From an uncultured Candidatus Saccharibacteria bacterium (GTDB taxonomy: Bacteria > Patescibacteriota > Saccharimonadia > Saccharimonadales > JAGQNJ01): a DNA stretch of 64,000 bases. The notes under the pieces are model-generated. The model had not been told where the DNA came from. It saw only the letters and a list, made by a program, of their open reading frames with translations, and ran no database searches. Positions 1 through 64,000 of this stretch are shown here, one piece after another. Location of the stretch: NCBI GenBank assembly GCA_964583075.1, contig CAZOUW010000003.1:6925-70924 (forward strand), given 5' to 3'. How positions within the stretch are numbered: position 1 is the stretch's first letter; every line of letters begins with the position of its first letter. Both the position numbers and the translations under genes were made by a program.

Positions 1-432
1 ATACTTCAAAGCCTTTTTGAGTGACAACGCACTCAAGAAAGGGCCATAATAATCAGCACCATCATCAATTGGCCGGCGTGTAAAAGTAAGGTTTGGGTAC
101 ATATCTTTAAAGTTAATTCGAACATACGTCATCGCCTTATCATCCCGAAGTAAGATGTTATAGCGTGGCATGTAGCGACGAATCATTTCTGCTTCTAAAA
201 ACAAGGCCTCAACTTCACTATCAACAACTTGCCAATCAGTGTCTGCAATTTCTGCAACCAAAAGCTCGGTCTTTGGATCACGATTTCGAGATGCTTGAAA
301 ATACTGCCGCACGCGATTACGCAACACAGCAGCTTTACCAACATAAATAATCTGCCCAGCTTTGTCTTTATGAAAATAGACTCCTGGCTCCTTTGGAAGG
401 TCTTTTAACTTTCGTTCTAGCTTACTATTCAC
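1..432 (-). CDS. uvrC: Excinuclease ABC subunit C (UvrC), N-terminal GIY-YIG region; the rest of the gene lies beyond the left edge
   Basis: Own minus-strand translation from GTG at 430-432: VNSKLERKLKDLPKEPGVYFHKDKAGQIIYVGKAAVLRNRVRQYF...EALFLEAEMIRRYMPRYNILLRDDK, a GIY-YIG/UvrC N-terminus. It is absent from the ORF track because the window edge truncates it. Confidence 0.85.
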   Translation of the reverse strand, partial: MNSKLERKLKDLPKEPGVYFHKDKAGQIIYVGKAAVLRNRVRQYFQASRNRDPKTELLVAEIADTDWQVVDSEVEALFLEAEMIRRYMPRYNILLRDDKAMTYVRINFKDMYPNLTFTRRPIDDGADYYGPFLSALSLKKALKY

Positions 433-451
433 GGTATTAATTATACGTCAG

Positions 452-1774
452 CTAGCGCTGAACTATTAACTCAAGCTGAGAGAGAATTTGCTCTGATGCG
501 GCCCCATAACCATGCTGCGTAAGGTGAACGTTACCTTCGGCATACTCTAGTTTGTCGCGGTCAATGTGGATTAGAAATACATCGTCATATCGATCAATCA
601 CTTCATCGAGGATTTGATTGCGTCGTTCTCTGCGATTGCCACTTTTCGAGCCGTCTTCATAGGAATAATTTTCAACAAACGCGATCTTAGCATTGGGATT
701 AGCTTTTGTGAGTTCGTGTATGCGTGTGATAGCGTGATCAACTCCGTCCCTATATTGATCATCAGTTTCAACCGCATTTGTACCAAGCCCGATCACAGTA
801 ATATCAGATCCCGCAATAGCAGATTGATTTTCTTCAATCGCCTGCAAACCACTAAAATCTCCACCGACAAGTGGGCGACTTTCGCGAGCATCAATATGGC
901 TAATCTCGAGATTATGGGCTTCATCAAGCAAAGCTATGCCAGCAAGTTTTTCATATCCGACCGAAAGCGAGTCCCCTATCATGGTAATTTTAGGAGTCTG
1001 AGGCGTTTGCATTTCCTGGCTACGCAAATATTTTTCTCTGACAGAGATCATCATCATTTTAAGACGTCCTGCTCTTTCCAGGCCACCATGAGCCATATTC
1101 CCAGCTTTATCTTCGTCATATCTACCATAGCCATCATTGCATGGCACGCCCGCCCATTCAGCACACAAATCTTCAAGCGCAGCTTCAGCGCTAACATCAC
1201 CGCCAGTCAAAAACTTTGTTAACGTTGGCCGCTTAATGCCCCCGAGGATAAGGTAGGTCGCCAATTCTCGTTGTGCAATTTCGTCATACATCCTCCTGGG
1301 ATCAATGCCACTATTCTTTACAGCGCCACCAAGCGTTCCATCAACCATTTGCCAGCGGCCCGTCGCAAAAATTGTGCCAGAAGCTTGCAAATCAAGAACT
1401 TCCTGAATCGTCAGCTCAGTGAGCTTTCTCCCGTCAAATATTTCGTTATACTTCTCACCCCCAACTTCGGTATCACCTGCATCACCCGTATTGGCTGAAT
1501 TATAACCACCTTCACCAACTGAAATCTCATCAAGTAATGCATTTACAGCCATTGAAAATTCTGAGTTTGCTTCAATCTCGGTATCAGGTGTATTGTCAAA
1601 CTCCGACGAGTAATTGTACGCTCCGTAGCAAGCCAACGTAACCAATCCCACTGCAATCGTGCGCCGCACAATAGATGGTTGCGTATAATTATCGTCAGCC
1701 AGCTCATGCACACTTGGGTTGTAATTCTGTACTTCGAATGGTCGAATATCTTCTGACATAATACTACTTTCCAA
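452..1774 (-). CDS. Membrane-anchored two-domain putative cell-wall hydrolase (lysozyme/transglycosylase-like middle domain plus C-terminal SGNH/GDSL hydrolase)
   Basis: 440-aa ORF with an N-terminal TM (RRTIAVGLVTLACYGAY). The middle region reads FATGRWQM...LCAEWAGVP (lysozyme-like, weak call). The C-terminal half starts with ITMIGDSLSVGY (GDS(L) block I) and includes VIGLGTN. Confidence 0.65.
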   Translation of the reverse strand: MESSIMSEDIRPFEVQNYNPSVHELADDNYTQPSIVRRTIAVGLVTLACYGAYNYSSEFDNTPDTEIEANSEFSMAVNALLDEISVGEGGYNSANTGDAGDTEVGGEKYNEIFDGRKLTELTIQEVLDLQASGTIFATGRWQMVDGTLGGAVKNSGIDPRRMYDEIAQRELATYLILGGIKRPTLTKFLTGGDVSAEAALEDLCAEWAGVPCNDGYGRYDEDKAGNMAHGGLERAGRLKMMMISVREKYLRSQEMQTPQTPKITMIGDSLSVGYEKLAGIALLDEAHNLEISHIDARESRPLVGGDFSGLQAIEENQSAIAGSDITVIGLGTNAVETDDQYRDGVDHAITRIHELTKANPNAKIAFVENYSYEDGSKSGNRRERRNQILDEVIDRYDDVFLIHIDRDKLEYAEGNVHLTQHGYGAASEQILSQLELIVQR

Positions 1775-1796
1775 AGTAGCAATAATAGCACGTTTA

Positions 1797-1825
1797 TTGA
1801 CTTTTGGTCAATACTGTGGTATTAT
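1797..1825 (+). promoter_or_regulatory. Sigma70-type promoter with extended -10, upstream of the GC-rich gene 1907-2527
   Basis: TTGACT (1797-1802), a 17-nt spacer ending in TGg, then TATTAT (1820-1825). It lies in AT-rich sequence just before the GC jump at about 1836. Confidence 0.45.
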
Positions 1826-1906
1826 GTGATATTCTGCCACCACGGTAGAACGTGACCCTACGTGGTCTTGACAACCCTGTTCCCTCCTACAGAATCGAGA
1901 TAAATC

Positions 1907-2527
1907 ATGCCTGCATACGGCAACAACTCTGGCCTGGTCCGTGGCATCAACACTGCCGTCGCTGTGACCTGGAAGGCGTTCATCTGCCTCGTCTTGGGCC
2001 CTGGGCTCCTGTACTTGGATATTGCCGCCGGAGCGAACTACTTCCAGGGCGCGTTCGAGCCCTACATGACCGGTTCGCTGAACATCACCGTGCCGATCAT
2101 CGGCTGGCACATCAACTGGGCGACTGCCGCGTTGTTGGGCTTCGTGCTCAGCGCCGTGACGAGTGGCATCCAGATTGCACTCTGGAACTTCAGTAAGTCG
2201 AGCGTCAAGCTCAAGCAACTGAAACCACAGCACATTGCGGCGCTCACCATGGCAGGAGCTATCTTCCTGCTTGACGTTGCATCTGACGCCGGTGGCGCCA
2301 CCATGTGGGTCAGTGACACCACCAACGGTGCACTCTGGCCGACGAATGCCAACATGTTCCAAATAATCACCATCCCGGTGGTTGTGATCTGCGGCATCGC
2401 CAACGAAGCGATTCTGGAGTTCTTCTTCGGCATCGATCAGCCGATGAAGATCACCCAGCGCTTCGGAGGTTCTCGGCGACGCCCCATCAACGGCTCTTCG
2501 GACCGTGAGATGGCCAGCGCCAACTGA
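1907..2527 (+). CDS. Hypothetical 4-TM membrane protein encoded in GC-rich islet 1
   Basis: 206-aa ORF with four hydrophobic spans (AVAVTWKAFICLVLGPGLLYL, WATAALLGFVLSAVTSGIQIALW, IAALTMAGAIFLLDV, IITIPVVVICGIANEAILEFFF). An in-frame stop sits just upstream of the ATG. The competing ORFs on both strands are Arg/His-rich shadow frames. Confidence 0.65.
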   Translation: MPAYGNNSGLVRGINTAVAVTWKAFICLVLGPGLLYLDIAAGANYFQGAFEPYMTGSLNITVPIIGWHINWATAALLGFVLSAVTSGIQIALWNFSKSSVKLKQLKPQHIAALTMAGAIFLLDVASDAGGATMWVSDTTNGALWPTNANMFQIITIPVVVICGIANEAILEFFFGIDQPMKITQRFGGSRRRPINGSSDREMASAN

Positions 2528-2657
2528 TACTGATGGGGAACAGATAGAGCGAGGACTGTAGGGTTCGAGATGATGAGAAACGTGCGCCGGCATCCGCCAG
2601 CAAACAATTCCTCTCGTCTCGTCCTACAGTCCCGCTTACCCCACCCAAAAAGAGGTT

Positions 2658-3542
2658 TTATGCAGTTATTTTTTGGACATTAACCAAACAATCGCTACAT
2701 TTGGTCTTTTTATCACAAGCCTGGCATACGAGCACCAAACGGTTACAGGCTACGTTACTACAGTTTACATAGCGACTAGTCTTGCCTTGGCAGTGTGCAC
2801 AATCCCCAATATCCTCTGCATCATCAGAAAAGCTATGTACCATTCGATCATCAAAAATATGGAGCTTACCCTCCCATAAACCATCGTCACCGTACTTTTC
2901 GCCGTATTTTACAATTCCGCCATCGACTTGATAAACCTCTTTAAAGCCTCGGTTTTTCATCAGCACACTTAGCGCCTCACAGCGTATACCACCAGTGCAG
3001 TAGGTTACAACTGGCTTGTCTTTAATGTCGTTATACTTATCACTCTCGATTTCAGTCAAAAAGTCACGAGTCGTCTTTGTATCTGGCACCACGGCATCTT
3101 TAAATTTGCCAATCTTGGCCTCATAAGCATTACGGCCATCAAAAAATATTACGTCATCACGCTCTTCAACCAACTGGTTTACCTGTTCGGGCTTGAGATG
3201 CTTACCACCATTGACTACACCCCGTTCATTAACTTCGATCTCATCCGGTACCCCAAACGCAACCAACTCTGGACGTTCTTTGATACTTAAGCGCGGAAAA
3301 TCTGCGCCCGTTCCATCGCTCCATTTGTACATAATTCCCTTAAAGATTACCGAACGATTCATTTCACGCTTATACTCACGAAGTGACTCAATATCACCGC
3401 CAAGCGTACCGTTAATGCCATGCTTACTTATAATCACACGACCCTTAAGACCAAGCCGATTGCATAGTTCTTTTTGCCAACGTACGGTCATTGCCGGATC
3501 TGAGACAGGCACAAATTTGTAATAAAGAATAACCTTGTTCAC
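2658..3542 (-). CDS. trhO: Rhodanese-domain tRNA uridine(34) hydroxylase TrhO (YceA/UPF0176 family)
   Basis: YYKFVPVSDP, GRVIISKHGINGTLGG, VTYCTGGIRCE (rhodanese active-site loop) and the C-terminal Cys cluster CAHCQG...CSNVACNRLVLVCQAC. Confidence 0.85.
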   Translation of the reverse strand: MNKVILYYKFVPVSDPAMTVRWQKELCNRLGLKGRVIISKHGINGTLGGDIESLREYKREMNRSVIFKGIMYKWSDGTGADFPRLSIKERPELVAFGVPDEIEVNERGVVNGGKHLKPEQVNQLVEERDDVIFFDGRNAYEAKIGKFKDAVVPDTKTTRDFLTEIESDKYNDIKDKPVVTYCTGGIRCEALSVLMKNRGFKEVYQVDGGIVKYGEKYGDDGLWEGKLHIFDDRMVHSFSDDAEDIGDCAHCQGKTSRYVNCSNVACNRLVLVCQACDKKTKCSDCLVNVQKITA

Positions 3543-3776
3543 GAAAACTTATTGTACAACACATTTTACCTCTTGTCATCCCTGTAGGGCTTATGCTATA
3601 GTTAGCAAATCATTTATTAAATTAATGGAAAGGCGGCCAAAACAACCATGGTTCAACCACCACAGTCATATACATTCTCTTCGGTCGCCTGCAGCGAGCG
3701 AAGTTAAAACGTACTTGTTCGTTGTTAACCAGAACAACAAAACAATTTATATCAACTTAAGCAGCAGGAGGCTGCT

Positions 3777-5558
3777 ATGTCTACTCAGATTTCAACTACA
3801 AAACAAACCATTAGAATCTACTGGCAACATATTTGGAAACATCCTAGATTCGCATCAGGAACGCTGCTATCTATTCCTTTAGCCGTCCTTGTAACAAACT
3901 TCCTTCCCCCGCTCATTCTTGCCGGTATCCTAAACCGTCTTGCTAGTGGAGACTTCCGACAGAACAATGTATGGGCAAGCTTCGGACCGAGTCTTGCACT
4001 ATATGTCGCTATAATGTTTGCCGGTTCGTTTAGCTGGCGAATTGTAGATGCGTGTGTCTGGCGACTCGAGGCAAAAACATTGAAGGACATTGCGGATCGT
4101 GTATATGCCCATTTACTAAACCAAAGCGCTTCATTTCATGCTGACAGCTTTGGTGGTTCATTGGTATCACAGACCAACAAGCTCCTTGGCTCTTACGTAC
4201 GTATTGCAGATACGACTATCTTTCAAGTCCTACCAATGTTATGGGGAATAGTTCTCACTTCCATTATACTGTTCAGACGCGTTCCAGAATACGTATTCGC
4301 ATTACTCGCATTTAGTGTTGTCTACCTACTATCGGCGGTCTTTATAACAAAGAAGGTTCGCCACTATTCGATCGAGCATTCTGAAGCCGAGAGTCGGCAG
4401 ACTGGCTATTTGGCAGATAGCATTACAAATGTGCTGACAATTAAAAGCTTCGCGAGAGGTAAGTACGAAAATAAACAATTCGCCAAAGTCACAAGCAATA
4501 CCGCACAGCAACTACGTAACCTCGGACGAATTGTTCAACGTCAAATGCTCTATTTCTCAGGCATGGCTGGCCTAGTACAATCCCTAGCCCTCATAATCTC
4601 TGTCATTGCAGCCGTTAATTATGGTGCCGACGTCGCAACCGTCTTCTTGGTCTTAAGCTACACCTCGACGATTGCCGATCAACTGTTCGGCTTCAGTACT
4701 CATTCGCTCAGAAACTATAATCGATCATTCGGTGATGCCTCAGAAATGACCAAAATACTGATGCTAGAAGCGGAGATCAAAGACCCATCTACTCCAGAGA
4801 AGTCATCGATTAGCTCAGGGAGAATCTCATTTAACAGTGTTGACTTTACACATACAGGCGCAAAGCGAAGCATATTCAAGAACCTCTCCCTATCAATAAA
4901 GCCAGGAGAGAAAGTTGGTCTAGTAGGACACTCTGGTTCAGGTAAGACAACACTTACGAAGCTTGTACTACGTTTTGCAGATATCGAAAGTGGTACCATT
5001 GAAATTGATGGTCAGAACATTGCTAAGATCACGCAGGACAATTTACGTGCCAAGATCTCTTTTGTACCGCAAGAACCGCTCCTTTTCCATCGTTCACTGG
5101 CAGACAATATTAGCTACGGCAAACCTGGCGCAAGCATGCAAGAGATTGAAGCAGTCGCTAAGATGGCAAATGCATTTGAGTTTGTAAAAGATCTTCCAGA
5201 AGGATACAAAACGCTGGTTGGCGAGCGGGGTGTCAAACTATCAGGTGGCCAGAGACAACGTATTGCTATTGCCAGGGCAATGCTTAAAAATGCACCGATC
5301 CTCGTGCTTGATGAGGCAACTAGTGCTCTCGACTCAGAAAGTGAAGCTCTTATTCAGGATGCATTATGGAAGTTAATGGACGGTAAGACTGCGATTGTAA
5401 TTGCCCACCGCCTGAGCACCATTCAAAAGATGGATCGGATCATTGTGCTCGATAACGGCAAGATCATTGAACAAGGCTCACATAAAGAGCTTATCCGTCA
5501 GAACGGTAAATATGCAGAACTGTGGAATCGCCAATCTGGTGGCTTCATAGAAGAATAG
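3777..5558 (+). CDS. ABC exporter, fused permease/ATPase (MsbA/type I exporter-like)
   Basis: Six-TM N-terminal half. Walker A GHSGSGKTT, signature LSGGQRQR, Walker B ILVLDEATSALD, H-loop AHRLST. RBS AGGAGG precedes the ATG. Confidence 0.9.
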   Translation: MSTQISTTKQTIRIYWQHIWKHPRFASGTLLSIPLAVLVTNFLPPLILAGILNRLASGDFRQNNVWASFGPSLALYVAIMFAGSFSWRIVDACVWRLEAKTLKDIADRVYAHLLNQSASFHADSFGGSLVSQTNKLLGSYVRIADTTIFQVLPMLWGIVLTSIILFRRVPEYVFALLAFSVVYLLSAVFITKKVRHYSIEHSEAESRQTGYLADSITNVLTIKSFARGKYENKQFAKVTSNTAQQLRNLGRIVQRQMLYFSGMAGLVQSLALIISVIAAVNYGADVATVFLVLSYTSTIADQLFGFSTHSLRNYNRSFGDASEMTKILMLEAEIKDPSTPEKSSISSGRISFNSVDFTHTGAKRSIFKNLSLSIKPGEKVGLVGHSGSGKTTLTKLVLRFADIESGTIEIDGQNIAKITQDNLRAKISFVPQEPLLFHRSLADNISYGKPGASMQEIEAVAKMANAFEFVKDLPEGYKTLVGERGVKLSGGQRQRIAIARAMLKNAPILVLDEATSALDSESEALIQDALWKLMDGKTAIVIAHRLSTIQKMDRIIVLDNGKIIEQGSHKELIRQNGKYAELWNRQSGGFIEE

Positions 5559-5577
5559 GGAGCTCTCTGTAGATTCC

Positions 5578-5808
5578 CTATTCTTGTATTGCCTTGGTTT
5601 GGATTTCAGGAAGCTCTTCGTACTCCAGGCTTTCGATGTACTGTTTGAGAACATTGAAGCCAAGCAGCTCAACGGCATCATTCAGGCTCATAACTCTGTT
5701 ACGTGTGATCATGCCAAAATCTTTGCCTAACGGTATGTCCTCACAAACTAAGACTTCCCCCACCCCCGCTTCGCCTTGATAAGGTTTTACGAGTGGCGCG
5801 CGAGTCAT
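5578..5808 (-). CDS. Hypothetical small protein (76 aa from the internal Met; the track start at 5847 would overlap the bL25 gene)
   Basis: ORF directly downstream of the bL25 gene. No motif recognised. Confidence 0.4.
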   Translation of the reverse strand: MTRAPLVKPYQGEAGVGEVLVCEDIPLGKDFGMITRNRVMSLNDAVELLGFNVLKQYIESLEYEELPEIQTKAIQE

Positions 5809-5812
5809 AGAA

Positions 5813-6466
5813 CTAGTCCTCGGATTTACTTTCTGCGCTGTCAGCAACGTCTGGTGCGCCGTCTTCTGGCTCAGTAGCTTCTTCAGCTTCGGCTTCTTCA
5901 GATTGCTGTGCAGGGGTTTCGATAACTGAAATCACTGATTGTTCTGGCTCTGCTACGATGACAACCCCATCAGGCGCTTTCAAGTCAGATACGTGAATTT
6001 TGTCACCGATCTCAGCCAAATTGGAAACATCTACAACTATCGCATCCGGCAAATTGCGTGGCGTTGCCTCAACTTCCACAACTTCAAGTTGTGGCAGCAA
6101 CATTAAGCCAGCTTTTTCAGCTGCACTATCGCCCTCAAAATGCACTGGTACTTCGGCTTTGACCTTTTCATTCTGACGTACTGCATTAAACACGACGTGA
6201 CGTAATGTATTCTTGCGCGGATCAAGATCGACATCTTTAATAATTGCCAAATACTTTTCATCACCCACTTTTAAGTCAACCGGGTGGTGTTTGCCGGCTT
6301 TTTCATAGGTTTTTGTAATTTCAATAAACGGTGCGTCCACAACTACTGACTCTTTGCCGTGGTTGTGAATAACAGCCGGCACTTTACCTTCTCTACGTAA
6401 AGCCCTAACTTGCTTGCCCACCACTTTCCGCTTTTCAAGCGTTAGCGTAATATCGCCTGTACTCAT
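5813..6466 (-). CDS. rplY: 50S ribosomal protein bL25 (Ctc form with acidic C-terminal extension)
   Basis: LEKRKVVGKQVRALRREGKVPAVIHNHGKESV...RHVVFNAV...VPVHFEG, typical of L25/Ctc; acidic tail. Confidence 0.9.
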   Translation of the reverse strand: MSTGDITLTLEKRKVVGKQVRALRREGKVPAVIHNHGKESVVVDAPFIEITKTYEKAGKHHPVDLKVGDEKYLAIIKDVDLDPRKNTLRHVVFNAVRQNEKVKAEVPVHFEGDSAAEKAGLMLLPQLEVVEVEATPRNLPDAIVVDVSNLAEIGDKIHVSDLKAPDGVVIVAEPEQSVISVIETPAQQSEEAEAEEATEPEDGAPDVADSAESKSED

Positions 6467-6539
6467 GAATCCTCCACTTAGTTAGCTCTACCATTATAGC
6501 AAATATGAACGTCTGATTGTTTGGTATAATATACAACTA

Positions 6540-7217
6540 GTGTTTCATTTTGATTTTGAAAGCTTGATTACCGGAAGTGGTATATTGTTAGGCCTAGCGA
6601 TTATCGGTGGCATTATTTTTGCCGAGTCTGGTCTTTTAGTTGGCTTTTTCTTGCCTGGCGATACCTTACTACTATTTGCTGGTTTTTTTGCGGCCCAAGA
6701 CAAACTACCACTTGGTTGGCTACTACTCACCATAGTTATCTGCGCAGTAATAGGTGATAATGTTGGCTACAGCATTGGTCGCCGCACTGGCCCACGCGTT
6801 TTCAGAAAAAAGGACGGTATTTTCTTTCACAAAGACCATATTGAACGCGCTGAGCGGTTTTACAATGAGCACGGTGGCAAAACCATAATCCTAGCCCGAT
6901 TTGTGCCCGTTGTCCGTACCTTTGCGCCTATGGTTGCCGGTATTGGCAAGATGCCACGTAAGCGCTTTATGGCCTTTAATGTTGTCGGTGCATTCGTATG
7001 GGGGGTTGGTGTCACAATGATTGGTTATTTCTTGGGTGGATTTTTTGACCCAGCAACTATAGAAAAATTCATCCTGCCTGTTATGCTCATAGTAACAGTC
7101 GGGACTTTCGGTCCAGCACTGTATCATTTGCTCAAAGAAAAATCGACACGTCAAGCACTTGCTGCGCGTATTAAACTTGGCCTCAGTAACGTTTTTCTCA
7201 ACAAAAAAGTTGACTAG
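6540..7217 (+). CDS. DedA/VTT-domain family membrane protein
   Basis: FAESGLLVGFFLPGDTLLLFAGFFAA and ARFVPVVRTFAPMVAGIGKM motifs; multi-TM. Confidence 0.85.
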   Translation: MFHFDFESLITGSGILLGLAIIGGIIFAESGLLVGFFLPGDTLLLFAGFFAAQDKLPLGWLLLTIVICAVIGDNVGYSIGRRTGPRVFRKKDGIFFHKDHIERAERFYNEHGGKTIILARFVPVVRTFAPMVAGIGKMPRKRFMAFNVVGAFVWGVGVTMIGYFLGGFFDPATIEKFILPVMLIVTVGTFGPALYHLLKEKSTRQALAARIKLGLSNVFLNKKVD

Positions 7218-7220
7218 TCT

Positions 7221-7544
7221 TTATTTTGGTAGAACAATGCCGATTTCCGTACCAAAAAAGGCAATTCCTTCGCCAAACGACTCATTTTTGGGTAGTTTAT
7301 TCCAGCGCTGAGCTCGTTCTGACTGATTAGCCTCAGCATCAGCTTGCATAGCATCACGAGCCTCTTGAGATTCCCACTCTGCAACAGCAAAGTAACTTCC
7401 GTGCTCGTTCCTGACTTCATGCAGATGGGTACCGAGCGCACCAGGGTATTCCTGAAGGATTGCGCTACCTCGTTTCCAGTGATCAATAAATGCCTGTTCC
7501 TCGTCCGGATTGTTCAGTTTTATCTTCCACACAAATCGGTACAT
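7221..7544 (-). CDS. Small ABM (antibiotic-biosynthesis-monooxygenase-like) / dimeric alpha-beta barrel domain protein
   Basis: 107 aa; the F..HW..G........PG..G..L.......YF.VAEWES..A pattern looks ABM-like. Weak call. Confidence 0.5.
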   Translation of the reverse strand: MYRFVWKIKLNNPDEEQAFIDHWKRGSAILQEYPGALGTHLHEVRNEHGSYFAVAEWESQEARDAMQADAEANQSERAQRWNKLPKNESFGEGIAFFGTEIGIVLPK

Positions 7545-7560
7545 ATAATCCTCCTTTTGC

Positions 7561-10374
7561 TTATTTTAGCATTCGTTTTAAGAATTGGCCGGTATAAGAA
7601 TCTTTAACTTTGGCGACTTGTTCTGGCGTACCTTCAGCCACAATACTGCCTCCGTTTTGACCACCATCTGGACCCATATCAATAATGTGGTCAGCTGACT
7701 TGATGACATCCAAGTTATGCTCTATTACTACCATGCTATTGCCGGTATCAACTAACGCATGCAACACACTCAATAATTTATCAACGTCTGCCATATGCAA
7801 GCCAGTAGTTGGTTCGTCCAGAATATACAGGGTGCGGCCAGTTGCACGGCGAGAAAGCTCACTAGCAAGCTTAATACGCTGTGCTTCACCGCCGCTCAAC
7901 GTTGTTGCCGGCTGCCCAAGCGTAATATAACCAAGACCAACATCGACCAGTGTTTGTAATTTACGGGCAATGGTTGGAATATTACTAAAAAATTCAAGCG
8001 CAGTTTCGCAGGTCATTTCGAGCACGTCACTGATGGTCTTGCCTTTGTAATGAATTTCTAGCGCTTCACGGTTGTAGCGTTTGCCCTTGCAGACCTCACA
8101 TGGCACATAAACATCCGGCAAAAAGTGCATTTCAATCTTGATAATGCCATCACCTGCACAGTTTTCGCAGCGCCCACCTTTTACGTTAAAACTAAACCGG
8201 CCCGGACTATAACCACGTAATTTTGCTTCTGGAGTCGCAGCAAAAAGTTCACGAATTGGCGTAAACACGCCCGTATACGTTGCCGGGTTCGAGCGCGGTG
8301 TCCGGCCAATTGGCGATTGATCGATAATAATTGCTTTGTCGAGCTGCTTTATACCCTCGATATCGTCATGCTTGCCTGGCACACTGTTAGCCCGATGCAA
8401 GCGTGCCGCGAGTTCCTTAGCGAGAATATCATTAATGAGCGTTGATTTGCCAGAACCAGAAACACCACTGACGACAACTAATTTACCGAGGGGGATATCT
8501 ACAGTAACATTTTTAAGATTATGCTCGCGCGCGCCTTTAATGCTCAGAGTTTTACCATTACCCGCCCGACGTTTTTTTGGAACAGCAATCTTCTTTTTGC
8601 CCAACAGGTACTGCCCTGTAATACTGTCTTGGTTGTTCGCAACTTCATTTGGTGATCCTATTGCAACAATATGTCCACCATGAATACCTGCCCCCGGACC
8701 AATATCGACTAGGTAGTCAGCCGTGCGGATAGTATCTTCATCATGCTCTACCACAATCACCGTATTGCCAAGATCACGCAAATGTTTAAGTGTAGTAATC
8801 AGCCTGTCGTTATCGCGCTGATGTAAGCCAATCGATGGTTCATCAAGAACATACAGCACACCCATAAGCCCAGAACCGATCTGAGTTGCCAAACGAATAC
8901 GCTGCGCCTCACCACCACTGAGCGTTACAGCGCTACGCAGTAAATTAAGATAGTTAAGACCTACGTCACGCAAGAATTCTAATCGCGCTCTGATTTCTTT
9001 TAATATCTGAGCTGCAATATGTAGTTCTGTCTCACTTAATCTAACTTTTGCAAAATAATTACATGCATCATCAATGGACAGTTCACAAATATCCATTATT
9101 GATTTTCCATCGATCGTTACCGCTAAAACTTCTGGTTTGAGGCGCTTTCCGTGGCAGGCATGACATGGACGCTCTTGCATAAAGCGCTCAATATCACGGC
9201 GAATAAAATCACTCTCTGTTTCTTTGTGACGACGTTCAAGATTTGGTATGACCCCTTCAAATGTTGATTCATAAGACCGGCCAACACCAAGCGAAATTTT
9301 GTACTTTTGACTACCTGTTCCATATAAGATGCGCTGAATATTCTCTGCAGAAATTTCACCCGTTGGCACATGAACGCTAAAACCATACTCATCACCGACT
9401 GCCTGGATTTTTTTCATGTACCATGCATCTACGCTAATGCGATTAAAAGGCCGGATTGCACCTTCAGCCAGCGTCAGACGACCATTCGGAATCACTAAAT
9501 CCGGGTCAACCTCTAAACGAGACCCAAGACCCGTGCAAACAGGGCACGCACCGTGCGGACTATTAAAACTAAATGTCCGCGGCTCAAGCTCAGGAATCAA
9601 AACATCTGGGTGGTCAACACAAGCATACATAAGTGTATGGATTGATTCTTCATCTGCATCAGCATTAAGGATTTTTACCTTGCCATCAGCGACTTCTAGC
9701 GCCTGTTCTACAGACTGACTTAAGCGGCTCAGATTGTCTTGATTGTTAGTCAAACGGTCGGCAACGATTTCAATAGTATGCTTTTTGGCTTTATCAAGCT
9801 CTGGGAATTCATCCAAGGCGTAAATAACACTATCCACTCGCACTCGTGCAAAGCCCGCTCGCTGATATTGTTCTGGGATATGTTCAAAGGCACCCTTTTT
9901 ATCAATAATCACTGGTGCTAGTACAATTAAACGCGCGTCTTTATAACTACGCACTACATTGTCAACGATTGCCTGTGTGGTTTGTCTAGCAACTGGTTTA
10001 CCACACACCGGACAGTGTGGCATACCAACACGTGCGAACAGCAAACGCAAGTAATCATAAATCTCCGTTACTGTCGCAACCGTTGAGCGCGGATTCCGGC
10101 TGGTTGATTTTTGATCAATACTAATTGCCGGGCTAAGACCATCAATTTGGTCAACATCTGGCTTTTCCATAAGCCCAAGAAACTGCCGTGCATAGCTACT
10201 CAGACTCTCAACGTAACGACGTTGACCTTCTGCATAAATAGTGTCGAATGCTAACGATGATTTACCAGAACCACTCAGGCCCGTAATCACCACCAACTTG
10301 TCCCGTGGAATCTCCAAAGAAATATCCTTGAGATTGTGTTCACGAGCACCTTTAACTACTATCACGTCCTTCAT
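7561..10374 (-). CDS. uvrA: Excinuclease ABC subunit A
   Basis: 937 aa; two ABC modules ([23 protein letters not shown], two LSGGEAQRI signatures) and zinc-finger Cys pairs. Confidence 0.97.
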
Positions 10375-10411
10375 AAAGTTGATTCATTATACGCCAAAAG
10401 CAAGATTTTTT

Positions 10412-11032
10412 CTAGTCTACAGATCTGGAGCCTGATCTACGTCCTGTATTAACATATTTTGGTTTTGGAGATTTTTGGTGCCCTTTTGTCATAACGCGTC
10501 TTTGTATGTCATAACCATTTACATGCATGTTTGCCGGAAACGGCGGTAGATTATCGCGTGTCTTTACACGTGTACGTCTTGGTCTTGCTACTGACATATG
10601 AAAACTAATATCGGGATCAACTTTAACACCAAGCTCATCAACAATAATTTCTACAAGGTCCTCTCTGAGTCGAGTCATGAACGGAGTAGCACGTAAAGGT
10701 ACCCCTAGGTATCTGCCAAATTTCTCTAGCTCATCGCCTTCGGGATGTAGCACCATCTCTTGCAACGGCAGACCGCCCAGCAGCTTATTAATTGATTGTC
10801 CTGCTTTTTGAAGGGCAATTAGGTCTCGCTCACTGTGAATTGGTATCGCCGTTTCGTCAGAATATAAAAACGTTGCGTGTGCGGTCAGCGGGTCAATTGG
10901 CACACCGTAGTTTGGTGGTAAATTACCAAAAAACCTATCCATAGCCCGTGTCCGACCATTTATACTGAGCGCCGCACCCACACCTTGCGGAACCTCACCA
11001 ACGAACTCATCAGGTGGTGTTAGATCCCTCAT
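10412..11032 (-). CDS. Putative 2H phosphoesterase (LigT/2'-5' RNA ligase-like) with basic C-terminal tail
   Basis: Two H-x-T/S motifs (AHATFLY and SFHMSVA). Start moved to the Met at 11032 because the track start at 11149 overlaps the divergent gene at 11111. Confidence 0.5.
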
Positions 11033-11110
11033 TAAGCATAATTTTAATACATAAGCATGAGCAATACTGGTGTGTTTTAGGCTACAAAACAACTTCTTTG
11101 CTACACTAGT

Positions 11111-11581
11111 ATGTACATGACGCACAAACGAGAGGTTATTAAGAACCAACTCAAGAAAGAGATATCCCTGCCTCGAAAAATTGCAATTGATACAATCGGG
11201 ATCTTACTTATCATTGCAGCACTTTTATTTGGCTGGCTCCCCGGTCCTGGCGGTACACCATTGTTACTTGGTGGCCTTGGATTACTTGCCACTAATCATG
11301 AATGGGCAAGAAAACTATTACATACTTTAAAAGAAAAAGGCGTCCAGATAATGGACATGGTATTCCGGGATCATCCACTAATCGCTGCAGCATTTGATAT
11401 TTTAGCCGTAACCCTTTTGGTCTTAGCTGGTCTATTTTTTGGCCAGGCAACTGGTAACATTATGCGTGGCTTAGCCACCGCGTTATTATTTCTTGCTTTC
11501 GGACTTTTCCTGGGTAATCGCAAACGAATTTATTCTTTAAACAGATACGTCAACCGCATAATCAGGCGTTCCAAAACATAA
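11111..11581 (+). CDS. PGPGW-motif transmembrane protein
   Basis: WLPGPGGTPLLLGGLGLLA motif and four TM spans. Confidence 0.7.
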   Translation: MYMTHKREVIKNQLKKEISLPRKIAIDTIGILLIIAALLFGWLPGPGGTPLLLGGLGLLATNHEWARKLLHTLKEKGVQIMDMVFRDHPLIAAAFDILAVTLLVLAGLFFGQATGNIMRGLATALLFLAFGLFLGNRKRIYSLNRYVNRIIRRSKT

Positions 11582-11650
11582 GCGTAATATAATATTATTG
11601 ACTAATTAGCAATTAGGTGTAAAATGTATCTCCAAAGAGGAGTGGCATCT

Positions 11651-11818
11651 ATGTTAGAGTTCTTAGTTCTGGGCCAGATTCCTGGCACACAAATTCAAAT
11701 CACATTCGCGTGGTATTTATTTTTGGCACTTGGCATACTTTCATACACTTTACACAAAATTAAAAAACCGCGGATTAGTGCCAGTCAAACCACAAAACAA
11801 CTTAAGCTTTTTAATTAG
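11651..11818 (+). CDS. Hypothetical small membrane protein (55 aa)
   Basis: GAGGAG lies 8 nt upstream of the ATG at 11651; one TM (FAWYLFLALGILSYTL). A TTGACT-16-TAAAAT promoter-like element sits upstream. Confidence 0.35.
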   Translation: MLEFLVLGQIPGTQIQITFAWYLFLALGILSYTLHKIKKPRISASQTTKQLKLFN

Positions 11819-13244
11819 GCTCGGGCAATATACTCTCGGCATACAATTGAAGCTCCTCAAGTAAAAATTGCTTTTCTTTCGTGAGACCTGGCTGTTCAGC
11901 TAAGTCGCTCAGTCGTTTAAAAAATTTGTTTGCCCTACTATTTTCACCACCGCTATAAAACTTATCAGCTCGCAAGTTTTCCCACATTGTACGGTCATCA
12001 TTATTGATAAAAGCCGGGTAATTCCTGACGCGATACAACGGCAATAGAGCATTCAAGCGACTATCTTTAAATTTTAGATCCAAGTCTTGTAATTCTTGGC
12101 CATCAGCGCCCCTCACAACTTGCAACTTCGGCTTATCGGACGTTTCAAAAAACCCATCATAGAGTTGGGTGTCAACCAACTTTTCATCTGTAAGCCAAGT
12201 GGTTTGTTGCTGTTTATTCAATATATCCAATGCTTTCAATACATCCTCTGTGAAAGTTGAATTACTCTGTAACGATTTAAGGTGAGCATCAATTATTTGA
12301 TTGTCAATTTTAATTCGCTTTTTAGACTCATCATCAAGCACCGTCAGTGGCGCTATGGCGGGACAACGATTATACTGCAAAGTTTTTATAGGCAACCGTG
12401 GTTCATCATTATCTTTCTTCCACTTCCAAGCTTCGACTAGTTGTTCTGGGCTCTTACCAAACCAGTCCTCCGGATTATGACGTAAGTCATACACAAGTGC
12501 ACCCGTTTTTGGGTTATCGGTCAAGTAAACAGCAACTGTTGTTTTTTCAGTCTCATTTGCATATTTGCCACTAGAGTATACGAATGGGTTGCCTGTTTTA
12601 ACTAGTTTTTCGACCTCAGACTTACTGCGCATTTTCAGCAAATAATCAAATAACTTAGGTTGTTTACTACGTATAAGTTTAGCGAGCGCAATTGTTGCAT
12701 TTACGTCACTCAGTGCATCATGAGCATTTTCATGATCCAGTTTATTAATACTCGTCAGGAGCTCGAGCCTGTTAGTTGGCTTGCCGTCGGGGGCAAATGG
12801 CCACTTTATGCCTTCAGGACGCAGTGCCCGCGTCATACGTACCACGTCAAGCAAATCCCAGCGGCTTTTACCGTCTTGCCAATGCCATTCATACGGATCA
12901 TAGAAGTTGCGATAATGGAGGTAACGTACAAACTCATCATCGAACCGTACGGTGTTATAGCCAACAAAAATTGTACCCGGCATTGCCACTGTTTTATGAA
13001 ATGTCTTCAAGAACTCGGCCTCGGTAATGCCGTCTTGTTTAGTTTTTTGCGGGGTAATACCCGTTACGAGTATGGCATCAGGGTCTGGCAAAACATCATC
13101 AGTTAAGCTAATGAGTACATCGATTGGCTCACCAATTGGCTTAAGGCTCAAGTCAGTCCGTTGGCCAGCAAACTGCATAATCCGCTGCTCGCGCGGACTA
13201 ATGCCACTGGTTTCTAGATCATAAAAGAAGAATGTATTGATCAT
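11811..13244 (-). CDS. sbcB: Exodeoxyribonuclease I
   Basis: FFFYDLETSGISPREQRIMQFAG (DEDD exo I motif), HDALSDV (exo III motif), about 477 aa. Confidence 0.9.
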   Translation of the reverse strand: MINTFFFYDLETSGISPREQRIMQFAGQRTDLSLKPIGEPIDVLISLTDDVLPDPDAILVTGITPQKTKQDGITEAEFLKTFHKTVAMPGTIFVGYNTVRFDDEFVRYLHYRNFYDPYEWHWQDGKSRWDLLDVVRMTRALRPEGIKWPFAPDGKPTNRLELLTSINKLDHENAHDALSDVNATIALAKLIRSKQPKLFDYLLKMRSKSEVEKLVKTGNPFVYSSGKYANETEKTTVAVYLTDNPKTGALVYDLRHNPEDWFGKSPEQLVEAWKWKKDNDEPRLPIKTLQYNRCPAIAPLTVLDDESKKRIKIDNQIIDAHLKSLQSNSTFTEDVLKALDILNKQQQTTWLTDEKLVDTQLYDGFFETSDKPKLQVVRGADGQELQDLDLKFKDSRLNALLPLYRVRNYPAFINNDDRTMWENLRADKFYSGGENSRANKFFKRLSDLAEQPGLTKEKQFLLEELQLYAESILPEPN

Positions 13245-13266
13245 AAAGTAGTACTAGTGTACCACC

Positions 13267-14606
13267 TTACTGCTTTACTGCGAGTAACCAGTGTGATATG
13301 CCGGTATTAGGTGAGTCTGTCGTTATTGTCGCTAACCCTACCGGGTCAGTAATAGTACCTATTGTTGGATCTAGGTCTAAGTCTCCGTTGTCTGTAATGG
13401 TATAGGTGAGTTGTAGAGCATGTTGGTTGTTATAGGTTGTTTCGGTTATGGAAGCATTAGGGATGTTGAAGTAGGCATTGGTGGTGGGGTTGTACTTTCT
13501 TGGTACGACTTGGCTAGGAGTTTTGTCAGTTACAAAGGTGAGTGATACTTGGTTGTCTGTTTCTGCTGTTGTGAAGGTGAAGCCTACAAGGCCTGATGGG
13601 TAGTCGTAAGCTGGGTCAGTGACAGAAAGGCTTGACTCTTTGGATGCAGTGGTACTGACAAGGTTGGTGCCAGTAGGAGTGGTGAGGAGAACTGGTTGAG
13701 ATGATACGGGAGAGGTGAGCTCAGCTTGATTAGAACCTGATTCTTCTACTGGTGGGTTGATGACATGACCACCGAGGATGTCGTCTGTATTACCGTTTTG
13801 GTTGAAATCCTGACCGCCAAGTAATTCCGCCTCAGTAACTGTATCATCCTGTAAGTTGTTAGGGTTAGATGGATCTTCTGTATAAAGCTTAACCAGGCGA
13901 ATTGCATCGTAAAGAACTTGGGCTTGTCCTGGATCACTAAACATTCCCATAGAACCATTAGCATAACTACTATTAACCGCGAATGCCATCGGCTCAATTG
14001 TTATGACAGAGTCTGGAATGATAACGGACGTCAGATTATTACCGATGAACGCTATGCTACCAATACTAGTAATTGAGTTGCCAAGCGTTAGGCTGGTGAG
14101 TTGATTGCGATCAAAGGCCGCATCACTAATCTCGGTTACCGAATTAGGGATATTAACACTAGTAAGCTGGTTCATAACAAAAGCAGCACTCCCAATAGTT
14201 ATGACAGAGTTTGGAATAATTACGCTACTAAGTCCCTTTTCGGCAAAAGCTTGGTCCTCAATAGTAGTCACGCTAGTACCATTAATGGTACCTGGTATAT
14301 CTACGTCTCTTGGGCAGGCAGGATTTTGGTCATCATCCCCTCGTAATCATAGTAGTCAGTTATAGTGCCGCCATCAAACTCAAAGCAAGAATCTGGGGTA
14401 GCAGCACTTGCGATAACTGGTTTCGTTAATAACCAGGCTACACTTGGCAATAACAATATACCTGTTACAAAAAGCAACTTTAATTGATTGGTTATATACG
14501 ACGATATGTTGTGAAGCTTTTGGTGGGTTTTCATTTTTTCTCCGGTGTTTGTTTCTAATTTGTAAACGTTAGCGGTATTGTAACAGAGATCGCACAGATA
14601 AGGCAA
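13267..14606 (-). pseudogene. BspA-type leucine-rich-repeat surface protein with PNTG C-terminal module, split by a 1-nt frameshift
   Basis: ORF 14606-14301 (signal/TM, CFEFDGGTITDYYDYEG) and ORF 14271-13267 (IPGTINGTSVTTIEDQAF, LRR_5-like IPNSVT.IG..AF repeats) are in different frames. One extra C in the C4 run at 14337-14340 would give ...DYYDYEGDDDQNPACPRDVDIPGTINGTSV..., a protein of about 446 aa. Confidence 0.7.
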
Positions 14607-14626
14607 CTATGTGTTGTAATTTTGTA

Positions 14627-15931
<1,305 letters not shown>

Positions 15932-16115
15932 TCAGCTAAGCTGATCACAGCTAATTGCTTCTCGGCTATTTTTGACTCGTTCACTTTGCCGTACTCATTC
16001 GCCGTATCAATTATACGCCTTATTCCGTTCCGCAGTGACTCACCAAAACTAGCTCGAGTGAAGAACATGAAAAGGGCTTTTCTATATTATACCTTTTTTT
16101 GTTAGTTTTTTCAAA

Positions 16116-17303
16116 TTAGTAAATGAAGCGGTAATTACCAAATTCGCTTGGCGGAACAGTTCTGTAGGTAACTCTCCCCCAAGATGGGTAGTTCATGTCT
16201 GATACAAGAATCGAGCCATCATCATTTACAGCCTCTACGTAAGCAACGTGGCCAAGACCACCAAGATTAGCATGCCATAATACTGCGCCAGCACGCGGCG
16301 TTGGCCCTACAGCCATACCGGCAGCTTGCGCCCGACTATACCAGGATTTTGCATGCCCAAGATTGGTTGGCAAAGGCCTGCCAGACTGTGCACGTCTGTT
16401 GGCAGCATGCCATGTACAGTAACCATAGTCGTAACCGTTCGCCGCACCGTATACAGCTTGAAATCCTGCAGCGCTACCGAATGAAGAGGTCGGCTGACCA
16501 CCCCGAGAACCACCAGTAGGCGCTGGACGTCCATCCGGCATGACAACTTTTTCACCTGCAGCTGGCAGATTACCTGATTCAAGGTCATTAAAAGCAATGA
16601 ACCGGTCTTTGTCTACGCCAAAGCGTCCCACAAGACCATCAATTGTATCACCCGATTGTACCGTATAAACCAATCCGTTCACTGGGGATATGGTTAACTT
16701 TGTGCCGGCACGAACTGTGTCGCCAGTTAGGCTATTTGTCCACCGGATAGTATCGGATGTAACGCCAAACCTAGCTGCAATACTTGCAACCGTATCACCA
16801 TCTTGAACAACATAATACTGAATGTCTGCCCGCGACTTCAGACCAGTGGCTATAATTTGCGGTTGAGTAACGACGATATCATCTGCCGGCGTTACGGTCA
16901 GCTGATCATTCATGCTATCTGCAAGGTTAGCCACAGCAGTTTGTTCCGGCAAATTCGTAACACGCGCCACATTAAGTGCAATATCTGCAGACGAGAGCAT
17001 GTCGAGTGGATTGGCCGCCGCTTCAGACTTAGTAGCTAAAATTGCATTTGATACTGTTGTCCCAGTTGTGTTTGGCTTTTGTAGCACAAAAACAGCCACA
17101 ACCACCAACAAAATAACGTTGGCAGCAAGTAGCGAAAAACCAATCGTTTTCCGACGATTCTGCTTATTCAACAGCCGTTTAACGAGTGGCTGATTCTTGA
17201 TATCTGCTTGCAAGCTGTTTAGCCGCGCATTTACATCACGAGTCATTTCAGCTTGTTGTGTAGTACGAATACTTGATCTCCTGGATTGATATCCCGAGCG
17301 CAT
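16116..17303 (-). CDS. Membrane-anchored peptidoglycan hydrolase with two LysM domains and a C-terminal CHAP domain
   Basis: TM (IGFSLLAANVILLVVVAVFVL). LysM repeats (YVVQDGDTVASIAARFGV, YTVQSGDTIDGLVGRFGV). CHAP region (YGYCTWHAANRR...GHVAYVEAV). Confidence 0.85.
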   Translation of the reverse strand: MRSGYQSRRSSIRTTQQAEMTRDVNARLNSLQADIKNQPLVKRLLNKQNRRKTIGFSLLAANVILLVVVAVFVLQKPNTTGTTVSNAILATKSEAAANPLDMLSSADIALNVARVTNLPEQTAVANLADSMNDQLTVTPADDIVVTQPQIIATGLKSRADIQYYVVQDGDTVASIAARFGVTSDTIRWTNSLTGDTVRAGTKLTISPVNGLVYTVQSGDTIDGLVGRFGVDKDRFIAFNDLESGNLPAAGEKVVMPDGRPAPTGGSRGGQPTSSFGSAAGFQAVYGAANGYDYGYCTWHAANRRAQSGRPLPTNLGHAKSWYSRAQAAGMAVGPTPRAGAVLWHANLGGLGHVAYVEAVNDDGSILVSDMNYPSWGRVTYRTVPPSEFGNYRFIY

Positions 17304-17480
17304 CTCAGGGTTGTTACATAAACTTTCTCAAGGGCTCGACCACTTGATTTATTCTCAATAGTACCTGTTCTGCGGATAACTCCTAACTTTTATTGCATGC
17401 AAAATAGTAGGGTTATCGCCGGTAATTTTACCATTTTCGGTATGATGTACGCAACCTCTTTTTACCCCTGTTGACCCCTG

Positions 17481-18524
17481 TTATCGACAATGATCTTCTG
17501 CTGTGGCTACACCATACTGAGTTTTATTTGCCTCATGTTGTTCAAGTGTGTCGGCAAACCTGGTTACACAATCCTTTCCTGAAACAAAATAGAGATAGTC
17601 AGTTTCAGCTGGATTGGCAACCGCTTCCAGTGAACTCTGAGTCACGTTACTAATTGGACCCGGTGGTAAACCAGGAATACTGTATGTATCGTACTCTGCT
17701 GGTAAGTTGTCGGTCGCATTCGATTGCAGCATCATGCCAACTTTAAGACGCTTTAAAAATACCTGAGCTACTTGTTGACGTTCCTCGGGGCTAGATACCT
17801 CATTTTCAACAATTGATGCCAGGATGATTGCTTGATGTGTTGTGAGGCCTTGCTTATTAAAAGCTTGGCGTATTTCTGGTGTGAGGCGCTTCTGCATTTC
17901 ATCTAATGAGGCAGTGATTATTTGTTTAGCCGTGGTACCTGAGGTTCTTTCAAATGATTCTGGATATAAGTAACCTTCTAGGTTTGCTTCTGCTGGCTTA
18001 TCAACAAGAGCCGGATGGTTGGCGTAATTTGCAGAATTCAGTGCATCTTTGACGTCTGATTCCGAAAAGCCAGCGTTGGTAAGCATTTTTTCAACCTGAT
18101 CAATGCGAACACCAGGCAATATAGTCACCAGCTTACTGACAATTTTACCTTGCGTTAGAATCGATACTATCTCTGGTACACCGTAGCTTGGACTTAATTC
18201 ATATGTCCCTGCCTTTATATCCTCGGCTGCACCATTATTGCGGACATATTGTTCGAAAACCTGCTGATTCCGTATAAGTTCCTTTTGTTTTAGCAGCTTG
18301 CTAATCTGAGGTAGGGTCATACCGGGTTCAACTGTCACTTCAACGAGTGCCTGATTGCCGCTGACGGGATTTAAATTATTGTTGTAATAGTTGCGCGCAA
18401 TAATCACGCCACCGACTGCAAGCAGTAGCCCTACAATAAGGACGATAATGATCGATTTGAACCAGCGTTGCCTACGTTGTCGCCTTGGTGACATTTTATA
18501 ATTCCTCTTTAAGATAATCATCAA
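17481..18524 (-). CDS. mltG: Endolytic murein transglycosylase MltG (YceG-like)
   Basis: N-terminal TM, LysM-like YceG fold and ILASIVENEV catalytic-region motif. Confidence 0.9.
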   Translation of the reverse strand: MMIILKRNYKMSPRRQRRQRWFKSIIIVLIVGLLLAVGGVIIARNYYNNNLNPVSGNQALVEVTVEPGMTLPQISKLLKQKELIRNQQVFEQYVRNNGAAEDIKAGTYELSPSYGVPEIVSILTQGKIVSKLVTILPGVRIDQVEKMLTNAGFSESDVKDALNSANYANHPALVDKPAEANLEGYLYPESFERTSGTTAKQIITASLDEMQKRLTPEIRQAFNKQGLTTHQAIILASIVENEVSSPEERQQVAQVFLKRLKVGMMLQSNATDNLPAEYDTYSIPGLPPGPISNVTQSSLEAVANPAETDYLYFVSGKDCVTRFADTLEQHEANKTQYGVATAEDHCR

Positions 18525-18894
18525 GTATTAACATAGCAGCAACAGCATCAATATCCTCTTTAAGATAAGGCTTACCGGACTGTTTTAGCATTTCTTGGGC
18601 GTTCACTGAAGTAAGTGCTTCATCTTGAAAGATGATTTCGGTGTTGGGCTTTAACTGGCTGACAAAAAATTTAATGTAGTTAGTCTGCTGGGTGTCTTGA
18701 CCATCTAAACCACGAGGCAAGCCAATGACGAGCTTTTTCACATCGTATTCTTTGATTAGCTCGTTGAGTTTTTCGGCAAAAAGCTTGTCATTTGCAAGTG
18801 TTACGAGTGGCTCTGGGATCTTGGCAACTGTGCTAGCTCGGGCAATACCAATTTTCCGCTCGCCGATATCGAGCGCCAGAATTGTAGTGCTCAT
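18496..18894 (-). CDS. ruvX: Holliday-junction-resolvase-like nuclease RuvX/YqgF
   Basis: ILALDIGERKIGIA...LVIGLPRGLDGQDTQQ, 132 aa. Confidence 0.9.
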   Translation of the reverse strand: MSTTILALDIGERKIGIARASTVAKIPEPLVTLANDKLFAEKLNELIKEYDVKKLVIGLPRGLDGQDTQQTNYIKFFVSQLKPNTEIIFQDEALTSVNAQEMLKQSGKPYLKEDIDAVAAMLILDDYLKEEL

Positions 18895-18895
18895 G

Positions 18896-20560
18896 CTAGT
18901 TCTTGGCCTCTTCGTACGTAATCGTTATCTTCTCGGTCTTTTTTGGTACAACATTAACCCAAAACGGACTAAAATGTACCTCCGCGTCCTGCACTCCGTC
19001 AATCTGCTTGACCATCTCTTGGACTTCTCCGCTCTTCTTGCCAGCAACGTCTTTCTTGAGTTGATTCTCGTCAATTTTAGGACCCATAACAACTTGGGTT
19101 TGCATTGTCATTGTCACGGTACCGTCTTCTTTTCTATTGCCTATTCTGAATATGGCTTGATCAAGGCCATCATCCTGAATTTGCAAACTACGCTCCTCAA
19201 GCTCGCCCTTCACACTATGCTCAACTAACTGATGCAAGTCATCCTTTTTGACACCAGTCATAACGTACACTCTCTCAGCTGTCACGGTAACTTCTGTGGC
19301 CTCTTGATCAACAGCTGGGTTAACGGTCACCTTCTCTGATTTGGTTGCAAACGAGTCAGTAATTGCGTAATAGTCATTGTCTTCTAGCTGCTTTTTGAGT
19401 TGGTCTTTTACTTCTCCAGAATTATCAGTAAGTTTTTGTTTGGCGGTGTCTACGTCCTGCTGGCTAACCACCTTTGCCATTTTGGTCGTACCACCAGTAA
19501 AGGCAGCACTATTTGTAGCACTGACTGATGAAAAGCCTGCGACCGTAAAGCTCTTACCACCCTCTAAGTTGTATTGATCACCATTGGCCTGTGCAGTGAC
19601 GCTGGTATTTGCAGTAAATTTACAGCCACCGCTAAAACTTGGTGTTGTCAGGCTCACGGTACTCGCTGTAATAAATGTTAGTCCATTATTACTCACACCC
19701 GTTCCAGCTGGTACTGTTGGCGGCGACCCAGAAACTGACCCACACGGAATAGACAGTGCGACACTCCCAGTAGCTTTAGTGCCCAGATCTTTCTGACCAG
19801 TTGCAGGAGCCTTTTGAGTGTCAGTTTTATTTGACTCAACGTCTTTTGAAGGCACAATAGCCTTTTCAACATCAACCGTTTGTGCCGAGGATGAAGCGGT
19901 AAAATCAATCGTACTATTACTGGTTGAAGTCTCTGTTTTGATAACTATATTGGCTTTTGGAGCCACAAAAAATGCAAGATACGCCAACACCATCAAAGCC
20001 AGTACCGCCCCAAAGCCAATCAGAACTTTTTTTCTGAACGAATCAAAATTTGGAACTTTGTTTTTCTTATCTTTTTTTGGTTTAGCTACTTTTGACGCTT
20101 TTGACTGTTTTTTTGCAGCTTTTACCGTCGCTACTTTAGCAACGTCAGATTCAAAAACCGCATCAGTATCATCACCGGCCAGTTCACCAACTGTAGCCTC
20201 TGCATTAACGTCAGGCTCTTCATCCGCCTCTTCTGCTTCAAGTAGTTCATCATCTGGTTGTGGACCGTCCGGAGCGGCTGGAATTTCTGGTTTTGATTGT
20301 AGATTTTTTGCCACGTACACACCAACTGCACCGGCTAACGGCAACAACCCTTTTTCAGACGTAATAAGTACGGTTCGTTTGCCAGCCTCATCGGATGCTC
20401 GCTTTAAGAGTTTCATATTAACGATGCTCTGCAGAACAACCGCTCGTTTTGGCAAAACAAGCGCAACAATTTTGGACTTACTGTTACTTACCTTTTCGAC
20501 AATTGAAGTTATCTCATCATCAACATCAACATAAATTGTATCTTTGTGGGCTTCGCTCAT
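18896..20560 (-). CDS. Hypothetical single-pass membrane protein (cytoplasmic N-domain, acidic linker, TM, large Ser/Thr-rich outer domain)
   Basis: 554 aa; TM VLIGFGAVLALMVLAYLAFFVAP. Tightly packed between ftsA and ruvX. No catalytic motif recognised. Confidence 0.7.
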   Translation of the reverse strand: MSEAHKDTIYVDVDDEITSIVEKVSNSKSKIVALVLPKRAVVLQSIVNMKLLKRASDEAGKRTVLITSEKGLLPLAGAVGVYVAKNLQSKPEIPAAPDGPQPDDELLEAEEADEEPDVNAEATVGELAGDDTDAVFESDVAKVATVKAAKKQSKASKVAKPKKDKKNKVPNFDSFRKKVLIGFGAVLALMVLAYLAFFVAPKANIVIKTETSTSNSTIDFTASSSAQTVDVEKAIVPSKDVESNKTDTQKAPATGQKDLGTKATGSVALSIPCGSVSGSPPTVPAGTGVSNNGLTFITASTVSLTTPSFSGGCKFTANTSVTAQANGDQYNLEGGKSFTVAGFSSVSATNSAAFTGGTTKMAKVVSQQDVDTAKQKLTDNSGEVKDQLKKQLEDNDYYAITDSFATKSEKVTVNPAVDQEATEVTVTAERVYVMTGVKKDDLHQLVEHSVKGELEERSLQIQDDGLDQAIFRIGNRKEDGTVTMTMQTQVVMGPKIDENQLKKDVAGKKSGEVQEMVKQIDGVQDAEVHFSPFWVNVVPKKTEKITITYEEAKN

Positions 20561-20569
20561 GTTTAGTTA

Positions 20570-21904
20570 TTATACCTTAAGCATCCTATCAATTTTTGCC
20601 CTAATTGAGTCTTGGCCGTCAGTATTCTGTTGCAACGTATCAATACCAACACGAACGAGTCCCAACGCGGTAATAAAAGTATGGTCATTAACATTGCCTG
20701 TCGTATCTGTTATACCCACAACCTGATCAGGTTTTATGTGTTGAATGACTGGCTGCTTGGTGAAAGGTAAATCTTTATACCATTTTGTTTTACTAAGACG
20801 TGCCGGAATCATATCCAGCGATGAACCACCGCCACACAATAAGACTCTCTGCGGCAAATGGTCAATGTCATCAAATTCGCTAAGCGCCAATTCAACGCCA
20901 TGAGTCCATACACTAAGTGTCTTGATGAGTGCCTCTGTCACTTCCTTTGCCTTATCTCCAGTAGTTTCTTTGGTTTTGAGACCGGTTTTAAGTTCTTCGG
21001 CCTTGTCAAATTCGACACCGAGATCACGTTCAACCGCCCTCGTATAAGCCCGGCCACCTATGCCAAACATCTTCGTACCCTGTACGCCACCGTCATTAAT
21101 AACTGCGATATCAGTGGTACCTCCGCCAACGTCCATGAGGATTGCGCTCATATTAGAGCCCGTATTATCACCAATAACTGAGCGCGCAACCGCAAATGGC
21201 TCAGCCGCTACCGCCAGTAAGTCAAGATCAAGTTCTTGAGCAGTTCGCTCCAGAGCACCAATATGAACAAGTGGTGCAAACGCCGTATACAGCTGAACAA
21301 CTACGTCTCTACCCTGAAAACCAACCGGATTTGTTACCTTGTAGCCATCAATCTCAATACTTACCAACGCACTATTAACCAAGCGAATATCTACGTGTTT
21401 GCCACCCATTTCCCACGCTAAACTATCACGAGCCTTTTGTTCCGCTCTTTCTTGAACTTTGCCGACAATCTTCCCAACTTCTTCTAGGGTTAGCTCACGA
21501 CTTGGGTCTTTACGACGATACCTCACAGTTGTTGTTGTGCCCTTCACCAGTTCACCAGCAATCCCAATTACAACTGTCCTGGCACTTAAACCAGCCTGCT
21601 GCTCAGCTTGAGCAAGCGCAGTGTCACAGTTAGCAACAACAGCGGCAATATCAGCAATAGCGCCCGCCTGCATATCACCCAAGTTTTGATGAGCGCGACC
21701 CATACCAATAATCTCTGCTTGGTTACCTTCAACTTTAGCAATCAGCGCCTTAACGTACTCCGTACCGATATCAAGACCAACAACATAACGTTCTGACTTG
21801 TGTTTTGGAACACTCTTGCCAGAAGATGGTAATTTTGGCACTTTTATCTTCTTGAATTTATCAAGCATAACTTCTTTAAGTATACCATCCTGTGATGCCC
21901 TCAA
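20570..21904 (-). CDS. ftsA: Actin-like cell-division ATPase FtsA
   Basis: VVGLDIGTEYVKALI phosphate-1 motif, LMDVGGGTTDIAV phosphate-2 motif, LCGGGSSL adenosine motif. Confidence 0.75.
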   Translation of the reverse strand: MRASQDGILKEVMLDKFKKIKVPKLPSSGKSVPKHKSERYVVGLDIGTEYVKALIAKVEGNQAEIIGMGRAHQNLGDMQAGAIADIAAVVANCDTALAQAEQQAGLSARTVVIGIAGELVKGTTTTVRYRRKDPSRELTLEEVGKIVGKVQERAEQKARDSLAWEMGGKHVDIRLVNSALVSIEIDGYKVTNPVGFQGRDVVVQLYTAFAPLVHIGALERTAQELDLDLLAVAAEPFAVARSVIGDNTGSNMSAILMDVGGGTTDIAVINDGGVQGTKMFGIGGRAYTRAVERDLGVEFDKAEELKTGLKTKETTGDKAKEVTEALIKTLSVWTHGVELALSEFDDIDHLPQRVLLCGGGSSLDMIPARLSKTKWYKDLPFTKQPVIQHIKPDQVVGITDTTGNVNDHTFITALGLVRVGIDTLQQNTDGQDSIRAKIDRMLKV

Positions 21905-21936
21905 AAATACTCTTACGGCAAAAACTCAGATTAATC

Positions 21937-22176
21937 TCAGTTATAACCACCTGATTCGATTACTTCACCAGATATAATCTTCTGCAGTCCCGCCAAATCA
22001 TTGTCATCAGTGAACTCGACTGCAAAATTACCAATACACGGAGCATCGGCAATAATACGAAATCCTTTTGCCTCAACAGCATCTTTAGCTTCTTGTATAA
22101 CGTGGTTCGTCTCAGGGTTTACGACTACTTCACATAAGCTATGGTCAGCGCCCATATATATCGTCCCGACAGTCAT
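21937..22176 (-). CDS. Hypothetical small protein (79 aa)
   Basis: ORF only; no motif recognised. Confidence 0.4.
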   Translation of the reverse strand: MTVGTIYMGADHSLCEVVVNPETNHVIQEAKDAVEAKGFRIIADAPCIGNFAVEFTDDNDLAGLQKIISGEVIESGGYN

Positions 22177-22262
22177 GCTTTGCTCCTTGTTTGTTAGGTT
22201 TTAGTTTGTAGTTTTTAGCTACTATTACCATTATAACGCTTAAGGCAAATGATAATGATGGT

Positions 22263-24161
22263 TTACTGCAGAATTGCTTTGATGCGGCGAATACCAGCGC
22301 TGCTTGATTCTTCTTTTAAGATTTTGAATTTTTTGCCATCTTCAAATAATTGTAGTGTGTGGTCAACATGTGGGCCACCACAGATTTCAAAACTGAAAGG
22401 GCGCTCATCTTTTGGCGATTTTGGATCTTTCATTGAGTAAACTTTCACTGTGTCACCATAGCGGTCACCAAATTGGCCAAGTGCACCTAATCTTCCGGTT
22501 GCCTCGTTGGTTGGATATTCTGCCCAAGAAACTTGCAGATCTTTGCCAATTTGATCATTCACAATCTTCTCAACTTCATCTAGTTGTTCACGAGTAACCT
22601 TTTCTGGATGGCTAAAGTCAAAACGCAGGCGCTCTTCAGTAATATTACTCCCACGTTGTATCACATGATTACCCAGCACATCACGCAGTGCCTGATACAT
22701 AAGGTGCGTAGCCGTGTGATATTTTTTATGTTGCAGCGTTTGACCACCTAAACCACCCTTAAACGTACCTTTTGTTGCCGTTTGACTGCGCTTACGTTGC
22801 TCATCCATCTTAGCGTCAAATTCTTTTTGCCAATTGTCGCTTACACGAACATCCTGTATAGCAGCCTCTTCTACAGATAACTCCGTTGGGAAGCCATAGG
22901 TATCGTAAAGGGTAAAGATGTGGTCGCCACTTAGCTCGCCACTCTGAGCCATTTTTTGAAGCTCGCGTACGCCTTTACGTAACGTCTGGCGGAAAATCTT
23001 TTCTTCTTTAACCAAAGTTTCAATTACTTTGTCACGATTGGCCTTCACTTCTGGATAGTCATTTACGTAGAGATCAGCAATCACTGGCACTACGTCCTGC
23101 AAAAAGTTCTGCTCAATACCAAGTTCAAATGCAAAGCGGATCGCTCGGCGCAGTAGCCTACGCATAACATAACCTTGTTCTTTATTGCTTGGTGTCACGC
23201 CATCAACAGCCAAGAATGTTGCTGCCCGCAGATGATCTGCAATAACCTGCATGCTTTCGCGGTGAGAGTCATACTTTTTGCCACTTAGCTCCTGTAGCTG
23301 TTCAATGATTGGCCAAAGGATACTAATCCTAAACATATCAGATGAATCTATAGCTGCTTGCGCAATACGCTCTAAACCACCGCCAAAATCTACGTTTGGC
23401 TTTTCTAGCTTTTCAAAACCAGCTTCAGTACGTTTATACTGCATAAATACCTGGTTGCCAATTTCTACAAATCGGCCAGAGTCACTTGCAGGATGAGGTT
23501 TACCAAAGCCAGGTTTGTGGGCTGAGTCACCAAAATCATAAAAAACCTCACTGTCAGGGCCACAGGGGTCACCTACCGGCGTTTTATCTATACCACCAGC
23601 GCGCGACCACCAGTTCTCACCATCATCATAAAAGAATATGCGCTCATCTTTATTAATACCTCTTTTGTTGCCATCCTCCTGGCTGCCAATTTCGGCAATC
23701 TTGGCTTCTATGCCTTTGGACTGGAACAGTTCTTGCCAAATTTTAGCCGCTTCGTCATCACGAGGAATACCATTCTTCTCGTCACCCATAAAGCACGTTA
23801 CATACAACTTATTTGGATCAAGTCCGACTACATCAACCAAAAACTCAAAAAACCAGCCGATCTGCTCTTTTTTAAAGTAATCACCCAGGCTCCAGTTGCC
23901 AAGCATTTCAAAAAAGGTGGTGTGCCGATCATCGCCAACATCTTCAATATCCATAGCACGCAGACAGGTTTGACTATCAACCAGCCGATTGCCATCCTGG
24001 TGAGGTTCACCAAGCAAATACGGAATCAGAGGTTGCATGCCCGACCCAGTAAACAACGTGGTTGGATCATTATACGGCACTAAAAGAGCGCGTGGTACAA
24101 CTTTATGGCCACGCTTTTCAAAAAAATCTAAATAAGCGTTTCTAATTTCTTGGGCATTCAT
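22263..24161 (-). CDS. alaS: Alanine--tRNA ligase, compact form lacking the C-Ala domain
   Basis: MNAQEIRNAYLDFFEKRGH start; class II core; editing-domain HTATHLMYQALR and CGGPHV. It ends right after the editing domain at 632 aa. Confidence 0.95.
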   Translation of the reverse strand: MNAQEIRNAYLDFFEKRGHKVVPRALLVPYNDPTTLFTGSGMQPLIPYLLGEPHQDGNRLVDSQTCLRAMDIEDVGDDRHTTFFEMLGNWSLGDYFKKEQIGWFFEFLVDVVGLDPNKLYVTCFMGDEKNGIPRDDEAAKIWQELFQSKGIEAKIAEIGSQEDGNKRGINKDERIFFYDDGENWWSRAGGIDKTPVGDPCGPDSEVFYDFGDSAHKPGFGKPHPASDSGRFVEIGNQVFMQYKRTEAGFEKLEKPNVDFGGGLERIAQAAIDSSDMFRISILWPIIEQLQELSGKKYDSHRESMQVIADHLRAATFLAVDGVTPSNKEQGYVMRRLLRRAIRFAFELGIEQNFLQDVVPVIADLYVNDYPEVKANRDKVIETLVKEEKIFRQTLRKGVRELQKMAQSGELSGDHIFTLYDTYGFPTELSVEEAAIQDVRVSDNWQKEFDAKMDEQRKRSQTATKGTFKGGLGGQTLQHKKYHTATHLMYQALRDVLGNHVIQRGSNITEERLRFDFSHPEKVTREQLDEVEKIVNDQIGKDLQVSWAEYPTNEATGRLGALGQFGDRYGDTVKVYSMKDPKSPKDERPFSFEICGGPHVDHTLQLFEDGKKFKILKEESSSAGIRRIKAILQ

Positions 24162-24181
24162 ATCTGTTAGAGTATATCATG

Positions 24182-24772
24182 CTATCTGATAGGATAGTCA
24201 TATTTTTTGGCCAGTTCTTGTATATTTGGTATGCCAAATTCCACTGCCCAAGCCTCAAATTTTTGCGCTTGTTTTGGCAAATCTTTTTTTAAGTTTGCGA
24301 GAAAAGTTTCGTAAGAGTTAAGGACGACCCCTGCGCCTTTTGAGCTAAATCTATCTGCATAACATAATAAGCGCCCCTCTAGCGACTTCGGCTCAAAACT
24401 CTTATATGGCATTGCCATGTTGTATTCCTTGATCTCTTCTTCGCTCAAACCTAGCAGAACATGAGTCTTTATTGTTTCACAGATAAACTCATCAACACCC
24501 TCTTCACGCAAGATAGCTGCCCCAAAAATAGCATGCTGAGGATACACCGAGCGATTTCTTTCTTTGGTAGCCAAAAAAATGTAACTGCCAATGTCATGCA
24601 GTAAACAGGCTGCTTTTAAACGCGGCCTATCAACTTCTAAGTTCCTTGCCTTCACACACCACAAAGCAATTTCCGCCGTTACTTCACAGTGCGCAGTTAT
24701 ATCACGCAACAGCTCATCGTTCCACGCATATTTCTCATGGAGATGGCGAATTTCAACATCATTCGGGATCAT
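24182..24772 (-). CDS. HD-domain phosphohydrolase
   Basis: H...LHDIGS HD signature; 196 aa. Confidence 0.75.
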   Translation of the reverse strand: MIPNDVEIRHLHEKYAWNDELLRDITAHCEVTAEIALWCVKARNLEVDRPRLKAACLLHDIGSYIFLATKERNRSVYPQHAIFGAAILREEGVDEFICETIKTHVLLGLSEEEIKEYNMAMPYKSFEPKSLEGRLLCYADRFSSKGAGVVLNSYETFLANLKKDLPKQAQKFEAWAVEFGIPNIQELAKKYDYPIR

Positions 24773-24778
24773 CGGGTG

Positions 24779-25114
24779 CTATTTTTGTAATTTGTCTTGA
24801 ACACCTTTGGCAGCATCTTCAAGACCACCAGCTACGCCACCAACAACGTCACCTGCACCCTTTGCTACATCGCCAGCCACTTTACCAGCACCTTCAGCTA
24901 CATTACCCGCAACGTCTCCGGCTGTACCAGCTACATCGCCAGCCACACCAGCTGCAGTTGCGCCGGCACTCTTTGCTGCGTCAACAGCACCACCGGCTAC
25001 ATCTTTACCGGCATCAACTGCACCACCAGCAATATCTGCTGCATTTCCTGTCACAGTACCAGCAGTATTCTTTGCGCCGCCAAATAGTCCTTTAATTGAA
25101 TCTAATAAACCCAT
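24779..25114 (-). CDS. Gly/Ala-rich repeat protein with 7-residue periodicity
   Basis: MGLLDSIKGLFGG head, then AGDVAGT/AGDVAGN/VAEGAGK/VAGDVAK/GAGDVVG repeats. The DNA shows a repeated ccagctacatcgccagccac unit, and all six frames are open over it. Confidence 0.6.
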   Translation of the reverse strand: MGLLDSIKGLFGGAKNTAGTVTGNAADIAGGAVDAGKDVAGGAVDAAKSAGATAAGVAGDVAGTAGDVAGNVAEGAGKVAGDVAKGAGDVVGGVAGGLEDAAKGVQDKLQK

Positions 25115-25195
25115 TCTTTTAATACCCTCCTTGAGTTTGATTTATGACTAACCCCATCATAACTCAATTACATAAATTTTGCAGTTAAATTTATA

Positions 25196-26359
25196 TTAGC
25201 AGATAATGCCGCCGCCTATGACGTGGTCACCCTGATACAATACCGCCGACTGGCCAGGAGTAAGGGCTCTGATTTCATCTTTTAACGCTACAGCTAGTGT
25301 CTCGACATCAGACGGCACTAGATCTAGTGCGCCCACTATTAACGGGGCACGATGGCGCGTCCTAACTTCAACTAACGTTTTGCTCGGTGCTCCATTAATC
25401 CAGTGCATATTAGTAAGTCTCAGCTTGTTACTCCACAGTCGACCATCATTCAAGTCGGTCGTAACATAGACCTCATTTTTAGCCATGTCTTTGCCAACAA
25501 CATAGTAGGGCAAACCACCACCAACACCCAAACCCGAACGTTGACCAATCGTGTAATAAATCGCTCCGTCGTGCTCTCCCACAACCTGACCATCTTGATT
25601 AATAATCTGCCCTGGCGCTGTTTTAACATATTGGCCCAGGAATTCTTTGATCCCTACCTTTCCGACAAAACAAATCCCCATACTCTCTTTTTTTGTAGCC
25701 GTAACCAGACCAAATTTCTTGGCAAGCGCACGGACTTCTGGTTTGGTGTAATCACCCAGCGGGAACAAGGTTTTTTTAAGCGCATCTTCAGTCACTCGAT
25801 ACAAAAAATACGTCTGATCCTTATTATCATCCTTAGCTTTCAGTAGCTTTCCATCTTTTACGCGTGCGTAGTGGCCGGTAGCAACAAGGTCTGCTCCGTC
25901 CTCAAGTGCTGTTTCAAGAAATAGCTTAAACTTAATTTCTTGGTTACACATAATATCTGGGTTGGGCGTACGGCCAGCTTTGTATTCATCAATCATGTAG
26001 TCAACAACTTTTTGTTTATACTGAGTCTCAAAATCAAAAACCTTAAAATCAATACCGAGCTGCACAGCTACGCGCTTGGCGTCCTGAAAATCTTCCTTCC
26101 AGGGGCATTCAAAGCCAGGCAGATCCTTGGTCCAGTTCTTCATATACACGCCCACAACGTTATAGCCCTGCTCCTTCAGCAGTGCTGCCGTAACGCTAGA
26201 ATCCACTCCGCCACTCATGCCAACATAAACAGTTGTTTGAGAATTATCTTTCACATAACCATTATAACAGAGGTAGCTAATATTGACAATTGGTGCTTTT
26301 TGACGTATCGTTTGCTTGTCCGGATTGACTACGGAAGGAAATTGAAATGGATATGGCAA
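25196..26359 (-). CDS. mnmA: tRNA-specific 2-thiouridylase MnmA
   Basis: VGMSGGVDSSV PP-loop plus conserved catalytic Cys residues. The true start may be the GTG at 26254 (giving (M)KDNSQTTVYVGMSGG) rather than the ATG at 26359. Confidence 0.93.
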   Translation of the reverse strand: MPYPFQFPSVVNPDKQTIRQKAPIVNISYLCYNGYVKDNSQTTVYVGMSGGVDSSVTAALLKEQGYNVVGVYMKNWTKDLPGFECPWKEDFQDAKRVAVQLGIDFKVFDFETQYKQKVVDYMIDEYKAGRTPNPDIMCNQEIKFKLFLETALEDGADLVATGHYARVKDGKLLKAKDDNKDQTYFLYRVTEDALKKTLFPLGDYTKPEVRALAKKFGLVTATKKESMGICFVGKVGIKEFLGQYVKTAPGQIINQDGQVVGEHDGAIYYTIGQRSGLGVGGGLPYYVVGKDMAKNEVYVTTDLNDGRLWSNKLRLTNMHWINGAPSKTLVEVRTRHRAPLIVGALDLVPSDVETLAVALKDEIRALTPGQSAVLYQGDHVIGGGIIC

Positions 26360-26655
26360 CTTTTGCCTTCAGCTTGGCGCTCTGCACCACCATCTACTCA
26401 GTGCTTGTTATCCCGGTCTGCCTCGGCGATCTCTTGCCAAGACTCAAGATGGTACGACTGAGCATCTACGGTATGTTCTTTTGTTTCATATCACAACTTG
26501 CCATTATCGGCGCGCTGATTGATGGTAATAGTGAATACTCCCTCGTTGCTGTATTCACGATCCTTATGGCATTCTTGACGGCTAGCCACTTGCTGTCCTA
26601 CTTGACCCACCGGCCACTGACCAAAGAAGAAGGACTCAGACTCGCTGGACGATGA
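26347..26655 (+). CDS. Hypothetical 3-TM membrane protein in GC-elevated islet 4
   Basis: 102 aa; GGAAGGA RBS 7 nt upstream; G/C-rich third codon positions; three hydrophobic spans. Confidence 0.55.
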   Translation: MDMATFAFSLALCTTIYSVLVIPVCLGDLLPRLKMVRLSIYGMFFCFISQLAIIGALIDGNSEYSLVAVFTILMAFLTASHLLSYLTHRPLTKEEGLRLAGR

Positions 26656-26829
26656 GTCATGATACCAAACCGTACGGGTAGTAAAGATGAACTTCAGAAG
26701 GGTTCTGGAGTGCCTGTACGGTACCAATGGTTCGGACGAATAACCGCGTTTTGCGCGACCTAGATCGAGATATGCACGCACGTGCACCCCCTTCTCTCAG
26801 GTTACATAACAAACGCGGTTTTAAAATGC

Positions 26830-27366
26830 CTAAAAATACTTCGTACGCTCTGCAGTAGCAACAGGTTGTGACGTATGGTTGTTCAAGGCTCCTTGCAAAA
26901 CTGTATCTGCCTTCTTAAACCTGCTTGCGAGACTCGCATCATACGTCTTGTGCTTGATTCGAATAACCGCGCCTCCATACAATTTATTTTGAACACTTAC
27001 TTGAATCAATGTCTGCGCATGAACATTTGATCGAAACCACTCAACAATTCCTTCTCCGATACTCTTATCCGCATGAGGCTGCAACATAACACCCACAACT
27101 GGAGCCAACTTATAAACGTCCCGCAGAAAACTAGCAAGCTCCATCCGATGGCTATGATTTAAAACGTTGCGTTTGTTGGCTTCTGCAAATTTATCAAGAT
27201 CTGCCGTTGTCTTTGGTAAAGATATTTTTGATCCAGGTTCCCTGGTCTGTGCTTCGCTAAGAAACTTTTCTATCTGCAAAATCTCGCTTAGAGTCTGGTG
27301 TACTTGTAGCCTACTTTGAATAAAACTTGGCAAGACTAACAATTTTGGCGGTTCTTGTTCAGGCAT
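26830..27366 (-). CDS. F-type ATPase delta (OSCP)-like protein
   Basis: The C-terminal LYGGAVIRIKHKTYDASLASRF resembles the delta-subunit end (..GG..i..g....D.S....L). The start at 27366 overlaps the upstream stop (AATGCCTGA). Confidence 0.45.
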   Translation of the reverse strand: MPEQEPPKLLVLPSFIQSRLQVHQTLSEILQIEKFLSEAQTREPGSKISLPKTTADLDKFAEANKRNVLNHSHRMELASFLRDVYKLAPVVGVMLQPHADKSIGEGIVEWFRSNVHAQTLIQVSVQNKLYGGAVIRIKHKTYDASLASRFKKADTVLQGALNNHTSQPVATAERTKYF

Positions 27367-27943
27367 TTCTGATATCCTCGATAATTTCTGCCTTGTGTGC
27401 ATTTAAATTATCGACAATAAGGGCAATCTGCTGATCTGTCGTAATGACATCGCCGACCGCACTTGAAACGTACTTTTTAATTATTTCCGACAAATGTTCG
27501 TCCAGTTGCTCAATACGCTTTTCTTTTTCGGCTGTCAGTTGCGTCTGCAAGTCAGCCTGACTTTTTGCAACTGAATCAGATAACATCTGACGAGTTTGCG
27601 TTACTGTTTCATGATGCTTAGCCAGTTCTTGCTGTAAGGTGGCAAAAATCTCCTTCTTCATAAAATCATCGAGCTGAGCAGCACTCACACGAACATCTTG
27701 CTGTAAGAACATTGCGTTTTCATGCATTAGCTTTTCAAACTGTTGGCGTGCACGCTGGCGTAACTCTTCGCGAAAATCATCAGTAAAAGCCTGGCCCACA
27801 GCCTCATTCACCGCTTCACCAGCAGCATTGCGTGGCTGGCTATCTACTTTGGTGACACTGCTAACTTTAAGCGCTACCCATACAAACGCGATAAGCGTTG
27901 CAAGTAATGTCCCAATGATTAGTAATAGCTGCCAGAGTTCCAC
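27359..27943 (-). CDS. F-type ATPase b-subunit-like protein (N-terminal TM plus long coiled coil)
   Basis: Architecture only: TM LLLIIGTLLATLIAFVWVAL followed by about 160 aa of charged helix. Translationally coupled to the delta-like gene. Confidence 0.4.
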   Translation of the reverse strand: MELWQLLLIIGTLLATLIAFVWVALKVSSVTKVDSQPRNAAGEAVNEAVGQAFTDDFREELRQRARQQFEKLMHENAMFLQQDVRVSAAQLDDFMKKEIFATLQQELAKHHETVTQTRQMLSDSVAKSQADLQTQLTAEKEKRIEQLDEHLSEIIKKYVSSAVGDVITTDQQIALIVDNLNAHKAEIIEDIRNA

Positions 27944-27999
27944 CGTTAAGTTTGTCCCACCATTTATGTATTCTTTCTATATGATAATTGCAAGGGGGC

Positions 28000-29133
28000 C
28001 TAAAGGCAACTACCTTTAAGGGTAGTAACTACAGCATCTATGTCTTTTTCTGAAGTGCTTGCACCTAACGTAAAGCGCAGACTTGAACGCGCATCTTCGT
28101 CGCTCAAACCAATGGCGCTAAGTACGTGAGACGGCTCGTCATTACTAGCACTACAAGCAGAACCAGTAGCACACATAATGCCACGCTCGTCCAACTCCAT
28201 AAGCACACGCTCGTTATCTATGCCTGGGATAGTAATATGCACATTGTTAGGCAAACGGTGTTTTATGCTACCGTTGACTGTCGCTGATGGGATAGCCTCT
28301 TTTAGCTTATCAATAAACTCATGTTGTAACTGCTTAAGGCGCTCGATTTCTAACTTCTTACGATCAGTCACTATTTGCAAGGCCGTACTCAAGCCTATGA
28401 TACCGGCAACGTTTTCTGTTCCGCTCCGCAAATTCCGCTCCTGGCCACCACCCAAAACTTGTGCCTTCAGTTTTACTCCGGTTTTAATGTACAGAAAACC
28501 AGTCTGTTTTGGGCCATAAATTTTACCCCCGTTAACACTCATTAGATCAACACCAAGCTTGCTGACATGCATATCTAGGTAGTTTGTCGCCTGGGCAGCA
28601 TCTGTATGCAAGTAAATCGGTAAACTATTGCCGTTTTTTACGCGATTAGCTCTTATTTCTTTAATAATTTTTGCCACTTCTTGAATGGGCTGAACTGTGC
28701 CGATTTCATTGTTGGCATACATAACGCTCACCAGAACTGTGTCATCAGTAATTTTTTGCTTTAGAGCTTCAAGATTAATAATGCCTTCTGGAGTTACGGA
28801 TATCAAATCATGAGAATATTGTCTGGTGGATTCTATGATAGAATCGTGCTCAATTGAGCTTACTAGGATGGATTTCCCAGGAAAGTGCTCCATGAGGCCA
28901 TGAATGGCAAGGTTATTGGCCTCCGTGCCACCGGCAGTAAAGATAACTTCGCTTGGCTTAGCGCCAATAATCTGCGCAATTGAGCCCCGAGCAGCTTCAA
29001 TATCTTTATGTATAGCTTTTGCCGACAAATAAAGTGCTGACGGGTTATAAAACTTATCACTAAAATATGGCTGCATCGCGCTCTGTACAACCGGATCAAT
29101 AGGAGTAGCTGCTGCGTAGTCGAGGTAGATCAT
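28000..29133 (-). CDS. Cysteine desulfurase (class V aminotransferase, NifS/IscS-like)
   Basis: MIYLDYAATP start, the SVNGGKIYGPK PLP-lysine region, and the active-site loop ATGSACSA. Confidence 0.9.
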   Translation of the reverse strand: MIYLDYAAATPIDPVVQSAMQPYFSDKFYNPSALYLSAKAIHKDIEAARGSIAQIIGAKPSEVIFTAGGTEANNLAIHGLMEHFPGKSILVSSIEHDSIIESTRQYSHDLISVTPEGIINLEALKQKITDDTVLVSVMYANNEIGTVQPIQEVAKIIKEIRANRVKNGNSLPIYLHTDAAQATNYLDMHVSKLGVDLMSVNGGKIYGPKQTGFLYIKTGVKLKAQVLGGGQERNLRSGTENVAGIIGLSTALQIVTDRKKLEIERLKQLQHEFIDKLKEAIPSATVNGSIKHRLPNNVHITIPGIDNERVLMELDERGIMCATGSACSASNDEPSHVLSAIGLSDEDARSSLRFTLGASTSEKDIDAVVTTLKGSCL

Positions 29134-29153
29134 AATACTAGCCTAGCGTGAAT

Positions 29154-29537
29154 CTAAGCGAAAGTATAAATTTGTTCGTTAACTTTCTTACGATACAATC
29201 TGGCCGCCTTCAATAAACGCAAAGCCTCTTGATCTTTAACGGGTTGGTAGTGACTACCGTTCTGGCTCTTGAGTACACCATTTGGACGAACATCGTAACG
29301 CGTAGTCATAACTTGATGCTCACCGCTGTTATCAGTCCATTCTTCATGCCAAACCCAAGTGTGTTCGTCAAGACAAAAGAACTCACGTCGGTGTCCAGCA
29401 GGGATTGGGCCAAATACTGCACCACCAAGCCGTGCTTCATGTCGCATAAGGTTACGGTATAACTTTGCCTCTCGATCTTGCTTTTTATTAGCTGCAATTG
29501 AACCGGCAATAGTATCAAATAAGCTTCTAATTGGCAT
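29154..29537 (-). CDS. Hypothetical protein (127 aa)
   Basis: ORF overlapping the upstream ORF by 11 nt; no motif recognised. Confidence 0.5.
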   Translation of the reverse strand: MPIRSLFDTIAGSIAANKKQDREAKLYRNLMRHEARLGGAVFGPIPAGHRREFFCLDEHTWVWHEEWTDNSGEHQVMTTRYDVRPNGVLKSQNGSHYQPVKDQEALRLLKAARLYRKKVNEQIYTFA

Positions 29538-29820
29538 TTTTAAATACCTCTTCTACTGCACTGCGTGCAGCATCCTCGTCGTTGGCGCTAGACTCTACTG
29601 CCATGCTAGCAACAGAGACCTGCGGCATATCAAGACCAGGTTGAACAATTTCAGCCTGATGATTTTGCTGAGCTTCTAGATATGCAAGCGCAGCCTCTTC
29701 AACACTGCGCAAAGACCTCTCAATATTAAACACTGCATGGTTAACAGTCGTTTGACGACTTATCTCAGGGCCAGTAGGCTGGCGTAGTGATTCGAACGGT
29801 GTTATTGCTTGTGTACTCAT
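29527..29820 (-). CDS. Hypothetical protein (97 aa)
   Basis: ORF with a 4-nt overlap with the tatD stop; no motif recognised. Confidence 0.45.
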   Translation of the reverse strand: MSTQAITPFESLRQPTGPEISRQTTVNHAVFNIERSLRSVEEAALAYLEAQQNHQAEIVQPGLDMPQVSVASMAVESSANDEDAARSAVEEVFKNAN

Positions 29821-30587
29821 AATCTGAATAGCGTAAGCGCGTTTTGTGTTGTAGCCGCAGCAAGCTCCTCAAGGCTTTCCTGCCTCAAGTCAGCTAAAAA
29901 CTCTGCTATGCTCACAACGTGCTTAGGCTGACAGATTGTACCACGAAATGGAACAGGGGTCAAGAACGGTGCATCAGTTTCTAGCAATAATCTGTCTTTT
30001 GGCACTTTTCTAGCCATCTCAAGCTGTTCTTGGTCTTTAGTGAAAGTCATTATGCCATTTAAGCCAATATAAAGCCCTCTGGAGAGACATTTGTCAAGAG
30101 TAGCCGATGAGGCCGTAAAACTATGAACAACACCCTTGAGGCCTGTAAATTCGTCAAAAATGGCAAAAAAATCGTCAAAGGCTTCTCTTACGTGAAAAAT
30201 TACCGGCAAATCATGCTCAAGTGCCAGCTCTAACTGATACCGCAACATTGCCTCTTGATCCTCTTTGGAGGAATGGTTGTAATAATAATCTAAGCCAATT
30301 TCTCCGACCGCTACAACACGTGGTTGACCGGCAAGATCACGGAGTTCTTGAAGTGCCTTTTCGTTCTCAACATAAAAATTGGCCTCATGCGGGTGCATAC
30401 CAATACTAGCCCAAATACTTTTGTGTTTAGCTGCCATTTCAACACCCCGTTTGCTGTCAGCCAGCGTGCAACCAACACAAATCATACGAGTTACGTCAGT
30501 ATCGATAGCCCCTCGGATTACTTCATCGGCATCCAAACCATAGTCCGAAAAGTGAACGTGACAATGTGTATCCACAAACTCCGTCAT
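29817..30587 (-). CDS. tatD: TatD-family metal-dependent hydrolase/DNase (YabD-like)
   Basis: FVDTHCHVHF start and GEIGLDYYY; 256 aa; directly downstream of metG, as in Bacillus metS-yabD. Confidence 0.9.
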   Translation of the reverse strand: MTEFVDTHCHVHFSDYGLDADEVIRGAIDTDVTRMICVGCTLADSKRGVEMAAKHKSIWASIGMHPHEANFYVENEKALQELRDLAGQPRVVAVGEIGLDYYYNHSSKEDQEAMLRYQLELALEHDLPVIFHVREAFDDFFAIFDEFTGLKGVVHSFTASSATLDKCLSRGLYIGLNGIMTFTKDQEQLEMARKVPKDRLLLETDAPFLTPVPFRGTICQPKHVVSIAEFLADLRQESLEELAAATTQNALTLFRL

Positions 30588-32053
30588 TACTGTTTGCTTT
30601 GACTAGTACTAGATTTGGACGTTAGCTCATGTTTTGGGAATAGCGTGCCCTCAATTGGCCTAATAACACCTTCCTCAAAGACGTGACGAATCTTTACAGA
30701 CGTTTTTGGCATGAATGGCTCCAGCATTTCAGCAATCTGCAACAAACATGCTGCCTGATATGCCAATACATTACGCAAGTGTACTTTGTCTTTTGTCTTG
30801 GCGATTTCCCATGGCTTTTGTTCTTCAATGTACTGGTTTAAACCTCGCACCTGTTCCCAAACCTCTTCAAGAGCTTTGTCAAAACGACAGTCGTGCAATG
30901 CTTGATGATAACCGCTCACATCATGACCGGTTTCTGGAATCTCACCGAGTATCCCTTCTTCGTAACGTTGAATCATTGCAGCTGTTCGCTGTACGGCGTT
31001 ACCTAACTCGTTGGCAAGTTCATTATTGTAAACTTCGTCTAATCTTTGCCATGAAAAGTCACCATCCGCGTAGCTCGGAATATGCCTCATGAAGAAATAT
31101 CTAAAAACATCGGCTTCGTACCTATTAAGAATCTCATTCGGAGTAATGTAATTACCTAATGATTTGCTCATCTTCTTGCCATTTACCGTGATAAAACCGT
31201 GAACATACAGAAGCTTAGGCAGCGGTAAGCCAAGGCCAAGTAACACACCAGGCCAAATTGCCGCATGAAAGCGTAAAATATCTTTACCGATAACCTGCAC
31301 ATTGGCCGGCCAGTAGTCTTTGAAATCTTGATGTTCTGGATAGCCTAATACCGTTATGTAATTTAATAATGCCTCAAACCACACATACATAACCTGAGTG
31401 TCGTCACCTGGCACTGGTATGCCCCACTCAATCTTGTCTTTCGGCCTAGAGATACTAATGTCTTCTAGGCCTTCGTTAATAACGTGCAAAATTTCATTAC
31501 GACGTGTTTCTGGCACAACCTTAAATTCACGAGAGATAATTGCATCACGAATATGGTCAGCATATTTTGTTAACTTGAAAAAATAGTTATCTTCCTTCAA
31601 ACGAATGTACGGTTTAGCATGATCCGGGCATGTTCCGTTATTCGCTTTTACTAACTGCTCAGTAAAATACTCTTCGTGCCCAATACAGTACCAACCTTCA
31701 TAACTGCCTTTGTAAATATCTTCTTTTAGGTTGTCCCAGGCAATTTGTGCTCGCTGAATATGACCTTCGTCCGTCGTACGAATAAAACGATCGTTACTTA
31801 TGTTGAGAGCTTTTTGCAAATCCCGGAATTTTTGGCTATTTTGGTCGACCAATTGTTTTGGCGTAATACCAAGCTCGGCAGCCTTTTCGGCAATTTTTGT
31901 TCCATGTTCATCAGTGCCCGTTGCGTAAATGACGGGTGTTTTTTGTAACCGTGCCGTGCGTGCCAACACGTCAGCATAAATGAATTCCATTGCGTGGCCA
32001 AGATGAGGTTCACCGTTAGCATACGGAATTGACGTAGTAATAAAATAGTTCAT
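30587..32053 (-). CDS. metG: Methionine--tRNA ligase (short form)
   Basis: PYANGEPHLGHA (HIGH) and KMSKSLGN (KMSKS). Confidence 0.95.
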   Translation of the reverse strand: MNYFITTSIPYANGEPHLGHAMEFIYADVLARTARLQKTPVIYATGTDEHGTKIAEKAAELGITPKQLVDQNSQKFRDLQKALNISNDRFIRTTDEGHIQRAQIAWDNLKEDIYKGSYEGWYCIGHEEYFTEQLVKANNGTCPDHAKPYIRLKEDNYFFKLTKYADHIRDAIISREFKVVPETRRNEILHVINEGLEDISISRPKDKIEWGIPVPGDDTQVMYVWFEALLNYITVLGYPEHQDFKDYWPANVQVIGKDILRFHAAIWPGVLLGLGLPLPKLLYVHGFITVNGKKMSKSLGNYITPNEILNRYEADVFRYFFMRHIPSYADGDFSWQRLDEVYNNELANELGNAVQRTAAMIQRYEEGILGEIPETGHDVSGYHQALHDCRFDKALEEVWEQVRGLNQYIEEQKPWEIAKTKDKVHLRNVLAYQAACLLQIAEMLEPFMPKTSVKIRHVFEEGVIRPIEGTLFPKHELTSKSSTSQSKQ

Positions 32054-32300
32054 GTGTTTAGTCCTATATTAACAGATATCGTTGGTAAAATTCCTAGAGA
32101 AATAAAAGAGAGTTAGCCCAAAAGGGGCATCATGCGAATTTGATTTAACTGCATGGTTGTTTTCATACGGTTATTGTAGCACATCAACACCTGTAGCTAA
32201 GTGCTTGTGGCTAAAGCCCGCTTTAGCTTTATAATTTGCTTCTAGGACTTGAGTGTTTGTCCTTTCACAATTTAACCAAACCACACCCCTTGGAGGGAAG

Positions 32301-33053
32301 ATGACCACCTTTACTGAAGAGCAGGCACTTGACGCAATCTGCTGGAGCGCTGATGTTGATGGCCTCGATGTCCTGATGGACACGATCGACGCCATGCCTC
32401 GCCTGCGCAAGATCAAGATCGACCGCCTGTTCGTCGACACCTACGGCCCAGAGGTTTTCCAACTCTTGGTCGAGAACTACCCAGAGCTGCTGGTCTTCTT
32501 CGACGCCAAATACGCCGAGATACCGACCAAGTTGGCTGAGCTTGCCAAGATCGGATGCAGTCATCGTCCTTGGATGCTTAACTGCATGGCAGACTGCCTG
32601 TCCAACGGTGACTTCAGCAACGCCGACCAGAAGAAGCTCGATGGGCTCAAGCAGTTCGCCGACATCTGTCATGACAACAGTGTACAGCCCTGTGCTGTAT
32701 CTGTGCTGACAACCAAAACGGACCGCATGACCACCTACCAGTTCAACGGCAGGAACAGAGTCGAGCAAGTCCTGTTCTATGCCGAACATCTGGTGGAGGC
32801 GGGCTTTACGCACATCGTCTGCTCTCCCAAGGAGCTCAAGGCGCTACGAGCTGAGCGAAGCTTCGACGGCCTCATCGCCGTGAACGCTGGTATCCGCCCG
32901 GCTGGTTCGGCTCGTGATGACCAGGTCAACGCCGACACGCCGCGAGCAACGCTCGAGGCTGGCTCCGGACTCCTAGTCATCGGACGACCACTGACCAGCG
33001 GCGATCCCGCCGAGAACCTCACCAACATCGTCGCAGAGATCATCGCGACCTGA
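32301..33053 (+). CDS. pyrF: Orotidine-5'-phosphate decarboxylase-like protein (GC-rich islet 2)
   Basis: GGAGGG RBS before the ATG at 32301. FFDAKYAEIPTK matches the D-x-K-x-x-D/E motif, with Glu in place of the last Asp. The C-terminal LLVIGRPLT phosphate-binding motif is present. Confidence 0.7.
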   Translation: MTTFTEEQALDAICWSADVDGLDVLMDTIDAMPRLRKIKIDRLFVDTYGPEVFQLLVENYPELLVFFDAKYAEIPTKLAELAKIGCSHRPWMLNCMADCLSNGDFSNADQKKLDGLKQFADICHDNSVQPCAVSVLTTKTDRMTTYQFNGRNRVEQVLFYAEHLVEAGFTHIVCSPKELKALRAERSFDGLIAVNAGIRPAGSARDDQVNADTPRATLEAGSGLLVIGRPLTSGDPAENLTNIVAEIIAT

Positions 33054-33067
33054 ACAAGGAGGCGCAC

Positions 33068-33745
33068 ATGCCACTTGATATTGAGAAGGAACTTGCCGAG
33101 GCAGGTGCGGTCTATACCGATATGCACTTCGTCTATGCAAGCGGTAAGCACGGCAGTGGGTACATCAACATGGACCCACTGTTCACCAACACGAAGCTGA
33201 TGTGGCATCTTGGTGTCGAGCTATGGGGACCGTTCATCAGTGATGCGCTCTTCTTCGACACCGTTGCTGCACCTGCAACCGGAGGCATTGCCTTGGCCTA
33301 CGCCACCGCCTTCAGCCTCAAGCACGAGATTGACGTTGGTTCTGGTGGACCGATCGTGGATGTCGTCTGGGCCGACAAAGACGGAGGTGACTTTGTCTTC
33401 GAGCGAGCTGGCTTCATCAATCACGTCCGTGATAAGCGAGTCCTCATTGTCGAGGATCTGCTGACCACGGGTGGTTCTGTGGCCAAGGTTGTCCACGAAG
33501 TGGAACGGGGTGGTGGCAACGTCATCGGCGTCAGTGCAGTCTGCAATCGTGGAGGCATCACGGCTGAGTCGTTGGGCGTGCCTCGTCTCGAGTCGCTGCT
33601 CAACGTCAGCTTCGAAGCAGTCGCACCCGAGTCATGCCCGCTGTGCGCAAGCGAGGTACCCATCGTTGCCGACATCGGACACGGTGCCGACCACAAGACG
33701 GGCCATCCCGACTACGCCGGTGGGTACAGGACCCTACTGACCTGA
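33068..33745 (+). CDS. pyrE: Orotate phosphoribosyltransferase-like type I PRTase (GC-rich islet 2)
   Basis: FVYASGKHGSGYINMD, ATGGIALAYA, and the PRPP-binding motif VLIVEDLLTTGGS. 14 nt downstream of the pyrF-like gene. Confidence 0.65.
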   Translation: MPLDIEKELAEAGAVYTDMHFVYASGKHGSGYINMDPLFTNTKLMWHLGVELWGPFISDALFFDTVAAPATGGIALAYATAFSLKHEIDVGSGGPIVDVVWADKDGGDFVFERAGFINHVRDKRVLIVEDLLTTGGSVAKVVHEVERGGGNVIGVSAVCNRGGITAESLGVPRLESLLNVSFEAVAPESCPLCASEVPIVADIGHGADHKTGHPDYAGGYRTLLT

Positions 33746-33831
33746 AAGGAGGTCAACTCACTCGTCCATACCAGGTTTGCCGGTTCCCTGAGCCCTCGAA
33801 AGAGAGCACAAAATAACCGGCAGTACAGGAA

Positions 33832-33990
33832 TTACTCGTATTTACTGGCAAGATGCCAAAGATTGCAGTGTTTACATTTATAACTTTTTAACTTAATGCC
33901 ATGCTGGTGCTCCGCCAGCAAGGCAGCTGCATTAGCGTCTGCTTGTTTATTAAAAACGACTTTGTCGCTACACGGCAGTTGTTCGCTCAT
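33832..33990 (-). CDS. Possible small Cys/His zinc-ribbon-like protein (52 aa), below the ORF-track size cut-off
   Basis: Own translation: MSEQLPCSDKVVFNKQADANAAALLAEHQHGIKLKSYKCKHCNLWHLASKYE. The ATG overlaps the trehalase 3' end by 23 nt. No clear RBS. Confidence 0.3.
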   Translation of the reverse strand: MSEQLPCSDKVVFNKQADANAAALLAEHQHGIKLKSYKCKHCNLWHLASKYE

Positions 33991-35293
33991 CTATATACTC
34001 TCTGCACAATCTTTCAAAAACCGCATTAGTCCACCCAAAGCCAGTCTGAGATGGATACAAACCCTTTGCCGGTGGCTTATTTGGATCAACAACGTTGTAT
34101 TTCTCTAGGAACACGCCATGCTTATTAAACCAATTCAAGTTATTTGTGAGCCATTTAATGGCAATACGCCGAGCATCTTCATGATAGCCGTAGCGTTCTA
34201 AGCCCTGTATAACTATCAGATGTAATGGCGCCCAACCATTTGGGTGTGCCCATTGTGTCGGTACTGTACCCGGCACAATTTGATTGATTGGGATAGTCTG
34301 TGAGTCGGTTGTAGCAAGCCCACCCTTTTCTTCAAACTTGCGTAGAAACTTCACCATTTTTTCCGCCCTGGCCTGATCGACCATGCCAGCCCACATCGGA
34401 AAGTATCCAGCCAGTGAACTCACTGTGCCACGTTTCTCCTTTTTAAAATCATAATCGTAGTAAAAACCACGCATTTCATTCCACATCAAACTATCCATGG
34501 TATGCTTTCTGATTTGGGCTTTCTTTTGCCATTTTTTCACCTCATCATGGTCACCACGCAGTTTTGCGGCAGCACTAAAATCGATCTCATATTTATAAAG
34601 TAGCGAGTTTAAGTCAATGGGCAGGTAGTTGAGTGCCTTGCGTCCAAAACGTGGTGTCATATCCCACCCGCTTTCTGCTTCGGCAAGATCATTCAGATAG
34701 TTAATATCATAATAACGACTCAGCCCTGCATAAACTTGGCGTTCATTTGGCTTTTTAACGCCCATCCAAACTGTTTCGTACTCACTTTTTGCAGACGAAA
34801 TGCTATCAGCTAACCAACGCACGTCCATTTTGTAGCTGTTGTAAACATCAAAAATAAAACTCGTTAAAAATGGTGGCTGAGAACGTCCCATCAAGTATGT
34901 TCTTGAAGCATTGGGTATAACCTTAAAACGCTTTTGCATAGAAATGAGATTTTCTAGGATTCCTGTCACCAATTCCTTGTGGGTGCCATCCAGCATCCCT
35001 TGCACCATAAAGTAACTGTCCCAGTAATACATCTCGTTAAAATCGAATGCATGACCCTCTTCAAAAGCAGGCACCAAATACGGCCTCGGTAAACCAAGGA
35101 GCGTTTCGTCGTCTTTGGGGTGAAAACGCTCCAACCTTTGCCAATAACCACTTACATAAGCCCGAGCTTCACGCACATCATCAGCAGTAAGCTCATGCTC
35201 TTGCGAGCCAAAAAAAGCCTTAACCAGTGCTTTTGGTTTTTTTAACATACTTCTTAACAGTGTATGCCTATAGAGCATTAAGCTCAAGCACAT
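33968..35293 (-). CDS. Trehalase (GH37), apparently cytoplasmic
   Basis: EMYYWDSYF and PTQWAHPNGWAPLH match the two GH37 trehalase signatures. No signal peptide. The real start is probably an internal Met (MLKKPK). Confidence 0.85.
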   Translation of the reverse strand: MCLSLMLYRHTLLRSMLKKPKALVKAFFGSQEHELTADDVREARAYVSGYWQRLERFHPKDDETLLGLPRPYLVPAFEEGHAFDFNEMYYWDSYFMVQGMLDGTHKELVTGILENLISMQKRFKVIPNASRTYLMGRSQPPFLTSFIFDVYNSYKMDVRWLADSISSAKSEYETVWMGVKKPNERQVYAGLSRYYDINYLNDLAEAESGWDMTPRFGRKALNYLPIDLNSLLYKYEIDFSAAAKLRGDHDEVKKWQKKAQIRKHTMDSLMWNEMRGFYYDYDFKKEKRGTVSSLAGYFPMWAGMVDQARAEKMVKFLRKFEEKGGLATTDSQTIPINQIVPGTVPTQWAHPNGWAPLHLIVIQGLERYGYHEDARRIAIKWLTNNLNWFNKHGVFLEKYNVVDPNKPPAKGLYPSQTGFGWTNAVFERLCREYIDERTTAV

Positions 35294-35487
35294 TGCTTTT
35301 TATTGTAATTTACGGTATAATTACCACTGTAACGTGAGTTACGCGCCTTGGAATTTGATCAGATTGACCAAACCAAGGAGGCGATTCATTCGCCTCGACT
35401 GTTTGGGCAAGCTAGAGGAAGAGCCAAGCGAAAAATGAAGCTTTTGCCACATACGGCAAAACGAAATAAGAGCGCAAGCTCTGACGA

Positions 35488-35882
35488 GGGGCTGAATTTC
35501 AAGCTCGACGTAGGACTTTATCGGTTATATCAGCAGGCCGCTTACTGAGCGTTATACGGTATTTTTCTAGATGCAAATTCTATGAAAACCGCAAAGGCAG
35601 CTGTAGCAGACTTGTTTGCTCGCAGCAACTTTGCACCAGCTTTAGCTTAATTTGCTTGAGCCGTACATTGTTCAACGCCAGATAGAACAATCGTGCGCCA
35701 TATTTTCTGGCTGCCCTCTTATTGTTACCCACAGTGAGAGCTAAGCCTAAGGGTTGCGGCATCTTGTTATTTTGTCTGTTTAAAGACAATGTGCCAAAGA
35801 ACCAATCTAAATAGACTAAGCCTGTAGACGACTAACCAAGATAAACCAACGGACGTGGGGGCAGTACCCACCAGCTCCACCA
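35488..35882 (+). ncRNA. ssrA: tmRNA (SsrA)
   Basis: The 5' GGGGCUG pairs with the 3' CAGCUCC-ACCA, including the G3:U pair. GCUCGACG follows the acceptor stem. The T-arm is GUGGG-GGCAGUA-CCCAC. The tag reading frame GCA...TAA (35591-35650) encodes AKAAVADLFARSNFAPALA. Confidence 0.92.
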
Positions 35883-35887
35883 AATGA

Positions 35888-35921
35888 GCATTATCCAATC
35901 CGGATAGTGCTTTTTTGTTTT
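35888..35921 (+). terminator. Rho-independent terminator of ssrA
   Basis: 9-bp stem GCATTATCC/GGATAGTGC (one G-U pair), loop AATCC, followed by TTTTTTGTTTT. Confidence 0.75.
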
Positions 35922-35990
35922 ACCGTACTTGCAATTGTAAGATGCTTATGATAATTTAACATCAAATCAATCTAAGTAGAAAAAACAAAA

Positions 35991-37106
35991 ATGGCAAAGC
36001 AATTAAAAAAGAAAAGTAACTCAAAGCTCGGTTTTTTAACAAAGAAGACTCGTGTTATCGCGATTGTAGTGGTTGCAGTCCTCGGCTCGTTAACCGTGGC
36101 CGGACTGTTTGCAAAAAGTAATCAAAAGGACTACTCTCTTAAGCTTCCGACCCAACAGACCGCTATCAGCCTAACTAACGAAAAACCCCTTGTTATCACT
36201 AAAGATGGTAGTGGCCAAGTCAGGTATGAGTCACGAGGCAAATCAATTAACGTCACGACAACTGGAACCGTTTACTGTACGCCCGAAAATGATGGGTCAA
36301 TTAAAGTTGCCACGATAACACAAGACCAGCTATCACAGGCTGTTAACCAAGTAAGAAATACTACCCCTACCGAGGGAACAAGCACGGGAGACACTCGAGC
36401 CTCTATTGGTAATACAAAACAGCTACAACTAACACAAGGATCAACAACTCAGTCTATTGAGGTAAAAACAGCCAATCCTACGAATAATGTTGCGGCTAGC
36501 GAAAAAATACTGGATGACATCTGCGCCAAAACCACTACTACAATTCCCGCCTCGCAAGTCCCTGTATTTACACCTGGCTCTAATAACATCACAGAATACA
36601 AGCAGCAAGAAAAGCAAAGTCTGTTGTCACACGTAGTCCCAAAAGTTAGTGCTGGCGGAACACCAACAACCACGCCGCCACCAGCCGAGCCTGTTGTTGC
36701 GCCCGATGTTGAAGCAGATCAGATAGCCAGAATAAACGGTGCGAGAGCTTCCAGCGGCTTAGTTCAGCTAGGGACTTCACAGTGCCTAACCACAGCCGCA
36801 AGAACATGGTCACGAGCAATGGCCCTCTTTAACAATCTAGCTCACAGTTCTTTACAACAACTAGTAGAACAGCAGTGTGGGTCAGGTTGGTGGTCAAAAC
36901 TTGGTGAGAATGTTGGGCGAGGCAATACTTCTGCAGATACATTCCAAGCTTACATGAATAGCCCTGGGCATCGTGCTAACATTCTTGATCCTGCATATCA
37001 AAGAATTGGTGTTGGGGCAAACTATTACACCTATTCTAATGGCGCAAGGGTGTTATGGACAACGCAAACATTTGCAGCTTGCATTGGATCATGCGCAAAT
37101 AAATAA
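35991..37106 (+). CDS. Membrane-anchored CAP/SCP/PR-1-like (YkwD-type) domain protein
   Basis: N-terminal TM, Thr/Pro-rich linker, then a C-terminal CAP domain (INGARASSGL...HS...MNSPGHRANILDPAYQRIGVG). Confidence 0.8.
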   Translation: MAKQLKKKSNSKLGFLTKKTRVIAIVVVAVLGSLTVAGLFAKSNQKDYSLKLPTQQTAISLTNEKPLVITKDGSGQVRYESRGKSINVTTTGTVYCTPENDGSIKVATITQDQLSQAVNQVRNTTPTEGTSTGDTRASIGNTKQLQLTQGSTTQSIEVKTANPTNNVAASEKILDDICAKTTTTIPASQVPVFTPGSNNITEYKQQEKQSLLSHVVPKVSAGGTPTTTPPPAEPVVAPDVEADQIARINGARASSGLVQLGTSQCLTTAARTWSRAMALFNNLAHSSLQQLVEQQCGSGWWSKLGENVGRGNTSADTFQAYMNSPGHRANILDPAYQRIGVGANYYTYSNGARVLWTTQTFAACIGSCANK

Positions 37107-37116
37107 TTAAAAAGTA

Positions 37117-37144
37117 CTTGACAAATTATTATTTTGTACTATAA
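37117..37144 (+). promoter_or_regulatory. Orphan consensus sigma70 promoter
   Basis: TTGACA (37117-37122), 16-nt spacer, TATAAT (37139-37144). No convincing ORF follows; a T7 run lies at 37312-37318. Confidence 0.4.
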
Positions 37145-37377
37145 TGACAATCACTGGAATCGAAAGATTCTAACCGTCAACAGCATACAGTGACTAGGCG
37201 GTTACCGACAAAGCATTGTCCAAGCTTGAACAGTTCAGACAAATCATTAAGTCTCCTGTCATGGATAAACAATCGCTCACTAAGGCGTACCTGTTTAACC
37301 AAGATGAGGAGTTTTTTTATTGGAAAATTTATAAATTCCTCTCTTGAAAAAACGGTATTCAATCATATTGCCATGTA

Positions 37378-37406
37378 TTGTATTTTTACAGTATTTATGC
37401 TATAAT
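37378..37406 (+). promoter_or_regulatory. Promoter with extended -10, upstream of the GC-rich gene 37567-39267
   Basis: TTGTAT (37378-37383), a 17-nt spacer ending in TGc, then TATAAT (37401-37406), in AT-rich sequence about 160 nt before the GTG start. Confidence 0.45.
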
Positions 37407-37566
37407 ATTTCTTCAATTCGTAGTTTTTCTGCACCTGTTTTGTAACCTACAAAATAGCTGTGGACGGACTAACCGAAGCCCCCTGGCAGAGGCATCAACC
37501 GACCACGCTGAGGAGCGACATAACCTAGAACATTCACAACCCACAACCCAATGAAAGGACACTAAC

Positions 37567-39267
37567 GTGTCAAGCAGGAATAAAACCATCATCGGGCTCT
37601 TGGCCTGGTGGCTGTGGCTGCCCGTCTTGTACGGGGTCATCCGCGGCATCGTTGCCGTCCTCTTTGGAGGATTGGCGTGGGGTCGGAATATGGACCTCTT
37701 TACGATGGCAAACATCACGTCTGGCGGTGTACTCCTCTGGACGCTTCTGACCATCGGCGCCATCGGCTCGATCATCATCGTCTGGATGGGACTCGACTAC
37801 GACGACAAGCAGATCGCAGTCGTCTCGACTGTGGTTTTCGGAATCGGAACAGCCCTGGCACTTGGCATACTGGTCAAGGTGTATTGGGATAACGACAAGG
37901 ACTTGGCTCGCTACTACAATAGCGAGATCACGTTCGTCGTTCCGGACACCGACAACCCGCCCACTGCCGTCAAGTTGCTCCTCGATGACGCTCACCAGAG
38001 CGACGAAGAGGGATGCGACCTGGAAGGTTCAGCCGACGTGCCAAGCTGCATCGTGCAAGGTGAACTGCCTGACACAGGCTGGGAACCGCGCATCGGCTCG
38101 CTCGACGGCGCCAGGATCGCGTTGCGACGCTCCTCCGGAGATACCCAACGCGTCAGCCTGAACAAGGACATGATGGCATACCTCAACGGTGGCAGTAGTG
38201 ACTCGGAAACCCCCAGATGGAGCGGCATCCTCGACGGCAGCGGCAAGCAGCAGTCGATCGGTGGCGTTGCTGAATGGGCTGGCACGGGAACACCAAAGCA
38301 ATGTTTGTTCGAGGGTAACTTCGAGCTGAACAGGGCCTTTGGCGGTGAACGTGGTAACAGCCTGCCCAACTTGCTGGCAGAGACCTACCCGAACTTGCGG
38401 TGGAACTCGTCTGACGTCTGGGGCTACTGCGATGGCGAAGAGCCGATCGTAGTCATCCCGATGATCAAGCCGGTCTACTTCAAGAACAGGACGGTCAACA
38501 CAGCAGGTGGCATTGTCACCGTACGTGGCGATAACGGCGACACCAAGCTGGAGCACATCACTCAGGTCAAGCCTGGTCAGTTCCCTGGCCCCGTCTACCC
38601 CGCATCGCTCGTCGTGCAACACCGCGAAGAGCTCAAGTGGGCAGCCGGTCGGAAGAATTCCGATGAAGGCCGCGGCAACTTTGGTTTCGACCCAGCCAGC
38701 TCCAAAGCTCAAGCCGGGAATGTGTCGGAGTACCTGTTGCGTAACGCCGAAACTGGGCGACTCGAGTGGGTAACACCGCTGACGCTGCGCGGTAGCTCTT
38801 CCGAGCTCTTCGTGGCCTACGCAATTACACCCGCCGACGTCATCGACGAAGGCCAACTGAACAGGCTCACGATGTACATCCTTGAGCGGGACGACCCTCG
38901 AGCGATCAACATCGACAACTTGGAAGCAGACGCACGGAACTATCTGGCAACCAACGCTGGAACGTTCATCTCCAACGGAGGCAAGCTCATCGAGTTCACC
39001 CCCATCGATGGAGATCTCTGGCGAGCCTTTGGTGAGTTGAACGGACGTGTCGTCTACCGGCTTGACATCAGTGCTAGCGCAAACATCAGACCCGAGTTGG
39101 TCAACATCGGCGCTGGCGCTGACACCCCTGACGAAGGTGAAACACCAAGTAACTCCGAATGTGGCAACACACTCAGTGACCTGACACCCACCCAACTGGG
39201 TGAGTGCCTCAAGGTCTTGACGGATGAGCTTGTCTCACGCCAACCCCCGGGGCCTACCGGCAACTAG
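37567..39267 (+). CDS. Hypothetical membrane protein with large extracytoplasmic domain (GC-rich islet 3)
   Basis: 566-aa ORF spanning the whole islet; GTG start; 3-4 N-terminal TM spans; G/C-rich third positions. The long minus-strand ORFs over it are shadow frames. Confidence 0.7.
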   Translation: MSSRNKTIIGLLAWWLWLPVLYGVIRGIVAVLFGGLAWGRNMDLFTMANITSGGVLLWTLLTIGAIGSIIIVWMGLDYDDKQIAVVSTVVFGIGTALALGILVKVYWDNDKDLARYYNSEITFVVPDTDNPPTAVKLLLDDAHQSDEEGCDLEGSADVPSCIVQGELPDTGWEPRIGSLDGARIALRRSSGDTQRVSLNKDMMAYLNGGSSDSETPRWSGILDGSGKQQSIGGVAEWAGTGTPKQCLFEGNFELNRAFGGERGNSLPNLLAETYPNLRWNSSDVWGYCDGEEPIVVIPMIKPVYFKNRTVNTAGGIVTVRGDNGDTKLEHITQVKPGQFPGPVYPASLVVQHREELKWAAGRKNSDEGRGNFGFDPASSKAQAGNVSEYLLRNAETGRLEWVTPLTLRGSSSELFVAYAITPADVIDEGQLNRLTMYILERDDPRAINIDNLEADARNYLATNAGTFISNGGKLIEFTPIDGDLWRAFGELNGRVVYRLDISASANIRPELVNIGAGADTPDEGETPSNSECGNTLSDLTPTQLGECLKVLTDELVSRQPPGPTGN

Positions 39268-39515
39268 CCACCACGGCTAGCCTCTCATAGGGAATGTGGA
39301 ACCTTTTTGATCGAGAAGGTACTTTCTGACGTTGTCGCCTCGCTACGCGAGAGCACACTAATGAAATCGATTTGGTTGGGAGATACCATCAATCTCTCAC
39401 TGGAGTGAGGTTGCATGACGTCGTTTGGCAAACGCCGAACAACTCTGCAATCTCCTCCTAACGATCCTTAGAGTAATAGCTAAGCTGATGAGCTGTACAG
39501 GCAGCGAAATCGTCA

Positions 39516-40496
39516 TTACTTTTCCCAATTAAAATCACTATGACCAAAGTGACCATAACGAGCTGTTTTTTCAAACTGTGGTTTTTTAAGATCAAGCCAT
39601 TTGACTATACCATTTGGTGACAAATCATAGCCCTTAACCTCTTTTTGAACGCCATCAATAATCACGGTTGCTTCAAGCGGTTGATTATAGCCAATTGCAT
39701 AGGCAAGGTAGCAATATACTTCCTTGGCTTTGTGTTTACGCAAGTAATCTACAGCAATCTTCCTCGCAGCATAGGCCGCCGAACGGTCCACCTTGCTGGC
39801 ATCCTTGCCACTAAAACAGCCGCCGCCAATCGGCACTGACGGGCCATAGTTATCAACTACGAGCTTACGGCCAGTAAGGCCAGTGTCAGCATCAAAACCA
39901 CCAATATGCCAATCCCCGGCTGGATTAACGTGCAACACGATGTCTTTGCCAGGATCAGCCTGTTTCTCTTGTTTCAGCCAAGATTGCACGGCTTCTGTTA
40001 GTTCTGATTTACCGGCATTTTGAAAACTAGCAACAACCGATTGAATTTTGCCATCTTTAAGAGTCACCTGCGTTTTGCCGTCATACGGCCACTTTTCAAA
40101 TAAGTACTGGTTCAGTTTACGACTTAGTACAACCTCTAATGGCAAAAGTTCATTTGTATCGCTACACGCATAGCCAACCATGATACCTTGATCGCCCGCA
40201 CCGCCAGTATCTACACCCTGCGCAATCTCTGGACTTTGCTTAACAATCCTTACTTCGCACTCAACATCTCCAGCAATACGCTCAACGATTGGTTCAACCC
40301 GTACATCCGCCTTACTCGTTACCTCACCTACCACAAAGACTTTGCCGTGGCCACCAACTGCTTCTACTGCAACCCGCGAGTTTGCATCTTTAGCCAAATA
40401 AGCATCTAAGATTGCATCCGAGATTTGATCACACAACTTGTCAGGATGCTTTGGTGATACGCTCTCAGCAGTTTTATATTTGATTTGTGCAGACAT
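39516..40496 (-). CDS. metK: S-adenosylmethionine synthetase, compact form (326 aa)
   Basis: ESVSPKHPDKLCDQISDAILDA, GAGDQGIMVGYA, DADTGLTGRKLVVDNYG, GGGCFSGKDASKVDRSAAYAAR. Confidence 0.95.
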   Translation of the reverse strand: MSAQIKYKTAESVSPKHPDKLCDQISDAILDAYLAKDANSRVAVEAVGGHGKVFVVGEVTSKADVRVEPIVERIAGDVECEVRIVKQSPEIAQGVDTGGAGDQGIMVGYACSDTNELLPLEVVLSRKLNQYLFEKWPYDGKTQVTLKDGKIQSVVASFQNAGKSELTEAVQSWLKQEKQADPGKDIVLHVNPAGDWHIGGFDADTGLTGRKLVVDNYGPSVPIGGGCFSGKDASKVDRSAAYAARKIAVDYLRKHKAKEVYCYLAYAIGYNQPLEATVIIDGVQKEVKGYDLSPNGIVKWLDLKKPQFEKTARYGHFGHSDFNWEK

Positions 40497-40672
40497 GAAA
40501 AAACTCCTTTCTATCTGCCCCGCATGGACAAAGTAAGGAGTTATTTAACTTCATTATCTTCCCCACGTGCGGGCTGAACTTAGCACCTTTTTCGTGTTTT
40601 GACGAATAGGTTGCTGGCAGGTCAACGGGTCAGATCCCTTACTGCTCTCTTGATAGTGATTAAATTGTTAAC
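40497..40672 (-). promoter_or_regulatory. SAM-I (S-box) riboswitch in the metK leader, probably acting on translation
   Basis: The minus strand reads CACUAUCAAGAGAGCAGUAAGGGAUCUGACCCGUUGACCUGCCAGCAACC...AAGGUGCUAAGUUCAGC...GAAGAUAAUGA, matching the SAM-I core. Downstream, AACUCCUU can pair with the RBS AAGGAGUU just before the AUG. Confidence 0.85.
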
Positions 40673-40678
40673 TCACGC

Positions 40679-40707
40679 ATTGTAGCAATTTATGTTTATG
40701 CTTGCAA
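40679..40707 (-). promoter_or_regulatory. metK promoter
   Basis: Minus strand: TTGCAA, 17-nt spacer, TACAAT, immediately upstream of the riboswitch. Confidence 0.5.
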
Positions 40708-40742
40708 CTTTGTGTACCTGCAAAATAATATGTAGTAAGTAT

Positions 40743-41369
40743 ATGGCAAGTGATCGCGAACAATACAATAGAGCCCTAAAGAAGTGGGATCAATTAAAAG
40801 CTGATGAGTACTTGAGTACCCCTCCTCACCTGGGATGCATCGCAATCTTTTGCTCATACGTTGTTATTGATTCAATTGGAGACAAGCCGTACAAAAAAGG
40901 ACGCCGAGATGTCAAAGCCTTTCGCAAAGAAGCGTTCTCGCTTGCCGAAAGGTTTGAAGCGCATAATCATCGTACTGAGGTTATCCTCAACGCAGGCCTG
41001 ACAGACTTTGATGCAGTATTGCAAGATCCTGCCGTTAGTGACATCGTTACCATAGGACATGGAGATATAAGCTCTGTAATCGTGAGCAGCAATGACGGTT
41101 CAACAATCCTTGACTGGCTTGATGTATCGGTGGCTGCTGATCATCTTAAAACTGGTCAGTTTATTCAGCGCCAATGTGGCAATTTTAACAGAGCCCTGGC
41201 CATTCCTCTTGGAATGTTTAGCGTTAGTAGACACTGTGATGTTGTTGCCGCATCTGGGATAGCATTTAAGCCATCTGGGCTTGACCACCCAGCCAACGAT
41301 TTGCTTGGACCCGTTACCGATGACATTCGTTTACAGTATGGAGACGCGAAAGAAACCTTTAGCTATTAA
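40743..41369 (+). CDS. Hypothetical protein (208 aa from the Met at 40743)
   Basis: ORF; the track start at 40692 lies inside the metK promoter. No motif recognised. Confidence 0.5.
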   Translation: MASDREQYNRALKKWDQLKADEYLSTPPHLGCIAIFCSYVVIDSIGDKPYKKGRRDVKAFRKEAFSLAERFEAHNHRTEVILNAGLTDFDAVLQDPAVSDIVTIGHGDISSVIVSSNDGSTILDWLDVSVAADHLKTGQFIQRQCGNFNRALAIPLGMFSVSRHCDVVAASGIAFKPSGLDHPANDLLGPVTDDIRLQYGDAKETFSY

Positions 41370-41388
41370 TAGACCGGAACTATCAACC

Positions 41389-41901
41389 TTACCACCCGCC
41401 CTTAATACGGAAAGATTTGATTATCAAACCGTCGAGTAAAAGGTGACTAAAATACCCTGCGACAGCAGCACAATAAAATAGTACTCCGGGTAGTAAATTA
41501 TCAGGTTGATACAAGTACGGCACTAATAATATTGGTAACGGAATTACAAGCATGGCCCATTTTTTGTGTGTCCAACCACGATGTTTGCCAATAATTGGGG
41601 TCATGGCTAGGAGCCCCAAGTAAGCCGCAGCCTCAAGATAACCGAAAGCGATAAGCAGAATATCTAACACAAATGCTGCTCCAAAAAAAATATCTTGGGC
41701 CTTCGAGTTAGTATCTATATCCGGCCATAGCCCAAATAGCATAGCAACGACAAACAACGCCGCAACCATTTGCCAATTACTAAGTATCCCACCGGTTTTT
41801 GCCAGCCATGCTACTGGCAAGAGTGTCACGCCAATCATAAAAACTGCACAAATCACAACCGCACCACCTATATGTCCTTTGTAATCAGCCATTATTAACA
41901 A
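41389..41901 (-). CDS. YdjM-family membrane-bound metal-dependent hydrolase
   Basis: Multi-TM protein with WPDIDTNS, HRGWTH and SHLLLDG motifs. Confidence 0.7.
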   Translation of the reverse strand: MLIMADYKGHIGGAVVICAVFMIGVTLLPVAWLAKTGGILSNWQMVAALFVVAMLFGLWPDIDTNSKAQDIFFGAAFVLDILLIAFGYLEAAAYLGLLAMTPIIGKHRGWTHKKWAMLVIPLPILLVPYLYQPDNLLPGVLFYCAAVAGYFSHLLLDGLIIKSFRIKGGW

Positions 41902-41988
41902 GCATTATGGTATTAGTACTGTCAAAAGTAAACGTATACCGGTTTGACTTTAATAAGCATAACCTTTTTAATATTGAGTAAATACACT

Positions 41989-43389
41989 ATGGATCCTCAA
42001 GACCAAATAAATCCAGAACAACCCCTCAGCTCAGAGCCAACGGAGCCCATGCAAGTCACGCCACCAAACAACCCACAAGCATTACCAAAATTACCTGATC
42101 CGCCTATGGTAGCGGGCCCACAAGTATTCGGGCCCCAGACACCATCAAACATAGCACCCTCCCCTAACACTAGTGAGACACCAGGCGTAGCACCACCATC
42201 AAACAGCCCAAGCAATCAAACACCACAAGTATTTCAGTTTGGCCAACCAAGCCCACCAGCATCTGCAGCTTCTAAGGTGAAGTTGGTTGGATCAAAAAGA
42301 CGGTTATTACCAATATTTACCATTATATTTCTAATCATTCTGGTCCTGGGAAGCGCCGCCGCCTTTGCATACTACACTGTGATGAATAGCAAACCAGAGA
42401 AAGTCTTGGCAGATGCCATCAGCAACACCATGAAGGATCTATTGGATCGCAAGCCAAGCTCTATGATTGGTACGCTCAAGTACGAGTTCAAAGACGATAT
42501 TCCGGGTACTATAACCCTAGACTACAACTCAAAAATGGATGGCGACAACTCCCAACATGAAGCATCGCTAAATCTTAAGTATGATAAGATCGACGCAACT
42601 ATAAAAGGTGCAGTTACAACAATTGGTGACGAAGAAGTATACATAAAATTTGATGATCTACAAAAATCGATAGATCAAATCACTAATAATGAACCAATGT
42701 ACGGGATGCTTACCGAACAATATAAGCCAATCATAGAAAAAATTGATGGCAAATGGATTAAGATTGATAAAGAAAGCCTGGTTGAATATGGCTTTGTGCA
42801 GTCACAAGAGCAGGTTGATAAATGCTCTGCCGCCGTTACAAACCTAAGAATTTCAAAAGAAGATCAAAAAAAGCTCAAGAATTTATTCTTAGCAAATCAA
42901 TTCTTAGTCGCATCGGAGAAGTTGCCAAAAGAATCCATCGATAGCGAGACTAGCTACCACTATAAGATCGATTTTAACGAAGAGGCGTCAATTCAATTCA
43001 CAAAATCAGTTGTTGAGCTTGACTCGTTCAAGACAGTCAAGGCTGACTGCGAACTAAAGCCAGAAGATTTTGATAAACAGGTTGAGGATCTAAAAAATAA
43101 CGCCCAGGCAAATTCTAATGAGGTAAAACCGGTTGCTGAGCTTTGGGTAGGGCGCAAAACTCGCCGCCCGACTAAGCTAAAAATAACTACCAGCGAAGAA
43201 ACGATAACGGTTGATTTTGTTGCCACCATTAAGATTGATGACAAAGGTATAAAAGTTGAAGCACCAAGCGAATCCATCAACATCAAAGATCTGAAAGCTG
43301 ATATTGAAGCTCTTGCGTCACCATCCGCTAGCACGAGCACAGATAGCAATGACTCTCAAGAGCCTACTCTGGAAACAACTCTTAATTAA
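41989..43389 (+). CDS. Hypothetical membrane-anchored protein with Pro-rich N-terminus
   Basis: ATG at 41989; Pro/Gln-rich 100 aa, TM (LLPIFTIIFLIILVLGSAAAFAYY), then an outer domain of about 330 aa. Confidence 0.65.
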   Translation: MDPQDQINPEQPLSSEPTEPMQVTPPNNPQALPKLPDPPMVAGPQVFGPQTPSNIAPSPNTSETPGVAPPSNSPSNQTPQVFQFGQPSPPASAASKVKLVGSKRRLLPIFTIIFLIILVLGSAAAFAYYTVMNSKPEKVLADAISNTMKDLLDRKPSSMIGTLKYEFKDDIPGTITLDYNSKMDGDNSQHEASLNLKYDKIDATIKGAVTTIGDEEVYIKFDDLQKSIDQITNNEPMYGMLTEQYKPIIEKIDGKWIKIDKESLVEYGFVQSQEQVDKCSAAVTNLRISKEDQKKLKNLFLANQFLVASEKLPKESIDSETSYHYKIDFNEEASIQFTKSVVELDSFKTVKADCELKPEDFDKQVEDLKNNAQANSNEVKPVAELWVGRKTRRPTKLKITTSEETITVDFVATIKIDDKGIKVEAPSESINIKDLKADIEALASPSASTSTDSNDSQEPTLETTLN

Positions 43390-43410
43390 TCAAAGGACTC
43401 TCTGTGCAAA

Positions 43411-45111
43411 CTAATGCCCAGCGGCCGGACTTGCTGACTTTTCAAGTTGGCGCGTATTTGGCATTAAGCTTGATACAGCAAAGGCCATAAGCATAAAGCC
43501 TGCCGTATAGAACATCGCCTGTTTACTGGCATCCGCAGATGCTTGATGAGCGATTCTTGTTAGTTCGTCTTTGACGGCTGTAGGTAGAGATTGCGTAGCG
43601 TTATCAGCGCCTGCACCACCAAGCTCAACACTCGACGCCCGTGAAGAAACCGACTGTGCAATAGCTGGCTTCATGTTGTCAGGGATGACTTGACTGTCTG
43701 TTACGCCAGCAACAAGACCGCTTGCAAGCGATGTTAACACAACAGCACCAATAATCGCTGACCCAAAAGACGTACCGATCTGTCTGATCGTATTATTAAC
43801 ACCTGACGCTTCGCCCGACTGCTCAACTGAAACAGCTGACAACGTCATATTGCTAGCCTGAGCAAAAACCAGCCCCATACCAAGACCAAACAGCGCTAAA
43901 CCAGGCGCAAGATGAAGTGCTGTTGCAGTTGGACTCAGCAGAGCCATAATCAGAAGACTGGCAAGCGTTGCAATCAGTAAGCCAGTCTGGATTAATCGTT
44001 TAGGTGTAACAAATTTAGTAAGCGCAGCTGATGTTGGTGCCGTTACAAGTACGGCCAAAGACAATGGCACAAGCGCCAGCCCAGTATGCAGTGCATCCAA
44101 GTTCTGGACCGATTGCAAGAAAACCGGCAATGCAAAAATAGTACCAGTCATACCAAGCGACATCAACGCGACTGTTGATGAGCCTGACGTAAATTGTCGA
44201 TTCTTAAAGAGACCAAGGGATACGAGCGGTGTATTGCCCTTGTTCTCAGTATAATTTTCCCACCAAGCAAACAGCGCAAGCAATATAGCACCAATAGCAA
44301 TTGCTACAGGAGTGATTGATAGTCCGCTTGGTAAAGCATCAAAACCAAAAATTAGGTACGGTTTCGTTGCAACCCACCAACCGTAGGTTGATGATTCAAT
44401 AATACCGTACACAAAGGCAAGTAAACCCGTCGCAGACAATATGATGCCCAGCACATCAAGGTGTTTTTTCTCGGACCGGTCACGAGATTCAGCAATGAAC
44501 ATTGCACCAATCAACAATACAATCGCCACCACAATATTAATTCTAAAAGCCCATCGCCAACTGTAGTTAGTTGTTAGCCAACCACCCAAGATTGGCCCGA
44601 TTGCTGATGATGCACCCGCAATACCACCCCATAAACCAAACGCGATTGCTCGATCCTTACCAGAATAATTTGCTACTAATAGTGAGGCAGTTGCTGGCAT
44701 CATTAGAGCTGCGCCAACACCTTCGATTATTGCTTCACCAGCGATCAAGACTGGCAATGTGTGACTGATTGATGTAATAAACGAGCCGATCGCAAAAATA
44801 ACTGCACCGAGCATAAACATCCGCTTGCGTCCAAACAAGTCACCCAAACGACCACCCGTAATCGTAAATGCCGCCAGCGTTAATGCATAACCCGTAATAA
44901 CCCACTGAATGCCTTGGATATTTGTATTGAGGTCCTGAACAATATTCTTGAGTGAAACATTCAAAACAGTAGTATCAATCACGATGATCATTAAGGCTAT
45001 GCTCAAAACAATCATTGGCAGCCACTTTAAGAAGCCTTTTTTATACTCAGCAGCATCTGATGCAAGCTCAGACGATTTAGTTTTTGAGAGTTTCTTTTTA
45101 ATTTTTTCCAT
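43411..45111 (-). CDS. MFS transporter, 14-TM DHA2 (EmrB/QacA-like) type
   Basis: 566 aa, about 14 hydrophobic spans, and the GRLGDLFGRKR motif A. Confidence 0.9.
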   Translation of the reverse strand: MEKIKKKLSKTKSSELASDAAEYKKGFLKWLPMIVLSIALMIIVIDTTVLNVSLKNIVQDLNTNIQGIQWVITGYALTLAAFTITGGRLGDLFGRKRMFMLGAVIFAIGSFITSISHTLPVLIAGEAIIEGVGAALMMPATASLLVANYSGKDRAIAFGLWGGIAGASSAIGPILGGWLTTNYSWRWAFRINIVVAIVLLIGAMFIAESRDRSEKKHLDVLGIILSATGLLAFVYGIIESSTYGWWVATKPYLIFGFDALPSGLSITPVAIAIGAILLALFAWWENYTENKGNTPLVSLGLFKNRQFTSGSSTVALMSLGMTGTIFALPVFLQSVQNLDALHTGLALVPLSLAVLVTAPTSAALTKFVTPKRLIQTGLLIATLASLLIMALLSPTATALHLAPGLALFGLGMGLVFAQASNMTLSAVSVEQSGEASGVNNTIRQIGTSFGSAIIGAVVLTSLASGLVAGVTDSQVIPDNMKPAIAQSVSSRASSVELGGAGADNATQSLPTAVKDELTRIAHQASADASKQAMFYTAGFMLMAFAVSSLMPNTRQLEKSASPAAGH

Positions 45112-45120
45112 GATTCCCTT

Positions 45121-45561
45121 CTATTCTTTAGGTGATTTCAAGTTTAAGTAGTCGTGCATAATTGTAAGTGAACGCAGCAGTGCATCTTGATCTTGTTTCG
45201 ATAGCTGACGAAACATCGGCATGTAAGACTGGTTTAGAACATCGAGTGCTTCGTCGCAAACTCGCTGACCGCGTGGCGTTAAAGTTGTTATGTGCTCACG
45301 ACGATCTTCTGGGCGTGGCGTTGCTTGTAGTAGCCCGTCATCATACATAAGTTTTATCTGTCTACTAATACTAGCCTCCGTCTGGCCGAGATGTTCAGCA
45401 ATCTGCTTCTGCTGTACATTTGGTCGCCATTGCAAAGCCATCAAAATCTTAAACTGCGAAAAACCAATTCCAAGCGCATCCTGCAGAATGTCATCATTTT
45501 GACGGGCAAGTGATAGCGCTATTTTTTGTAGTAGAAAACCAATGTTGTTTGAAGGCTTCAT
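45121..45561 (-). CDS. MarR-family transcriptional regulator
   Basis: 146 aa; winged-helix region QKQIAEHLGQTEASISRQIKLMYDDGLL...DRREHITTLTPRG. 9 nt upstream of the MFS gene. Confidence 0.9.
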   Translation of the reverse strand: MKPSNNIGFLLQKIALSLARQNDDILQDALGIGFSQFKILMALQWRPNVQQKQIAEHLGQTEASISRQIKLMYDDGLLQATPRPEDRREHITTLTPRGQRVCDEALDVLNQSYMPMFRQLSKQDQDALLRSLTIMHDYLNLKSPKE

Positions 45562-45604
45562 ATGATACTCCTACTTTATAGTTTACGTGTTAACTATTAA
45601 CGTG

Positions 45605-46390
45605 TCAAGTATTGTTGATAATTTTCGAAAGTTTATGCCACGATTCAATTGATAGCTCTTGAGCACGAGCATCAACCCTAATTCCGGCCTTCTGCAAATA
45701 CTGTTCTACTGCATCTTTATTGATACCTAACCCTCCAGCTAAACTCGTACGCAGTTTTTTACGCTTTTGCTCAAAACCAGCTTTTACTAATTTAGTAAAA
45801 CTCTCGTCTACTTCAAAAAGTGGTTGATTGCGTCTGATTAATATCAAAATTTGTGAATCAACTTTTGGTGGTGGCACAAAAAGATGAGCGGGTACAATCT
45901 GGCCAAGTGACACTTCATAATAGATCTGCGTAAATATAGCCACAAGACTTAGGTTACCCTCATGAGATGCAACCTTCTGCGCAACCTCTTTTTGCACCAA
46001 AAGTACTGCTTTTGATGGCTTATTCGTTGAATCTGCCAGTTTTCTAAGCAAGTTTGCTGTCAGGTAGTAAGGGATATTAGCCACAATTTTGTAGTCTTCT
46101 GGGAGCAAACCCAAATCAAACGTGCGAATATCGCCCTGGATAACATCAATGTAACTATTCTGGCTATACTTGTGACTGAGCTCTTTACATCGTTGCGCGT
46201 CGAATTCTAGTGCTGTAATGTGTGCGCCACTTAAAATCAGCTCTTCAGTCAGTGTGCCCGTCCCTGGACCAATCTCCAACACAGTGTCTGTGCTCATTAT
46301 ATGCCCGGCCATTGCCATAGCTTCAAGACTTGCCTGATCCTCAAGCCAATGCTGACCTAATGCCTTTTTTGCAAATGGCAAGCTGCTCAT
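45605..46390 (-). CDS. rsmA: 16S rRNA (adenine1518/1519-N6)-dimethyltransferase
   Basis: LGQHWL and VLEIGPGTGTLT SAM motif, plus ANIPYY. Confidence 0.93.
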   Translation of the reverse strand: MSSLPFAKKALGQHWLEDQASLEAMAMAGHIMSTDTVLEIGPGTGTLTEELILSGAHITALEFDAQRCKELSHKYSQNSYIDVIQGDIRTFDLGLLPEDYKIVANIPYYLTANLLRKLADSTNKPSKAVLLVQKEVAQKVASHEGNLSLVAIFTQIYYEVSLGQIVPAHLFVPPPKVDSQILILIRRNQPLFEVDESFTKLVKAGFEQKRKKLRTSLAGGLGINKDAVEQYLQKAGIRVDARAQELSIESWHKLSKIINNT

Positions 46391-46396
46391 AAAACT

Positions 46397-47629
46397 TTAG
46401 TACCAACCACGAGACTGAGAAGTAGACCAGGCTGCACACGGCGTACCGTATCTGCCCGCAATATAGCCCATACCCCACGTTATTTGTGTTGCTGGATTCG
46501 TTGCCCAGTCAGCGCCCACACTTGCCATTTTGCTACCTGGCAACGCCTGCGGGATACCGTAAGCCCCAGTACTCGGATTGCCCGATGTTGTATTCCAGCC
46601 AGACTCCTTCTGCCACAGCTGGTATAAGCAATACCATTGCTCACCGGTCCAACCACGGCCAGCTGCTAATTGCTCGCCGATCTTAACGTTCTCTGACGGA
46701 TTACTAATGATAATCTTCGTACCCCGTGCGATCAGCTTGCGCTGAGGTTGAATTGTAATAATTTCTTGAAGCTTGGTCCGGCTCACTTCAACACCGTTTT
46801 CGGTCTTAATCTCGTAAGTTACGACTTTTTTACCCGGTGAACCTGGCTCTTTTTCTTCAGTTGAACCACGAATGATGTTTGGATCATCAGTATACTCGAC
46901 TGGTGCTGCAATCTCCTCTTCAGCCGTCGCAATCTGTTGACCTTCCCGTGTAATTGTTACGTTCATGTCATTTCTGAGTGGGGTGTCAGCAGCCGGCGAA
47001 ACTGTATCGCTTGGCGAAACTTGAATATTCTTTTCTTTTAGAAGGTCACCTACCGTCTTGGATTGAGTACGTATGCCGCTAACATTACCGTAAAGAATTA
47101 ACGTTAGTGGTGTTGCTCGATCAATAACGTAACGTTCGCCAACCACCCCCTCACCAAGTAGATTCTCTGGAGCTTCAGGTACAATTTTATCCTCTGGATA
47201 GACAACAACTCCTGCATTCCTAGCCGCAATCCTCGGTGACTGATCCGCCGAATTAACTACAACCTTCTTGTCTTGATCGATAATCATAACCGGACGTGAT
47301 CGATAAACGTTCACGTTAAAGTTATCACTAACGATGGCGGAGTCTAAAGATGGCTCAACCACGTCACCCTCGTTTATTTTTACATTCAATCTATCTAGTA
47401 AGTCTTGTACGGTTTTTGCCCGAGTTGGCAACGTTTGCTTTTGATTGTCAACATATACTGTAACAATACGAGAATCACTCGGCCCAACGGTACTACCACC
47501 GCCCAAAACCACGACCCCCGTCATGGTTATAAAAAACAGAACCATAAACGTTACTACTGGCACCACGAACGGATGGCTTTTCAGTGATAATATTTTGGAC
47601 TTTCGAGCTGTCTGCTTTTCCATATGCAT
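46397..47629 (-). CDS. YabE/RpfB-like wall protein: TM, DUF348 repeats, G5 domain and a C-terminal transglycosylase-like domain
   Basis: Repeated DUF348-like units (TVQDLLDRLNVKINEGDVVEP, TVGDLLKEKNIQVSPSDTVSP). G5-like segment (VEYTDDPNIIRGSTEEKEPGSPGKKVVTYE). C-terminal QKESGWN...GAYGIPQALPGSKM. Adjacent to rsmA, as in Bacillus and Mycobacterium. Confidence 0.8.
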   Translation of the reverse strand: MHMEKQTARKSKILSLKSHPFVVPVVTFMVLFFITMTGVVVLGGGSTVGPSDSRIVTVYVDNQKQTLPTRAKTVQDLLDRLNVKINEGDVVEPSLDSAIVSDNFNVNVYRSRPVMIIDQDKKVVVNSADQSPRIAARNAGVVVYPEDKIVPEAPENLLGEGVVGERYVIDRATPLTLILYGNVSGIRTQSKTVGDLLKEKNIQVSPSDTVSPAADTPLRNDMNVTITREGQQIATAEEEIAAPVEYTDDPNIIRGSTEEKEPGSPGKKVVTYEIKTENGVEVSRTKLQEIITIQPQRKLIARGTKIIISNPSENVKIGEQLAAGRGWTGEQWYCLYQLWQKESGWNTTSGNPSTGAYGIPQALPGSKMASVGADWATNPATQITWGMGYIAGRYGTPCAAWSTSQSRGWY

Positions 47630-47682
47630 ATTAAGCCACTTCTACAAGGATGTATTTTCGGCTCTTACCATTGTAGCAAATT

Positions 47683-48141
47683 TTACCTTTGTATTGTTTG
47701 TAAGGCCTGTAGTACATCGCTGGCAGAATTATCCTTATTCAACTTATCTTTATTTACCCATAAAGTGTTAGTAATTTCCATTTTTTGTCTTTTTACATCT
47801 GGCTTTTTAGTTAAGTTTACTTCGTATAGCGAATACACAAAGCTAAGCCCACTACTCTTATACTCAAAGATGCCGATCTTCTTACAAGAAGAGGGCTTCA
47901 ATACTACATTTAGTTCTTCTTTAACTTCCCGAAGTGCCGTAGTTAAAGGGTCCTCGTTGGCTTTCACACCCCCGCCCGGCAGACCCCATCTGCCACTACC
48001 AAGCCAATTTTTGACAACCAAAATTTCGTTGCCACACCGAATTAACACACGAGTTCTAGTTGTAAAACGCAATCTTAAACGCAGTGCGGGCCATGTTAAC
48101 CAAAAGATAACCCTACCAATAATCTCCCAAATACTCATCAT
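47683..48141 (-). CDS. NUDIX hydrolase
   Basis: Nudix box GLPGGGVKANEDPLTTALREVKEELN. Confidence 0.85.
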   Translation of the reverse strand: MMSIWEIIGRVIFWLTWPALRLRLRFTTRTRVLIRCGNEILVVKNWLGSGRWGLPGGGVKANEDPLTTALREVKEELNVVLKPSSCKKIGIFEYKSSGLSFVYSLYEVNLTKKPDVKRQKMEITNTLWVNKDKLNKDNSASDVLQALQTIQR

Positions 48142-50297
48142 AGTTTTTCTATATTTGCGAAGGCGATATTAATCTTCTTGGTACCTCTACCTTTAAAATA
48201 AATAGTCGCCACGTCACCATCAAGCTCGAGCACCGTGCCGAGACCAAAAATCTGATGTTTAACTCCGTCACCCTCATCAAGTTCTGGCACGTAACGCGGT
48301 TCATCATGGGTAGCGAGAGTGCGTGCCGGCTCTTCCCATGGCTTACTATCACTACCGAGATTCTGCAAGAAGCCATTCTCTATACTCGCCTCAGCATTAA
48401 TTTCACTCAAGAAACGTGCCGGCGGATTATGCTGCATGTTACCGTACAACATACGTGCACTGGCGTGCATCATATAAAGCTCCTCACGTGCTCGAGTCAT
48501 GCCAACGTAGCACAAGCGCCGCTCTTCTTCCATCTCGTGTTGATCATACAACGCGCGAGAATGCGGAAAGATTGTTTCTTCCATGCCCGCCATAAAAACA
48601 ACCGGAAATTCCAAGCCTTTTGCACTGTGCAGCGTCATCAAAGTCACAACATTACCACTAAGATCCGCCTGATCAATATCACTAATTAAACCAACTTCCT
48701 CCAAAAACCCATCTAAGCCTAAATCCTGATACTGCTCGGCAACCGTTAAAAGTTCTTTAACATTCTCTTGTCTGGACTCGCCTTGGATCGTTCCGTCATC
48801 AAGATAGCTGTAATAATCTATCCTCCTAATTAAAGAATCGATTACACCAGACACTGATGCGTCTGGCATTACTTCACGTAGACCGACAATAATATCTGCC
48901 AGCTCGTTCAGACCACTGCGAGCTTTGCCAGTAACTGTCGTGCATTGATCCGCCGATGTTAGGGAATCGAGTAGTGTTAAGCCATGTTCATCCTTCCACT
49001 GCAGAAAGTTTTGGAGCGACTTTGTACCAATACCCCGGGTCGGTACGTTGACGATTCGTTCAAAGCTAATAATGTCCTCCGGCTGGTATATGAGTCGCAA
49101 ATACGCCATGATATCCTTAATTTCTTTACGATCATAAAAACGCACACCCCCAACAATTTTGTACGGAATGCCATACTGTACAAATGCCTCCTCAACTGAA
49201 CGGCTCTGTGCATTGGTTCTGTACAAAACGGCAAAATCTTTGTAATTCCTAGCAGCAATATCAACCGCGGTCTTAATTCTGCGCACTATGGCTTCACCCT
49301 CAGCCCTCTCATGAGCAACCTGTACAATCTGAACCGGCTGGCCATCACCAGCAGCAGTCCAAAGCTTTTTATCGGAACGCTGTTGATTTTTGGTTATAAC
49401 TGCATGTGCTGCGTCCAGAATTTTTTTTGTACTACGATAGTTTTGTTCGAGTTTAATGATTGTGGTATTTTTATTATCACGCTCAAAATTCAGAATATTG
49501 CGAAAATCTGCCCCACGCCAACTATAGATTGACTGCCAATCATCACCAACGACCGCAATATTATTATGTGGCCCGGTAAGAAGTTTAACCAGCTTGTACT
49601 GGGCAGCATTGGTGTCTTGGTATTCATCAATCGTGATGTACTTAAATTGGTTTTGCCATTTTGCGCGCACCTCATCGTTATTGCTTAACATATTAACTGT
49701 TTTCACAATCAAGTCGTCAAAGTCCAGGGCACTAGCTTCTTTGAGCAATTTTTGGTATCGCGGATAAATCTTAGCGGTAGCTTCCTGGAGTGGTCCAGAT
49801 GCAAGACCTTTATATTCATCCTGGCTAATAAGTTCGTTCTTGGCATTACTGATAATGCTTGCTACGGTACGCGCAGGAAAGCTCTTTTCATCTAGACGCA
49901 GTTCTTTGGTAATTTTTTTTATCGCATTCTGTTTGTCTGTTTCATCAAAAATAACAAAATTATTTGCTATACCTGCATTTTCACCGCTCACTCGTAAAAT
50001 TCGCACGCATATTGAGTGGAACGTGCCTGAATAGGGCATAAATGATCTATTGTTTGGATTCTCGCCTAACAATTTCGCGGTGCGTTCACGCATCTCGCGA
50101 GCTGCCTTATTCGTAAATGTCACGGCTAGAATATTGTATGGTGTTGCCAGATTCTTCGCTATTAAGTATGCAATCCTGTGTGTAAGTGTTTTGGTCTTGC
50201 CAGAACCGGCACCTGCCAAGATTAATAGCGGACCGTCTGTTGTTTCAACGGCCCGCTTTTGCTCATCGTTTAAACCCTCGAGTAATTCTTCTGTCAC
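48138..50297 (-). CDS. pcrA: ATP-dependent DNA helicase PcrA/UvrD family
   Basis: AGAGSGKTKTLTHR (motif I), TFTNKAAREM, DEYQDTN, TLHSAKGLEF, YVGMTRA. Confidence 0.93.
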   Translation of the reverse strand: MTEELLEGLNDEQKRAVETTDGPLLILAGAGSGKTKTLTHRIAYLIAKNLATPYNILAVTFTNKAAREMRERTAKLLGENPNNRSFMPYSGTFHSICVRILRVSGENAGIANNFVIFDETDKQNAIKKITKELRLDEKSFPARTVASIISNAKNELISQDEYKGLASGPLQEATAKIYPRYQKLLKEASALDFDDLIVKTVNMLSNNDEVRAKWQNQFKYITIDEYQDTNAAQYKLVKLLTGPHNNIAVVGDDWQSIYSWRGADFRNILNFERDNKNTTIIKLEQNYRSTKKILDAAHAVITKNQQRSDKKLWTAAGDGQPVQIVQVAHERAEGEAIVRRIKTAVDIAARNYKDFAVLYRTNAQSRSVEEAFVQYGIPYKIVGGVRFYDRKEIKDIMAYLRLIYQPEDIISFERIVNVPTRGIGTKSLQNFLQWKDEHGLTLLDSLTSADQCTTVTGKARSGLNELADIIVGLREVMPDASVSGVIDSLIRRIDYYSYLDDGTIQGESRQENVKELLTVAEQYQDLGLDGFLEEVGLISDIDQADLSGNVVTLMTLHSAKGLEFPVVFMAGMEETIFPHSRALYDQHEMEEERRLCYVGMTRAREELYMMHASARMLYGNMQHNPPARFLSEINAEASIENGFLQNLGSDSKPWEEPARTLATHDEPRYVPELDEGDGVKHQIFGLGTVLELDGDVATIYFKGRGTKKINIAFANIEKL

Positions 50298-50333
50298 TTA
50301 AGATATTTTAACACTTCGAGCACTTTTGTCTTA

Positions 50334-50810
50334 TTACTTCATTACAAAGATGGCAATACTGACGCCAACTACCACAACCAACACCGCAACCGTAACAACA
50401 ACCTTGAGAAGAACCTTTGTTTTCTCAGGCTTGATCGGCACATTATATGTTTTTTTGTCAATGAGGTTTTGGAGTTTTTCTGATTGTTGGTCAAGAACGG
50501 GATCTTTTTCTATTACTCCTTCTGGTAAGTCTTGGTCATTTTCGTTAGAAGAGTCATTTGACTGTTCTGACTGCTGAGATTCAATCTCAGATTTAGGTGT
50601 TGACGGCTGTATGTCTGCCTTTTTATGTTCCTGTATAGGAATATCTGATTCTGGTTGTCCGGATTCACGCATCATTGGATCGCGAGATAGCTGAGGCGAA
50701 CTTACTAGCGCAGGCTTTGACGTATGACTGACCGGCGAAACCCCGGGTTTTGTAGCGTCAAGGTGCTTTGGTTCACTGTCTGACGAGTCACTCATCTTCA
50801 CCCTTTTCAT
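50334..50810 (-). CDS. Hypothetical acidic Ser/Pro-rich protein with C-terminal TM anchor
   Basis: 158 aa; C-terminal VVVTVAVLVVVVGVSIAIFVM. Overlaps the tpiA 3' end. Confidence 0.5.
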   Translation of the reverse strand: MKRVKMSDSSDSEPKHLDATKPGVSPVSHTSKPALVSSPQLSRDPMMRESGQPESDIPIQEHKKADIQPSTPKSEIESQQSEQSNDSSNENDQDLPEGVIEKDPVLDQQSEKLQNLIDKKTYNVPIKPEKTKVLLKVVVTVAVLVVVVGVSIAIFVMK

Positions 50811-51579
50811 GAAGCAGCCTGTAAGTTGAGCTCACGATGCCTGCAAATTTGTGATAATTAATACTGGCACCACCAACCAAGACTCCATCACAACCTTCAA
50901 GCTCAAGATAGCCTCCAGCAATTTGATCATCAACGCTACCGCCATAAAGAATGCGCACGTTCTTGGCTGCTTTACGGCCATATAAGTCACCGATTTGCTG
51001 TCTAATAAAATCCATGGCTTCTTTTGCTTGTGTTGGCTTGGCCAACTCGCCGCCAAAAGTACTGATTGCCCATATTGGTTCGTAGGCAATAACCATATCA
51101 CCAACCTCATGTGCTGTTAGATTGCTTAGCGCCGTAACAACCTGGTCATGTAATACACGTTTGGTCTCACCAGCTCGGCGTTCTGTATGGGTTTCACCAA
51201 CACATAAAATTGGCGTAATGTCATTTCGCACGCAAGCAGCAACCTTGTCACGAATAAGGTCAAGGTCTTCCTTAAAATACATTCTGCGTTCTGAGTGGCC
51301 AATAATGCAATAATGTGCAAGATCGCGTAGCATTGTAAAGGATACCTCGCCTGTATATGCGCCATCATCTTTATAGTATGCATTCTGAGCAGCCAAACGG
51401 AATTTGCGGCGATCAATCTGCAAACTTAACGGCTGCAAAACCAGCATGCTTGGGGCCAAGACTACCTCAATATTGCGATAAATCTTGATCCTTTCGTGCA
51501 GTCTATGAACAAGTAAACTAGCCTGCGCTGTGTTCAAGTGCATCTTCCAGTTGCCAACTATTAATTTACGCTTAGTCAT
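50788..51579 (-). CDS. tpiA: Triosephosphate isomerase
   Basis: VGNWKMH, IIGHSERR, AYEPIWAI and YGGSV motifs. Confidence 0.95.
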   Translation of the reverse strand: MTKRKLIVGNWKMHLNTAQASLLVHRLHERIKIYRNIEVVLAPSMLVLQPLSLQIDRRKFRLAAQNAYYKDDGAYTGEVSFTMLRDLAHYCIIGHSERRMYFKEDLDLIRDKVAACVRNDITPILCVGETHTERRAGETKRVLHDQVVTALSNLTAHEVGDMVIAYEPIWAISTFGGELAKPTQAKEAMDFIRQQIGDLYGRKAAKNVRILYGGSVDDQIAGGYLELEGCDGVLVGGASINYHKFAGIVSSTYRLLHEKGEDE

Positions 51580-51597
51580 TTATACGCCTATTGTACC

Positions 51598-52899
51598 CTA
51601 CTTGTCCCTCAAGGCTTCTACGCCCGGAAGTTTCTTACCTGCTAATAAGTCAAGACTTGCACCACCACCAGTTGAAACATGATCAAAGCAGTCGACTAGG
51701 CCTCGTTCTTCAATATAACCAGACGTATCACCGCCACCAATCAAGCTAAACGGTCTGTGGCCAAACTCACCCATAAGTGCCTCAATCACAATCTCTGTGC
51801 CATGTGCAAATGGGCCAATCGGACCGTCAATTGCCGGAGTTTCCGTTACGCCCATAGTTCCGTTCCAAACAACCGTATTAACTAGCTGCATACTGCCGGC
51901 AATAAAAGCGCCAGAAAAAGGGCCAATATCAAGAATAATCTCGTCTTTGTCCAGCTTGCCAGCCTCGCGTGGTGGTCGCTTTGGATAGTTTTCTAGTGTT
52001 GCAATAACGTGCGCATCCCAATCAACAATCCGTGTACGAGCCGTTTTATCAATTTTGCTTGCTACCACACTATCTTGAGGTAAATAAAACGTAAACTGCC
52101 TGCTTTTGGCTTCTTTTTCTGCCAAGCGTAATATATCTTTTGCAAGTGACACATCAGACGGTTCTGATAAACTTTTAGCAATATCTACACCCTTAGCTTT
52201 TAGAAACGTATTAGCCATTGCGCCACCAATAACTACAATGTCGGCCAATTTAATGAATTTTTCTAAAATCTCTATTTTATCTGCAACTTTTGCGCCACCA
52301 ACAATTGCCATCAAGGGCCTCTTTGGTCTAACCAGTACTTCATATATGGTGGATACTTCTTTTTCAAGTAGTAGGCCCGCAACACTTGGCAAAAAGTGGG
52401 TCACACCTTCTGTTGAAGCGTGTGCTCTATGCACAACTCCAAAACCGTCTTCAACAAAAACATCTGCTAAACTTGCAAGCTGTTTAGCAAACTCTTTGTC
52501 GTTAGCTTCTTCACCAGAGTAAAAGCGTAGATTTTCCAGTAATAATACTTCGCCATTTTTCAGATGCTCAACCGCTGTCTTTACCGTATCGCCTACTGTA
52601 TCAGCCACAAAATACACTTTTTTATCAAGCAGCTTTCCAAGTTTATTAGCAACTGGTGCCAAGCTATAATCTAAATTACGTTTGCCATCTGGTCTGCCCA
52701 AGTGAGAACACACAACTACCTTACAATTTTGTTTTAAGAGATACTCTATGGTGGGCAGAGATTTCTTAACGCGGTAATCATCTGCTATCTTTCCTTCCTT
52801 CGTAAGAGGCACGTTATAGTCAGCCCGCAATAAAACGGTTTTTCCCTGTAAATCAGTATCTTTTATGGTTTTCTTTGTAAAACTCAAGGTATTCTCCAC
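51598..52899 (-). CDS. pgk: Phosphoglycerate kinase
   Basis: LRADYNVPL, CSHLGRP, GGAKVADKI and STGGGASL motifs. Confidence 0.95.
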   Translation of the reverse strand: MENTLSFTKKTIKDTDLQGKTVLLRADYNVPLTKEGKIADDYRVKKSLPTIEYLLKQNCKVVVCSHLGRPDGKRNLDYSLAPVANKLGKLLDKKVYFVADTVGDTVKTAVEHLKNGEVLLLENLRFYSGEEANDKEFAKQLASLADVFVEDGFGVVHRAHASTEGVTHFLPSVAGLLLEKEVSTIYEVLVRPKRPLMAIVGGAKVADKIEILEKFIKLADIVVIGGAMANTFLKAKGVDIAKSLSEPSDVSLAKDILRLAEKEAKSRQFTFYLPQDSVVASKIDKTARTRIVDWDAHVIATLENYPKRPPREAGKLDKDEIILDIGPFSGAFIAGSMQLVNTVVWNGTMGVTETPAIDGPIGPFAHGTEIVIEALMGEFGHRPFSLIGGGDTSGYIEERGLVDCFDHVSTGGGASLDLLAGKKLPGVEALRDK

Positions 52900-52935
52900 C
52901 CTATCTGGTATCTATTGTAGCAAACAACTTGTGCT

Positions 52936-54366
52936 TTAAAGAACACGAACTTTGATTGTGTCTGTCGTCCCAACAACTCCGGGGTACTTCCCAGATGCAG
53001 TTACTACAATATCACCGCTTTTGAGCACACGTTTTTGTTTAAGCCAGTTGGTTATTTTAGTGGCGGCGTACTGATCAACTGGCCTAACATAACTTTTTGT
53101 GCCATAAACAATAGCTAGTTGCTGAGCAACGTAGGCATCCGAAGCAACAGCGATAATTGGTATCTCTGGACGGTAAGACGCAATCTGAGTGGCCGTAGTG
53201 CCAGACTTCGTTTCTGCAACAATCGCTTTAGCGCCAACTTCTTTTGCAAGTGATATAATTGCACTCGATATGGCACTTTGCTTAGTATGCTCCTCGTACG
53301 CCGGGAATTGCGCCTTCACAACCGAGTTGGCTTGCGTATAAGTCAGAACTCTTTTCATAACTCGCACTGCTTCAATAGGGTATTTGCCACTTGCGGTCTC
53401 ATCGCTGAGCATTACACAGTCAGCACCAACAATCACCGCCGTCGCAACGTCTGACACTTCTGCTCGAGTTGGTTCTGGTGTTTCGGTCATACTGGCAAGC
53501 ATCTGGGTAGCAACAATTGTTGGTTTTTTATATCTCATACCAAGGCCGATAATATTGCGCTGCTCTAATGGCACCGATTCTGGTAGTGTTTCAATTGCTA
53601 GATCACCACGTGCAATCATAACCGCATCTGCTTCTTGAATGATAGATTCTATATTCTCAATCGCGGCACGCGTTTCAATCTTGGCAATTATTTGAGCGTG
53701 ACTGCCAAGATTTTTAAGCATACGCCTGAGTGTCGTTACATCACCAGCCGTTTGCACAAAACTTAACGCAACGTAGTCAATATCCTGGGTTGAGCCAAAT
53801 GCAATATCTTTTTTATCTTTTGCCGTAATAATATCACCGGCAAAATCTGTGTCAGGCAAGTTAATGCCTTTGCGTTTTATCAAAATACCGTCATTCTCTG
53901 CACGAGCATATACCACACCGTCTTTTACACTTGTAACCTTTGTTTGAATTTTGCCATCATATAAATAGAGGCACTCACCGCGCTTTACCTTCTTACTTAG
54001 GTCATATTGAGTCGGGATCATACCGGAACGATCATAGTCTGCCTTAAACTTAAACTGCAAGCTTTGACCAGTCCTAACGTTGATAATTCCATCAAAATCA
54101 CCCAAGCGTATCTTTGGACCTTGAAGATCCTGAATAATTGCGACTGGCTTACCGTAAGCCTTACTAGCACGGCGAATCCACTCTATTTGCTGTAACCGTT
54201 CTTCATGCGTGCCATGACTAAAATTTAGACGCAAACCATTAGCCCCAGCAACAACCATTTCATATATTGACTTATAGCTATCACTTGCCGGACCAACGGT
54301 AGCAATAATTTTAGTACGCTTAAATTGCTCAAGCGGCACAACTGGTGCTTTATCTGTAAACGTCAT
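52936..54366 (-). CDS. pyk: Pyruvate kinase
   Basis: TKIIATVGPAS, NFSHG, IAKIE and MIARGDL motifs. Confidence 0.95.
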   Translation of the reverse strand: MTFTDKAPVVPLEQFKRTKIIATVGPASDSYKSIYEMVVAGANGLRLNFSHGTHEERLQQIEWIRRASKAYGKPVAIIQDLQGPKIRLGDFDGIINVRTGQSLQFKFKADYDRSGMIPTQYDLSKKVKRGECLYLYDGKIQTKVTSVKDGVVYARAENDGILIKRKGINLPDTDFAGDIITAKDKKDIAFGSTQDIDYVALSFVQTAGDVTTLRRMLKNLGSHAQIIAKIETRAAIENIESIIQEADAVMIARGDLAIETLPESVPLEQRNIIGLGMRYKKPTIVATQMLASMTETPEPTRAEVSDVATAVIVGADCVMLSDETASGKYPIEAVRVMKRVLTYTQANSVVKAQFPAYEEHTKQSAISSAIISLAKEVGAKAIVAETKSGTTATQIASYRPEIPIIAVASDAYVAQQLAIVYGTKSYVRPVDQYAATKITNWLKQKRVLKSGDIVVTASGKYPGVVGTTDTIKVRVL

Positions 54367-54495
54367 CCTTTATTTTATTCTACGTGCTTATGTTTATTTA
54401 TTCAAATGTCCGTGAATCATCAACCATGATTATCTACTTGGTACAGAAAAGGCTCAACTACCGTCAACTGCACACAACAGAAGTATGGTCTATCT

Positions 54496-56283
54496 CTACT
54501 TACGACGAGATCCGAATCGCTCTGCAACTCTCCGCGCAGAGCCAATAAGCAATCCTGAAGTGAGCGCAACACTGGTAAGAAGTGTAGTAATGGCTGCGTT
54601 AGTCTTTTGCTGCGGTGCAATACCAGTATTTGGTGCACTTATATCTGCGGTAGCAATACCAACTGGGTCAGCTACTTCGCCTGTGTCTGGGTCAAGATCG
54701 AGTGGGCCGTTATCTACTATGTTGTATGTTACTTGTAAGGCATGCTGGCCACTATAGGTTGTTTCGGTCACGGTTGCATCAGAAATAGTTGCATATGATC
54801 CGTTGGCAGTATTGTACTTTCTCACCACAACTTGGTTTGGTTTTAGATCAGTGACAAACACAAGACTGACTTCATTGTCAGCATCTGCCCCGCTGAAGCA
54901 GAAATCAACCAACCCGAGTGGGTAAGTATACGCTCCGTCTTTTGCCGCTAAACCTGATTCTTTGACGGCTTCGTGACAAGTTATGGTTGTACCATCTGGT
55001 GTTGTAAGCGTAACTGTTTTGCCACCTTCAGCGTCTGTCATGGTTACACTTGATTCATCATCAGAGTCATCAATGACGTCAACGCTAGCGTTGTAGCCGG
55101 TATAAACTGCATCCACGCTTGCTACGATAACCCGAGAGCCAGTCGAATTGAGGTCAACGTTCGAAGGCTGCCACGGATTACCGTAATTAGTACTAACATC
55201 GTTACTCGGGTCTTCCTCATTCCATGAAGCACCAGCATCGTTGGATACATACGTATCGTAATCCTCTCCTCCGTAATTTAGGCCAAGAACTGCGAGCGAC
55301 TCACCGTCATCAGACATGGCTACAGACAGCCATGGATTCCAATCATCATGTTCCGGCGTAACGTCTGTCCAAGTATCACCATTATTATTTGATATAAAGA
55401 CCGCGTCTTCATCTCCTTCATCCTGATAAAAAGTTGCAGCGGCCATTTTACTGCCGTCTGCTGACATTGCAGTTGCAGCAAACTTCCCGCCATCTTCTCC
55501 AGCAACTGGCGATATATTTTCCCAATCGACACCACCGTTTTGAGACATAAAGACATCCCATTCACTACCACTACCACCAGCACCAACAAGCAGTTTTTCG
55601 CCGTTATCAGAGATAGAGAGAGAACCTATGTCATTTAGATGCTCTTCTGTGTCAACTTCGTGAGTGTCCCATGACAAGCCGTCAACATCATATGTAGATA
55701 TATTATCGTCGTACCCGTTAGCAAAAGCGATAGTGCTACCGTCACCAGATAAAGCTACCTGCTGCCAGTATTCACCGCCAATGGGTGTAATATCATCCCA
55801 GCTGGTGCCACCATCTTGCGATAGTACAACCTTGCCAGGTGCCCAGCTTTCACCAAATACGCGGCTTCCGTCACTAACTGCAACCATGGTTTGGCCATCA
55901 TTAGAGACATCAACTCCCGTCCACCAGTTCCGCACGTTCTCATCAGCAGCACTCGCAACATCAGTCCAGCTCACACCGTAATCATGTGATACATACAGAG
56001 GGCTATAATCTTGACCCTCTCCCATATCCTCACCACCATCAAATACGGCAGTAATCAGGCTATTACCATCGGCCGAAATGGCAGCAGTTGTGCTCTCGCC
56101 ATCATTAGAATCTAGGTCATTGTGCTCGGTCCAATCGTATGTATTAACAGCAGCGTATACAGCTGCCGGAATGATAGGACGCGCCATGACAAGTGCTGAC
56201 GATACGCCAATACCAGCTAATAGATACCGGTTTTTATTTGATTTTTTTGTGAGCTCACAGTTTGATTCTTCACCTATATACAC
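54496..56283 (-). CDS. BNR/Asp-box beta-propeller surface protein with shared C-terminal module and PNTG + TM + basic-tail signal (copy 1)
   Basis: Signal anchor. Asp-box repeats (SHDYGVSW, SQDGGTSW, SQNGGVDW, SNNNGDTW, SNDAGASW). Module YTYPLGLVDF...LDLDPDTGEVADPVGIA. PNTG encoded at 54622-54633, then a TM and RRVAERFGSRRK. Confidence 0.8.
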   Translation of the reverse strand: MYIGEESNCELTKKSNKNRYLLAGIGVSSALVMARPIIPAAVYAAVNTYDWTEHNDLDSNDGESTTAAISADGNSLITAVFDGGEDMGEGQDYSPLYVSHDYGVSWTDVASAADENVRNWWTGVDVSNDGQTMVAVSDGSRVFGESWAPGKVVLSQDGGTSWDDITPIGGEYWQQVALSGDGSTIAFANGYDDNISTYDVDGLSWDTHEVDTEEHLNDIGSLSISDNGEKLLVGAGGSGSEWDVFMSQNGGVDWENISPVAGEDGGKFAATAMSADGSKMAAATFYQDEGDEDAVFISNNNGDTWTDVTPEHDDWNPWLSVAMSDDGESLAVLGLNYGGEDYDTYVSNDAGASWNEEDPSNDVSTNYGNPWQPSNVDLNSTGSRVIVASVDAVYTGYNASVDVIDDSDDESSVTMTDAEGGKTVTLTTPDGTTITCHEAVKESGLAAKDGAYTYPLGLVDFCFSGADADNEVSLVFVTDLKPNQVVVRKYNTANGSYATISDATVTETTYSGQHALQVTYNIVDNGPLDLDPDTGEVADPVGIATADISAPNTGIAPQQKTNAAITTLLTSVALTSGLLIGSARRVAERFGSRRK

Positions 56284-56303
56284 CTTGCTTGACTATGAAC
56301 ATA

Positions 56304-56332
56304 AGTATAGTATGATCCCCACGTAATCACAA
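56304..56332 (-). promoter_or_regulatory. Putative promoter of BNR gene copy 1
   Basis: Minus strand: TTGTGA, 17-nt spacer, TATACT, in the 57-nt gap after the QueC-like gene. Confidence 0.4.
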
Positions 56333-56340
56333 GCATTTAG

Positions 56341-57009
56341 TCACGACGTTTTTCCGTTCGCTGACCTTGGTCGTTTAACATCGCTCATTTCTTTAGCGCA
56401 CGTTTTACAAGTTCCGCACTCAATCGGGTTGCCATCGACATAGCGCGGCCTCCGGCACGACCACGTCAGCAAGGCTAAATCTGGTGGTAACGTTTTGTAG
56501 ACCTGCGCCTTGGTAAGCTCACCGTGAGGATATTCTTTGAGGGTTTTAGCGTGCTCCTTTCCGTCTTCATAAAAAGCATCGAGTACTCTGTTGCCCCTTG
56601 TTGCTGACTGTGAAGCACCAAGTGCAAAATCAGTGGCCGTAGCACCAATTACAACTCGTTTTATGTTCGGATCTCGCGAGGTCATATAACCGGCAATGAA
56701 ACCAGTTAACTCTACGTCATACATAAACTTATTACCAAATTGTGGCGTCGTAATCGTAGACTCGCTAACGGTGAATTCTGCTGGGGCATTCTCGCGCATG
56801 TAAGCTAAAATTTGTTTGACAGCCGCCGCCTCTGCTTGCCACCGATTTTCGATATTTTTTATATGTATATGATGAACATGGACTTCACCGTATTTTTTAG
56901 GTCGATTCAATACGTGCCACAGTGCCGCCGTAGAATCAAGTCCACCAGAAAACATCACCAGGGTACGGTTTTTCTTATTATCAACTTTATACAGCTTTTT
57001 TTGCGCCAT
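56341..57009 (-). CDS. QueC-like PP-loop ATPase (7-cyano-7-deazaguanine synthase family), copy 1
   Basis: LVMFSGGLDSTAAL PP-loop, VVIGATATDFA, and C-terminal SCRRPRYVDGNPIECGTCKTC (C-x13-CGxCxxC, QueC-type Zn site). Confidence 0.75.
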   Translation of the reverse strand: MAQKKLYKVDNKKNRTLVMFSGGLDSTAALWHVLNRPKKYGEVHVHHIHIKNIENRWQAEAAAVKQILAYMRENAPAEFTVSESTITTPQFGNKFMYDVELTGFIAGYMTSRDPNIKRVVIGATATDFALGASQSATRGNRVLDAFYEDGKEHAKTLKEYPHGELTKAQVYKTLPPDLALLTWSCRRPRYVDGNPIECGTCKTCAKEMSDVKRPRSANGKTS

Positions 57010-57125
57010 TTAAACCTTGCCACTCTCCTAACAATACTGGTAGAAGTATACAGGAATGAATGGCTTACCGTAACTTATGGTTAATGTCGCTAGCTTAGTC
57101 GGACATTTTTTTGTACCATTTGGTA

Positions 57126-58028
57126 ATGAGTACAGAGAATATGAAGAATAAAAATGTGGTCTTTATAACGCTTGATTCGTGCCGCTATGACACTACACAG
57201 AAAGCGAAAATCCCCACCATACAATCATTGGGAAAAATTAAAAAAGCCTATACTCACGCAACATATACAGTGCCAGCTCACACGGCGTTTTTCACCGGCC
57301 ACCTGCCAGCAGTTTTTGAACAACCACTCAGTGATTACTATTCGGAACCAGTTAGTCAACTGTGGCGCATTAAAACCGGCAAAGGCAGAGATCGATCAGC
57401 CGGTATTGTTTTTGATGCCCAAAATGTCTTAGAGGGTTACCGAAACTTGGGCTTTTCGATTGTGGGAGCTGGTGGTGTAACCCAGTTTGCCGACGGGTCC
57501 TACTTACGCAACTTTTTTAAAGATGACGAGTTTATGTATTTTGGCCGGAACTTGGACGAGGAACCTCTGCAACCAAGAAATGTAGAAGAATTTCCACTCC
57601 ATAACCTAGATGACATCGAGAGTAGAATTAGAGACAAAGATAAGTGGTTTTTATTTATTAACTGTCCGGAGACTCACTATCCATACGATGTTGGTAATGG
57701 CTTTCCTGAGGAAGTCAAAAAATACTATCCGGATTTATTTAAGCAGCTTAATCTGCGTGAGAATAATAACCCCGCCGACATTCCAGACACGATTTACACT
57801 ACGCTCCACGATATGCAAGTCAAAGCCTTAGAATACGTCGATGAGCGGATAAAAAAGTTGGTTGATATTTTGCCAAAAAGTAAAGATATTCTGATTATTA
57901 TCGCGGGGGATCATGGCGAGAATTTTGGCGAAGTCTTTAGTGGCAAAAAACGCTGGGGTCACTTAATGCCCACAAAACAAGTATCTGAAGTACCCCTGCT
58001 GATAGACGTCATTAAAGCTGAGTCTTAA
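57126..58028 (+). CDS. Alkaline-phosphatase-superfamily (sulfatase-like) enzyme with Thr in the nucleophile position; no signal peptide
   Basis: VVFITLDSCRYD metal-binding start. The C/S-x-P-x-R position reads T-V-P-A-H-T-A-F-F-T-G. IIIAGDHGENFG block present. Confidence 0.75.
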   Translation: MSTENMKNKNVVFITLDSCRYDTTQKAKIPTIQSLGKIKKAYTHATYTVPAHTAFFTGHLPAVFEQPLSDYYSEPVSQLWRIKTGKGRDRSAGIVFDAQNVLEGYRNLGFSIVGAGGVTQFADGSYLRNFFKDDEFMYFGRNLDEEPLQPRNVEEFPLHNLDDIESRIRDKDKWFLFINCPETHYPYDVGNGFPEEVKKYYPDLFKQLNLRENNNPADIPDTIYTTLHDMQVKALEYVDERIKKLVDILPKSKDILIIIAGDHGENFGEVFSGKKRWGHLMPTKQVSEVPLLIDVIKAES

Positions 58029-58032
58029 ACAA

Positions 58033-59832
58033 CTATTTCTTTACACTCAATCTACTAGCCGCGCGCCTCAGCGGTGCCGTCAACAAGCCTGCAGTTACAG
58101 CCAAACCAGTCAGCAATATCGTAGTCGTGTCTGTGCTGCTTTGTGGTGCAATCCCCGTATTCGGCCCACTCACATCCTGTGTTGCTAATCCCACTGGGTC
58201 TTTAACTGATCCGGCTGCGGGGTCGAGGTCTAATGGTCCGTTGTCAGTTAGGTTGTAGGTTACTTGTAATGCATGTTGGTTGTTATAGGTTGTTTCAGTA
58301 ATGGTAGCATCAGTTAGGGTAGAGTAGGAACTGTTAGTGGTATTGTACTTTCTGGCTACGACTTGGTTTGATTTGAGGTCAGTGACAAAGACAATACTTA
58401 TTTCATTATTAGTATTAGCTCCACTAAAACAGAAGTCTATCAGTCCTAAGGGATAGGTATAGGCATTGTCAATTGCAGTTAGGCCTGATTCTTTGACAGC
58501 TTCATGGCAAGTTATGGTTGTACCGTCTGGAGTACTAAGAGCAATCGTCTTACCACCAACTGCATCGTCAAGGGTGACGGTAGAGCCAGAACCAATCAGC
58601 TCACCAGTATAAACACCACCAACGGAACCTATGATGGCCCGAGAGCCAGAGGCGTTAAGCTTAGCGATAGAACCATAGTAATAATCAATAATACTACCCG
58701 TATTGCTTCCATCCTCAGTTGGATCCTCGGCTGTCCAATTGGCGCCGGAGTCATCTGACACATACATTGAAAGAGGTGCGTTTTCGCCACCATCACTGTT
58801 GGCGTAGTCAATACCGAATAACGCTAATTTACTACCATCATCTGACATATCAATACCACCCCAGAAGCTAAAAACTGAATCGTCTGGTGTCACATTTGTC
58901 CATGTCTCGCCACCATTGTCGGAGATATAAACTGGATCGGTTGCGTTTTCAAAGTCATTGCCACCGGTTGCCGCCACAGCGATTCTGTTGCCATCAGCCG
59001 ACATGGCAGTGCGAGCCACTATTTTCATAGTTTCCGGATCCGGGTCAATGCCCGTCCATGTAGCGCCACTATCCTCAGATATGTAGACATCATCAAATTC
59101 GTTACCGCTACCTGCTGCACCAACTAGCAACTTATCTCCATTTTCGGATATAGATAAGGACGCTATTCCATGTGAGTCCTCGGGATTAATATCGTTACTT
59201 GTCCAGGTTGCACCATCATTTTTAGATACGTATACAGTATCATTTTGGAGGGTGACCGCAACGGTACTAGCATCGCCAGATATTACCGCGTTTATCTCAC
59301 CACCATCAATCGGAAGATCTGAAGTAATATTTGACCAGCTGTTGCCGCCATCCTCAGACATGATAACCTTGCCGTCGATATTATCTTCAACATTCAGATC
59401 AAAACCTCCCATACTTGTTGCCACCATAGTTTGGCCGTCATTCGAAACATCAACCGACGTCCAAAAGTTGGCTACACCCGGATCAACGGTTTCTGCAGCG
59501 TTAGTCCAGGTTACGCCGTAGTTACTTGAGATATAGAGCGGAAAAGAGTGAGTAGGATACTCCCCAGTGTAGTTAACGACACTAGTGATTAACTTATTGC
59601 CACTAGCTGAACTGGCTACGCTCGTGATTGCAGTACCTGTCGAAGCAAGTTCTTCTTGTTTTGTCCAATCATACTTGTTGGTAGCAGCATAAACCGCTGC
59701 TGGGATGATAGGGCGTGACATAACGAGGGCCGATGATAAAGTTACGCCAGTGAGGAGGATTTTGCTTTTAGTAGAGTTATGGTTAGATTTTTTGTTTGTA
59801 TAGTTAGTTTTATGAGACCTTTTGGTTTTCAT
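58033..59832 (-). CDS. BNR/Asp-box beta-propeller surface protein with PNTG + TM + basic-tail signal (copy 2)
   Basis: Paralogue of 54496-56283. Asp-boxes SSNYGVTW, SEDGGNSW, SKNDGATW, SEDSGATW, SDNGGETW, SDDSGANW. PNTG encoded at 58153-58164, then a TM and RRAASRLSVKK. Confidence 0.8.
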   Translation of the reverse strand: MKTKRSHKTNYTNKKSNHNSTKSKILLTGVTLSSALVMSRPIIPAAVYAATNKYDWTKQEELASTGTAITSVASSASGNKLITSVVNYTGEYPTHSFPLYISSNYGVTWTNAAETVDPGVANFWTSVDVSNDGQTMVATSMGGFDLNVEDNIDGKVIMSEDGGNSWSNITSDLPIDGGEINAVISGDASTVAVTLQNDTVYVSKNDGATWTSNDINPEDSHGIASLSISENGDKLLVGAAGSGNEFDDVYISEDSGATWTGIDPDPETMKIVARTAMSADGNRIAVAATGGNDFENATDPVYISDNGGETWTNVTPDDSVFSFWGGIDMSDDGSKLALFGIDYANSDGGENAPLSMYVSDDSGANWTAEDPTEDGSNTGSIIDYYYGSIAKLNASGSRAIIGSVGGVYTGELIGSGSTVTLDDAVGGKTIALSTPDGTTITCHEAVKESGLTAIDNAYTYPLGLIDFCFSGANTNNEISIVFVTDLKSNQVVARKYNTTNSSYSTLTDATITETTYNNQHALQVTYNLTDNGPLDLDPAAGSVKDPVGLATQDVSGPNTGIAPQSSTDTTTILLTGLAVTAGLLTAPLRRAASRLSVKK

Positions 59833-59872
59833 GGCTATAGCACACTTCCTTGTTTATGTTCTTTTAAGCGTA

Positions 59873-59901
59873 AGTATATTAGATAATGGGCTTACACGCA
59901 A
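59873..59901 (-). promoter_or_regulatory. Putative promoter of BNR gene copy 2
   Basis: Minus strand: TTGCGT, 17-nt spacer, TATACT, in the 85-nt gap after QueC-like copy 2. Confidence 0.4.
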
Positions 59902-59917
59902 GTTTACGGTGTAGATT

Positions 59918-60571
59918 TTATTTGAAACCGGCGGTAGGTGGTTTTGGCCGTTTGACGTCACGCATTTCTAGTGTACAGGTTTTACACTTACCACACTCGA
60001 TTGGGTTGCCATCAACATAGCGCGGTGTTCTGCATGACCACGTAAGTAGCGCTAAATCTGGTGGTAAACTTTTATAGACTTGATCTTTGGTCATGTCTTT
60101 AAGCGGAAACTCCTTGATACGGTCACTATGGTCTTCTTCTTCTGGGTGGAACACATTATGCATTCTTTTACCGCGCATAAAATTCTCATCAATTCCGATT
60201 GCAAAGTCGGTACCAGTGGCGCCAATCACAACTCTGTTAATAAGTGGATCGCGTGAAGTCATGTAGCCAGATAAATAATTAAAAATTTCGACATCATACA
60301 TAAACTTGTTACCGAACTGTGGCGTGCGAATAGTTGAATCACTCGTGGTAAATTTTGCTGGTGCGTTCTCACGCATGTAAGCTAGGATTGCCTTAACAGC
60401 GGCCGCTTCTGCTTGCCAGCGATTTTCATTATTTTGAATATGAATATGATGAACGTGGATATCGCCATACTTTTTGGGCCGATTTAGAACGTGCCAAAGC
60501 GCTGCCGTAGAATCAAGCCCACCAGAAAACATGACAAGGGTACGATTTTTCTTATTATCCGTTTTATACAT
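59918..60571 (-). CDS. QueC-like PP-loop ATPase, copy 2
   Basis: Close paralogue of 56341-57009 (LVMFSGGLDSTAAL, VVIGATGTDFA, SCRTPRYVDGNPIECGKCKTC). Start set at the Met at 60571 behind an AGAAGGA RBS; the track start is 60610. Confidence 0.75.
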   Translation of the reverse strand: MYKTDNKKNRTLVMFSGGLDSTAALWHVLNRPKKYGDIHVHHIHIQNNENRWQAEAAAVKAILAYMRENAPAKFTTSDSTIRTPQFGNKFMYDVEIFNYLSGYMTSRDPLINRVVIGATGTDFAIGIDENFMRGKRMHNVFHPEEEDHSDRIKEFPLKDMTKDQVYKSLPPDLALLTWSCRTPRYVDGNPIECGKCKTCTLEMRDVKRPKPPTAGFK

Positions 60572-60625
60572 TGGTCCTTCTAATAAACCATGGGAACACT
60601 TTTTAGACAAGCCTAGTTCTGTAAT

Positions 60626-61177
60626 CTACGGTTTATAAAAACCGGTGTTTGGCGCATCAACAACAGTTGTACCTAGGCCTACGGGATCAAGAATCTGGTG
60701 TGTAACCGGATCGAGATCAAGAATGCTGTCATTGTCTTCAAGCTGGTAGGTAGCTACTAGAACTTGGTGCCCATTAATCGTCTGACTGGCAAGTATTGCA
60801 CCTGGCACGCTGTAGTATGTGTTGTTGTTGGGTAGATTTACGTATAGACCACTGATGGTTTTGCCATTGCCATCCAATTCACCGTAGAAATAGTTGCTTT
60901 GACCAATTGGTGACCAACCCGTACCGGTGTTGTACGGAGCAATATCTAGGTTAATGTTATTCATTACCTTGAAGTGAGCGTTATCGTACCCGCTGCCGAC
61001 ATATGACTCTAAACTAGCCAGTTCGGCTGGAGTGGTAATTTGATACGGGTTGCCAACTGTACCGTCACCACCAGCAAAAGCATAAGCATGGCTTGGCGCA
61101 AAAACCAGCATATGACCAACAGCCAAAACAAACGCTACTGCAAGTAACCTTAATTTTGTTGCGCAATCTTTTATCAT
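60626..61177 (-). CDS. Small secreted protein: GLUG-type adhesin-like head fused to the last part of the PNTG module
   Basis: Start at 61177 behind a GGGGAAGAG RBS. Signal peptide ...FAPSHAYA. GDGTVGNPYQITTPAELASL...FYGELDGNGKTISGL. It ends LDLDPVTHQILDPVGLG...APNTGFYKP, with PNTG encoded at 60641-60652. Confidence 0.65.
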   Translation of the reverse strand: MIKDCATKLRLLAVAFVLAVGHMLVFAPSHAYAFAGGDGTVGNPYQITTPAELASLESYVGSGYDNAHFKVMNNINLDIAPYNTGTGWSPIGQSNYFYGELDGNGKTISGLYVNLPNNNTYYSVPGAILASQTINGHQVLVATYQLEDNDSILDLDPVTHQILDPVGLGTTVVDAPNTGFYKP

Positions 61178-61343
61178 CTCTTCCCCTCGCTTGATAGCAT
61201 TTCTCTTATCCTTAAGTATATGACATTCAGATTTAAAATAAAAAGTTTTTATGATTGACCATTTGCCAAAAGTGACCATTAACACAACTTACGTCCTGGC
61301 CTGACATTTTTTGTAGCGAATGTTACGATAAGCACTAGAAGAT

Positions 61344-62855
61344 ATGATTACATTTATAGAAAAACTGGTGCAGCACATAAAGGCAAAACTTGTTATGCTG
61401 CGAGACCCAAAGACGAGACGTCGGAATATTATCTTAGTTCTGGCTATTGTTGGTTTGGTCACAACTCTTATTACCAACGCTGCAACCCAGAGTATTGGTG
61501 TTGAGCCAGAAAATGGTAGTTGGTCGGGCGGAGCCACCTCTTATAATGACAGCACTGCCTCCGGTGGCAAAGCAATTAGTTTTGGTGGCGCTACTGTGAG
61601 CTGTGGCAAGCAAGTTGCAAATTACACGTATAAGGTTCCGTTTGGCAATGCTATATGGAATCAACCAATCTGCGGACTACCAAGGCATCCACAATCAGCT
61701 GATTATGCATCGAGGTTCTTCGAGTGGGGTCATGTAAATGACGGATCTGCAGCAAATGATTCAAACAACGGCAAAATCAGCAACAACCCAGGCTATCCTG
61801 ATCCGGATCGCCTCAATCCGCTTGAACACCTATTTACGCGCGAAATCTACTACGCTAGCAAAGCTACCACTGAAAGCCGCATTGGTACCGTTTCCTATTC
61901 AAGCAACCTTGATGGCGACGATAATAAAAGTTGGGCACCAGACGCTAAAATACCCTGGAACCCTGCCTGGGAAGCTAGCCAAGGGGGTGATAACGAAATG
62001 ATAATTCTAGATGATCGCCCTGGTGCAACACAAGGGCGTATATACTTCCTCTCTGGTTACTACCCATCGTACCCAACATTCCCCCAGCGCAAAATACCCC
62101 CTGTTGGCTGTCCTGCCATCTGGCAGCAGAATCGTCTATGTACCTATAAAACAACAGTTGGTCGTGATCTTGCTGGTAACTATATTGACTACCGTACCTA
62201 CGAAGGCTTCATTAAAGATCGAGGCGTTGGCCTTTCATACCTTGCCACGCTCGTTACCCCCGAGGAAGTTAGCGCTGGCGAGATACGGCACGCAGTTGGT
62301 ATTGCCATCCCGAACACTGCCCTTGGGCCAGGCTGTACCGCTACCCAGCAAGGTAATTGGAGCCAGGAAGGTAAAACTTGCGGTACTGCGGTTGCCCCCG
62401 CAACAAAACATGAACAAGCAAGCAGAACAACAGCCGAATGGCTGGCCCAAGAGTTTAGATCTGTCTATACACTCGATAAGACCATCCCCGAAGGCATGTT
62501 GTTTGGGCTTGACATATCGTATGATCAAATCGAGACATGGCTCAACAGTCGTACGGATTTGTCACAAAGGCGCAAAGATACAGCCCGCGTGTTTGCTCGG
62601 GCCCTCAAGGATTACGGCATGATGGTTGTTGATACCAACGGTAACCGCGTTAGTATCCAACAAGCTGGTGGCATTAATCCAGATAACGCGGCTAAGTGGA
62701 CGAGCCTCGGTATGGGCCCAGATGATAAAAATAACATGCTTGACGGTCTTGTGACTGCAAACAATCTCTACGTAGTCAATCCTCCGGTTGCAACCTGTAA
62801 GGATGGCAAAACTATCCGATACTACTGCGACTGGACAAGCATTCGCTATCAATAG
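61344..62855 (+). CDS. Hypothetical secreted/membrane-anchored protein (503 aa)
   Basis: N-terminal TM (IILVLAIVGLVTTLI), then VEPENGSWSGGATSYNDSTASGGKAISFG and a Cys-containing domain with no recognised motif. Confidence 0.7.
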   Translation: MITFIEKLVQHIKAKLVMLRDPKTRRRNIILVLAIVGLVTTLITNAATQSIGVEPENGSWSGGATSYNDSTASGGKAISFGGATVSCGKQVANYTYKVPFGNAIWNQPICGLPRHPQSADYASRFFEWGHVNDGSAANDSNNGKISNNPGYPDPDRLNPLEHLFTREIYYASKATTESRIGTVSYSSNLDGDDNKSWAPDAKIPWNPAWEASQGGDNEMIILDDRPGATQGRIYFLSGYYPSYPTFPQRKIPPVGCPAIWQQNRLCTYKTTVGRDLAGNYIDYRTYEGFIKDRGVGLSYLATLVTPEEVSAGEIRHAVGIAIPNTALGPGCTATQQGNWSQEGKTCGTAVAPATKHEQASRTTAEWLAQEFRSVYTLDKTIPEGMLFGLDISYDQIETWLNSRTDLSQRRKDTARVFARALKDYGMMVVDTNGNRVSIQQAGGINPDNAAKWTSLGMGPDDKNNMLDGLVTANNLYVVNPPVATCKDGKTIRYYCDWTSIRYQ

Positions 62856-62982
62856 GCAAGTATAGAGTCACCTTTGGCGATTCCAAACCTTAGTTGATAG
62901 CAACAAGTTGTCAGAAGAAGGTTTCCTTGCAAACCGCCAGTAGCGTTTTTAACAAAGATCTGCTGCATCAGATGAAGGATAA

Positions 62983-64000
62983 TCAGCTATTTACACGTAG
63001 CAGCCAGTATACATTCAGCCCAGTGTTTGGAGCTCCTACGCCCACACCTACAGAACCGGTGCCATTGCCTATGCTGGATGGATTTGATCCAAGCCCAGCG
63101 GGATCAATAATCACGCCGTTAGCTTCGCCGTCCATATCCATATCACCGCCATCCTGAACCTCGTAAGTGAGGAGCACTACACTACTGCCGTATATATCAA
63201 TCGTACTAACGTTAGACTGGTCTATGTCGTAGTAGGTATTGGTGTTGGAGTCGTATTTGCGACCGATAAGGCTACTGGCATCAACATCTCCATAGTAATA
63301 TTGACGAACGGTTGTTGTGTAGCCATCATCCTCTTCACAACCAGTTTCAAACTGGTAAAGACCGAGTGGATAGTCATATGAGCCATCTTGCTCGACGTTT
63401 TCTGATTCAGTTAACAGACTCCAATCGTCTAGGTTACAAGATTCATCCACTTCAATTACGGCGTGAGTGCCAGTGAGGGGAGATGTTACAGACTGTACAT
63501 TGTCCTGGCCTTCATCGTCTATACCATCACCGTTTAAGTCAGTAACTGGATCGATTGGCGCATTTACATTTAATTCCGTATTACTGATAACGTTAATTAC
63601 GTTCTGTTCATTGCTTACGCTATCGGCATCGACTGTATAAGTGCCGACCGTACTTGCAGTGACCGGTACGTAAAGTATGCAAGATGTGTCGGCGTTAATA
63701 GTCGCACCCGATAGAGTTATTGTTGAACCACCAGCAGAAGCGCTAACTGTTCCTCCACAGAAATTTGAAACATCACCAGAACCAATCGTTAGACCAGATG
63801 GTAATGCAATCTGATAACTGACACCACTGATAGTATCGACATCGGCGCTATCGATGCGCAACTTCAAGTTTGTCTCAGATCCAGCAAGTATGTTATTTCG
63901 ATCGAAGCTGGCTTTTAACATGCGGCCAGCAGGGCTAACATACTGTTGCATGGCTGCGGTATAGGTTTGTCCTGGGGTATTGCCAAAGTTCCACTGAATA
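62983..64000 (-). CDS. Large surface protein, C-terminal part only (reading frame stays open to the right edge), with the PNTG module
   Basis: The frame has no stop upstream of the Met at 63951. A DUF11-like repeat segment (LPSGLTIGSGDVSNFCGGTVSASAGGSTITLSGATINADTSCILYVPVT). Module YDYPLGLYQF...MDMDGEANGVIIDPAGLG. PNTG encoded at 63019-63030. Confidence 0.75.
   Translation of the reverse strand, partial: IQWNFGNTPGQTYTAAMQQYVSPAGRMLKASFDRNNILAGSETNLKLRIDSADVDTISGVSYQIALPSGLTIGSGDVSNFCGGTVSASAGGSTITLSGATINADTSCILYVPVTASTVGTYTVDADSVSNEQNVINVISNTELNVNAPIDPVTDLNGDGIDDEGQDNVQSVTSPLTGTHAVIEVDESCNLDDWSLLTESENVEQDGSYDYPLGLYQFETGCEEDDGYTTTVRQYYYGDVDASSLIGRKYDSNTNTYYDIDQSNVSTIDIYGSSVVLLTYEVQDGGDMDMDGEANGVIIDPAGLGSNPSSIGNGTGSVGVGVGAPNTGLNVYWLLRVNS

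Follow-up and report, generated by a model that had tools for sequence, protein, structure and literature searches.

A GC-rich pyrF-pyrE-type operon with a divergent D-x-K-x-x-E decarboxylase at a conserved locus of Saccharibacteria

The window, that is, the whole 64,000-nucleotide stretch analysed here, contains two co-directional genes on the forward strand that are separated by only 14 nt and form a real operon of the pyrF-pyrE type. The upstream, pyrF-like gene (32301..33053) starts with an ATG at 32301, follows a Shine-Dalgarno-like GGAGGG (32292..32297, forward strand), and encodes a protein of 250 residues with an OMP-decarboxylase (OMPDC) fold, as assigned by Pfam and an AF2 model. Its active-site motif D68-A-K70-Y-A-E73, encoded at 32502..32519, falls on DlKfyDI of 3tr2 and DlKfhDI of 3ldv in HMMER alignments. 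An AAGGAGG ribosome-binding site (33056..33062) lies in the spacer and precedes the pyrE-like gene (33068..33745), whose 225-residue product shows, by Pfam, NCBIfam and AF2, an orotate-phosphoribosyltransferase (OPRT) fold of the TIGR01367 'Thermus/Helicobacter' type. The PRPP-binding loop of this phosphoribosyltransferase (PRTase), VLIVEDLLTTGGS, read from the translation and conserved in the family, is encoded at 33440..33478, and a CPLC motif (C190/C193) in its C-terminal region, aligned with 4paw, at 33635..33646. Of these elements, the GGAGGG, the 14-nt gap, the PRPP loop, D-A-K-Y-A-E and CPLC had been picked out by an initial annotation of the sequence, and each is indeed present.

The left boundary of the pair is metG (30587..32053, reverse strand; Pfam tRNA-synt_1g). 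The immediate right boundary is a conserved, AT-rich and Cys-rich small ORF of 52 residues (33832..33990, reverse strand), seen in translations of the window and of the related loci L050 and L052 and annotated as a gene in L003, L005, L050 and L052; next to it lies a GH37-like trehalase gene (33968..35248, reverse strand; Pfam Trehalase). Downstream of the PRTase gene, the block ends in a non-coding, GC-rich tail of about 55 nt (33746..33800), which opens with an orphan Shine-Dalgarno-like AAGGAGG (33746-33752) followed by no start codon. Since a pyrD-like gene sits 3' of the PRTase gene in L016, this tail may be the vestige of a third gene. In the 247-nt region upstream of the pair, no leader peptide, attenuator, PyrR site or sigma-70 consensus was found, and Rfam returned nothing credible for it, the one match being a sub-threshold snoRNA (E = 0.056).

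As the initial annotation had stated, the window carries no pyrB, pyrC, pyrD or carAB: tblastn revealed no homolog of pyrC or pyrD across the whole 64 kb, and no pyr gene, car gene or nucleobase permease occurs among the Pfam-annotated window genes, a set comprising precomputed families plus ten further scanned ORFs, several of them without a match. The sole notable transporter in the window is an MFS Sugar_tr protein adjoining a MarR regulator.

The composition of this cassette is clearly foreign at the locus. GC content is 0.58 in both genes, and GC at third codon positions (GC3) reaches 0.73 in the decarboxylase gene and 0.66 in the PRTase gene, as compared with 0.39-0.43 in metG (0.40), tatD, the cysteine desulfurase gene and the trehalase gene (0.43). 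This bears out the earlier description of a GC-rich pair between metG and a trehalase gene, both flanks being identified by Pfam. Among the 58 window ORFs, the GC3 z-scores of the pair are 3.8 and 3.1, and only one other ORF (37567-39267) exceeds 3. First and second codon positions (GC1, GC2) and the non-coding tail are also GC-rich; the block spans from about 32290, at the GGAGGG site in the GC profile, to about 33800. High expression was considered as a cause of the high GC3 and rejected, the glycolytic and ribosomal (L25) genes of the window having ordinary GC3.

The decarboxylase matches Pfam PF00215 (OMPdecase) at 58.7 bits (cutoff 27) over residues 14-240. Its best NCBIfam matches are PyrF models, every one of them scoring under its cutoff: 83.7 bits against NF001273 (equivalog cutoff 193) and 51.1 bits against TIGR01740 (equivalog cutoff 92.3). 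The AF2 model (pLDDT 96.6) is a (β/α)8 barrel, and its best 50 PDB matches in Foldseek are all OMPDC chains, with TM-scores up to 0.82 (1dbt); ten of these 50 chains come from the Klebsiella aerogenes entries 8dop, 8doq and 8ek7, which are titled for another enzyme and also list OMPDC. The protein keeps D18, K39, D68, K70, the LTS/T strand, Q208, G228 and R229. The catalytic tetrad Lys / Asp-x-Lys-x-x-Asp is incomplete, with K39, D68 and K70 in place and the last Asp replaced by Glu73; this exchange is conservative and would therefore be compatible with OMPDC chemistry. Of the gripper and pyrimidine-binding residues, Q208, G228, R229, T137 and T138 are kept and P196 is replaced by Ala, while the Arg two positions past the gripper Gln, found in 100% of canonical PyrF and 80% of the subfamily described below, is Asn210 in the window's clade. 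No NCBIfam model for KGPDC or HPS matched the decarboxylase under E = 0.1, and no such enzyme appears among the best 50 structures; assignment to KGPDC, HPS or any other branch of the OMPDC suprafamily was accordingly rejected.

Glu73 is not peculiar to this gene. The initial annotation had treated the Glu-for-Asp exchange as an oddity, yet it is a fixed signature across an entire subfamily found in pyrimidine gene clusters. This D-x-K-x-x-E subfamily comprises about 50 clusters at 50% identity, as opposed to thousands of canonical D-x-K-x-x-D clusters, and is recognisable by the signatures WSAD, K-x-D-R, D-A-K-x-x-E-I-P-x-K and PWMLNCM and by three invariant Cys. A profile search recovered about 47 cluster representatives that score at least 198 bits, about a quarter of them fragments or sequences in which the pattern was unmatched; all but one of those with a readable motif carry Glu, and below this group the profile scores fall to canonical DLKFHDI sequences. 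About 115 of 120 homologs likewise carry Glu, and the motif position is 100% Glu in the subfamily versus 100% Asp in 45 canonical PyrF sequences. The exchange is accompanied by three others, G to D41, T to K77 and H to M96, and in canonical PyrF the conservation at each of the four changed positions, the second Asp included, is 89% or higher. In an NJ tree the subfamily forms a single clade with 100% bootstrap support, and its range is centred on Saccharibacteria with a few Actinomycetota and almost nothing elsewhere. It is a small, divergent and sharply bounded branch of the OMPDCs.

The PRTase scores 41.7 bits against Pfam PF00156 (Pribosyltran; cutoff 26.3) and 116.3 bits against TIGR01367 (pyrE_Therm), which is below the equivalog cutoff of 150.25 and still by far the best family. 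Another PRTase class (APRT, XPRT, HGPRT, UPRT, PurR, PyrR-like) was rejected, all of these giving at most 30 bits against 116 for OPRT. In structure, the AF2 model (pLDDT 94.7) is closest to 4paw, H. pylori HP1257, named OPRT in the PDB sequence file, and OPRTs account for 41 of its 42 best matches. Within the family, the PRPP-loop residues E129, D130, L131, L132, G135 and S137 never vary, nor do C190 and C193 across 118 members. The CPLC motif aligns with 'scplcatsvaik' of the 4paw C-terminus and with the last positions of the TIGR01367 model; the tail in which it lies, described as unusual in the initial annotation, is therefore shared with a solved OPRT. Specificity for orotate is suggested by the pairing with an OMPDC-like gene. 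The same annotation had proposed profile comparisons in which grouping with KGPDC/HPS or with other PRTases would count against a pyrimidine salvage role; the proteins cluster with neither, and the pyrimidine reading withstands this comparison.

Gene neighbourhoods of the subfamily were compared in 42 loci. In 36 of them an OPRT-family gene directly adjoins the decarboxylase, either upstream or downstream, and this partner is of three types: TIGR01367-like, PRK13809-like and canonical TIGR00336. Canonical-type PyrE is the partner in six animal-associated genomes, with 133-159 bits against TIGR00336 (cutoff 106.8) in the three that were scanned (L038, L039 and L044) and an assignment by tblastn in the other three. 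In L017, PyrC (TIGR00856, 376 bits; cutoff 293) and a PyrD-like gene are encoded directly upstream of the pair, and tblastn homologs of both occur in the same order in L028, which shows that the cassette does not always stand alone. An adjacent PyrD-like gene also occurs in L009, L012 and L016. The remaining six loci have no OPRT within reach of the decarboxylase; one of these, L025, belongs to a near-complete genome reported to lack a UMP module. The pair is also present, among unrelated genes, on a 5.3-Mb Solirubrobacterales chromosome that probably carries putative pyr genes of its own.

The position of the cassette is conserved in at least seven divergent Saccharibacteria. It lies between metG and trehalase in the window, L050, L024, L021, L011 and L034, and next to trehalase in L052, whose contig reaches that side only; the GC-rich block is sharp-edged in all seven of these syntenic loci. 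More broadly, decarboxylase GC is above that of the flanks in 32 of 32 Saccharibacterial or Patescibacterial loci, the excess being above 0.05 in 19. The genes of the pair do not share one history with each other or with their flanks. MetG and trehalase of the window are 75% identical to those of L021 and 74-77% identical to those of L050; the decarboxylase is 48% identical to that of L021 and 57% to that of L050, whereas the PRTase shows the reverse order (71% and 40%). In L052, the decarboxylase is 68.5% identical to that of the window, yet the OPRT is of a different type. The decarboxylase tree unites the window, L052 and L050 with 95% bootstrap support and leaves L021 outside. This discordance emerged from tables of pairwise identity and from an NJ tree with bootstrapping, methods that are distance-based and rough.

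The horizontally acquired islet proposed in the initial annotation is consequently upheld in part: composition is foreign and gene histories are discordant, but a locus shared by at least seven Saccharibacteria does not represent a fresh insertion. The 10 kb to each side contain no mobility genes, and there are only short chance matches as flanking direct or inverted repeats, and no tRNA or Rfam element at the borders. Searches of IMG/VR, INPHARED and PLSDB gave no subfamily member, only canonical pyrF of about 30% identity. A phage origin or a role in anti-phage defence was rejected, PADLOC detecting nothing and PHROGs giving only weak generic PRTase matches. Solirubrobacterales are not supported as direct donor, their copies forming a tight clade nested among Saccharibacteria in a rooted NJ tree at about 50% identity, and no donor of the GC-rich genes was found. 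The discordant histories of the pair and the three types of partner OPRT favour repeated replacement in situ, or a bias specific to the locus, over one recent insertion.

Based on the above data, we propose that the pair is a pyrF-pyrE-type operon for making UMP from orotate whose genes have repeatedly been replaced laterally, a combined reading that we regard as probable. The downstream type I PRTase would convert orotate and PRPP into OMP, which the upstream TIM-barrel enzyme would decarboxylate to UMP; this is the most likely chemistry in view of the sequences and structural models. The operon would allow a reduced Saccharibacterium to obtain UMP from orotate supplied by a host or by pyr genes outside the window. 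The pyrimidine reading follows from the fold, the retained catalytic and phosphate-binding residues, and the adjacency of pyrE, pyrC and pyrD-like genes in other genomes, which also sustains the initial naming of the genes as PyrF-like and PyrE-like; this basic identity is ordinary. The GC-rich state is best read as repeated lateral replacement from a GC-richer pool at the fixed metG-trehalase locus, since a foreign composition is found at a conserved site together with separate gene histories.

The main competitor retains vertical inheritance and an unchanged function and ascribes the GC content to a local force, either GC-biased gene conversion at a hotspot or selection on transcript composition. 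Because the decarboxylase tree partly tracks the flanks (window, L052 and L050 at 95%; L024 with L011), such a locus-specific compositional force could act in place of transfer. It would also fit a single locus that is GC-rich in each of seven divergent genomes and for which neither a mobility signature nor a donor was found; moreover, the flank proteins differ by 23-35%, a divergence over which genes brought in by one old transfer should have ameliorated fully under neutral change. We nevertheless consider this explanation unlikely, as the identity patterns of the pair clash with each other and with the flanks and OPRT types have been exchanged between close relatives. Codon-level selection leaves the GC-rich GC1, GC2 and tail of about 55 nt unexplained, although biased conversion could account for them, and GC3 is not raised in the highly expressed genes of the window, those of glycolysis and of ribosomal protein L25. 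Among Actinomycetota, the decarboxylase is not above flank GC in any of five loci, and the genes match their own genome.

It is also conceivable that the operon acts on a different substrate: the PRTase would ribosylate some other carboxylated heterocycle, such as an orotate analogue, and a decarboxylase remodelled at E73, K77, D41 and M96 would yield a modified nucleotide instead of UMP. The subfamily-specific replacements fall on four positions that are strongly conserved in canonical PyrF. Two of these residues, the second Asp and the D-I-P-x-T Thr, are contributed to the active site by the partner subunit in solved OMPDCs (MtOMPDC, ScOMPDC). Both proteins score under NCBIfam equivalog cutoffs, the pair lies among unrelated genes in the large Solirubrobacterales chromosome, and the decarboxylase stands without an OPRT in six loci. 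However, Glu is fixed in a whole subfamily located in pyrimidine clusters and is therefore weak evidence for another substrate. The subfamily adjoins PyrE and PyrC, both scoring above cutoff, and PyrD-like genes; its use of three OPRT lineages as partners is expected if OMP is the common intermediate; the Lys-Asp-Lys core, the LTS/T strand, Gln208 and Arg229 are retained; the nearest structures are all OMPDC and OPRT; and neither defence systems nor phage families are matched. Taken together, these observations make a different substrate quite improbable. That the genes are decaying, non-functional leftovers of a lost de novo pathway is hardly credible: the decarboxylase does evolve faster than the flanking housekeeping genes (57-68% versus 74-77% identity), conserved residues are lost in the window's clade (P196A, R210N, S138T) and one contig (L053) has a truncated or fused allele, but both ORFs are intact with good ribosome-binding sites, both proteins are identical on 15 contigs that stem from separate, independent sequencing runs and metagenome assemblies, the AF2 models are confident with complete active-site loops, and the pair stays together in 36 of the 42 loci.

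A further-reaching extension of the preferred reading, which we hold to be rather doubtful, is that Saccharibacteria and some Actinomycetota, their candidate hosts, share a private, rewired OMPDC lineage (tetrad K-D-K-E, with D41, K77 and M96) and that the cassette is continually re-imported or gene-converted. Such traffic at a fixed site would explain why the cassette never ameliorates to the composition of the episymbiont; the cassette would then mark ongoing gene flow between host and episymbiont and reveal a hidden path from orotate to UMP in organisms that are generally credited with no capacity to make nucleotides. On this view, the altered active site may also reflect a changed substrate or changed regulation.

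Models of Saccharibacteria usually give them no nucleotide synthesis of their own and a dependence on host nucleic acids. A predicted orotate-to-UMP module that is conserved across many of them can be overlooked by standard annotation, and counting it would alter the view of which metabolite the host has to supply to the episymbiont. As an example, a KEGG table of AER2 genomes contains no 4.1.1.23 entry, and a deposited MAG labelled isolate AER2_9, apparently one of the genomes of that table, carries a subfamily member. Within the literature collection searched, there was no paper linking orotate or orotate phosphoribosyltransferase with Saccharibacteria or Patescibacteria, and broader searches for orotidine, pyrE and pyrF gave the same result. 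OMPDC is among the most proficient enzymes known, and a lineage in which the second Asp of the Lys-Asp-Lys-Asp tetrad has become Glu together with three correlated changes offers enzymologists a natural experiment. In addition, a block 10-15 GC points above its genome, held at the same locus over deep divergences while its genes are swapped, is a test case for transfer versus biased conversion.

Comparison with known systems places both proteins and their operon. The window decarboxylase resembles type 1 PyrF (PF00215; B. subtilis 1dbt, E. coli 1eix) in its (β/α)8 barrel (TM 0.82), in the β1 Asp (D18), the β2 Lys (K39) and D68-x-K70, in the V-x-V-L-T-S/T strand, P-G-I-R, D-Q (Q208), T-P and G-R (R229), and in its equal length and operon linkage to OPRT; it differs in being just 20-24% identical and in the subfamily's changes of VAL to WSA before the β1 Asp, KxG to KxD(R), DIPxT to EIPxK and NxH to NCM. 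The PRTase finds its best match, in sequence and structure alike, in the Thermus/Helicobacter-type OPRT (TIGR01367, 4paw), the common features being an N-terminal H-F-x-x-x-S-G-x-H motif, the PRPP loop and a Cys-x-L-Cys near the C-terminus; it is about 26% identical to 4paw, and past the point where the TIGR01367 model ends it continues for about 25 additional, conserved residues (D-I-G-H-G-x-x-Y/H-K-x-x-H-P-D-Y-x-G-G-Y). The cassette is like a classical horizontally acquired islet in its sharp break in GC, GC1, GC2 and GC3 and in its discordant gene histories, whereas it is found at one and the same locus in every relative examined and comes without integrase, tRNA, repeats or a found donor. 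Finally, as in pyrF-pyrE operons, of which the Thermus pyrFE arrangement is an example, and in fused UMP synthases (bifunctional PRK05500-type), the last two steps are encoded by neighbouring, co-transcribed genes, but here the OPRT that partners the subfamily is interchangeable.

The decarboxylase gene (gene 1; 32301-33053, 250 aa) and the phosphoribosyltransferase (PRTase) gene (gene 2; 33068-33745, 225 aa) lie co-directionally on the plus strand, as read from the ORF list and the sequence, and form a real operon. GGAGGG (32292-32297, plus strand) precedes the first gene, and the 14-nt spacer between the two contains AAGGAGG. Two minus-strand genes flank the pair, metG (30587-32053) on the left and trehalase (33968-35248) on the right. 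GC is 0.58 in both genes, with GC3 of 0.73 and 0.66, respectively, against 0.37-0.43 in five neighbouring genes; a GC3 z-score above 3 is reached by three of the 58 window ORFs, namely these two and 37567-39267. The GC-rich block is sharply bounded, at ~32290 and ~33800. Since coordinates, Shine-Dalgarno (SD) sequence, spacer, flanks and GC/GC3 all check, the two-gene GC-rich islet described in the initial annotation is confirmed in every detail. Within the block, a ~55-nt non-coding tail opens directly 3' of the PRTase stop with an orphan SD-like AAGGAGG (33746-33752) that has no start codon behind it. Because a pyrD-like gene lies 3' of the PRTase in L016, one of the homologous loci compared with the window, this motif could be the vestige of a third cassette gene. 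A conserved, Cys-rich 52-aa ORF (33832-33990, minus strand; MSEQLPCSDK…KSYKCKHCNLWHLASKYE, with a Cys…CxxC pattern), also present in loci L050 and L052, is AT-rich and host-like, stands at the right edge of the block and overlaps the 3' end of the trehalase gene.

The two genes are very probably pyrF and pyrE in function. In Pfam, gene 1 hits OMPdecase at 58.7 bits; its NCBIfam matches are PyrF models only, all far under their equivalog cutoffs (83.7 vs 193). Gene 2 matches Pfam Pribosyltran and scores 116 bits against TIGR01367 (Thermus-type PyrE), short of the cutoff of 150; every other PRTase class gives at most 30 bits. AlphaFold models, computed from alignments of 113 (gene 1) and 118 (gene 2) sequences, are confident (pLDDT 96.6 and 94.7). 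The best 50 PDB matches of the gene 1 model are all OMP decarboxylases (OMPDCs; B. subtilis 1dbt, TM 0.82). The closest match of the gene 2 model is H. pylori HP1257 (4paw), and orotate phosphoribosyltransferases (OPRTs) make up 41 of its 42 top matches. The CPLC tail of gene 2, initially thought unusual, proves ordinary: it aligns with the CPLC of 4paw and is thus a feature of this OPRT type, with C190 and C193 invariant in 118 relatives. A role of the pair in defence was discarded, as it gave no defence-system match.

Neighbours were scored in 39 loci from one-genome-per-species contigs, plus those of close relatives. An OPRT-family gene immediately adjoins the decarboxylase in 36 of 42 loci, and these partners belong to three lineages: TIGR01367-like, as in the window (26 loci), PRK13809-like (L017, L024, L031 and L052), and a canonical-type PyrE upstream of the decarboxylase in six animal-associated genomes, one a Nanosyncoccus. 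The three canonical-type partners scanned (L038, L039, L044) score 133-159 bits against TIGR00336 (cutoff 106.8); for the remaining three the assignment comes from tblastn. L017 carries a PyrD-like gene and PyrC (TIGR00856, 376 bits vs a cutoff of 293) directly upstream; in L028, tblastn finds homologs of both, ordered as in L017, and a PyrD-like gene adjoins in L009, L012 and L016. The pairing of three unrelated OPRT lineages with one decarboxylase subfamily is expected if OMP is the shared intermediate, and we read the subfamily as OMP decarboxylases from these neighbours, by guilt by association rather than proof. The 64-kb window itself has no recognisable pyr or car gene beyond the pair, as first reported; it also has no pyrC or pyrD homolog by tblastn and no recognisable nucleobase permease. 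In L016, a type I dihydroorotase-like gene (6511-7629, minus strand; DVHIHLREPGG motif) with host-like GC3 of 0.37 adjoins the GC-rich decarboxylase-PRTase-pyrD-like block (GC3 0.62-0.72), so that native and "foreign" pyr genes stand side by side.

Subfamily members are overwhelmingly from Saccharibacteria/Saccharimonadia. The others are a single, tight Solirubrobacterales/Actinomycetota clade of MAGs, which takes in the 5.3-Mb chromosome OY969768 with the pair amid unrelated genes, and one MAG binned as Mycobacteriales. In a bootstrapped neighbour-joining tree rooted on canonical PyrF, support is 100% for the subfamily, for the actinobacterial clade (which branches from among Saccharibacteria, the deep nodes being weak) and for the window with L052, and 95% when L050 joins these two. 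In four high-GC Solirubrobacterales/Actinomycetota loci (L013, L015, L018, L032) the genes around the pair are conserved and include no pyr genes; they encode an AAA_16/TPR regulator of ~980 aa, an aminotransferase-like protein and a small regulator. This suggests that the pair is inherited vertically in these genomes and may serve an accessory function. No subfamily copy was found in viral, phage or plasmid collections. A nearly identical decarboxylase on a 2.1-kb low-coverage contig (L053, 952-2100, protein P0002) retains only the first ~175 residues, after which the reading frame continues into ~207 aa of unrelated sequence rich in Thr, Gly and Ala. The fusion reflects either a chimeric assembly or disruption of the allele.

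Just one further gene of the window is strongly GC-rich (37567-39267, plus strand; GC3 0.72, z = 3.9). Its 566-aa product has a membrane segment at the N-terminus and matches nothing in Pfam, PADLOC or PHROG. Homologs of this protein occur only in Saccharibacteria (up to 78% identity, the L021 genome included) and in Actinomycetota, where many species of Nocardia match at 46-54% and Parafrankia and Frankia have homologs too; the OMPDC subfamily has the same two-phylum spread. The two GC-rich islands flank a segment in which a tmRNA gene (35488-35882, plus strand) separates the trehalase from a CAP-domain gene. Upstream of metK (39516-40496) there is a SAM-I riboswitch (40551-40659, minus strand).

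Published work reports that, by KEGG, AER2 Saccharibacteria lack the UMP module, and in its table both 4.1.1.23 and 2.4.2.10 are without a gene (PMC7786006, supplement). A deposited MAG labelled isolate AER2_9 nevertheless encodes a lone subfamily decarboxylase on a 674-kb contig (L025, 10001-10705), where the 10 kb to each side of it contain no OPRT-like gene; standard annotation therefore missed this decarboxylase. A 2026 preprint describes one Saccharimonadia genus with near-complete de novo pathways, and we found no literature on orotate or OMPDC in the phylum.

Was the islet acquired horizontally, as initially proposed? The answer is mixed. Its foreign composition and discordant genes agree with this. 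Against a recent insertion, the order metG–(Nudix/MazG)–decarboxylase–PRTase–small ORF–trehalase recurs in L050, L024, L021, L011 and L034, L052 matches it on the trehalase side, and no repeats, tRNA or mobility genes were found around the pair. MetG and trehalase of the syntenic loci are 63-77% identical to those of the window, and with flanks so diverged a single old transfer ought to have ameliorated already. Instead, the pair forms a sharp GC-rich block in all seven syntenic loci (GC3 0.62-0.84 vs 0.36-0.50), and decarboxylase GC exceeds that of the flanks in 32 of 32 Saccharibacterial/Patescibacterial loci (by more than 0.05 in 19), while being genome-like in five Actinomycetota loci. The two genes also have histories at odds with one another and with those of the flanks, as judged from identities to the window: L021 has 75% in the flanks, 48% in the decarboxylase and 71% in the PRTase, L050 has 74-77%, 57% and 40%, and L052 combines the closest decarboxylase (68.5%) with another OPRT type. 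A locus-specific bias that keeps the pair GC-rich, for example GC-biased conversion, is a serious rival. Given the persistent GC excess together with the gene discordance, we favour replacement, in which the locus would stay fixed while single cassette genes were repeatedly exchanged for copies from a GC-richer pool; no donor was identified. The "islet" is a conserved cassette, persistently foreign and frequently re-assorted.

The gene identities are ordinary; what deserves following is this non-ameliorating hot-swap locus, the annotation blind spot and a re-wired catalytic tetrad. In HMMER alignments to solved OMPDCs, D68-A-K70-Y-A-E73 of gene 1 falls on the canonical D-x-K-x-x-D, which places E73, as first noticed, at the site of the second Asp. 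The Glu and the CPLC are both present but not peculiar to this pair, being family traits: among the 120 closest homologs, ~115 have Glu as the fourth tetrad residue. When 1.84 billion cluster representatives were searched with a profile, 8,441 OMPDC-like clusters emerged, only ~47 of them at 198 bits or more; D-x-K-x-x-E, usually with WSAD and PWMLN, occurs in all but one of those with a readable motif, about a quarter being fragments or off-pattern and not counted. Under ~175 bits, matches turn canonical (DLKFHDI…NvH). Gene 1 is a member of a clearly delimited, previously undescribed OMPDC variant.

Compared column by column with 45 canonical sequences, 25 subfamily members keep the β1 Asp, β2 Lys, D68, K70, I-P, the V-x-V-L-T-S strand, C-S, P-G-x-R, D-Q, T-P and G-R, so that the core Lys-Asp-Lys and the gripper's Gln and Arg are left in place. 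Fixed differences are V-A-L→W-S-A, G→D41 (with R42), D→E73, T→K77, H→M96 and the invariant Cys123, Cys131 and Cys174; S138T, P196A and R210N are extra changes of the window's own clade. In MtOMPDC and ScOMPDC, two residues come from the partner subunit, namely the second Asp and the D-I-P-x-T Thr, and an Arg/Tyr two residues past the Gln of the gripper takes part in holding the phosphate. Judged by these roles, the positions changed in the subfamily are not random.
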